Assembly (NCBI GenBank): GCA_009914755.4
Contig: CP068257.2
Location: 22,592,001-22,656,000 of the forward strand
Length of the DNA: 64,000 nt
Source: the human T2T-CHM13v2.0 reference genome, Homo sapiens
Reading direction: 5' to 3'
The translations under genes were made by a program, and so were the position numbers. This document shows positions 1 to 64,000 of the stretch, one piece after another (position 1 is the stretch's first letter; each line of letters begins with the position of its first letter). The notes under the pieces are model-generated. The model saw nothing but the letters and a program-made list of their open reading frames with translations. It was not told the origin of the DNA and did no database searches.

Positions 1-1300
1 TTATATTATACCACACTGTCTTAATTATTTTCATGCATTGTTATTAGATACATGTATCTTTAAGATTATTATGTCTTCTTGGAGATTTGACCTTACTATC
101 TTTATGTAATGAATGTCTTTATCCTTGATACCTTGCCTTATTCTGAAGTCTTCTTTGTCTAAAATTAACATATTTATGCTACATTTTATTAGCATTAGCA
201 TTATATATCTTTCTCCATCAATTTTATGTTTAGTCTAATGGTATCTCTATATCGAAAGATTTTTTGTAGATATCATATAGTTGGATCTTGTTTAATATCT
301 TTTTAAATTAAAAAATAATATATGATGTTTAGATGGTATTTAGACCACTCATATTCTAAAATCTGCCCCAGTTGTAGCTGTTTTCTATTTGCTGCACTTG
401 TTGTTGTCTTCCACCCCCAACTCTGCCTTTTAACTCCTTTCTGGCTTAATAGAGCATCTTTTTTAAGATCCCATTTTCTCTTGTCTCAGTATATTTCACT
501 TCTTTTGTAAAAGAAATATATTTGTCCTAGAGTTTGCAATACAATTTTACAACCAATATAAGTCCACTCTGAAATAGTACTGTATCACTTCATGGTTTTG
601 CATGTACCTTAAAACACAGCATTCTCAAGTCTTCTCTTCTGTGTCTGGTAATATTGTTGCCATTCATTTCACTTAGACAAACAATATAGTTACCCAATAC
701 AATGCTTGTTATTATTTTAAACTAGTGTTATCAATTAGATTAGATGAAATAAAAGTAATAATTTTCTTTTGCCTTAATCTATTCCTTCTCTTATTACTTT
801 ATATAGATTCAAGTTTTTCATCTATATCATTTTTTTCTCTCTGAAATACTGTTTTTAACTTTTCTTTCAGGATAGCTGTGTCAACAAATTTGCTTGGATT
901 TTTGTTTGAAAAACCTTTATTTCTCTTTCATTTTTGAAGGGCATTTTTCCTGGTTGTGTTTTCTTTACTTTTCTTCCATACTCTCTTTGTTGCATGTTTT
1001 TTTAAATGAAAAATCTGTTTCTTTATTTTACTTGTTCCTCAATATTTTATCTTTTTCTTTTATTTTTGGAGCTGCAATATAATATCCTGGTGTAGATTTT
1101 ACAGTATTTTTTCTGCTTGGTGCTCTGAGAGCTTCCTGTTTGCTGCCAGCCATTAATTTTGGGAAATTTCTGGCCATGATGATTTTAAATAATTCTTGTG
1201 CTCCATCTTTCCCTCTCCTTCTGATATACCAGTTGTACAAACGCTGCCCCCCTTTTTTTTAGAATTTTCTCACAGTTCTTGGATTTTTTTCTCTTTGCAT
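1..1300 (-). mobile_element. Ancient LINE-1 (L1M/L1P-like) internal fragment, antisense to the + strand, heavily decayed
   Basis: AT-rich sequence with motifs resembling the antisense of old L1 ORF regions (e.g. ...catatagttggatcttgtttaatatc..., ...tatttcacttcttttg...). No intact ORF. Orientation and extent are approximate. Confidence 0.35.
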
Positions 1301-1599
1301 TTAAATTTGAGAAATTTCTATTGACATATATTCAAGTTCAGAAAAGTTTTTCTTTGTAGTGTCAAGTTTACTAATGACTTACCAAAGGCATTCTTCATTT
1401 CTGTTACAATGTTATTGATATCAACCATTTTCTCAATATTTCCTTAGTGTTCCCATTTCTCTGCATATGTTATCCATCAAATCTTGCACACTGTAACCTT
1501 TTTTAATTAGAGACCTTAACATATTAGTCATAGTTATTTTAAATTTTCTGACGTAATTCTAAATATTGTCATATCTTCATTTCTAATGTTGGACTTAGT

Positions 1600-1661
1600 G
1601 TGTATGTGTGTGTATATATATATATATATACTATATATGTATATATATATATCTTTTGTAA
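1600..1661. repeat. Compound (TG)n/(TA)n dinucleotide microsatellite
   Basis: gtgtgtatgtgtgtgtatatatatatatatatatactatatatgtatatatatatatc read directly. Confidence 0.9.
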
Positions 1662-3644
1662 GTTATGTATGATGTTTTATGTAATAGGACTGAGATAAGT
1701 AGGCCTTTTGTTGTTTTAGGTTATTCTGGCTAGAAGTTGTTCTGGGTTTAATGCTTACTGTATCTGTGTCCTTGTTTTTTCACTCCTCTGTTGCTTCCCT
1801 AAAAACTCCTTCTACAATAAAATCCTGCACCTCTTTTACGTGTAATCCAATATTGAAATCTTGTTGATGTGGTGTTAAGATGTAAGGGAGGTCAAGTGTT
1901 CTATAACTTTATAATTACATCTCCGTCTTTTAAGGGTCTGTGTTCCTGGTCTATGGTTTTAAATACGCTTTTTATCAGCCTTTAAGTAGGAAAAGAAATC
2001 TAGTGAGAATAGGAGTTGGTAATTGCCTGCTCACTAAGTGAGATAAGGCTCTGATAAAGTATTTTCCCCGATGGGTACTCATTTGTTAAGAACATTTTGG
2101 TTGTATTTCTAAATGGTCACTTCCCTACACTCCTGCCAGAGACCATGAGGGGATTTTTCTTGACAATTCATTGTAGGGATGAGAGGAGAGTTTCCAAACA
2201 CCTTACATTTCACAAGTAAACTCAGAAGCCACTTGCTTTCAAATAGCACCAAAATATATAAATTAAAATATTTCAAATCTTATAGACTATTTACTGGATC
2301 CTTTTTCAAACAGTTATTACTTCTCATTTAGAAAACTCTCCTTTTCCTGGTTTTACTTGACAACACACAATCTAAATGCATTTTTTTCACCTATGGATAG
2401 TGATTCACCCTTCCCATGTCATTAATGTTTAGGTGTTCCCAAAATACTTTGTAAATATTGTTTCTTACATTTTTACTCTTTTCCACAGATATTCTATATA
2501 CTCCCATAGCTCCAGTTCATAATTTGTCGATTATTTTTACCTTTATATTTCCAATAATGTCTTCTCGCTTACTATTGAGTACTATACTCAAATTAGTAAA
2601 CTAATACTCATCCTGTGAAAAACGCCACCTTCTTGCAAACACCAACAAACTTGCTGTCTTTATTGAATATCTCCACCTTTGACAATGACACAGTGGTGCA
2701 TATACATATCATTTTATAAATATTCACAATATTCATGGATACCCCCTTCCCTGCAATTCACTCCTATGATCCTCAAATGTTATTGGGATTCAAATAAAAA
2801 GCCCTATTTTTATAGTCATAATATATACTAATTAATTATAGGTGAAAATATAGGAACAATCTTCTTTTAAAAAAATGCATATTTACTTTTCCTCCATTTT
2901 ATTATTTGGATGAGTGGGAGTTTATCAGTGTTAATATATTAAATATGAATTTCTCATTGATTATCTGAGTATACACAAAGGCAGGTGTAATTATTTAATA
3001 TTTTCCACGCTGCTTTAGGACATTAAATTTAAAATAATTTCATTATTTTATTTATGCATGTAAATATATATGTGTGTGTGTATTACACATACCATCATAT
3101 GCCTAATGAAGATGATTTAAAATTTGCTAAATGCTGCATATTGTGTAATAAGTGTGGTAGGAAACAATATTTATAGTTTTACAACATGAACAGTTATAAA
3201 ATAAAGCAATTGATCTCCCTGGTATAAAAGCTTACTTTTAGATGTAATTTTTAAAATAATTAAATGCAACATTTCAGTACCTCCTTCAAGAAGAAATTAT
3301 GTAAACCCATAGAAGAAAATTTGATGGTTTATAGGCAGGAGAATGAAGCTGTATGACACCTGATAGGTGGTGTTGAATCCTATTGATACATTTAGTAACT
3401 GATTCTACAGATCAATAATGGCAATAATCATGGTGATTTACTGTGAAGGGAATATATTTTGGTGGTATTTAGGCCTTGACTGACAATATTTAAAAGACGA
3501 ATTGAATAATCTGCCATGTTAAGCTTCTCATGAAGACTTTAATGTATCTTTGATTTGCCATAAGAAGAGTGAATTCCTTATTGTTTAAAAGCATTGTGTT
3601 GAATCAGAATATTTTATTAGATCTGTGCAGTGTTTATATGTTAA

Positions 3645-3917
<273 letters not shown>

Positions 3918-4204
3918 TAGAGATTGTGCTGCCTACTTAACAGATTTGCTGAGTCCAAGGGGAAAATATAACTAGCGAATTATCTAAAAGATTGATATCA
4001 TATTACAAATAAACAGCTAAAAGCTGCCCTTGATTCCTGGATTATTATTTGAAATGACTTTAATCCCATTCCCAATAAAAAAATACAGACCTGTTTACAT
4101 TATTATGATTGGGATATGATCATGATTTATTAGCTTTTATTTCAATAGAACTGTTGTAACTTTACTTATTCTAACAAGAACATTTATGATGATTAGAACC
4201 TTGA

Positions 4205-4576
4205 TCTTTTCTTTATCCAGCCTATCACTGATGGGCATTGAGCTTGGTTCCATGTCTTTGCTATCATGAATTGTGCTGCAATGATCATATGCGTGCATGT
4301 GTCTTTATAATAGAATGACTTATATTTCTCTGGGTATATACCAAGTAATAGGATTGCCTAATGAATGGCATTTCTGTCTTTAAGTCTTTGAGGACTAGCC
4401 ACACTGTCTTCCATAATGGATGAATGAATTTACACTTCCACCCAATAGTGTATAAGGGTTCTGTTTTCTCCACAACCTCACCAGTATCTGTTATTTTTTG
4501 ACTTTTGAAGAATAGCCATTCTGACTGGTGTTGGATAGTATCTCATTGTGATTTTGATTTGCATTTCACTAATAAA
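4205..4576 (-). mobile_element. L1 ORF2 C-terminal segment in inverted orientation; 5' part of a twin-primed L1 insertion
   Basis: Reverse complement matches L1 ORF2 (...cagtgtggc..aagacatggaaccaagctcaatgcccatcagtgatagg...). The minus-strand ORFs at 4285-4473 and 4478-4699 translate to ORF2-like peptides (LWKTVW..KDL..PF, ...MQIKITMRYY.TPVRMAI..K..NN). It is immediately followed by a sense-oriented L1 3' end. Confidence 0.8.
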
Positions 4577-4943
4577 CCGTAGAATACTATGCAGCCATAA
4601 AAAAGAAAAAAAGACCATGTTCTTTGCAGGGACATGGATGGAGCTGGAGGTCATTATCCTTAGCAAACTAACACAGAAACAGAAAACTAAGAACTGCATT
4701 TTCTCACTTATGAGTGGGACCTAAATGATGAGAACACACGGACACATGGAAGGGAACAACACACACTGGGGCTTTTTGGAGGGTGGAGCATGAGAGGAGG
4801 GAGAGGATTAGGAAAAACAAATAATAGATACTTGGCTTAATATCTGGGTGGTGACATAATCTGTACAATACAGCCCCACTACATGAATTTACCTATGTAA
4901 CAAATCTGAACTTGTACCCCTGAACTTAAAAGTTAAAAAAAAG
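4577..4943 (+). mobile_element. L1 3' end (end of ORF2 plus 3'UTR plus poly-A), sense orientation; 3' part of the twin-primed L1
   Basis: agaatactatgcagccataaaaaag...gggacatggatggagctggaggtcattatccttagcaaactaacacagaaacagaaaactaagaactgcattttctcacttatgagtggg...ctgaacttaaaagttaaaaaaaag. The element is flanked by a 10-bp TSD: AGAACCTTGA at 4195-4204 and AGAACCGTGA at 4942-4951. Confidence 0.85.
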
Positions 4944-7900
4944 AACCGTGACCTTGCCATCATCAATAACTGTAACTTCTTTATAATCTCCATTTCATAG
5001 ATAGGACTTTCTGTCTATCAGATAAATTGAAAGGCATAGGTTTGCTATCTACTCAATCTCTCTAGTTTCCTGATTTCAACAATCTTTGACCCAGAAAAAC
5101 ATCTAATCCATTGGTTCCATCATCTTTTGACTGTCCTGTTCCCTCTGAATATTTTCTCACCATCTGTTTCTCAATTTGTTTCATGGTCAAACACTATAAT
5201 TAATCTGTTGCTTACAACTGCAAATCATTTTGCAGTATTAATTCTACAAAATCATTATCAAAAGCCAGTTAAATCTATCTTATTTCTAGTTTATGTATAC
5301 CCCTCCCCACAAGAAGCTGAATGAGAATGGAGCATGCACTCTACCCTGGCATTTCAAATTTTTCTTAACCTATTTTCCTTTCTTTTTTTAAAAAAAATTG
5401 TAATGCTTACTTTTCACTTTATAATATTGTACATAATATATTCTGTATATTGCTGATGACCTATTTATTATGTATATTTCAAGAATGCAATATCTCATGG
5501 GGTAAGAATCTTTGTTTTTTGTTCATTGATCTATTCCAAGATGCAGTTTCTGGTACCTAGTGGGTCACTCAATGTCTAATGTTGAAAAATAAATTATGTA
5601 TTTGATATTTTTTCTTATTCTACACATTATCTTGGATATTTTAGAATATTGTTTCACATTAGCCACACAGACTACGAAGACTGATTTATTGTCCTACAGT
5701 TTCTCTAAGTTTTCTGTGTATAAAGTTCTAAGTCACATTTTCTTCTTATGCCTACTCTTTGTTCATGGTAGGTATGTATATATTACTGGGGAGAACTCTT
5801 GCAGTATTGCTATATCTGCTCTGACGAAGTCTTCTCATTTTTAGTTCTCCCTTACTTCTGGGTCATATCGTTTTCCAGAGAAGCATAATTATAAAGTACA
5901 GAAAAAATAATTTTTAGTATCATAGGAAAGATGTGAACTCATCATACTGTTAAGTTTTATTTTTATGTAAATGCACTTAATAGAAGTTTTTTCAGTGTTA
6001 ATCTAAGATTTTTTTTTAAATAAACTGTGTAACTTACTTCTTTTTAACTCTTATTCAGTCTTTGCTTGACATAATAAAGACCTAGGTTATAAAAATATTG
6101 AAAGATACATAGGTGAGGTATGACCTAATATTATTTGCATCTAGATCCATCTCTAAAATTAGAGTCTTTTAGTCTTAGACTAAAAATCATAATCAGTGAG
6201 TATATATTCATAACTACAAAGCTCTTTATAATATTTTGAATTTGCCCACATAATTATTTCAGAATATTTTTACAGAATTGCTCAGGGGTTTAAGACAACT
6301 TCAGAAAAAGTAGCATAAGCAGATTAATTGCTCCGAGATTTTGTAATTATATAGAACTGTTCTTAATTAGTGGAAATCAGTAAGAAGCCTGTCCTGAGTA
6401 ACAGAATGTACTGAATAGCAATATCCTTTACTTGTATCCACCATGTCTTTTTCTACTCCTATTTTATGCATAATAAATTAGAAGTGAATTAAATGAAGTG
6501 AAAACTCGTTTCTTGATGGAGTAGAATACTTAACATTCCTATTTTTGTCTTAAAATTATGTAATTTAAAAAAGTATTGACAAGTTAGTAATGTCAGTAGA
6601 AAAATCAGTCTAAGTACTTTTAAGAAAGTGATTAGTTGCTTTACTACTTAGTGGTTAGATGCAGGCTTATTCAGAACAACTTCACAGACTAAATCTCTTC
6701 CTAAAATACGAAGTTCTAGGGAGTAGGCAAATGTCAGTGTCTTGAACATAAATAGGCTAATATAAAGGACTTTCATATTTGCTAAACTAATTACTTCTGA
6801 CTTAATCTATATCTCTCAAAGTTCTGAACTTCATAGAAAAATAGCAATATACTCCCAGGTTGAAATATCATGTTTAATTCTGAAAGTATTTGCTGCATAT
6901 CTTTAAGTACAGAGTCACTGACTGCACTAATTACCTTTCTCAGACAGAAACAGAGATTTCTCAGTAGATGCCAGCAGGAATAGGTTCTAATAGGTTATGA
7001 ATAGAGGATTAAATTGTAGAAGCACATAGTCCACCTTCCCATTGCCTTCCATGATTTTTGCCACAACTTAAAAATAACATAGAACTTGGAGTGGGTGCCC
7101 TAAAATGATCAATATTTTAATTCTTAACTACATAATACATTGAAGATTCAAAAGATAAATTAAATTCAATTACTGAAGAATATAAAAACAATAATGATTG
7201 AATATCTGAAATTGCATTGTAAAAATGCATACCTTTACAAAAATGTTAGGCATTCCTCCAGAGTGAATTCATAAAGAATAGGTGAAGCAATGGAAAGAGT
7301 ATTTGACAGTTTAACAAAGATTGGAAATGTAAAATCTGAAAGACAATTTTAAAAAGCTAGGCGTATAAAAATTAAGGAAAAGATAAGCCAATGACAGGGA
7401 AGAGTTCTTGCAAAAACCCTGAAGTAGGAATGAGCTTGATTTATTCAAGAGAATAATTGAACATTAGGGCTTTTGAACATAATTATAGAGGAGAAAAACG
7501 AAGCGGTGGAGAAGTAGGGAGTCATTAGCAGATATTAAAATCTGAGGTTTTCTAAAATTTAGAGATGGTAGCATAGGGGAAAGGAACTTAGAAAAGCTAT
7601 TGAGATGAAGCAGCCAGTGAGGATAGAAAAAAAAAGAGGACATTAAGAGATGATGTTTCAAGTAAAATGAAAATGGTCTCCTCTGTAATGTGGCTGAACA
7701 TTCAAATGAGACAAGATAAACGAAGTGGTAACTGGAATATATATATTCCTCCAACAAAGCTCATTGTCAAGTATAAGATTTTTAAAAATGAAGGTTGATC
7801 GAGAAGATTTGAAAGTTTACTATGAATGAAAGAATATTAGAGCCAAATAGGTGCCATAAAAATAGCTTGAGTGACAGATCTATACTGCATAGAAACATGA

Positions 7901-9546
7901 AGTATAGTTTATAAGGGAAAATAGTCCAGATAATTAGGTCTATGATGAAACAAGGGGGTTGGATGTTGAAGGACAACTAAAGCTAAGATGTTTGGTAGGC
8001 AGCAAGTGTGGACACTGAGGTTAGCTTGAGTAATGGCAGCAGTTTTAGTGAAGAGGGTTTTAAGTCAAGTGTCTAGTTGTCCATGGAAGAGAGAGTTTGG
8101 CCAGAAGTTAGAGAGGGGACAACAAACAGAAGATTGTAGGATGGAAGAGAGGTTTTGTTAAGTTTTATAAAAAGAAGAGTACTAGTATAGAAATTGCAAT
8201 GTAGAAAGATGGAAGTATGCTACCACTTACGTGCTTCTGTGATTGGGAGAAAAAGAGAATCTTTTTTTAGAGAAACCTTCAAAAGGAGAGTTATTTCTGG
8301 AACTCTTAGATTATAGAATAAACTTTATAAGTATGTGGCATGGAAAATGTTACTCATATTAACACCCACTCCTCTTTGTGTCTGCCTTCCTGCTACACTC
8401 ACGGTAGGGCAAGAAATAGGGGTAGGCTCCAAGGTGGTTTCTAGTCATTTCTCTGTCCTTTAAATTATCCTTCATTCAAGCATAATATTTGAAAAACATG
8501 TCTATAAAATTACTTTGTTTTGTTGCATGTATATGTGTGTTTCTGTGTAATCATGCCATTTATTTTAATTATAAAAATATTCACGTTTTCAATAACAGAA
8601 TTCTTGAATTATATGTTTGTTGTGGTGAGAAATGTTTGTTAGAATTCAGAATGCTAAAAATATTTATAGTGACAATTATTCTACAATTTAAATTTAAATA
8701 GTATGAATTTTTCTCTTCAATTAAGTAGTGTGCAATAAAATTTAACACATGCTTAGAAAGCAATTACCATCATATAAGAAGGAATGGGAATATTTTAATT
8801 GGTTTGTGAATTACTTTTTCTAAATAGTACAATCATTTTTCTTTTGAAATGAGGTTAAAAAACCAAAATCTAAGCTAACTATATGTAGTTATGTCCTAGA
8901 TATCTTTGTTTAATGCATTGTTATAATTATGCTGAATAATCAAAGAACAATAGGAAATTTGAAAGACTGATGAATAGAATACTATTTTAAGTCAAACAAT
9001 TATTGACTTATTTGTATTCTTTGTGGTTTCACCAAACTAATTTTCACCTTTTACTTACTTGAACTATAATGGGGACACCTAACTTATTTTAGCTGTGTAG
9101 ATTAATTCCATTTAACACTCTTTCTCAAATACTTGTAGACTTCCATTTTTATCTCATAATTATTACCATAATTGAAGATAACTCCTATAAATTATTTATT
9201 GTGGTGATCTACAGATATAGTGGGGAAAATGTATTACATTGAGCAATATAATGTCTATAATATATGTAGGATAATTTACTACATAAGATTTCTAAATATT
9301 ACTTTCTGTTATGAACAAATTATTGTTACGTAAGACCTGTCAGGTCATTTGGGGAATCACCTAGCCATGCAGGACCATTACCTACAGTATTATTTTCCAG
9401 GAAACTGTGAATTTCTAAATAATTCAACTGCTAAGTCTCATATATTTTCTAATTCACAATATTTAGTAACTAGAGAATTGCATCATCTACCTATAAAAGA
9501 ACACCAGAGACAGAACACATTCTCTTTCTTCTTACACAAACATTTC

Positions 9547-9800
9547 CCCAGCTTTATTGACATATAGTTGACAAGGTATATAATGTATACTTGATAAAAT
9601 TATATAAATTTGAGGTGCACATAATGATTAGATATACATATATATTTTGAAATGATGATCACAATCAATTATTTAACACATCCATCACCTCATATAGTTA
9701 TCTTTATTTTTTCTTGGGTGTGGTGAGATTATTTAAGATCCATTCTCTTAGCAAATTTCAGGTATAAAATACAGTATTATTAACTATAATACTTGGAAAG
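9547..9800 (-). mobile_element. 3' end of an older primate L1 (L1PB/L1MA-type), minus orientation
   Basis: ccagctttattgacatatagttgacaaggtatataatgtatac...atccatcacctcatatagttatc...cagtattattaactataata is the reverse complement of the old-L1 3'UTR terminus (...ataaagctgg). Confidence 0.6.
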
Positions 9801-10644
9801 CGACTTTATAGCAGAGAAAAACATTTTATAGTGATATTGATAAAGCAAATTATTTAAAATAAGCTAATTTTACCTTCCTCTCCTAAGGTGGCATAGGCGC
9901 ACACAATAAATGTAGACATTAGCACACAATTGTTCTGGTGATATCCTATTTGGGAGAGATTTTTAAGGTCACAAAGTCTAACATTGCAGTGTTTTTTGCA
10001 TCTTATAAACATCTCACTCCAGCCTTAGCTGCAACTCTTCTAAACACTAAATGTTCTACTCTTAAGAGACAAGGTCACTGGATTCAATCTACATATTGTT
10101 ATTGCATGTATTTTCTTCCTCCATTGAATCATGCCAAATATTTCTAATTTTCTAAATAATTATATTTAAAAAGTCATAGACTTGTAAGTGCTTTCTTCCT
10201 CTAGCCATCGTACTACCATCTCCTCTACCATTTCCTAAATTTTATGGCTCTAATTGTTTACATCACCCTTAAACCAATTTTCCAGCTGAAAATAATCAGC
10301 ACAGAAAATAGTTCAGTTATTATCTGTCTCCCTTCTTAACAATATATGGTTTTCCGCACAATTTTCCATTGTTAGACTCTTAGAATATTATTTCATTTTC
10401 TAGGCACCCTAAATTAAGACAGCTAATATTATATTACTGTCATGCAATCTAGTTTCTAGATTTAATCATTTGAGGGGGAATGAGTTGGGTTTCTTTTTCC
10501 ATGTCCACCTTCTCCGTGGTTCCAGGTAATTGCTACCATACAATTGACATTGGTTCAGTGATCTCATCTACAAGTTCTTTCAGTGCATTAGGGGCAAATA
10601 TTTTGTCCTTTGCCTTGAACTGATTTAGAAAGCTAGTTGCTCTT

Positions 10645-10927
10645 GGCTGGGCATGGCGGCTCACACCTGTCATTCCAGCACTTTGGAAGGCCGAGGTGGA
10701 AGGATCACTTGAGGTCAGGAATTTGAGACCAGCCTGGCCAACATGGTGAAAACCTGTCTCTACTGAAGATACAAAACTTAGCTGGGCATGGTGGCGGGCG
10801 CCTGTAATCCCAGCTAAGTAGGAGGCTGATGCATGAGAATCTCTTGACCTCTGGATGGGGAGGTTGCAGTGAGCTGAGATTGCGTCGCAGCACTCCAGCC
10901 TGAGTGACAGAGCGACTCCATCTCAAA
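10645..10927 (+). mobile_element. Alu (AluS-like), plus orientation, lacks a poly-A tail
   Basis: ggctgggcatggcggctcacacctgtcattccagcactttggaaggccgaggtgg...gcactccagcctgagtgacagagcgactccatctcaaa. Possible short TSD AGTTGCTC on both sides. Confidence 0.9.
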
Positions 10928-10952
10928 CCCTTAAAGTTGCTCAATTGCTTTG

Positions 10953-11087
10953 TTTGTTTGTTTGTTTTTCATAGAGATTTGGTTTCACCATGTGCAGGCT
11001 GGTTTCGAACTCCTGAGCGCAAGCAATCCACTGGCCTCGTCCTCCCAAAGTGCTGGGATTATAGGAGTGAGCCACCACGCCTGGCCT
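10953..11087 (-). mobile_element. Free left Alu monomer (FLAM-like), minus orientation, with a (TTTG)n-derived A-rich tail and a perfect 13-bp TSD
   Basis: tttgtttgtttgtttttcatagagatttggtttcaccatgtgcaggctggtttcgaactcctgagcgcaagcaatccactggcctcgtcctcccaaagtgctgggattataggagtgagccaccacgcctggcc. TSD CTCAATTGCTTTG at 10940-10952 and 11088-11100. Confidence 0.8.
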
Positions 11088-11789
11088 CTCAATTGCTTTG
11101 AATAAGTGTTTTCTTATCAATACTGTTCTACTACTTTTTATTTGGATATAATTGATAGAAACAAATTATACCTAAATAAAGAGTGGAGGGAAATAGACTT
11201 GACAGATTTATAGATTTATTGCTGTTTTAGTCTTTAACATCTTACCATGTATTACAAGCAACAGATTTAGGACTGTAGTGTTCTTTCTTTTTTCCTCCAA
11301 ATAGAGTCAAGAAAATCTTCTCCTATCCTTTGAATTTTTGCAAGTAGTAATTTAATCTGGGTTTCTATTCTCTGAACACTATTCTTAGGAGTTTATAGCA
11401 TTCTTGTTCAATGTAACTGTGCCCTCTTTGTTCTTCTTTGTTGTTTTTCCAGAGCCTCATGTTATACATAATAATATATTTAAGTAATCCATCTTTTCTT
11501 CCTCATTTTCCAATTTGAAATTGCATTATTACATTATCAGAATATCATTTTAAGGAGCTTTATAATTTTTTATGTGATCTTCTCTTTAAACCTAGATTTT
11601 ACTTTTAGAACCATATTTTCTCTGAAAGTTCTGAAGACTGTCATTTCTTATAATTTCCTGTCTTGGGTATTAATAGTAGTAAATCATTGTAGATTTGTTT
11701 TAGTATCTATTAGAAGCCAGTTGCTAATTGACAGTAAATAGTAAATGTTGTGCCCATATAGTAATTATTACCTTCTTTATTGTTTCAAC

Positions 11790-12099
11790 TTTTATTTTTA
11801 TTTTTATTTTTATTTTTTGAGACGGAGTCTCGCTCTGTCACCCGGGCTGGAGTGCTGTGGTGCGATCTCTGCTCACTGCAACCTCTGCCTCCTGAGTTCC
11901 AGCAATTTCCGTGCCTCAGCCTCCGGAGTCGCTGGAATTACAGGCGCCGGCCACCATGTCTGGCTAATTTTTGTATTTTTAGTAGAGAGTGGGTTTCACT
12001 ATGTTGGCCAGGTTGGTCTCGAGCTCCTGAACTCAGTGATCTGCGCACCTCGGCCTCCCAAAGTGCTGGGATTACAGGCATGAGCCCCTGTCCCCGGCC
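11790..12099 (-). mobile_element. Full-length Alu (AluS-like), minus orientation, with a (TTTTA)n-type tail
   Basis: ttttatttttatttttatttttattttttgagacggagtctcgctctgtcacccgggctggagtg...cccaaagtgctgggattacaggcatgagcccctgtccccggcc. Confidence 0.9.
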
Positions 12100-12496
12100 C
12101 AATCCGCCTAAAATCTCTTAGTTCATTCTTATGTTTTCTATTTTTTCTTATTTAATTAATTTACATATTCTTATTCGATTTTATCTGGCAAATAAATTCC
12201 TTATCTAAAGTTCATTTGGCTTTAACTGTATTAGTTTTGATACTGATTCTCGCTAAATGTGTCTAGTTTCCTTTTGTGTTACAGATTTTTTAATTGTGAG
12301 CTCCTTTACTGCAGTCTTTTTCTATACGTAATTAATAGAAATTTATTTCACGTTTCTTCAGACAGAATTTTTTTTTTCCTTTGAGACACCAAATTTCTAT
12401 CAAAATGGTACCACTTTATGTCAATGTCTGGTCTTGGGGTTTTCTAAAACAAATACACCACAGAAATTTGAGGCTGAAATTTAAGTGAGAGTTTGA

Positions 12497-12840
<344 letters not shown>

Positions 12841-13029
12841 ATTTTCCTTATGAATAGATTACTTTTTCGTAGTATATATACCCTTTTACTAAAAGAGTAA
12901 CCATTCCAGTATGATAGCGTTATCTTAGAAGTATCTAATATCCAGATCCCCCCACCCCCGCCCATTGCATGGAAACCACTCTTTGTCCTTTTATCCTGTC
13001 TTTGTGACACACTTAAGAACTCAAGGCTC

Positions 13030-13616
13030 TTTGAAAAACAGTTTTTCAACACTTAAGATGGCTAAACACAGTTATAATATGATCAGGCAATTCCATTTCT
13101 AGATATATACCCAAGGGAAAATTAAAACATATGTCCACACAAAAATTTAAGTGTTCCTAGCAGCATTATTCATAATAGGTCACATTCACATCAACTGATG
13201 TGTAAACAAAATGTAGTTTATCCATACAATAGTATATTATTTGAAATGAAATAAAGTATTGATACATGCTACAATGTGATAAATCTTGTAAACATTATGA
13301 TAAGTGAAAGAAGCCTGTTCACAATGGCCACATACTGTACAGTTCCCATTTATACAATATGAAATGTCCAAATTAGGCAAATCTGTAGAAGCGGAAAGTA
13401 GATTAGTGGTTGCTATGACTTGAGGTTGAGAGAAGGGACAGTTGAGGTGAGGGCTGAAGGATAAACGGGTTATGTGGGTGTAAATGAAAATATTCTAAAA
13501 CTGATTGTGGCGATAGTTGTACCATTCCGTTAACATTCTAAAAGTCATTGGATCGCACACTTTAAATGGGTGGATTCTATGGTAAGTGAATTATATTTCA
13601 ATAAAGCTGTTAAAAA
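13030..13616 (+). mobile_element. 3' end of an ancient mammalian L1 (L1M-type), plus orientation
   Basis: ...caggcaattccatttctagatatatacccaagggaaaattaaaacatatgtccacacaaaaatttaagtgttcctagcagcattattcataat...gattagtggttgctatgacttgaggttgagagaagggacag...actttaaatgggtggattctatggtaagtgaattatatttcaataaagctgttaaaaa matches the conserved L1M 3' terminus. Confidence 0.6.
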
Positions 13617-13772
13617 CGTTATCTACTTTCATATTATTTTTAAGAGATATTCTCTTCTCTGAAATAATTCAGTTTAGCAAATTTATTCTCAAAAATTTAC
13701 AAATGTTGGATTAAAACAGAACTACTATATATTTAAATAAGCTCCACCCTTTCTATAACAAATGAATAGCTA

Positions 13773-13850
13773 GATAGATTGATAGATGAAAGACAGATAG
13801 GTAGATAGGGAGATAGATAAGATAGATAGATAGCTATAAAGAGATATAGA
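13773..13850. repeat. Imperfect (GATA)n / (GATR)n tetranucleotide repeat
   Basis: tagatagattgatagatgaaagacagataggtagatagggagatagataagatagatagatagctataaagagatatag. Confidence 0.75.
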
Positions 13851-26750: not shown

Positions 26751-28036
26751 TTTTTTAAGTTTTAGTTTCAGCAGTATATGTTTGTTACATAGGTAAACTC
26801 CTGTCATGGGGGTTAGTTGTACAGGTTATTTTATCATCCAGGCATAAAGCCCAGTACCCAGTAGTTATCTTTTCTGCTCCTCTCCCTCCTGTCACCCTCC
26901 ACTCTCAAGTAGACCCCAGTTTCTGTTGTTCTCTTCTTTGCATTAATGACTTCTCATCATTTAGATTGCACTTGTAAGTGAGAACAGGACGTATGTGGTT
27001 TTCTACTCCTGTGTTAGTTTGCTAAGGATAACCACCTCCATCTCCATCCATGTTCCCACAAAAGACATGATCTCCTTTTTTATGGCTGCATATTATTCCA
27101 TGGTATATATGTACCACATTTTCTTTATCCAATCTGTCATTGATGGACATTTAGGTTGTTTCCACATCATTGCCGTTGTAAATACTGCTGCAGTGAATAT
27201 TCGTGTGTATGTCTTTATGGTAGAATGATTTATATTCCTCTGGGTATATTTCCAAGTAATGGGATGGTTGGGTCAAATGGTAATTCTGCTTTTAGCTTTT
27301 TGAGGAATTGCCATATTGTCTTTCACAACGGTTGAACTAATTTATACTCCCAAGAGTGTATAAGTTGTTCCTTTTTCTCTGCAACCTCGACATCACCTGT
27401 TATTTATGACTTTTATATAATAGCCATTCTGCTGGTCTGAGATGGTATCTCATTATGATTTTGATTTGCATTTCTCTAATGCTCAGTGATATTGAGCTTG
27501 GCTGCATATATGTCTTCTTTTAAAAATATCTGTTCATGTCCTTTGCCTAATTTATAACGGGGTTGTTTGTTTTTCTCTTGTAAATTTGTTTAAGTTCCTT
27601 ATAGATTCTAGGTATTAAACCTTTTTTCAGAGGCGTGGCTTGCAAATATTTTCTCCCATTCTATAGGTTGTCTGTTTATTCTGTTGATAGTTTCCCTTGC
27701 TGTGCAGAAGCTCTTAACTTTAATTAGATCCGACTTGTCAATTTTTGCTTTGGTCGCAATTGCTTTTGATGTTATTGTCGTGAAATCTTTGCTAGTTCTT
27801 AGGTCCAGGATGATATTGCCCAAGTTGTCTTCCAGGGCTTTTATAATTTTGGATTTTACATTTAAGTCTTAATATATTTATTAAATTTGTTAGGGTTTCA
27901 GGATACAAGGACAATATAGCAGCAAACAATGTAAAAGTAAAATCTGAAAAATAATAGAAAACAGTTTAATTGAACACTTTACCATTATGTAATGCCCTTC
28001 TTTGTCTTTCCTGATCTTTGTTGGTTTGAAGTTCAA
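26751..28036 (-). mobile_element. Younger L1 (L1PA-like) 3'UTR plus ORF2 fragment, antisense, nested in the older minus-strand L1. It has an internal deletion that joins the ORF2 C-terminal region to the ORF2 start region.
   Basis: ttttttaagttttagtttcagcagtatatgtttgttacataggtaaactcctgtcatgggggttagttgtacaggttattttatcatccaggcataaagcccagtacccagtag...gtgagaacaggacgtatgtggttttctactcctgtgttagtttgctaaggataaccacctccatctccatccatgttcccacaaaagacatgatctccttttttatggctgcatattattccatggtatatatgtaccacattttctttatccaatctgtcattgatggacatttaggttgtttcc... is the reverse complement of the L1PA 3' end. It ends with ...ctttaccattatgtaatgcccttctttgtctttcctgatctttgttggtttgaagttc, the antisense of the ORF2 start region. 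Confidence 0.75.
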
Positions 28037-29400
28037 AAAAGACAAACTTAATGGTACAATAGGTATTGTAGATTTCAGGACTTTCTGTATAAAATATTTT
28101 GTATATATGAATAGATCATTTTTTATTTCCAGTCTTTAAACATTTTCTTAACATTTTCTTCTATTGCTTCACTTCACTCGCTAGGACCATCAGGACAGTG
28201 TTGAACAGAAATTGTCAGACTGATCATCACAACTTTTTCTAGATTTTAGAAGGAAATTTTTCTTTATTTCAACATAAAGCAGCATGTTAATGCCAAGTTT
28301 TAATATGTGTTATCAGATTGAAATTTTTTTGTATATTTCTACATTACCAAGAATTTTTAGCAAGAGTTTTTGTTGAGTTTTAATTTAAAAATCATTTGTT
28401 AATTTCATCTGATTTTTTTATTTCTCTTTTTACCTTAAGAGATTAAACTGACTACAGATTGAATATAAACAAACAAACAAACAAACAAAAACTCTAAAAT
28501 GCTGTGGATCAACACCACTTAGTAATTTGTATACTTGGATTCAATTTGCTGAAATTTTGTTAGACATTTTTGCGTCGATATTTATGAGGGATGTTGATCT
28601 GTAAAAGTATTAAAATGCCTTTGACAGATTTTGATAGCAGTGTTATTCTGGCCTAATAAATCAAACTGAGGTATGATCCTTCCTTTTCTATTTCTTAATA
28701 GCATTTTTAAAATTGGTGGTTTTTTCCTTCCTTAGTGAAATTTACCAGCAAAGTAACAGGCCTTATATTTCTCTTGTGGAAATATTTTAATTTCAAATTA
28801 ATGGTATTTTGTTCTTGTAGGGTGGTAATTTTCTCTGTGTTTGGTCTTAATGGACTCTTAGCTGATCACCCAGTTACTCAGCGAGGTCTCTTCACTCTGG
28901 AAGAGCTGGAACTCCAGTGTGTTTTAGTGCAGCATGACCACGGGTATTACCGTTCAACATTTAGGCTTTATCAGTGATAACTATTTGTCCTCATGGAGTT
29001 TTTGCCGCTGGGCCTACACAGTTTAGGCTTCAGCTTAGAACACATAATGAATTCTTATGCAGATTTCTGCCCACCTTTGACCTTTCATGATTTCCTCTTC
29101 TTGGGTAAGCTGCCTTATTAATCTGATACACTTCAGCAGTCCAGAACTACACTCTTTCCCTTCTCTGCTCTTGGAGATGACTCTTTTGTCTGAGATTCAC
29201 TTTGCTGTGCTGAAAAAGAAAAGTGCTTCAAGGAAGATACCAAGGAAAATCACAGGGCTCATTTATGTATTTCTCTTCTTTCAAGGACTACAGCTTTGTG
29301 TTGCCTATGTTCAATTTCTGAAAATAATTAGAGCATATATACTCTGTGTGAGAAGGCAAATCCAGACAGTTAGTTTGTATGACTAGAAGCAGAAGTCTAC
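28037..29400 (-). mobile_element. Probable continuation of the older minus-strand L1 (more 5' internal region), heavily decayed
   Basis: Motifs such as ...ttgcttcacttcactcgctaggaccatcaggacagtgttgaacagaaattgtcagac... and ...catttgttaatttcatctgatttttttatttc... resemble antisense L1 internal sequence. The call is weak. Confidence 0.35.
28466..28489. repeat. (CAAA)n tetranucleotide repeat
   Basis: aaacaaacaaacaaacaaacaaaa. Confidence 0.8.
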
Positions 29401-30637
29401 ATGGAGAATTTTACTTAACTGTGTTATAGTTTCTTTAATTATTTCAAGAGTATGTTTAATGTTCCACAGATCTCATTCTATAAATCTTTATCATCTTAGA
29501 GCTCTGATACTATTTAGAATTACTATTCCTTCAAATAAGAGATTAGAAACAGGGTTATATTTGGGGTAGGTTGACTTACTTTTCTGGGAACCAAAGCATA
29601 TTAAATTGACCAGTTTTAACACACTTCTATGTATGCACAAAGATATATATTTACATTCTGCAAAATCATTCTTTCCTTTTTGAATTTGAAAAGGATCTTT
29701 GGTATACAGATATTCAATAGCCAGCCTGAAGATTCATTTGAATTCATTTAATGTTTAGATTCACTACATGAAATGATCCAGAAGAGAGTACTCAAATATA
29801 AGTATCTATAACGATGGAAATATACATCTCCACTGCCCAAGATGGTAGTCATGAGTCAATATTGATCATGTGAGACGTGGCAAGTGTTACTCAGGGTCTC
29901 AATATTTAAATGTATTAAGCTTTAATTAATGTAAATTTGAATTTAGCAAAACATGTATAGCTTGTGGTTACTGTTTTATTCAGTGCCAATATAGAACATT
30001 TCCATGATTACAGAAAGTTATCTTAGAATACTCAGTTCTGGACTATTTTATCTGGCTAAATTAAATGTTAAAATATTACAAATTCATCTTCAGGCTGGCT
30101 GTTGAATATTTTTATAGCAAAAGTCATTTATAAATTTAAAACTCAAATAATTATCTTTTTCAATATGTAAAATATGTCTTTACATATTCTACTCCCTTCT
30201 TACATACATATTCTGATGTAACATAGGTATTCTCTTATTCATGCACACTGAAATGACAACATAAATAATTTTACTAAGTGTCACCATATAAAAAACTTTG
30301 AACAAAATCAGATTATATCACTGTGGATATTTCTATTTTGAACTAACTTAGATGATAATTTTAATCTATATCCTAGATGAACTTTAAATCAATAAAATCT
30401 CTCAATGGTGTTATAAATCTCAAGCCATTAGCCACTGATTATCCCATTTTTATTCTTTTCATATTAATTTTATTGCCATGTATGAATGCTGTAGCATCCA
30501 TGTTTAAATACTAGATAACAAAATGCACTGGCATCAGATACAATAAGGATGAAATGAGATATAATTAGGACTCTGGTAACACACATAAAATTGGAAAGAT
30601 ACCCTGAAATTCAAGCCAAGAAGATATTTATCCAGCT

Positions 30638-30925
30638 TATTTTATTTTGAGACAGAGTCTTGCTCTCTCACTCAGGCTGGAGTGCAGTGGACCATTCTAG
30701 GCTCGCTCCAACCTCTGTCTCCCAAATTGAAGTAATTCTCGTGCCTCAATCTCCCGAGTAGCTGGGATTACAGGCATGTGTCACCAAGCCTGGCTGATTT
30801 TTGTAGTTTTAGTAGAGACGGGGTTTCACCATGATGGCCAGGCTGGTCTTGAACTCCTGGCCTCAAGTGACTGGAACACCTCGGCCTCCTAAAGTGCTGG
30901 GATTACAGACGAGAGCCACTGAACA
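30638..30925 (-). mobile_element. Alu (AluS/J-like), minus orientation
   Basis: ttattttattttgagacagagtcttgctctctcactcaggctggagtgcagtggaccattctaggctcgctccaacctctgtctcccaaattgaagtaattctcgtgcctcaatctcccgagtagctgggattacaggcatgtgtcaccaagcctggctgatttttgtagttttagtagagacggggtttcaccatgatggccaggctggtcttgaactcctggcctcaagtgactggaacacctcggcctcctaaagtgctgggattacagacgagagccactgaacag. Confidence 0.9.
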
Positions 30926-32903
30926 GCTTTGATCCAACTTATTTGGATGAATGAGTTACATATTTTACATTAAATCTGTTATTGTGATAATTCTTCATGT
31001 TATTTTCCATGTATAGATTTATATATAATGTAATTTTAATTTTTTTTCACCGGAGAGTATAAACAACAATTATTTTATAAACAGGATAATAAAAATAAGA
31101 CAAAAATTGTTGAAATGTCTTCATTTGACTACTAACTTTTTACATGTTTGTTACTTTGAAGCTGTTATCAATACTTGTGATGTATTACAATTAAGTAAAG
31201 ATTTAAAGATGCCATTTTTAACTTATTATGACACAAAGTCTATAAATTCTTATATTTTGAGATTTGTATTTAAATAACTTGTGAAATTTAATTTTAAAAT
31301 AAAATTTCTTCTATGGATTGGTCTTCAATCGAGGCATAAAAAGGAATATAACAGTGTGGCACTATAACTTCTATATTGAATTTCTATATTATTTAACACA
31401 ATTATAATTTTGCTAATGAATTGTAATGTTTTTAAAAAGCTAGGTGAATTTTATTAAATTCATTACATGGCGATAACACAGAGAAAACATTTTGGGGATT
31501 CTTTTAAAATGGTATGTACAAAAGCTTAAAAGTTGTTATGTAGTGGCAGAGATAAAAAAGTAAAACAAAAAAAAGCTTAAAAGTTTGCTTTACTATTTAT
31601 AGGCTCATAAGTGTAAGTGTGCCAGAAAATGAAAAAGAAAGGAGAGAAATTATAAATAACTGTGTGGAAAACACAGATAAAGCATAAAGATAGAATATAA
31701 AGATAGAAGCATTTTAATATGAGGCAGTGATGGCTTTTTGAAGAATCCCAACTAAGGACCTACTTTTAGTTAATAAATAATATGTTTCTAATCCCTATAT
31801 TGTCCACAGCAACCTTTTTAGGACATGGAGCAGTGACTATGAGTGCCAGAAGGCAAGAGTAGAAGCAATTGTAAAATCATGAACACTAGTTTGTAAAATC
31901 CTCACTGAGATATAATATCTGTTTGCCTCTACCTTAGAATTATTAATGTCTTGAGGGCTGGGACTATGTCTGTTTCCCTCATACACAGCACTAATCCTGG
32001 ATGGTCAGTCTAGATGCTTAAGAAATATCTGTTGAATTGACTGACCTGAACAATGGTAATAAAAAGTGGCAGAAAGTTTACTGTTAGAATTTAAGTACAA
32101 GACTGGTGGTAACAAAATCAAAAACAAAAACCAACAAACAAAAGCTCAACAACAGCAGTAGCTAACTCAACAGAAACAATTGGACAAAAGCTGCACCACT
32201 AGTTGTGATAAAAGAATCAAGACTGTTAGTGATAATGGCAGATTATCACCGCACTGTGATACTGTTGGCTGCACTGTGTATTAAAACATCCATAGTAATT
32301 TAATGTCAGTGGAGTGAGTGGCACCAGATGTGATCAGTGCAAATGGAGGCATTGGCCACAGTACAGTTGCATTAAAAATAATCTAAACAGGACCAGCATC
32401 AAGGGTCATACAACAGTGAAGCACTAGACTAGAAGAGAGGGTATTAAAGACTCAAGTGATGTTGGATTGGAGACATCCTAGATGTCATGGTTTAAAGGCA
32501 CAAGGCAAATTTTGAAGAAGGAAGTAGTAGGGGGAAGACACTGAATCAGAAGATATATTTAGGTAATATTATTAAATATAAAGTTATATTTATAAGATGT
32601 AATATGTAATATATTATGTTTATATATTAAATCAATATATGATGCATATTATATATATTAACATTTCATATAATATAATGTATATGTGATATAACATAAA
32701 TATATTATAATATATGTATAGTATATGTTTGCCTGTATCTTAGAATTATAAATTTCCTCCCAGCATAAGAAAATAATTTACAGAAAAGTCTTTGCATTTT
32801 CCATACACATTAGAGAAGTTGAACTCCCTTAGCCAGTGTGATGCTAATTAGGTTCCCATAGATAATGCATATATTCTAAAATTATGTTTAAGAAACATCT
32901 TTT

Positions 32904-33233
<330 letters not shown>

Positions 33234-33289
33234 AACACCTTTCATTTATTCCAAGATGTTGAAAAGAAACTTAAGCCTTTCTCTGTGAA

Positions 33290-33950
33290 TTCATCTATTT
33301 GCTCACGTTATGTTTGTTATTATTTTTTACCGACTTTACTTTTTAGAGGTGTTTTAGGTCACAGCAAAATTGAGAGAAAGGTACAGAGATTTCTTATATA
33401 CCGTCTAACCCCACCTCCCACACATATGCATAGCCTCCACTATTATGCATATGCATCACCAAAGTGGCACATTAGCTGCAATTGATAAACTTACATTGAC
33501 ACATAGTAGTCACTACAAGTCCATAATTTACATTAGGGTTCACTCTTTGTGTTGTATATCATATGGGTTTGGACAAATGTATAATGATGTGCATGTACCA
33601 TTACAGTCTCAGATACTTTCACTGCCCTGAAAGTCCTCTGTGCTCTGCCTATTCATTTCTTTTCCAGTCTAATCCCTGGCAACCACCGATCTTTCCACTG
33701 TCTCTGTAGTTTTGCCTTTTCCAGAATGTGATATAGTTGGAATCATAACGTATACGGCCTTTTCAGATTATCTTATTTCACTTAGTAATATGCATTTAAG
33801 CTTCCTCTGTGTCTTTCATGGCTTGATAGTTCATTTGTTTTTAGTGCTGAATGATATTTTATTGTCTGAATATACCACAGTTAACTTATGTATTCACCTC
33901 CTGAAGGGGATTTGGATATTTTTGATTGATGCGTAAGCTGTACATATTTG
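33290..33950 (-). mobile_element. 3' end of an ancient L1 (L1M-type), antisense
   Basis: ...cccacacatatgcatagcctccactattatgcatatgcatcacc...ctaatccctggcaaccaccgatctttccactgtctctgtagttttgccttttccagaatgtgatatagttggaatcataacgtatacggccttttcagattatcttatttcacttagtaatatgcatttaagcttcctctgtgtctttcatggcttgatagttcatttgtttttagtgctgaatgatattttattgtctgaatataccacagtt matches the reverse complement of the L1M 3' region (...cccctggcaaccac...ttatttcacttagcataatg...). Confidence 0.6.
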
Positions 33951-34051
33951 GGGGGTTACATTGTTAAATGTGTAGAATATGTTCAAAATAATAAGGTCAA
34001 TGCCAATAATATTTTGAGGATCTAAGTAATGGGATAGACAGAACATAGCAT

Positions 34052-34090
34052 CGTGTGTGTGTGTGTGCGCGTGTGTGTGTGCATGTATTT
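34052..34090. repeat. Imperfect (GT)n microsatellite
   Basis: gtgtgtgtgtgtgtgcgcgtgtgtgtgtgcatgt. Confidence 0.75.
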
Positions 34091-37000
34091 ATGCAGCCTA
34101 AAACTAGTAGAATCGAGGTCATGCAATTATTATAAGTTATTTGTAGAAACGTGCAAGTGATAATGTTAAAAGTTAAAATTATCTAAATATACATGTATAT
34201 CATCCATAGAGAAGAATATTAACATCTCCTTTTTTGCAAAGATCTTACAGTTCAAAGGTACCACCGTTAAGAGTCTTGAACTATTGCTACCACCAAAATT
34301 AATTGCCTATTCATTTCTGTTGCATTAAATGTCTCCTGTTAACATTAACCTGATTCTGTCACCAACATTTTACATATTTATTTAAATACACCTGAGGAAA
34401 TATGCTGAATGTAATTTAGGGTCATGTGGCATAGGATATTCATTTATTTATTTTTCCCCCATAGTAAATCCTAAAGAAACAATTACTGGGTGGGTTATGT
34501 TTAAACTAAGTATAATAAATGTGCAAATTTCAAATGTTATGAAAGCTGAAAGCAAAGCTTCTATATTGTGGTAATAGCTCTAATGTGCCAGAATGACACA
34601 TGGAATATTGTGACAGAGTATAGAGCTGGCAGGTAATACAATTTCTCAAAGAATTTAGGTTACAAAGCCCTCTGCAAATCACGTATAAGTACTTAGTTCG
34701 GAATAATATTTATTCTGAATCAATATTTAAGCGATAAAATAAAACATTAATACACAAAGAGAGGTTAGGTAGTATTTTCACGTGAACAGTTAATGATCTT
34801 GGTACCCTCATGGCTTGGAGAAACGTCAAGCCCCAGAAATGTAATTATTTAATAATGACAAAGAAACTTTTAAAAATATGTTTTATTAAAAAAATCACAA
34901 GTTGAGTTACAGAAAGTTTAATGGATAATTAGACCCCATAACCTTTTCTGATATAGCCTACCTTAGGCATATACTCAAGTCTTTTGGAGAAAAGATTATA
35001 AACAAAAAGGCAAGTAATTTTTTCAACAGTTGCTCTTATTTTCCACCACCCTAAGCCCTTGGTCTGCGTGGAAAGGAGCTCATGTTTAGTTGCTGTTTGC
35101 TCTTTTCTTGGCTTTTCCTAGCAAAATAAGCTGTAATTTATGAAATCATTATAAAGTAATACAAATCTAAGAAATCATGATAGTTTGATCAGATCATTAG
35201 CTGAAGTATCAGAAGATAATTTATATCCCTGATATGGCCTCATATGCTTAAAAAGAAGAGAACCTGAATTATATGAATCTGGAGGTTAATTATTGGTTTC
35301 TGGGTGCATCACAAGGAAAGATTTGCTGAGGGTGAGAGGATATTGAGTAGTGACACTTTGATAGTGACACTGTGGATATTCAACATGTTCTTCAATGTTA
35401 AGTAGAATGTATTTTAACAACTTAAGGGTTTTTTGTTAACTTTTATTTTAGATTAATTTAAGTGAATATCCAAAAATGTTATTTCCCAATTCATCAACAG
35501 TAACTTAAGTATTTGGTAAAAGGAAATAACAGTAGAAAGATACTTGAATTGGCTATCAGAAGTCCTAGGTGCAAGTTAGTTGGCTCAGCTAACTCATACA
35601 CACTTTACTGAATTCACACTCCCAAAGTGCCTATATATAATTTCAGTAACTCTAGGTCTTCCGTGGCTTCATGGTCTGTGGCAAAACAAAAATTGCAGGG
35701 ACAATATAAATTTGGTAAATAGTATGTGAAAGGTTATATAGCCCCAAACTAGTTTATTAAACTAGTGTAAATCAGAATAGAGAAGAAATAGAGGATGAGA
35801 GAAAGTGAAGACAATTCTTGATTTAAAATATTATATTAATCTTACATTAGAAATTTCCCATCCTCCAGATTTTCCTCCACAGCTGTACTGCTTATACTCT
35901 TAATAGGATTCAGAACAGTTTTGTTTGTTTGTTGTTTGTTTTTTATTAGGGAATGTTTAACCCAGATATGAACTCAACTCACCCTATCATTTGAGATTAA
36001 ATGGAATTTGGATTTAACTCCCATCCCACATGCATTGGGTCTTATCAACAAATCTTTCAATCTTGCAGGAGTCTGGGGTATAGTTATATTTCCCCTATTT
36101 ACCTCTGACTTTGGATTCAAGAATAAGGAGACATAGAGCTTACTTGAACTTAACCTATCAGACACAACCCACTTAGCTCAACTTACACGTAGCCCTCAAG
36201 TAACACATTCAAGTAATCTGTGTTTGTTGTCATTTTCTAAGTTTTGGTGCCATTTCTTGCCACAGCAAAAAGTAAGAGAAAGTGAAACATTAAAAGCAGT
36301 GGAAATGCAGAAGTGCTTCTACTGGATATTTGTCTGGAAATATGTATAAATAATCAGAAAATCTAGATAGGGCTAAACAATTCATGGATAAAATCCAGAG
36401 AAATATTTGCTTTAGTACTCGGGTGTGTGTGAACATTAAAACCTAAAATGAAAGCAGTCCTCCAGTTGAGACAAACAACAGCAACAACAAAGAAAACCCC
36501 TCTGAGTACAGAGAGGAAGTTTCTAGATCTTTCTTCTAGACATTGCCTTGCCTACTGAGCATCATGACCCAAGCCAATCAGTGCACACTGATTGGTTAAT
36601 CAAATACACTCAATAATTTTGTTTGTAATCTGAGAAGAATACCATATACATATAAAATGTTATAATCTCTCTTTTCTATTCTGTGAAATTGGGATAATAT
36701 TATTAGCCTCATGGCTTTTGTAATGATCCAATAAGTTAATATTCCTATAACAGAATAAAATGTTAAAACATTTGTAATTGCTTTTTTTTGAAGCAAAGTA
36801 GAACCATCAGTTCCTCACTCCCCATCTGCTTCTGCATCTCTTTCATCTCAACTAATGGCTATTCCTTCGTTCAAATTTCTCATGCCAAAATGGTGGCTGT
36901 CATCCTGGACTATTTTTTTTCTAGTCCACCTCTTGTCACAGGTCTATTGTCCTAACTCCACTTTCAATATATTCTCAGAATCACATCACTTCTTACAACT

Positions 37001-37597
37001 TCATAGCCACCAATCTGTTCTAAGCCACTGGCATCCCTCACCTAGGTTAACAAAATAGCCTCCTAACTGTTCTCCCTACTCCTTCCTTTACCCTCCTTTG
37101 TCTACTCTCAAGGAAACAATCAAAGTCACTCCAGTTCTTTTCTGGAAATTTTCCTGCCATCAGTGTCCTATCTCTTTAAGTTAACAGCCAGAGTTTTGAC
37201 CACGTTCTCCATGTTTTGATCTGGCCTCTGTAACTTGTCTGACTTCATTTCCTACTTTTCTTCATCTCTTTCACTCCACTCACTGCCATAGGCTTCACTG
37301 CTTCTTAAACAAGCTAGGCATGCTCTCAGCTGAGAGCCCTTTGCAAACGCTGTTCACTTTGTCTGAAAGGCTGTTGCCGGCATATAGTCCCAAGACCTCT
37401 TCCCTTTCTTTATTTTCCTCCGAAGTCCCCTTCCCAGTGAGGCCTTTCTGAAACACCATACCTAAAAATTATTCACCGCCCACACACACATATGCATAGA
37501 CTGCAAGCTCCTTTCAGTTTTTATTTTTCTACTATGCACTTATCACTATCTACCAAAGAATATCAGTGTTCCTCAGAGAAACATAACCAGTAAGATA

Positions 37598-37672
37598 AAT
37601 AGGTAGATAGATGATTGATTGATTGATAGATGGATAGATAGATAGATGATAGACAGATGATAGAGAAAGAGA
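37598..37672. repeat. Imperfect (GATA)n/(GATT)n tetranucleotide repeat
   Basis: aataggtagatagatgattgattgattgatagatggatagatagatagatgatagacagatgatagag. Confidence 0.8.
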
Positions 37673-38734
37673 TAAATGTTTTAACGTCTCCTCCATATCT
37701 ATTATTTATTTTAAGAAATTTTCTCACGTGATTGTGAGAGGTGGCAAGTCTGAAATCCACAGAGCAGACTGAGAGGCTGAAAACTCAGACAGGAATTGAC
37801 GTTGTAATCTTGAGTCTGAAATGTAAAGGGCAGTCCGGCAGGCTGTATGTTCAATCATGATTTCAGTTGATTACAAGGTAATCAACTGATTGGATGAGAC
37901 CCATGTAATTTTCTTAAATTCAACTGATTGTAGATGTTAATCACATCTATAAAATAACTTCACAGAAAAAAAATCTTAACTAGTGTTTGAGCTAATAACT
38001 GGGCACCATAGCCTAGTCATAGTGACACATAAAATTTAACCATCGTACATAGTATATATTTTTCTTTTTTCAAACTCATATTTATTTTCTGTGTCTCTCA
38101 TTAAAAATCTATGTTCCATGAAGACAGGGGTTGTTGTCCGATTGTTTACTAAAGTTTTCTCACTGACCAGAACAGTGCCTGAGCACTCAGTAAATATTTG
38201 TTGACCTTATTAATGCACTTGGGTTGGATTGTTGAGAGATGCTTAAAACTGATTTGGAGACCTTTGGCCCATCACCCACATCAAAATTGTAAGAGGTTCA
38301 AGAGTCTAAAATAGAAGGGAGTGTCTTTGGTTGGGTTGGGGGGTAGTTTATAGTGTGCTGTGCAGCTGACTCTATTAGAAAGGATAAATCTCTGGTTAGC
38401 ACAGCAGCCCAGTTGCTGAGAAGCAAGTTGTGAGCAGTGGCAGTGGAAGAGACTCCAGGAAATAGAAATCAGAGGTTGTGAGGGGAAGGGAAATCTAAAC
38501 AAAATCAAAAACAGAAACAAAACCCTCGAAAGTGCCTATGGAAGAAAAGAATCAACTCCAATTGAGAGACGAGAAAGAAAGAAATCAGCTAGTTGATTTG
38601 CCAAGGGGAAGGTCCTTGGCAGAACTTCTCTTCTAACAAAAGGAAAGGAGCAGCGTAAAAGATCAAGCTGCAAGCATAGATAAGGGAAGCAAGACCCAGC
38701 ACCAAAGAGTGCCTTCTGTGTGATCAGCAAGTTT

Positions 38735-39430
38735 TATATACATACGGGGACCCCAGTGAGCACATTCTTATCTTTTTTTGGATATACTCAGATAAGGAGG
38801 CTTACACAGGAGGGCTTGCTTGGAACATGCCTGCAGCTGCACAGATAAGGAGAGTTACACTGGGACAGGCACATCCACAAGGGAAGATTCTGCCCGCTGC
38901 CCCCTAACACATGTGCAGTAAGGGAAATTGAGCAACATGGAGTAACTTAGGCTAAGATCCCCCATGTGCATTGGAAGGACTGGGTGGGGGCTGTCAGGAA
39001 TTTGCACCTTATGCAGATAACATACCCAGTCCTAACCGGGTTTTCTTGCCTTATGTAGATAAAGAATCCCCTCCCCACTAGCTCGTTTATAAAATTCTTG
39101 TATTTCACTGTAGGATGGCTACCCTTTTACGGGACCCCTCTCTATCTCAGAGAGCTTTCTCTCTTTCTTTCACTTATTAAACTTCTGTTCCAACTTCACC
39201 CTTGGTGTGTCCCTGTTCCTTGATTTCCTTGGTCGCAAGACCAAGAGCTTTGGGTAGTAGGCACCCCAGAAAACAAGGCCTGTTTCACAATCACACACCT
39301 TGTCCTGATACCAGATGACAGTAACACTTGCCAACAACAAATTCTCCTTGCCGGTAATTACCTGTTCCCTAGCTCAAATCCTGGAAGGTTAGGGAAACTC
39401 ATAAATGTTTGGATAAAGAGGAAGTATAGC
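38735..39430 (+). mobile_element. Probable endogenous-retrovirus LTR or LTR fragment (family not identified)
   Basis: Moderately GC-rich block with internal short repeats (cagataaggag x2; ttatgcagataacataccc / ttatgtagataaagaatccc). It contains an ATTAAA poly-A-like signal followed by ...cttattaaacttctgttccaacttcacccttggtgtgtccctgttccttgatttccttggtcgcaagaccaagagc, typical of an LTR R/U5 region. Boundaries, family and strand are uncertain. Confidence 0.35.
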
Positions 39431-39461
39431 TAGGATAGGGTTCAGAAATTAGCCATATCGT

Positions 39462-39839
<378 letters not shown>

Positions 39840-40750
39840 TTATGTAAGAATTTTAATTATTTTATTTTACATTAGAATGGATATTTTAATTACTGACATG
39901 GATTGTTTGGGACTTAAAATACCTGGAGGAATGTTTATTTGTCAAGAGTGATTGAGAATGTTTTTACACCAGCCAAAATGTTCATCTAATGGCTTTGTAG
40001 AAGTAATGAATCTTCAGGCTTGGTTTAAAGGGGTAGTGACAAAAAAGAAAAGTTGTTTAATGCTAACACCGTCTTAAATTTAGTTCATTTAGGAGAAGAA
40101 AACACATGTAAAGGCCGTAGGGTAGTGTTAAGCAGATATGAAGAATTTAGTAACTCTTAACTATTTTTCTCAGTACCATTAGGAATGGATGTTGACTTTT
40201 ATTTGATGTATAACCTTATGTCAAATGTCCGTTACTGAAAATAAACTAGACAGAAAGCACAGATCCATGAAACCTGTCTTTATATATTTATATTCCATCA
40301 TCTCTGACCCATAACAGATGCTCAGCTATTTTTTGAGAGGATGATAATAAGAGCAAACATGACTAGCTGCCAAAGTGAATGAAACAACCATAGGCATTCT
40401 AGAATCTCAAAAAGATGGAATTGGCTAGAACATGAGAGAGGATTTAGGGAGTAGGTAGGGCTAACTGATCATTAAAGAATTAGTAAACTGTGGCTAGAAA
40501 GAATGAGTTTAGTGGAGTAGGGTGAAGATGAGGAAGAGAGAGCAGGTAATATGAAAGAACACAGGCACAAAAGTTGTACTGTTTGCCATAGGCAGAGAAC
40601 TTTGATACATCTTACTCTGAATTTCTTGTAATCAAATTAGCTGTTCAGTGAATAGGGCTTTCATGTGTTTGCAATGGTCACTTTTTTTTTAATAGCATAA
40701 TGCTCTTATGTCCAATAATGGTCACTACTTCTGGTCATCACAGTCCATTT

Positions 40751-40770
40751 CTCTCTCTCTCTCTCTCTCT
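40751..40770. repeat. (CT)10 dinucleotide repeat immediately 5' of the Alu tail
   Basis: ctctctctctctctctctct. Confidence 0.9.
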
Positions 40771-41100
40771 GTTTTTTTTTTTCTCTTTTTTGTTTTTTTT
40801 TTTCAGACAAGTTCTTGCTCTGTCACCCAGGCAGGAGTGTAGGAGTGCAGTGGTGTGATCATGGCTGACTGCAGCCTTGACCTCCTGGCCTTAAGCAATC
40901 CCCCCACCCCAGCCTCCCAAGTAGTGGGGAGTATAGGTGCACAATATCACACCTGTCTACTTTTTTTATTTTTATTTTTTATAGAGATGGGGGTCTTGCC
41001 TTGTTGCTCAGGTTTGTCTCAGACTCTTGGGTTCAAGTGGTCCTCCTGCCTCAGCCTCCCAAAGTGCTGGGATTATGGGCATGGGACACTATGCCCAGCC
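40771..41100 (-). mobile_element. Older Alu (AluJ/AluS-like, diverged), minus orientation
   Basis: T-rich tail then cagacaagttcttgctctgtcacccaggcaggagtgtaggagtgcagtggtgtgatcatggctgactgcagccttgacctcctggccttaagcaatccc...ctttttttatttttattttttatagagatgggggtcttgccttgttgctcaggtttgtctcagactcttgggttcaagtggtcctcctgcctcagcctcccaaagtgctgggattatgggcatgggacactatgcccagcc. Confidence 0.85.
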
Positions 41101-43057
41101 TCATAGTCCATTTTGATTATAATTGATCTGAGAAGTTTAGTTATGTAGCAAATGCACATATTTTTTAATGTCAAATGTTTTGATGTGCTAAGAGAGCTAT
41201 TTAATTTTAATTTTAACATCAAATATCTTAAAGTTGGCTAAAAATTAAAGATGGTTTAACTCAAAACATTTTAAATATAAAAGGAGTTTTGTAATTGGAG
41301 TTACAGAAAGAATATTTAAATGTCACTAGTCTAGAAACTGGAAACAAAGGTAAGGACCAGTTTTGGACCATCAAAAGATAATTTAATTAGCAAGACTCTC
41401 TGATTTTCAGGTTGTTGCTTATGTTAAATGCAACTATGTGGTGGTATATCATGGTGTATATATTTCTGGTGGAGGTGTATAACTAATCATAGTAGTTTTA
41501 CTCAAGAAACGTGTAACATTTGCAGTTGAGAAGCAAAACACATACACATTATAAAGCACAAAGCACATAAGCCCATTTATCAAATAAAAAGTTGTTTGGA
41601 TATTTCTGGTTAAAATCATTTTCTTTATAAATGCTAATTATTAGAGAATTTCTCTTGCAGACCCATTAGAAACTAGAGATATTTGTTTGACATCATGAAG
41701 GTTATCTTTCCCAAAACTTAAACTAAATTGTTAATGTAGATTGAAATGATTTGAACAAATACATTTATTTGCTTATGGATGAACAGCTATTAAGACTCTT
41801 ATTTTTCATAAGTTGCTAAGTATGTATAATATGTTAAAAAATCCTGATGGAATATTTTGAATACATTGTGTTCTGGTAATTTTACCTAAATTGTGCTTGA
41901 AGAGAATCTGTTACTTTAGTCATGTCAGCTAAAAGTAATCTTATCTTACTTTGTCAGGGAAAAAAAGGACTTCCTCAAATCAGAATGCCTAAGATATCGA
42001 ACCTGCAGAGAAGTGCCCCCACATTTGTATTTTTTTTAATTAAAGATGTAAATTATGAATATGCAAATATAACCCTGAATCACAATACATTGAAACATGG
42101 ACACATTCTTAGGTCTGCATATTTAACATTAAGATTGTGACGTATTCCCAATTATTCAGGTTCATTTGCATATAATCTGCTTTTTAGAACTGATTTAAAC
42201 AAAGACATCACAGGATGAAATAAAGCAACTTGCTTCATAAGAAAAAGTCATATTGCTGCAGAATATCTTGACAGAGGGCATGGCTGACATTTTTAATTTC
42301 TAGATGCTTGCATCTTCTGTAATTATCTTTCAGTAACTATATTCAGAAATGAAGCTGGTTTAATCACCAGCTTCATTGATGGTACAAATGACAGTATGTT
42401 ATCAGTAGTATATTTCCAAACCCACTCTGCAGTTGTATCAGCATGGAATGCAAATAAACTGTACCAGGTATATTAAAAGCTGTGAGTTATTTTCTGTAAC
42501 TCATGCTTGTTTGTTCTACTGATCAGCAGGCAGATGCTGCAGCCTAGTTATCAGGAACAAGTCCCAGCTGAGAGCACATTCCTTTTGTCTGTGCAGAATC
42601 TAATAATTATCTTCATGAGTATTGCTTAAGAGAAGGAGGAGCATCTGCTCTGTTGGTCATTAAGACAACAGACTTGGTGAAACAGTTGTGATCATCCAAA
42701 TCTACACTAAATTAACATCATTAGAATTGAGTTAATTTACTTATGCTTACAGAATGATGATTCTACAAACTATAGAACTTGCATTGATTACTAACCCATT
42801 GCAAGTTCTTAAATAACATTTATTTGTTGAAATAAAGTTAATAAAAAATCCAAACTTCTTAATGGGGAATATTCTAGAATTGACTACAATGACCAAAAGC
42901 AAAGTTATTTGAATTCTTAGAAATTGGCATTTGCTGATGCTAATTATTTTCAGGATTTTAGGTGTGTGAGACAAGTTCTGGGTGGTTGAAGAGAGATAAT
43001 TATTTTAAAGATACCTAGATTTGAGTCACAAGCAAGATTTTGAATGTTGGTGAATTC

Positions 43058-43141
43058 GCCATTTTGATAATATTAAATGAATTGGGATTATGTGTCTTAG
43101 CCATTTTGATAATATTAAATGAATTGGGATTATGTATCTTG
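43058..43141. repeat. Tandem duplication, 2 x 42 bp (2 mismatches)
   Basis: gccattttgataatattaaatgaattgggattatgtgtctta followed directly by gccattttgataatattaaatgaattgggattatgtatcttg. Confidence 0.92.
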
Positions 43142-43377
43142 TTAAAAATGCAAAAGAGTGAAGACTTTCTGTATATCAAAAAGTTTATTTTATGTCTATT
43201 AGCTGTACAGCTAAGATCCAACTAAATTGCACATTACATTTTAAGATTTCAGATCACTACTCCCCAGAGATTCTGAATCAATAGGTCAGAGAGGAATCCA
43301 GAGATCTGAATTTTTCAGCTCAGATGATTATAAGGCTACATTAGTCCCAGATCTGCAATTTGGAATAATCAGCAGAA

Positions 43378-43539
43378 ATCTCTCTCTTTTTCCTTGGCTC
43401 TCCCTTCTTCACTCTCCCTTCTTCCTTTCTTCCCTGCCTCCCTCCCTCTCTCCCCACTCCCTCCCTCTCCCCTCCCTCTCTCCCCCCTCTCTCCCCCTTC
43501 TTCCACCCTCCCTCCCTCCCAGTCTCCCTTCTTCCCTTC
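43378..43539. repeat. Polypyrimidine (CT/CCCT-rich) mirror-repeat tract of ~160 bp; potential H-DNA/triplex-forming sequence
   Basis: tctctctctttttccttggctctcccttcttcactctcccttcttcctttcttccctgcctccctccctctctccccactccctccctctcccctccctctctcccccctctctcccccttcttccaccctccctccctcccagtctcccttcttcccttc is >95% pyrimidine on the + strand. Confidence 0.9.
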
Positions 43540-45648
43540 AGAATAAACTTCCATACAACTTTCTAGCAGATATCTGTAATGATCTTATTGGTTAAAACTT
43601 CTTTAAAGTCTGTGACTAACTCAATCACTGAAAATGATTATGAATCCTAATTATTGGTTTAAACTGATCAGGTTTGATAACTAGAGCTGAGGATGAGCAA
43701 CCATGCCTAAGTCCTGTATTAAAGTGTGAACATCCATAAAAAAAAAAAAAAATGAGCTCTGAATGAAGCTAAAAAGAATATCTCAAAAGTAAGCCATACA
43801 AATTTTCTGCTAGTGTTTCTTATTTTACCAAATTTTTTTTGTGGGTATATTCTGTTTACCCCTGGTTAGGCATAATACATTAAAAAAAGAGTAGCTTTCT
43901 GATTTGTTTCTTTGAATAGGTAGAACAAATTTGTTTGGAACATAAATGAGACATTTTGAATTTTTCTATATTCCTTCTGTTCATTCTATAATATAAAAAG
44001 CATATTTAGAAAATATAAATATATTAATAAAGAAAAGATTTAGTAAATATGAGCAATATTTATTTATCATCAGTGATCAAATAAGAAAAAAGATGAGTTA
44101 TGTGTTTGGGAATTTTAGACTGTCCTTAATATTTAAACTTGCATTTGCATTTTTTGTTTTTTGCTTTAATAGCGTAAATTCAAAATGTTCCTTTTTAAAA
44201 TTACCAATTACTGTGCAGGAAATATAAATAATAAAAAAAGATAAATTATTCAAGATAAGATAATCAGGTTTCTGCTTTTTATGTTTTCCTTTGTGTGTGT
44301 GTGCCTCCCATTTCCTTGTTTGTCACTGTTTTCCATACACTACTTATCTCAAAAGAAAGAAGCCACTAGTTGGTCAAATTGCTTTATACCTTCCTCTACT
44401 GTATCTGCACATATTTCATACTGCATACTGCACGAAGCAAGCATGCTAGGAATAGAAAATGAAGACACTTCAAGATGTTATGCTTTCTCAGCAGGTATCT
44501 GATTGGTGGAATGTTTATTTAGATGTATATATGTTTGTTCCTACTCGTTAACCAAGGTGATCGCAATAAGAAACTGAAGTCATTTCAAGGTGATAAATGA
44601 CACTGTCATCCAAAAAGCACGTCTCATTTTTTTGTCTTTTTTTTTAGTTTAATGCATATTACTAGGTCACATTGATTATGTAGCTTAGCATGGGATATTT
44701 ATATTGCTTTTCCTTAAAATTGATACATTGCTCATGGTGATGATAAATAGATCCTTGTAATCATATTATGGCAGATTGGCACAGGAAAACATTGAATTAA
44801 TTTAATCATTTAGGCATTGTATTCAGGTAGCAACAAAAAGCTGCCTTACATGAATTATAAATGTAATGTTTTCTCAAGTACAAGAAATTCAGAGTAGAGA
44901 GTTCCAGATTAGAGGGCCAGGATGCCATCAAAGAGAGTGCTAACTCTTTAACATCATGCTTGTTCTTAATTTTAATATAACTCTCATTTTCATGCTGTTT
45001 AGATGGCCGCAAAAACTCCAGCCATCACATGGGTGTTTCAGGCAGGAAGAAGGGCATGAGCAAAAGGAGAAGTATTCTGGATGGCTGAGCCCATGTGCAT
45101 TTCTTTCTGACTTCTGTCTTCAATTTATTGGCCAAAATGTGATATATGATAAGAGAAGATGAGATAACAATTATTATTTAAAAGCGGGCCTTCCTAACTT
45201 TACAAGCAAAAGCAGAATTTTGTGCTAAGAAAGAAGAAAATACATTTGGTGAGCATTTAGCAGTCTTGCTGCATTTATCAGTGAAAGAGAAACTTGTCTT
45301 GATAATCAGCTTACTCTGAATAAAAAAAAGATAACATAAGTGGGGAAAATAAGGTTCAAAATTCAAGGTATCTCTAAGTGGGAAATGGCCTGGAGAGAGG
45401 AGAAAAGGTTAAGAAGTATGTCTAACTTTCCGTTTAGGGTTGCCAAAATCACATCTGCTTTCACTGGATCAACTAATATTCCTATTCTAATAACTGTCAG
45501 AATTATGTGTATATATATATACTTTTTTTTCATTCTCCTCCATTTGTTGTTCAGAGGATGTAGACAGTTGACTCCCTGGTGTCATCTAATTAATATTCAA
45601 CATTTGCAAAACTGGACTTTATTTCTTCCCTTCTTGCCTTCTGTCTGC

Positions 45649-46085
45649 CTTTTTTCTTTTCAACTTTGAAGTTCTGAGGTACATGTGCAGGATGTGTAGG
45701 TTTGTTACACAGGTAAAAGTGTGCCATAGTGGTTGCTACACAGATCAGCCCATCACCTGGGTATTAAAACCAGCATCCATTAGCTATTCTGATGCTCTCC
45801 CTCCCCCTGCCCCCGCAAAATGCCCCAGTGTGTGCTGTTGCCCTCCATGTGTCCATGTATTCTCATCCTTCAGTTCCCACTTACAAGTGACAACATGCAG
45901 TGTTTGGTTTTCTGTTCCTGTGTTAATTTGCCGAGGATAACGGATTCCAGCTCTGCCCATGTCCCTGCAAAGGACACGATCTCATTCCTTTTTATGACTG
46001 CATAGTATTCCATGGTGTATATGTACCACATTTTCTTTGTTTAATCTATCATTGGTAGGCATTTGGGTTGATTCCATGTCTGTCT
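45649..46085 (-). mobile_element. L1PA-like 3' end (3'UTR plus last part of ORF2), antisense, ~420 bp, with a T-rich tail on the + strand
   Basis: cttttttcttttcaactttgaagttctgaggtacatgtgcaggatgtgtaggtttgttacacaggtaaaagtgtgccatagtggttgctacacagatcagcccatcacctgggtattaaaaccagcatccattagctattctgatgctctccctccccctgcccccgcaaaatgccccagtgtgtgctgttgccctccatgtgtccatgtattctcatccttcagttcccacttacaagtgacaacatgcagtgtttggttttctgttcctgtgttaatttgccgaggataacggattccagc...tttatgactgcatagtattccatggtgtatatgtaccacattttctttgtttaatctatcattggtaggcatttgggttgattccatgtctg is the reverse complement of the L1PA 3' terminus. Confidence 0.88.
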
Positions 46086-46808
46086 ACCTCTTAATTTCAG
46101 GAACGTTCTGCTACTCAGTCTTAAAACTCCACAGTTGGTGTTGGTTTCATTTTCTTTCTTACTTCTCATACCCAGTTCTTTTTAAACTCCTGTGGTTTCT
46201 ACCTCCAAAATTCCTTCTGTCACTCATTCTTCTCTTGTTACTACCACTATCCTGAGTGAGGTCCTGCAATGTGCATTACCCAGCGAACTATTTTCTAACT
46301 TGCAATTATACCAATTTCTTAATGACAGACATGGAAAGAATTACAATTGCTAATAAAATTTTTTAAACTCACAGTATCTTTCAAGCCTCCCAATAATATC
46401 ACTCTAAAATATTTTCCATCTCTAATGTATATTATTCCTCTATGCTGACCTTCAGTCCAGCCATACTTACTTGTTTTCCAAATATCTCCTCTTTCTCCAA
46501 CATCAAGACTTTTTGCTCACAGTTTACACTTCTGCCTCGTCATCTCTCACTACTCTTTCCACCTGTTGACATTTTATTCATTCATCAAGTTCAAACTCAA
46601 CATCGCTTTTTCCATAAGAGCTTTGATGATTTTTGCAACTTGCTAAGGTTTCTCCTTTCTTTTGGCCTCCACAACATTTTATTTTTCCTTTTTAAAGCTA
46701 TTCAACGTATTTGAATTTTAATATAAGTGATTAGGTAGTCTTAGATCTCATCAGCTAGATTACATTTAACAGAAAAGAGGGATAACTACATATTCTTTTT
46801 ATGCTCAG

Positions 46809-46811
<3 letters not shown>

Positions 46812-46841
<30 letters not shown>
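46812..46841. repeat. (TA)n microsatellite, ~15 repeats
   Basis: tatatatatatatatatatatatatatata. Confidence 0.9.
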
Positions 46842-46843
<2 letters not shown>

Positions 46844-47393
46844 TATGTATATGCCCAGAATTGTGTACACTTCGGTCGCGTGAATCATAACTAAGGCATT
46901 CAAGACAAAGCCCTGACTCTTACCAGAGTCTAACCTCTGGTTATCACTCAATGTGGCAGTTTAAGTGAAGAAGGACTTACGAAAATAAGACCAGACAGGA
47001 AGGGCAGCACTCAGCAGAATATCTCTGTGTTCAGGTCTCCAAAGATACATGTGATATCACTAATCAACATGATATTTACCTCATGAAATTATACTAAATA
47101 TTAGATAATGACTGTGAAATTATTACTGGAACATTAGTGTTTTAAAAATATTTCTAATTGTAAACATAGGTGGAGTTAGGTTGCCAGGACACTGTAATAG
47201 CATTTGTTGATAAATGTAAACCCAGAATTTTAAAATAAGAAAATTATGCATATAGCAATTGTTACAAATTATATTTACTCTTATTTTAAGTGGTAACTGG
47301 TTGGAGAAACAGAGATATGTATGCTTTTTAAAATTCCTCTTTGAGGTCAGTAGGAAGACAGATTGAATCTCTATTAGAAAGCAGCAAATTTTC

Positions 47394-47720
<327 letters not shown>

Positions 47721-50068
47721 TCACTAGTCACTGGGGAATAAATGTTGAAAGCATTTAAAACTAAAAAGAAGGTATTTTCTATACCTCTTATTAATATAAT
47801 TGACTTATATCCCTCTATACCCCAAAACAGAATAATTATACTTATTATATATGTACGCAGGTGATTATTTAAACATTTTCTACTTAATGCAAGACACTAC
47901 TTCTCTTAGTGCCTAGCAATTCCATTACTATTAAGCCTATTACTAAAGCCACCTGGGAGTTATAGTTAGTTATCTATATCTAAAAACATAAACTTCAGAT
48001 TCATATATTGAACTCCTATACAACATTTTCATTTGTACCATTTTAAAGTTAGCATGTTCAAATGTTGACATCATTCTGTTCTACCCCTTGTTTCCCCATC
48101 TCAGTTAATAAAAATGTCACTCTTCTAAAAGCTCAAAGTCAAAATCCTTGACTTCATTTCACACTCTACTCTCAATCCATTTGCAATTTTTTTTTTTTTT
48201 TTACCTTCAAAAGATATCCAGAATTGGTCATTTACTTCTATTTCTTCTGCTAAGCCTAGTCTAAAAAGTATAATGCCTTCCCTGGATTACTGAAACATTC
48301 CCCTAAATGGTTTTACTGGTGTTTCATTTGCCATAATTCAATCTATTCTCAAAAGAGAAGTCACTGATATCCATTAAAAATAATAGTCATGGCCCCTCTC
48401 GACTTCACTCTAATGTCTCCCTAGCCATCTAGAATAACAGCAAAATTCTATATATGGGCTTACCCAATCCTGTCTGTTCTAGTGCTCATGTACCTAACTT
48501 GAATTTGTATCCACTAAGTCCATCCCAAAGACTGGCCTTGAACTCTTGCAACCAGTGATGTCCTAGAATTCCATATGAGTGTTAATGATTACATTTGCAG
48601 GAACTTTAAAAATCTATTATTAAATCAGGCCAGTATTAAATATTAAATTATATAAAACAAAATTTTAAAAATATATATTGAAAAACATAAGTAATATATG
48701 TCTAAAACTCATCATTTACTATTTTACTCTTCACTATATTCTGGAGGTTATTCACGTCTATCATGTCTGTATACACACTATTGTATTTACATGGTAAATA
48801 TATAAATAAAATATAGTTGTCCCAACCACAATCGTACAACGGTGTGCTACTGTACATTTGTTTCCAGCTCTGTATTCAGTGATTTCATGTTGGTAAGTTG
48901 AAACTAACTATGGTCAGAGTATTTTCAACACAAAGATTCAGAGAGCAATATAAATCAGGGGTCTTTCTTTAACCCCAACCACAACACTTATTATTAAAAA
49001 CCTTCATCAGTGCATAGAGCACACCATTAATTTGCATTTGTCTTTGTCTAGAAAGCTCTTCTTTTGGATAGTTCCATAGATGCCTTTCACGTATACACTA
49101 CATTTCTTCTCAAATATACTTTCTCTGACACATTTTCCAAACATCCTATTATAAATAACATCTCACCCTTGCTCCTTTGTGGCCTCTTTTTCTTCATGGC
49201 CCTTATTTGTGATCTAATATCTAATATATTTATAATAAAATATTTTTATTATGTATATATTCCTTCATTTCCCCATGCTTATGTAGACTTCAAGCGAGCC
49301 AAGAATTTTGGATGTATGCTCTAGCACTTAGGATGGAACTTACAATTATACTTAAAAGATGCTTAATTATTTTTCAATTTGGTGCTTTCTAAAAGTTTAT
49401 CTTCTGATCTGTTGTTTTTTTCAGCAGGTATTCATATTGTCTGAAAATTAAGCCTATATTAGTGAATAAAAAAGTTTCAATAAATACTGACGAAAGAAAG
49501 AATATGCTAACCATGTTCTTTTGACTTAATAAAAATATTAGAAATTAATAACTAAATCATATATATTTGAAGACCAAATTTCCAGTTATAAATTATCCTA
49601 CATAAAAACAAATCACAGTATAAATTAAGAAATATTTAGGACATGAGGTTAAAGTAATATATAAGATGTATTACTACAACTAAATAAGATAAGCTTTTAT
49701 TTTAAATGTTGGGGAAAGGAGATAAAATCATAAAGTTAGAAATAAAAATTTAAAAGGTAAGAAAAACAAATACATAGACAAAATTAGAAATTAATAAAAC
49801 CAAAAATTTGGTTCTTTGAAAAATATATGACTTTTAAAAGATCTTTGAAATAAATGAATAAGAAAATAACGTAAGATAAACAAAATATAGAATGATGAAA
49901 CATAAATGACCGTAAGCACCATAAAAATAATATTTAAAATGAAATTAAGTGGATACAGTATTAATGAAAGTATTTTACTTTTATATACATATATACAGTA
50001 TTAGTAAAAATAAAAGCATAAATATTAGCAAACTATAATATTCTATTGAAATATTGTATAGTGATCAG

Positions 50069-50434
50069 TGATGTGGTTTGGCTCTGTGTCCCTTCCCAAA
50101 TCTCACCTTGAATTATAATCCCCAGGTGTCAAGGCAGGGAACTGGTAGGAGGTGATTTGATCATGGGGGAAGTTTCCCCCATGCTGTTCTCATGGCAGTG
50201 AGAGCGTTCTTATGAGATCTGATGGTTTTAAAAGTGGCAGTTTCCCTTATGTGCTCTCTCTCACCTGCCACCATGTCAGACTTGCTGTGCTTCCCCTTCA
50301 CCTTCTGCCATAATTGTAAGTTTCCTGAGGCCTCCCTAGTCATGTGGAACTGTGAATCAATTAAACCTACTTTGTTTATAAATTGTCCAGTCTCAGGTAG
50401 TATCTTTATAGCAGTGTGAGAATGAACTAATACA
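50069..50434 (+). mobile_element. Solo LTR of the ERVL-MaLR group (THE1/MST-type), plus orientation
   Basis: tgatgtggtttggctctgtgtcccttcccaaatctcaccttgaattataatccccaggtgtcaaggcagggaactggtaggaggtgatttgatcatgggggaagtttcccccatgctgttctcatggcagtgagagcgttcttatgagatctgatggttttaaaagtggcagtttcccttatgtgctctctctcacctgccaccatgtcagacttgctgtgcttccccttcaccttctgccataattgtaagtttcctgaggcctccctagtcatgtggaactgtgaatcaattaaacctactttgtttataaattgtccagtctcaggtagtatctttatagcagtgtgagaatgaactaataca parallels the THE1/MST consensus along its whole length (TGATATGGTTTGGCTGTGTCCCCACCCAAATCTCATCTTGAATTGTAGCTCCCATAATTCC...AATTACCCAGTCTCGGGTATGTCTTTATTAGCAGTGTGAGAACGGACTAATACA). Confidence 0.85.
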
Positions 50435-50981
50435 GTAAGATTGATAAAAACTATCCTCTCTTTGCAAAGAAGCAATATTTAGGTAATACTTGTTTAGTTT
50501 GAAAATTTCTTAATGATCAGAATATACATAGATGTATTCTGTACACATCTACAGAATCTACGTGAATCTTGAATGACAGTCTGAGTGTATTACAATACAG
50601 AGATTTTAAACAATCTGCCTCAAAGGTGAGTATTTGAAAAAATGTTAAACTGTTTCAGTTTTCTTCTCCTTCTAAGTTACTATTACGGACTATTATTCAT
50701 AGTTCGGAGGTGTGGAAATAAGCAAAGCCCATCCACATGAGAACAGGGGCTGTTTATTCAAAGCTTGCTGTAGCAAGGGAGTCAGCCACCATCACTTGCA
50801 TTTGGCCACCCCTCAGAGGCAGGCAGGGAAGTCAGAAAGTTTCAGAGTGAGAGAAGGTAAGGCTCCAGGTATGCTCATACTGGAGGCTGTTGGAATGTGA
50901 AAGCTGGAGGCAGGCTGACTGGAAGTAGACCATCCTATGCAATTGGCTTGAGGAGCATATTTGGGATTCTTCATTTCGTTA

Positions 50982-51327
<346 letters not shown>

Positions 51328-51540
51328 GAAGGTGGCAATGTAGATTAATTCTGACCCTTGGTTGATTGCTTCAGAGGTTGCAGTTTGGCTTCCTGGACTG
51401 GTTACTATAGAATTTGTGAGTCAGAGTTCTATTGTGACATTTAGTCTGGCCTAATTTGAACTGATTTACATCTGTTTTCTATTATTTTTATTATTATTAT
51501 TTGTAAAGATAAAATATAATTTGTAAAGATAATAATAATA

Positions 51541-51647
51541 AGACCAGCTGTATTAGCCAAGCTGGTCTTGAACTCCTGGCCACAAGAAGTCCTTCTGCCT
51601 TGGCCTCCCAAAGCTCTGGGACTATAGGCATGAGCCCCCTTGCGGAG
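51541..51647 (-). mobile_element. Alu left-monomer fragment (~105 bp), minus orientation
   Basis: agaccagctgtattagccaagctggtcttgaactcctggccacaagaagtccttctgccttggcctcccaaagctctgggactataggcatgagcc is the reverse complement of the Alu 5' region. Confidence 0.7.
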
Positions 51648-52954
51648 CAGATTTAAAGCTGTTCTCATCAACCACTTCAACAGTCAGAACATGAGCAATG
51701 AGGGGGCCCTTTAATTTGAACAACCAGAGCACCTCAGTTAGGTAAATAAAAATCACAAATATTATTTTGGTGTTAGTGACAAAAGAATGTAGGAAAAAAA
51801 TATGTTTCAGTGGGAACTATGCATTTTCCAGAGGATACTCTCTCCAAATCATCTGGTTCTAGTATTTGACTGCCTTTGAGCTGATTTTCAACTATACCTT
51901 TTCTACATCCAGCACACCCTGCTGGGTTATCTGATACTAATTCTGTTTTTGAGCTACTTTACAACTCTGTATAAATATGCCCAATCTTTTCATTCTCTCT
52001 GTGCCCACTTATAATATCGAACTTCTTCCCTCACTGAATGAGTTAAATAAAATCTTTAATGCTTGTTCATTTTTATATCTGTATGAGTCATGACTTTATC
52101 TTTTATTTCTGAAAATCATCTTTAAACAAAATCTTTGACTTTTATGAAGTTACTTAGATCTGTATTTTTTTCAGATTAAATGACACAGAAATACGCAATA
52201 AAAGGACAACTTAAATACACTGAATGTATACCGTGTCTCAAACAAACCAGACCACTTAGAATTAAGAACTGCAGTTGTAAAATGCTGATGAAGGCCAGTA
52301 GCACTTAACTCAACTAAAACAGTGTGGCTGATTTTATTGGCTTAAGGTTTCGATATGAATTGGGTGCCCTGAGCTTCAGACTTGGATTTATTTACTGAAA
52401 TTAAGCCTGAAAACGTAATGAAAAAAGCTGGCTGTAATCACAAAGGACACATCACATCATGACAATTGCCACTCATAAATTATTCAAACTATGATTTAAT
52501 ATGCTACTAAATCGTTCGGCAGTATAAGTACTGGAAAGTAATACCTTTAGCACAATTTACTTTTAATATTTTATAGTTGTACTTCCAGAAATACAGGGGC
52601 CATTTCCACAAATAAAAGGCCAAATGTTTTTCGGCATACAATACTCTGTTACAATGCCTAATCTCAACAGAAACAGTCATCCTATTAAAAGTTATCTTTT
52701 AGTATAATATCTATTCATAATAAAAGATATTTGATGCATTGTGAAAATCTTCTCTTTAGTTTTTTAGGAGGTTATTTTGTTAGTAATTTCATAAATAAGG
52801 GGAAAAACATTTAAAGCCTTGTCTCAAGACATCTGATTGAATCTTTGGAAAGTCTTCCAAATTAGAAAAGATTTTATCAAATGACTGCATAGTGTTTTTT
52901 ATTTTTGTTTATATACTTTTAGTATTTTTCTTAGTCTGTTCAGACTAATAGAAT

Positions 52955-53215
52955 AATGTAGATTGCATGGTTCCACAACACACATTTATTTATCACAGTT
53001 CTGGGGGCTGAAAAGTCCAAGATCAAGACAGTGGCAGATTCTGGATCTGGTGAGGGTTCCCTTTTTGTCTCTTAGATGGCGGTCTTCTCATTGTGTCCTC
53101 ACATTTTAAAAAAACAGAAAGTTCTCTGCACCGCCCTGTATAAGGGTACTAATCCCATTCATGAGGGCTCTATCCTAGTGATTTAATTACCTCCTAAAGG
53201 GTGCACATCCTAATA
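52955..53215 (+). mobile_element. Ancient interspersed (probably LTR-type) repeat, copy A. Family not named; it is the common repeat containing ...TTCTGGAGGCTGGAAGTCCAAGATCAAGG...TGTCCTCACATGG...GGCACTAATCCCAT...
   Basis: ccacaacacacatttatttatcacagttctgggggctgaaaagtccaagatcaagacagtggcagattctggatctggtgagggttccctttttgtctcttagatggcggtcttctcattgtgtcctcacatttt...ctgtataagggtactaatcccattcatgagggctctatcctagtgatttaattacctcctaaagg. Confidence 0.4.
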
Positions 53216-53235
53216 CCACCACATTAGATATTTTT

Positions 53236-53885
<650 letters not shown>

Positions 53886-53886
53886 T

Positions 53887-53930
53887 ATAATAATAATAAT
53901 AATAATAATCATCATCATCATCATCATCAT
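53887..53930. repeat. Compound trinucleotide microsatellite (TAA)~8(TCA)~7, followed by an A-rich stretch
   Basis: ataataataataataataataatcatcatcatcatcatcatcat, then aaaaagaaaaaaagcaagaggcggaaggtcacttggcaaaaaaaaaaaa. Confidence 0.9.
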
Positions 53931-54884
53931 AAAAAGAAAAAAAGCAAGAGGCGGAAGGTCACTTGGCAAAAAAAAAAAATCATATATTTCAACATGTAAA
54001 TTTTGGGAAAACACAAACGTTCAGTACATTACAGTATTCCTGAGGGTATGTGATTTATTCGGTAATTTATTTATTCATAATGATTCAGATAAAAATAATC
54101 TTGTTATTATCTCTTCAAAAGTCTTCTCCAACATTGCAGTGAAAATAATGTCACTATTGGTAATCATGTTTTGTTATGCTTTATTACTAAATTGAATGTT
54201 TCTTTGTTACCCATGGTACTGGCATTTTTTTCATGTTAATATGAGCTATTTACTGCTCATTGGGTTTTTCTTTGATAAATTGAATGAATTCAGTTGCTTT
54301 TCAAAATTCTGTAGACTGTGAGTTTTAAGCATTTTCACGAAATGTAAAAGTACAGCTACAAATTATTACTGCTTATTTGAATAACGTTAGTTTGCATTAT
54401 ATAGAAATGCTTAAATACTTCTACAAAATCAGTGTCTAATCATTAGCTTTCTGCTAACAGAAATAAATAGAACATGTGGAAACTTAAGGTCAAGTTCTTA
54501 AAATCCTAATACATATCTGATGGGTTAAAGATTTAAAGTTGAAGCAACAATATTTATTTACATAATAAACATAACTGAAGTTATAGTTTAGATTTTTATA
54601 CATTTTCTATGAAATATAATATAATAAACTTCATGTTTGTAAATATTATGAAATAAATTATACATATTACAATTTCTAGAAACACAATGAAATTATTTCC
54701 TATATATTTATGTATAATGATCCATACCTCCAATTTCTAGAAAATTAATTTAGAATAACTTTTTATTTCTTTCATTTTTCTCCAGTTTTGAAGACCCTGA
54801 AGTCTATGATGATATCTTTGTCTCTTTACCAATATTCAAAACAAAAATGGAGTTGACAAAACCCATTTATGGCTTACATTAGTC

Positions 54885-55235
54885 AACTCTAGCTGCCATA
54901 ACAAAATACCATAGACCAGGTGGCTTAAATAACAAAGACGTATTTTCTTACAGTCCTGAAGCCTGAAAGTCCAAGATCAAGGTGCCAGTATGGTCCTATT
55001 TTGGTGAAAGTTCTCTTCCTGGCTTGCAGATCATCATCATCTTACTGTGTCATCACATGCTATGGAGAGAAACAAAAAGGGGAAACACTCTGGTGTCTCA
55101 TATTAGGGCACTAATCCCATCATAAGGGCCTCACTCTCATGAAGCTCATCTAATCCTAATTACCTCTCAAAGGCTCTGTCTCCTTAGAATATTGCAGTGG
55201 TGATTAGGATGTTAACATGAATTTTAGGGGAACAC
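54885..55235 (+). mobile_element. Ancient interspersed (probably LTR-type) repeat, copy B; same family as 52955-53215
   Basis: ctctagctgccataacaaaataccatagaccaggtggcttaaataacaaagacgtattttcttacagtcctgaagcctgaaagtccaagatcaaggtgccagtatggtcctattttggtgaaagttctcttcctggcttgcagatcatcatcatcttactgtgtcatcacatgctatgg...ctggtgtctcatattagggcactaatcccatcataagggcctcactctcatgaagctcatctaatcctaattacctctcaaaggctctgtctcc. Confidence 0.4.
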
Positions 55236-56107
55236 TACCATTCAGTACATAACAGACCTCTAAAGCTTCAGGATCTCTTTCTGTATTTTAATGCCTTATA
55301 AAGGTAAAGAATTAGGAATAACCCATTAGTTTCAGGAGCTTACTTAATCTCAATCCTGTTTAAATCACTACTAAACATATCTTATACTTGATGGATCTAA
55401 GACCCTGCTTGTAATTATACAGCGTCCCTCCTTTTCTCCTGAGGACTCACTCTTATTTTGAGGAATCTCAACTTAAACTTTGTTTCAATTTGTCCTGATA
55501 ATTTTTATTCTTTACTTTTGATAACATATATATTTTCAAAACTAAAGACAACCTTCTATTTTACCCTTTAAATACAATTTAAAATGAGTACAATTTAAAC
55601 TTTGAAGAGAGATTTACACACATATTCCAAATTTTAAAATGTCAAAAATTATAACTTGTTACATTTTGAATATCAGAACTGGATCTTTGGGGGTTTTTTA
55701 AAATAAAATAAACATTGGTTACTGAAAGCAAAACTGTTGCTATAATTGAAAGTTGTTGAAGAAATAAAGGCTTCCATTCTTTTTCCTAAATAGGGCCTAT
55801 TTATTTTCATTTTGTCTTTTTAGAGCTGTGCTTGCAAATGGCAAGCAAAATGAAAGATTGAAGCAATTATCCACATCATTCAGATCAAATATGCTCTCAT
55901 TAAATAAGAGCAGATGGTGTGGATAAAAATTGTAGCTTAAAGGCTATGTTCCTCATATAAGGCACATGAAAATAGATTGTTTCTTCTGTGCATTTATTTT
56001 AGAAGTCTACACCTTCCCTTACAGACGAGTTTATTTAAAATGTTAAATGGAAGCATTAGTTATAACTTACATTTAATTAGTTTAAATTAATATGTTCATT
56101 AATTTAG

Positions 56108-56223
56108 ATTTTACTACCCTTTTGTAAACTTGGTGAGTGTAGTTTCTGTTATAATAAAAATAATAAGAATATAATAAAAATTTAAAAACTACACCCACCA
56201 AATTTACAAAAGGGTAGTAAAAT
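56108..56223. repeat. Inverted repeat (palindromic element) with 38-bp arms (2 mismatches) around a 40-bp AT-rich loop; candidate MITE-like DNA-transposon relic or hairpin-forming sequence
   Basis: Left arm attttactacccttttgtaaacttggtgagtgtagttt (56108-56145). Right arm aaactacacccaccaaatttacaaaagggtagtaaaat (56186-56223) is its reverse complement apart from 2 positions. Confidence 0.85.
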
Positions 56224-56624
56224 GAGTATATACTCTTACACCATTAATTAGAATATAAATGTTTTATCTGGGCTTCTGGCATCCGCTGCTGGAAGCTGCG
56301 AGTCCCTCAATGCCCTCCACCTTCCTCAGAAATATATAGATGCCTGGAAGAAGGATACACCAAGGCACCAATAGATGTCAGAGTTTATTGTTTCCAGAGT
56401 AACTGCAAACCACTTCCCCAAGAAAAAGTGCTCAGGTTAGATCCCAAGTGAAACAACAGTGAATAGGGGCAGGAGGCTCTGGTTTTTATTGTGGTTAGGT
56501 GCTGCAGCCGGGGTGGTTTTCCTGCCTGGCTTGCTTGCCAATCAGCTTCAGGTATGATGCCAAACGTCATGAGGTGTGGGGAAGGGCTTGAATGCTGTCA
56601 GAAGTCAAACATCAAAAATGGTGT

Positions 56625-56930
56625 CAGATTTGTTTTTTTTTTAATTTTAGATTTAGTGGATACATGTGCAAACTCGTTACATGGATATAGTGTGATGCTG
56701 AGGTTTGGGTTTCAGTTGAGCTCATCACCCAAATGGTGAAAATAGTATCAGATTCCTTTTAAACACTTGCTTCTCTCTCTCCCTGCCTGCCTTTCAAGTC
56801 TGCAGTGTCTGTTGCTCCTCCGTTTAGGTCCGTGTGTACCCAATGATTAGCTTCTACTTACCCATTTTTAAGAGAACATGCAGTATTTGGTTTTCTATTT
56901 CTGTTAATTCACTTAAGGTTTCTGGGGGAC
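56625..56930 (-). mobile_element. Decayed L1 3'-end fragment(s), antisense
   Basis: T-rich run then ...agatttagtggatacatgtgcaaactcgttacatggatatagtgtgatgctgaggtttggg... and ...ttaagagaacatgcagtatttggttttctatttctgttaattcacttaaggtttctgg resemble the reverse complement of the L1 3'UTR (...tacatgtgca... / ...gagaacatgcagtgtttggttttctgttcc...). Confidence 0.4.
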
Positions 56931-58234
56931 ACTTTGGAGATAGACATCAAGAACTTGTGTAATGTTTACACTTTTTAGATATTCTTAATTTTGGAAATGA
57001 TTCTAATAAAATAATCGTAGACATTCACAAAGATATTCATACAGAAGTTTATTGTGATATTGTAATATTACATGACAGACTTGAAAAAAGTTTCAAATAT
57101 ATCAAATTATACAATTAAATATGAAAATAACATATTTTATATAAATTATTAGTTTACATGCTTAGTAAATTGAATACCATCCAAATATTTAACAATAAAT
57201 ATCTTATAAGGATACTTTTAACCAAAGACAGAGCTCAAATTACAATCATGAATTAAATGAGAATATAAAACTTTTTATGGAATATGACGTCCCTCTATGC
57301 AAATATATGCATATGTATTATTTTGGAAGGAAATGTACTATATTACTAGTGGTTATTCCACTTGGTTTGACTATGAATGCTTTTCATCTTCTATGTATTT
57401 AACATTATTTTCTAAATTAATAAATTATAAATATTTATTACATACATAGAAGGAAATATTATTATTTTTTATTTTCAGAAATATATCAGAGAATATCTTT
57501 TGAATTAATCATAGTCTGATAATTTCTCATAGCATATTTGGGGAAAAATTTACAGTAATCCCAAAGATACCTGCTTATTAGAAATACGCATGTAGAGTGA
57601 GAGCCTTATTTAAGATTAGAATCAAAGTACATTTGAGACGATCTTCTTTTAATTTAAATTTAAAACTCAATGTTGGTTGCCTAAAAATTACTAGAGCATG
57701 ATTATATCAAGCTTCTAAGCTTCTGAATCGGAATTCCTTATTAAACAGAAAAATAGCTGACAATGTGAAAGTAACACTTGGAGGCTCTGCTGGAATAGTT
57801 CTTCCTCTTTAAAAAATTTAAACTGAAGAATGTAGTCAATAAAAAGTAAATGACTACTGAAAAATAAAATATGCAGTTTAAATTATGTGTTTCCTGAATG
57901 CTCAATTTCTAATTATTACTATGAGTCCTGGCACCAAGGTCCTGGTTTTTGCTTTATTATCTTGCTTAGTGTGTGTGCTCACCAGGACGTATCATTCTGA
58001 ATACAAGACACATGGGTTTTCTTTTCTTTCCTTTATTCCTTGCTTTCTCTCTCTATTTATTTCCTATTTTATGATAATGCTTTGCAGGAAAGATGATTTG
58101 TGAAGTGGTTGTAATCATTTTATAAACATATATAAGTTATAAAACCAAGATCATCTGGCAGCATAAAACAATTTTTAAAAACTGCACAGATTTTTGAAAC
58201 TTGCATTATCTTATCAGGATGGGTGTTCCCTGGA

Positions 58235-58510
58235 CTAATAGTTTAATTATATTGAGTCTCAATTTCCTCATATATAAGATGAGAGCTATATTTGTCATAC
58301 TTTTAGAAGTTTTGTGTATCACTTGACTGGTTGGGTTCTTAGCAATGTTTAGGACAATTATTAGGCATTTAAGTTATAATGAGTTATAAGTTACAATATA
58401 ATGGATTTTTATTTATATAACAAATATTTGCTGAGAACCTATCTTATGTCAGGCTCTCTTCCAGTTCCCAGGGATGTAGCAGTGAAGAACACAGATGATG
58501 CCCATTGACT
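58235..58510 (+). mobile_element. Possible ancient MIR/L2-related fragment
   Basis: ...gagtctcaatttcctcatatataagatgagagc... resembles the MIR core (cctcagtttcctcatctgtaaaatgggg). ...caaatatttgctgagaacctatcttatgtcaggctctcttccagttcccagggatgtagcagtgaagaacacagatgatgcc... resembles the widespread L2/MIR-type motif (tatttattgagcacctactatgtgccaggcact...ggggatacagcagtgaacaaaacagac). Weak, by-eye call. Confidence 0.3.
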
Positions 58511-61180
58511 GCACACACTATGCAAATACTTTAACATGTTATTAATATTATTATGCTATCATTAACATTATTAAGGTAGTTATGAGAGTAAGTAGAATAT
58601 TATCTTAGATGTTTAGGGAGTATTTCCTAGGTTCAGCTAGAACTCATTGATGTAATACATTTAAACTACTACTAAAAATATATGCCAAATGATTTCATAT
58701 ATTTGCATGAGATAAAATGAAATGACTTCTTTACAGCTCTCAAGAACATAATAATAACATTTTCCATTTCCTGATTCTCAGTGTAAACCTGTTAACTGGA
58801 ATTAAAAATGCATTGTGGTCTGAGAATTTTCTTAAAGAAGACATACTGAGTTCAATAAGTTTCCTTAGAGTAACTGCAATAGAGAGTTTTATAGCTGTAT
58901 TTCTCATGATGTGCTTGAAATAAATCAGTGGCACAATGGTAAAGGGTGTGTAAGATTGAGATAAATCTAGAAAGGCCCCTAAAAGTGGAAGTATATAACT
59001 ATCTCATCGACTCAATAGAGACACTCAAACCATCGGGATGTATGCTATACTCCACTTGTGAACATGTTTTTGTTTTTTTTTTTAATTTGATGGCACACAA
59101 ATATAATTTCACATAAATATTTATATTCTCAGCTTTCTACAAAAAAAATTGGAAGATATGGCAACATTTAGCCTACACTGATGCACAACGACCACATCCA
59201 ATATATGAACAACTACTTTTCCCCTTAAATAATGCGTAAGTCCTCAAATTCACTTACTACCTACTGTTGTATGTTCTGTATTCCAGCCCAACCACAGTGG
59301 GTCTTGAAGTTTGAAGTCATTCACCATATATAAGTATATACTTTTATATATGTAATGGAATGTTTTTGCTTTGTTTCATTCAAAAAACTTTCCTTAATGT
59401 TATTTCTTCAACTGTTGTAAGAGATGTATTTGGAGATTATATTTTCTACATATATATTTTTATATATGTAATATATAATATATATGATGATATAAATACA
59501 TAATGTATTTATGTAATCAAAATGAACCATATAAATTTATGGTCAGGTGTGCTGTTTGATATCATTTCTGGAAATCTGAAAAGAGTGCCTGAACTTAATA
59601 TTGCTAACAAGGTATCTTTATTGGTTCTAACAATAGAGTAAAAAATGTAGACAATGCCAAAGTCTTCATGGAGTTTACATTCCAGCGACTAAGGCAGTAG
59701 ATAAGAAGAATAAATAAATTATATAATTTTAGATGAGAAATACAAAGACATTAAAGGAGAAAAAGAGGAAAGAGAATGAATAAATTTGGGTGCTGATTAT
59801 TTTAGAGTAGATCAGACAATTCCTCTATGAAGACACAGTATTTGAGGAGAGAGATGGTAGGTTTTTATATTTATTATTAGTAATTTTATTCTGATGTACA
59901 CAGGAGACATTCCGAATCAGATTTCTAATTAATTAATTACATTACATTGAAAATAAGCATGCTGCATCCTAACCTCCTTGCTTCAGTCCTTTCCTCTTCA
60001 GATCATTCACTGAAAACTCAGAGAGGTTGGAAGCTGGTTTTCAAGTAGTGGTAGACTCCATAGGTGAAAGATGAGCAAAAATAATTTTCTCTGTGTATAA
60101 AATGGAAGAGGTAGCCGTCTCACTCCCTTCATGAAAGATTTCTTCTTTAGTCTAATCCTTAGTTATGTAAATAAAATATCTCCAGGAACCAAGTATCAGT
60201 ATAGGTCTTGGATTTTACAATCTAGAAGTGTCTCCAAGTACTTAAGTAGATAGCTCCCTAGATTCCCAGACACCTGTGGCTTAACCTAGAACCTAGTCCA
60301 GGCTGCAAACTCTTGACCCCCTCAGAGACATTACACTGTTTTTATTATCCATTTGGATTAGATAAAATCACTAGAAAAATTGCTACACAGCTAATCCTCA
60401 CGGTATGTGACAAGTCATAAGAGGCTTTCTCTCCTCTCTCTCTCTCTCTCCCCACATATATACAAGAACATTTAAAATTCAAGGAAGTTTCATTTCCCCA
60501 CAAAACATGAATACATGAGCATGCATGAGGAAATAAGCCACGTGGCAAATCTTGTGGGAGAAGGTCTTGAGCAGAATCTCCTTCTGGGCAGTTGGGGCCT
60601 GCATTAGAAGACTGAGTGCTTCAACCAAGTGACCCTGTATTAGACCATTCTTTCATTGCTGTAAAGAAATACCTGAGACTGGGAAATTTATAAGAAAAGA
60701 AGTTTAATTTGCTCAGGGTGCTGAAGACTGTACAGGAAGCATGGCAGCCTGTGCTCCTGGAGAGGACATAGGGAGCTGTTACTCATGGTGAAAGGTAAAG
60801 TGGGAGCAGGCACTTCACATGTTGAAAGCAGGGGCAGGAGAGATGGGAAATGCCCACACCTTTAAATGACCAGATCTCGTGAGAACTCACTATCATGAGG
60901 AGAGTACCAAGGGCATGGTACTGAACCATTCATGAGAAGTGCATCACCATGATTTAATCACCTTCCCTCAGGCCCCACCTCCAACACTGCAGAGTACAAT
61001 TCAACATGAGATTTGGGTGGAGACACAGATTCAAACCATCAGACCCTGAAACACGGTGATATTTTTATCTTTTCCTTAAGTTATTTTCTAATCTTGTCAT
61101 AATTAACTGTCTTAACCACAACCATTTATACCTTTTACTCAATAAATTAGCATGTGAGTTCTGTATTCAAGATCTTGGGG

Positions 61181-61574
<394 letters not shown>

Positions 61575-61603
61575 CTATTTCATCTACATATTCATGGAGA
61601 GTA

Positions 61604-61641
61604 AAAAAAAAAAAACAAAAACAAAACAAAACAAAAAAAAC
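61604..61641. repeat. A-rich low-complexity tract (A)n(CAAAA)n
   Basis: aaaaaaaaaaaacaaaaacaaaacaaaacaaaaaaaa. Confidence 0.85.
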
Positions 61642-62286
61642 TTTGTCTCTTCTTTATGGTACAGCAATTAAATAATAATATCTGTAAGTCATACCAAGTT
61701 AAATCAAAGAACATAATCAACCTGACAAACTCCTCTATAAACTTTCCTGGATCCTCCAAAAACTGGACAAACTTTCTCTTTGCATAAAGTCAAATCAGAC
61801 ACAGATGGATGGAAGAGTGTCCCCTCTGCCCACCTCCAAAATTGGAGCTTAGCCTGGGAGGGTTCTTTGCTTCACTCAGGAAAGAATTTATGAGTGAGCT
61901 GTTGGTGGAAGAAAGCAGGTATACTGAAGCACTGGAATACACACACTGACTGCTCCTTGTAGAGCAGGGCAAATCCGTAGGTGGTGTGACCAGAGTAGCA
62001 GCATACAAGCTGTTGGCTAGCAGTGTTTACACTCATTTTTAATTATATGCAAATAAAGGAGCAAGTTATTCAGATATCTCTAGAAAAGAAGCAGTAACTT
62101 CTGGGTGTTGCTGTGGCATTTGTAAACTGTCATAGCATTGGTGGGAGCGTCTTACGTGCAGTGAAAGCAACTAGAGTTTGCCTTCCGTGCCATTTTGCTG
62201 GTTCGAGTTTCTTTTTTCCATTCTGTCGGGACCAGGATATAAGTCCTGCCAATCTCCTGCTCTGTTTCCATTAGCTCTTTCCCATT

Positions 62287-62605
<319 letters not shown>

Positions 62606-63157
62606 TAAATATTCTTCCTGCTTTTGTTCCAGCAGAATTGAATTCAGCCTCTTTCTCTTATTGAAATTGTTTTGAATCAAGTCTTCCTTGCCTGTTTCAC
62701 TTATCAGCTGCAATTTTCTTTGAAAAGCAAACAAAATGACAAATGCAGTTGCAAATATATTCTCAAAATCTGATTCAAATGGGCATGTTTTAAAGTATAT
62801 ATTAACCAAGGCACTTTCATGACCAGCCAGATATATTGGAAGCATGCAGTCTCCAGAAGCACAAGAAGGCCTTTGGCAAATCCTCAGGGTGCTTTTGTAG
62901 GAAGCTACTTTGCTCAGTGTTCTAAAGCATGATCTTATGGTGAAAAATGGTAAGAAGCAAATGCAGGTTGTTAGTTTGGAGGACCACTGGGATTTTGAAA
63001 AGATATTTACTTTATGTTTTGTAATGATCAAAATGTTAATACTGATAATATTAATAACAATAACAGCTAAAGTTTACCTGCACTAATTACATATAACCCT
63101 CACAACTTGTTGTGAAGAAATTTTTTTTTTAGATTTTTTTCTTGTTTTATTGTTATA

Positions 63158-63320
63158 CTTTAAGTTCTGGGGTACATGTGCAGAACGTGCAGGTTTGTTA
63201 CATAGGTATACATGTGCCATGGTGGTTTGCTGCACCCATCAACCCGTGATCTACATTAGGTATTTCTCCTAATGCTATCCCTCCCCTACCCCCACCACCT
63301 GCCGACAAGCCCCAGTGTGA
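63158..63320 (-). mobile_element. Short L1PA-like 3'-terminal fragment (~165 bp), antisense, preceded by a T-rich tail
   Basis: tttttttttt agattttttt cttgttttattgttat then actttaagttctggggtacatgtgcagaacgtgcaggtttgttacataggtatacatgtgccatggtggtttgctgcacccatcaacccgtgatctacattaggtatttctcctaatgctatccctcccctacccccaccacctgccgacaagccccagtgtga is the reverse complement of the L1PA 3' terminus. Confidence 0.85.
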
Positions 63321-64000
63321 TTTTTTAACTATTTTACTGATGTGGAAAGTGAAACTTAGGGAGATTAAAAGCAAAGCAATAATTTAAGTCGCTATTTCCA
63401 TAAAAACATGTTTCTGAGTTGGAGCATAGATCTTCCAGTAATACCCTCTGCTCTTTTATTTGTGAAATCACTTTCCAATAAGGTATTATGGACTATATTC
63501 AATAACACAACAACGTTGACCCAGATCAATTTCTGAAATTCAGTCAGGTGTATGACATTGGCTCAAAACTCCTTAGCAAGCCATGAACGAGCATGTGTGA
63601 TCATGAGTTACATAGTTTGTTTGATAAGGGAATTATAATTTCACAAGAACAACTGTTGCCTTCTACAAGCCAGCCTGCAGAAGATTCCTTGTGCACTTCA
63701 CAGAAGGTAGCTGGGTAAATGTACATTGTTCTAACTTTTTAAATTATAATTTTTCTCTTGGTTTCCTAAAGAATAATAAAAATGTTAAAAGCTAAAGCAC
63801 TTATTAGATGCTTAAAAATTAATAAAGAATGCATAGGTACAATTGAATTACTATATATTGCAAGATTATAAATATTCCTGGATTATAATATAAAATAGCA
63901 TTAATATCTGTATTTTACATAAGAGGAAATTAGGCGGCTGTGGTCACTTAGCTAATAGATGTAGGATTTAGGATCCAGATCCGTGTATATTTAATTTTAA

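What the first reader, a model, noticed from the sequence alone, without database searches (positions are those of the whole stretch)
4195..4951. Complete twin-primed (5'-inverted) L1 insertion with intact target-site duplications
A 370-bp L1 ORF2 C-terminal segment lies in antisense orientation (4205-4576). It is fused directly to a sense-oriented L1 3' end with poly-A (4577-4943). The inverted segment corresponds to L1 sequence immediately upstream of the sense segment, with a ~40-bp gap at the junction. The whole unit is bracketed by a 10-bp TSD, AGAACCTTGA / AGAACCGTGA. This is the signature of twin priming during target-primed reverse transcription: a single retrotransposition event preserved with its junctions, not two independent insertions.
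Basis: partly seen in the sequence, partly recalled or inferred. Interest (0 to 1): 0.55.

Follow-up and report, generated by a model that had tools for sequence, protein, structure and literature searches.

The report
Old 5'-inverted (twin-primed) L1 insertion
This is a decayed, roughly 750-bp LINE-1 retrotransposon copy in a primate genome whose front half was pasted in backwards during insertion; about one in five L1 insertions look like this, so it is a clean example of something ordinary.

Summary
Read on the minus strand, window 4205-4576 encodes L1 ORF2p residues 1101-1222 (E = 3e-37 against the solved human ORF2p). Window 4576/4579-4724 on the plus strand encodes residues 1228/1229 to the stop codon. 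A ~210-nt L1 3' UTR and an A8 tail (4935-4942) follow. The unit is bracketed by AGAACCTTGA (4195-4204) and AGAACCGTGA (4942-4951). This is a 9/10 match, extendable to 12/14, with P about 0.008 given positional slack. The end of the inverted arm that touches the upstream duplication is the L1 position lying just upstream of where the sense arm begins. That is the geometry twin priming predicts. One correction: the missing L1 sequence is about 5 codons (7-14 nt, at most 20), not about 40 bp. The poly-A ends at 4942, not 4943. The inferred nick site is 5'-TTCT/AATC-3', one mismatch from TTTT/AA. Both arms are equally diverged from three colinear L1 copies in the window. Both are heavily decayed, so this is an old element and probably not a young L1PA. 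No orthologous empty site could be obtained. Interest is low.

The parts
4191..4198 (-). Inferred L1 endonuclease first-strand nick site. The bottom strand reads 5'-TTCT/AATC-3', with the nick between 4195 and 4194.
   Evidence: Read directly from the sequence: top strand GATT|AGAA. It is one mismatch from the TTTT/AA consensus. The consensus is given as 5'-TTTT/A-3' in PMC2837659.
4195..4204 (+). Upstream target-site duplication copy, AGAACCTTGA. It may extend to 4208 as AGAACCTTGATCTT.
   Evidence: 9/10 match to 4942-4951 and 12/14 to 4942-4955. P(>=9/10) = 0.008 with offset slack.
4205..4206 (.). Two ambiguous bases (TC). They could be diverged L1, filler, or part of a longer TSD.
   Evidence: They match neither the colinear L1 copies (which have TG at this point in L1 sense) nor, fully, the downstream flank (CC).
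4207..4573 (-). Inverted arm, the cDNA primed from the top strand. It is L1 ORF2 codons ~1101-1222 in antisense orientation. Its L1 3'-most end (GGATAAAGAAAA) lies next to the upstream TSD.
   Evidence: PDB ORF2p match, E = 3e-37. It is 76-77% identical to colinear L1 copies at 22856-23214 and 27119-27480. It has 3 in-frame stops.
4572..4576 (.). Inner inversion junction. These 2-5 bases can be assigned to either arm, giving possible microhomology of 0-3 nt.
   Evidence: In the alignment to colinear copies, the inverted arm is secure to 4573 (ATTAG). The sense arm is secure from 4576 (ACC) and possibly from 4572 (ATAaACC).
4576..4724 (+). Sense arm, coding part: L1 ORF2 codons 1228-1275 plus the stop codon TAA at 4722-4724. 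It contains one frameshift in the A-run near 4600-4616.
   Evidence: (E = 2e-12 to ORF2p 1229-1274), plus the alignment.
4725..4934 (+). Sense arm, L1 3' UTR.
   Evidence: Aligns over its full length with the 3' UTRs of L1 copies at 26751-27098 (-) and 45654-46010 (-).
4935..4942 (+). Poly-A tail remnant (A8). The last A is shared with the TSD.
4942..4951 (+). Downstream target-site duplication copy, AGAACCGTGA. It may extend to 4955.

Best explanation
This is a single, ancient L1 retrotransposition event that went through twin priming.

Inferred steps:
1. L1 endonuclease nicked the bottom strand at 5'-TTCT/AATC-3'.
2. The freed 3' end primed reverse transcription on the poly-A tail. It copied the L1 RNA back to about ORF2 codon 1228, producing the sense arm (4576-4942).
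3. The top strand was cut 10-14 bp downstream before that synthesis had gone further.
4. The top strand's 3' end primed a second reverse transcription inside the same RNA, just upstream at about codon 1222. It copied back to about codon 1101, producing the inverted arm (4207-4573).
5. The 3' ends of the two cDNAs were joined with 0-3 nt of microhomology and filled in.

The result is TSD - inverted arm - sense arm - poly-A - TSD, with 7-14 nt of L1 sequence lost between the two arms. The element is dead: it has stop codons, a frameshift, and roughly 12-16% terminal-branch divergence. No function is indicated.

Shown: the anatomy, the L1 coordinates, the TSD and the equal decay of the arms. Inferred: the order of biochemical steps, which comes from the published model.
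For: - Arms map to ORF2p 1101-1222 (antisense) and 1228/1229-1275 (sense), adjacent and non-overlapping.
- Three colinear L1 copies in the same window have exactly 20 nt between the conservative alignment ends of the two arms. Base-by-base alignment narrows the loss to 7-14 nt.
- The orientation logic is as predicted. The L1-3'-most base of the inverted arm touches the upstream TSD, and the two L1-5'-most ends meet in the middle.
- The TSD is 9/10 (12/14), P = 0.008. The nick site TTCT/AA is one mismatch from consensus.
- K2P distances to copies A and B are 0.25-0.26 +/- 0.03 for the inverted arm. For the ORF2 part of the sense arm they are 0.23-0.30 +/- 0.05.
- Identity to human ORF2p is 56% for the inverted arm and 65% for the sense arm, not significantly different (Fisher P = 0.30).
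- Literature: 18-22% of human L1 insertions carry a 5' inversion. In 46% of these the two cDNAs end within 20 bp of each other on the L1 reference. The median TSD is 13 bp (PMC12016303). The model is described in PMC2837659.
Against: - There is no comparative evidence. The empty site, or a state with only one arm, could not be looked for. Exact-match scans of metagenome and prokaryote genome collections returned only unrelated chance hits.
- The divergence comparison has low power, because the arms are short and only three reference copies were available.
- TTCT/A is not among the three motifs (TTTT/A, TTTT/G, TTTC/A) counted as endonuclease cut sites in PMC12016303.
- A hexamer of the target site (AACCGT) also sits at the inner junction (P about 0.01, post hoc). 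The canonical model does not predict this.
Confidence: 0.9

Rival explanations
1. A post-insertion inversion. An ordinary 5'-truncated, colinear ~760-bp L1 inserted by standard TPRT. Later its 5' half was inverted by a two-break rearrangement that also lost about 10 nt.
For: It would give the same two arms, the same adjacency of L1 coordinates and the same outer TSD. The sequence alone cannot formally separate it from twin priming.
Against: One breakpoint would have to fall within about 2 bp of the L1/TSD boundary at 4204-4207 by chance. No inverted repeats or other rearrangement scars are seen at the breakpoints. Twin priming produces this geometry routinely, in about 20% of insertions.
Confidence: 0.05
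2. Two independent events. An older antisense L1 fragment lay at 4205-4573. A separate 5'-truncated sense L1 (from about 4581) then inserted beside it, with its own short TSD, AACCGT (4575-4580 / 4944-4949).
For: The best 'sense-arm-only' flank match is 8/10: AATAAACCGT at 4571-4580 against AAAGAACCGT at 4940-4949. The hexamer AACCGT near the inner junction has P about 0.01 at a random position.
Against: - The antisense fragment ends inside ORF2 (codon ~1222) and has no 3' UTR or poly-T, so it is not a normal TPRT product.
- The arms' L1 end points lie within 20 nt or less of each other out of a ~6-kb element. That would be a coincidence of under about 1%.
- The outer 9/10-12/14 TSD would be a second coincidence (P = 0.008).
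- Four of the six AACCGT bases are ordinary L1 sequence (ACCATG in copies A-C), and three of the eight matches are poly-A.
- The arms are equally diverged.
Confidence: 0.03
3. Dual priming or template switching with two different L1 RNAs at the two nicks of one target site.
For: It would also give oppositely oriented L1 pieces inside one TSD. The model is described in PMC2837659.
Against: Dual priming predicts a poly-T next to the upstream TSD, because the second RNA is primed at its poly-A. Here the inverted arm starts inside ORF2. Two separate RNAs give no reason for the arms to be adjacent on the L1 sequence.
Confidence: 0.02

Closest known systems
5'-inverted L1 insertions made by twin priming (Ostertag & Kazazian 2001, as cited and described in PMC12016303 and PMC2837659)
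   Same: The structure is TSD - inverted L1 segment - sense L1 3' end with poly-A - TSD. The two segments come from adjacent parts of one L1 RNA, with a small internal deletion. The TSD is 10-14 bp (published median 13 bp). The two cDNA end points lie within 20 bp of each other, as in 46% of catalogued cases. The arm lengths of about 367 and 366 bp fall in the published range: medians 253/292 bp for somatic and 571/751 bp for germline insertions.
   Different: Nothing essential differs. This copy is old and decayed: the tail is reduced to A8, the TSD has 1-2 mismatches, and the coding sequence has stops and a frameshift. The nick site is TTCT/A rather than TTTT/A.
Ordinary 5'-truncated L1 insertion (standard TPRT)
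   Same: The sense arm taken alone (4576-4942) looks like a typical short 5'-truncated L1 3' end, with a poly-A tail and a downstream TSD copy.
   Different: The matching upstream TSD copy is not at its 5' end. It lies 372 bp further left, beyond an antisense L1 segment.
Twin-priming variants with a 5' poly-T, and 'dual priming' (Meyer et al. 2010, PMC2837659)
   Same: Both DNA strands of one staggered break are used as primers, and TSDs bound the product.
   Different: Those loci carry a poly-T at the 5' end and little or no non-inverted L1. Here there is no 5' poly-T, and both arms are substantial.

Membership tests
LINE-1 (L1) retrotransposon fragment | Sequence homology to L1 ORF2 and the L1 3' UTR | tested here: met
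   ORF2p matches with E = 3e-37 and 2e-12. Both arms are 72-77% identical at nucleotide level to other L1 copies in the window, including their 3' UTRs.
Twin-primed (5'-inverted) L1 insertion | Two L1 segments in opposite orientation. The 3' one is in sense orientation and ends in the L1 3' end plus poly-A. | tested here: met
   Antisense arm 4207-4573. Sense arm 4576-4934, followed by A8 at 4935-4942.
Twin-primed (5'-inverted) L1 insertion | The segments map to adjacent (slightly gapped or overlapping) intervals of one L1. The inverted segment is the upstream interval. | tested here: met
   ORF2p 1101-1222 against 1228-1275. The gap is 7-14 nt, at most 20.
Twin-primed (5'-inverted) L1 insertion | Junction geometry. 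The L1-3'-most end of the inverted segment abuts the upstream TSD, and the L1-5'-most ends of both segments meet at the inner junction. | tested here: met
   GGATAAAGAAAA (codons ~1219-1222) lies at 4218-4207, next to the TSD. Codon ~1101 and codon ~1228 meet at 4573-4576.
Twin-primed (5'-inverted) L1 insertion | A single target-site duplication brackets the whole unit | tested here: met
   9/10 (12/14) match, P = 0.008. The inverted arm alone has no flank match better than 6/10. The sense arm alone reaches 8/10, partly through the poly-A and L1 sequence.
Twin-primed (5'-inverted) L1 insertion | L1 endonuclease-type first-strand nick site (TTTT/A-like) at the poly-A side of the target | tested here: inconclusive
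   The site is 5'-TTCT/AATC-3', one mismatch from TTTT/AA. It is not among the three motifs scored in PMC12016303. From my own knowledge, such one-mismatch variants are commonly used.
Twin-primed (5'-inverted) L1 insertion | Both arms have the same age and the same source element | tested here: inconclusive
   K2P distances and ORF2p identities do not differ significantly between the arms. Power is low, and no curated subfamily consensus was available.
Twin-primed (5'-inverted) L1 insertion | Both arms are present or absent together in orthologous loci (a single event) | not testable with these tools
   No mammalian genome collection is available. Exact-match scans for the flanks found only unrelated microbial sequences.

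The most novel reading that the evidence does not exclude
The hexamer AACCGT is shared by the target site and the 5' end of the sense arm (4575-4580 against 4944-4949). This may not be chance. It could record similarity between the L1 RNA or cDNA (ACCATG) and the top-strand overhang (ACCGTG). That similarity could have fixed where first-strand synthesis stopped and where the second primer engaged. The 7-14 nt lost from L1 is about as long as the 10-14 nt overhang, so the overhang may have covered that stretch of RNA. If so, the locus would be a fossil example bearing on why gaps and overlaps in twin-primed insertions have TSD-like lengths.
Probability: 0.1. Interest if true: 0.25.

Novelty: already known. 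Interest (0 to 1): 0.07.

Why it matters
It matters little beyond correct annotation. 5'-inverted L1 copies are a textbook by-product of target-primed reverse transcription and make up roughly a fifth of L1 insertions. This copy is short, old and non-coding. Its only value is as a tidy, fully bracketed example. It should be annotated as one insertion event rather than two L1 fragments. With comparative data it could also serve as a homoplasy-free phylogenetic marker.

Tried and rejected
(1) Empty-site search. I ran exact-match scans with the left flank (ATTTATGATGATTAGAACC, metagenome contigs) and the right flank (GACCTTGCCATCATCAATAAC, genome contigs). They returned three loci. All are unrelated AT-rich microbial or Shimia sequences with no similarity beyond the seed. 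No orthologue was obtained.

(2) Paralogous empty site. The joined flanks were searched with BLAST against the window. Only an Alu piece at 3704-3853 repeats. The immediate flanks, 3854-4204 and 4952-5450, are single-copy.

(3) Pfam scan of both arm translations: no family. The ORF2p C-terminal region is matched only through the solved ORF2p structures.

(4) Rfam at gathering thresholds on the whole window: nothing.

(5) Ostertag & Kazazian 2001 (PMC311219) is not held in the library. The model is therefore cited through PMC2837659 and PMC12016303.

(6) I considered and rejected an independent TSD for the sense arm (8/10), dual priming, and post-insertion inversion. The reasons are given under the rival explanations.

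(7) I ran no further search on subfamily placement, because it would not change the verdict.

Full report
**Context.** The window is primate DNA. A 26-nt Alu core motif occurs 16 times with at most 3 mismatches, against 0 expected. Several other L1 fragments are present. The finding lies in AT-rich, non-coding sequence. It contains only short decayed ORFs.

**Inverted arm.** The reverse complement of 4205-4576 reads in a single frame as FISEMQIKITMRYYPTPVRMAILQKSKNNRYW*GCGENRTLIHYWVEV*IHSS...AKTWNQAQCPSVIGWIKKR. With the stops masked, it matches the solved human LINE-1 ORF2 protein at residues 1101-1222 of 1275. E = 3e-37, 68/122 identical.

**Sense arm.** On the plus strand, 4579 onward reads VEYYAAIKK. 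After one frameshift in an A-run it reads TMFFAGTWMELEVIILSKLTQKQKTKNCIFSLMSGT*. This matches ORF2p 1229-1274 with E = 2e-12 and 30/46 identical. The codon before it, ACC at 4576-4578, corresponds to T1228. The stop codon at 4722-4724 sits where the human ORF2 stop does. The next ~210 nt (4725-4934) align with the 3' UTRs of other L1 copies in the window. They end in A8 at 4935-4942.

**TSD.** AGAACCTTGA at 4195-4204 and AGAACCGTGA at 4942-4951 flank the unit. The match is 9/10 and extends to 12/14 (…TCTT / …CCTT). In 20,000 random position pairs at the same spacing, each allowed 9x9 offsets, a match of at least 9/10 occurred with P = 0.008.

**Adjacency and geometry.** Three L1 copies in the window are colinear across the relevant region: A at 22856-23437 (+), B at 26751-27480 (-) and C at 45654-46081 (-). 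In each, exactly 20 nt separate the conservative BLAST ends of the two arms. In the multiple alignment the inverted arm ends, in L1 sense, at GGATAAAGAAAA. The reference copies continue TGTGG(C/T)ACATATACACCATGGAATAC, and the sense arm resumes at (ATAa)ACCgTaGAATAC. The L1 sequence lost is therefore 7-14 nt, about codons 1223-1227, and not about 40 bp.

The GGATAAAGAAAA end, which is the L1-3'-most base of the inverted arm, lies against the upstream TSD. The L1-5'-most ends of both arms meet at 4573-4576. That is the arrangement produced when the top-strand 3' end primes inside the same RNA that is being copied from its poly-A tail. The model is described in PMC2837659 and PMC12016303.

Two to five bases at the inner junction (4572-4576) fit either arm. 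Two bases at the outer junction (4205-4206, TC) fit neither arm cleanly. Microhomology and the exact TSD length (10-14 bp) therefore cannot be resolved in a copy this old.

**Target site.** With the TSD starting at A4195, the bottom strand reads 5'-GGTTCT/AATCATC-3'. The nick site is TTCT/AA, one mismatch from the TTTT/A consensus quoted in PMC2837659. This is a plausible L1 endonuclease site. It is not one of the three motifs scored in PMC12016303, so I rate this feature as inconclusive rather than met.

**One event or two.** The evidence favours one event.
- The inverted arm has no 3' UTR and no poly-T, so it is not a normal stand-alone TPRT product.
- Its best flank match on its own is 6/10.
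- K2P distances to copies A and B are 0.26 and 0.25 (+/- 0.03) for the inverted arm. For the ORF2 part of the sense arm they are 0.30 and 0.23 (+/- 0.05).
- Identity to human ORF2p is 56% against 65%, with Fisher P = 0.30.
- Both arms are almost free of CpG, with 1 and 2 CpGs.

These tests agree with a single age and source but have low power.

One oddity: the sense arm alone has an 8/10 flank match, AATAAACCGT / AAAGAACCGT. The hexamer AACCGT of the TSD recurs at the inner junction, with P about 0.01 at a random position, judged post hoc. However, three of the eight matched bases are poly-A. Four of the six hexamer bases are ordinary L1 sequence, since copies A-C read ACCATG there. A two-event history would also need two further coincidences: L1 end points within 20 nt or less of each other, and the outer TSD. 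I treat the hexamer as chance, or at most as microhomology.

**Age.** Three-point estimates from the pairwise distances give a terminal branch of about 0.12-0.16 substitutions per site for this copy. This is an upper bound because it includes subfamily differences. The single mismatch in the 10-bp TSD is compatible with that figure. From memory, the 3' UTR is of the older L1PA/L1PB/L1MA type rather than the young L1PA type. This was not tested, because no curated consensus was available. An empty site is therefore more likely to be found outside the anthropoid primates.

**Comparison with what is known.** 5' inversions occur in 18.4% of germline and 21.9% of somatic human L1 insertions. In 46% of inverted insertions the two cDNAs end within 20 bp of each other on the L1 reference. 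The median TSD is 13 bp (PMC12016303). This locus sits in the middle of those distributions.

**What could not be done.** No mammalian comparative data were reachable. Flank scans of the metagenome and prokaryote collections gave only chance hits. No paralogous empty site exists in the window.

**Verdict.** This is an already known, common kind of structure with no indication of function. Interest is low.

Noticed in passing
window 4573-4582 versus 4942-4951: The inner junction of the two L1 arms reads TAAACCGTAG. It shares the hexamer AACCGT with the 3' TSD copy, AGAACCGTGA. P is about 0.01 for a random position, judged post hoc. Other L1 copies read ACACCATGG here, so two of the six bases are substitutions towards the target sequence.
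   Followed up: partly
window 22856-23437 (+), 26751-27480 (-), 45654-46081 (-): Three other L1 3'-end fragments are colinear across ORF2 codons ~1100-1275. I used them as references. Copy A breaks off inside the 3' UTR near 23437. Its 3' UTR looks like a different (younger, L1PA-like) type from those of copies B, C and the element under study.
   Followed up: partly
window 23703-24068 (+) and 24816-24918 (-); also 18216-18552, 63159-63319: There are further L1 ORF2/3'-end fragments. One pair lies in opposite orientations about 750 bp apart: sense ORF2 ~1101-1222 on the left and antisense ORF2 C-terminus on the right. That order is not the twin-priming arrangement, so these are probably separate or nested insertions.
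   Followed up: no
window 10666-62571 (16 sites) and 3704-3853: The window is dense in Alu elements. There are 16 hits to a 26-nt Alu core motif on both strands, plus an Alu piece 350 bp upstream of the L1. This identifies the window as primate DNA. No Rfam family reaches its gathering score anywhere in the window.
   Followed up: partly
window 7250-8250: This stretch has strongly positive GC skew (0.39-0.46) and positive AT skew, unlike its surroundings. It may be a purine-rich simple or low-complexity repeat, or a strand-biased repeat element.
   Followed up: no
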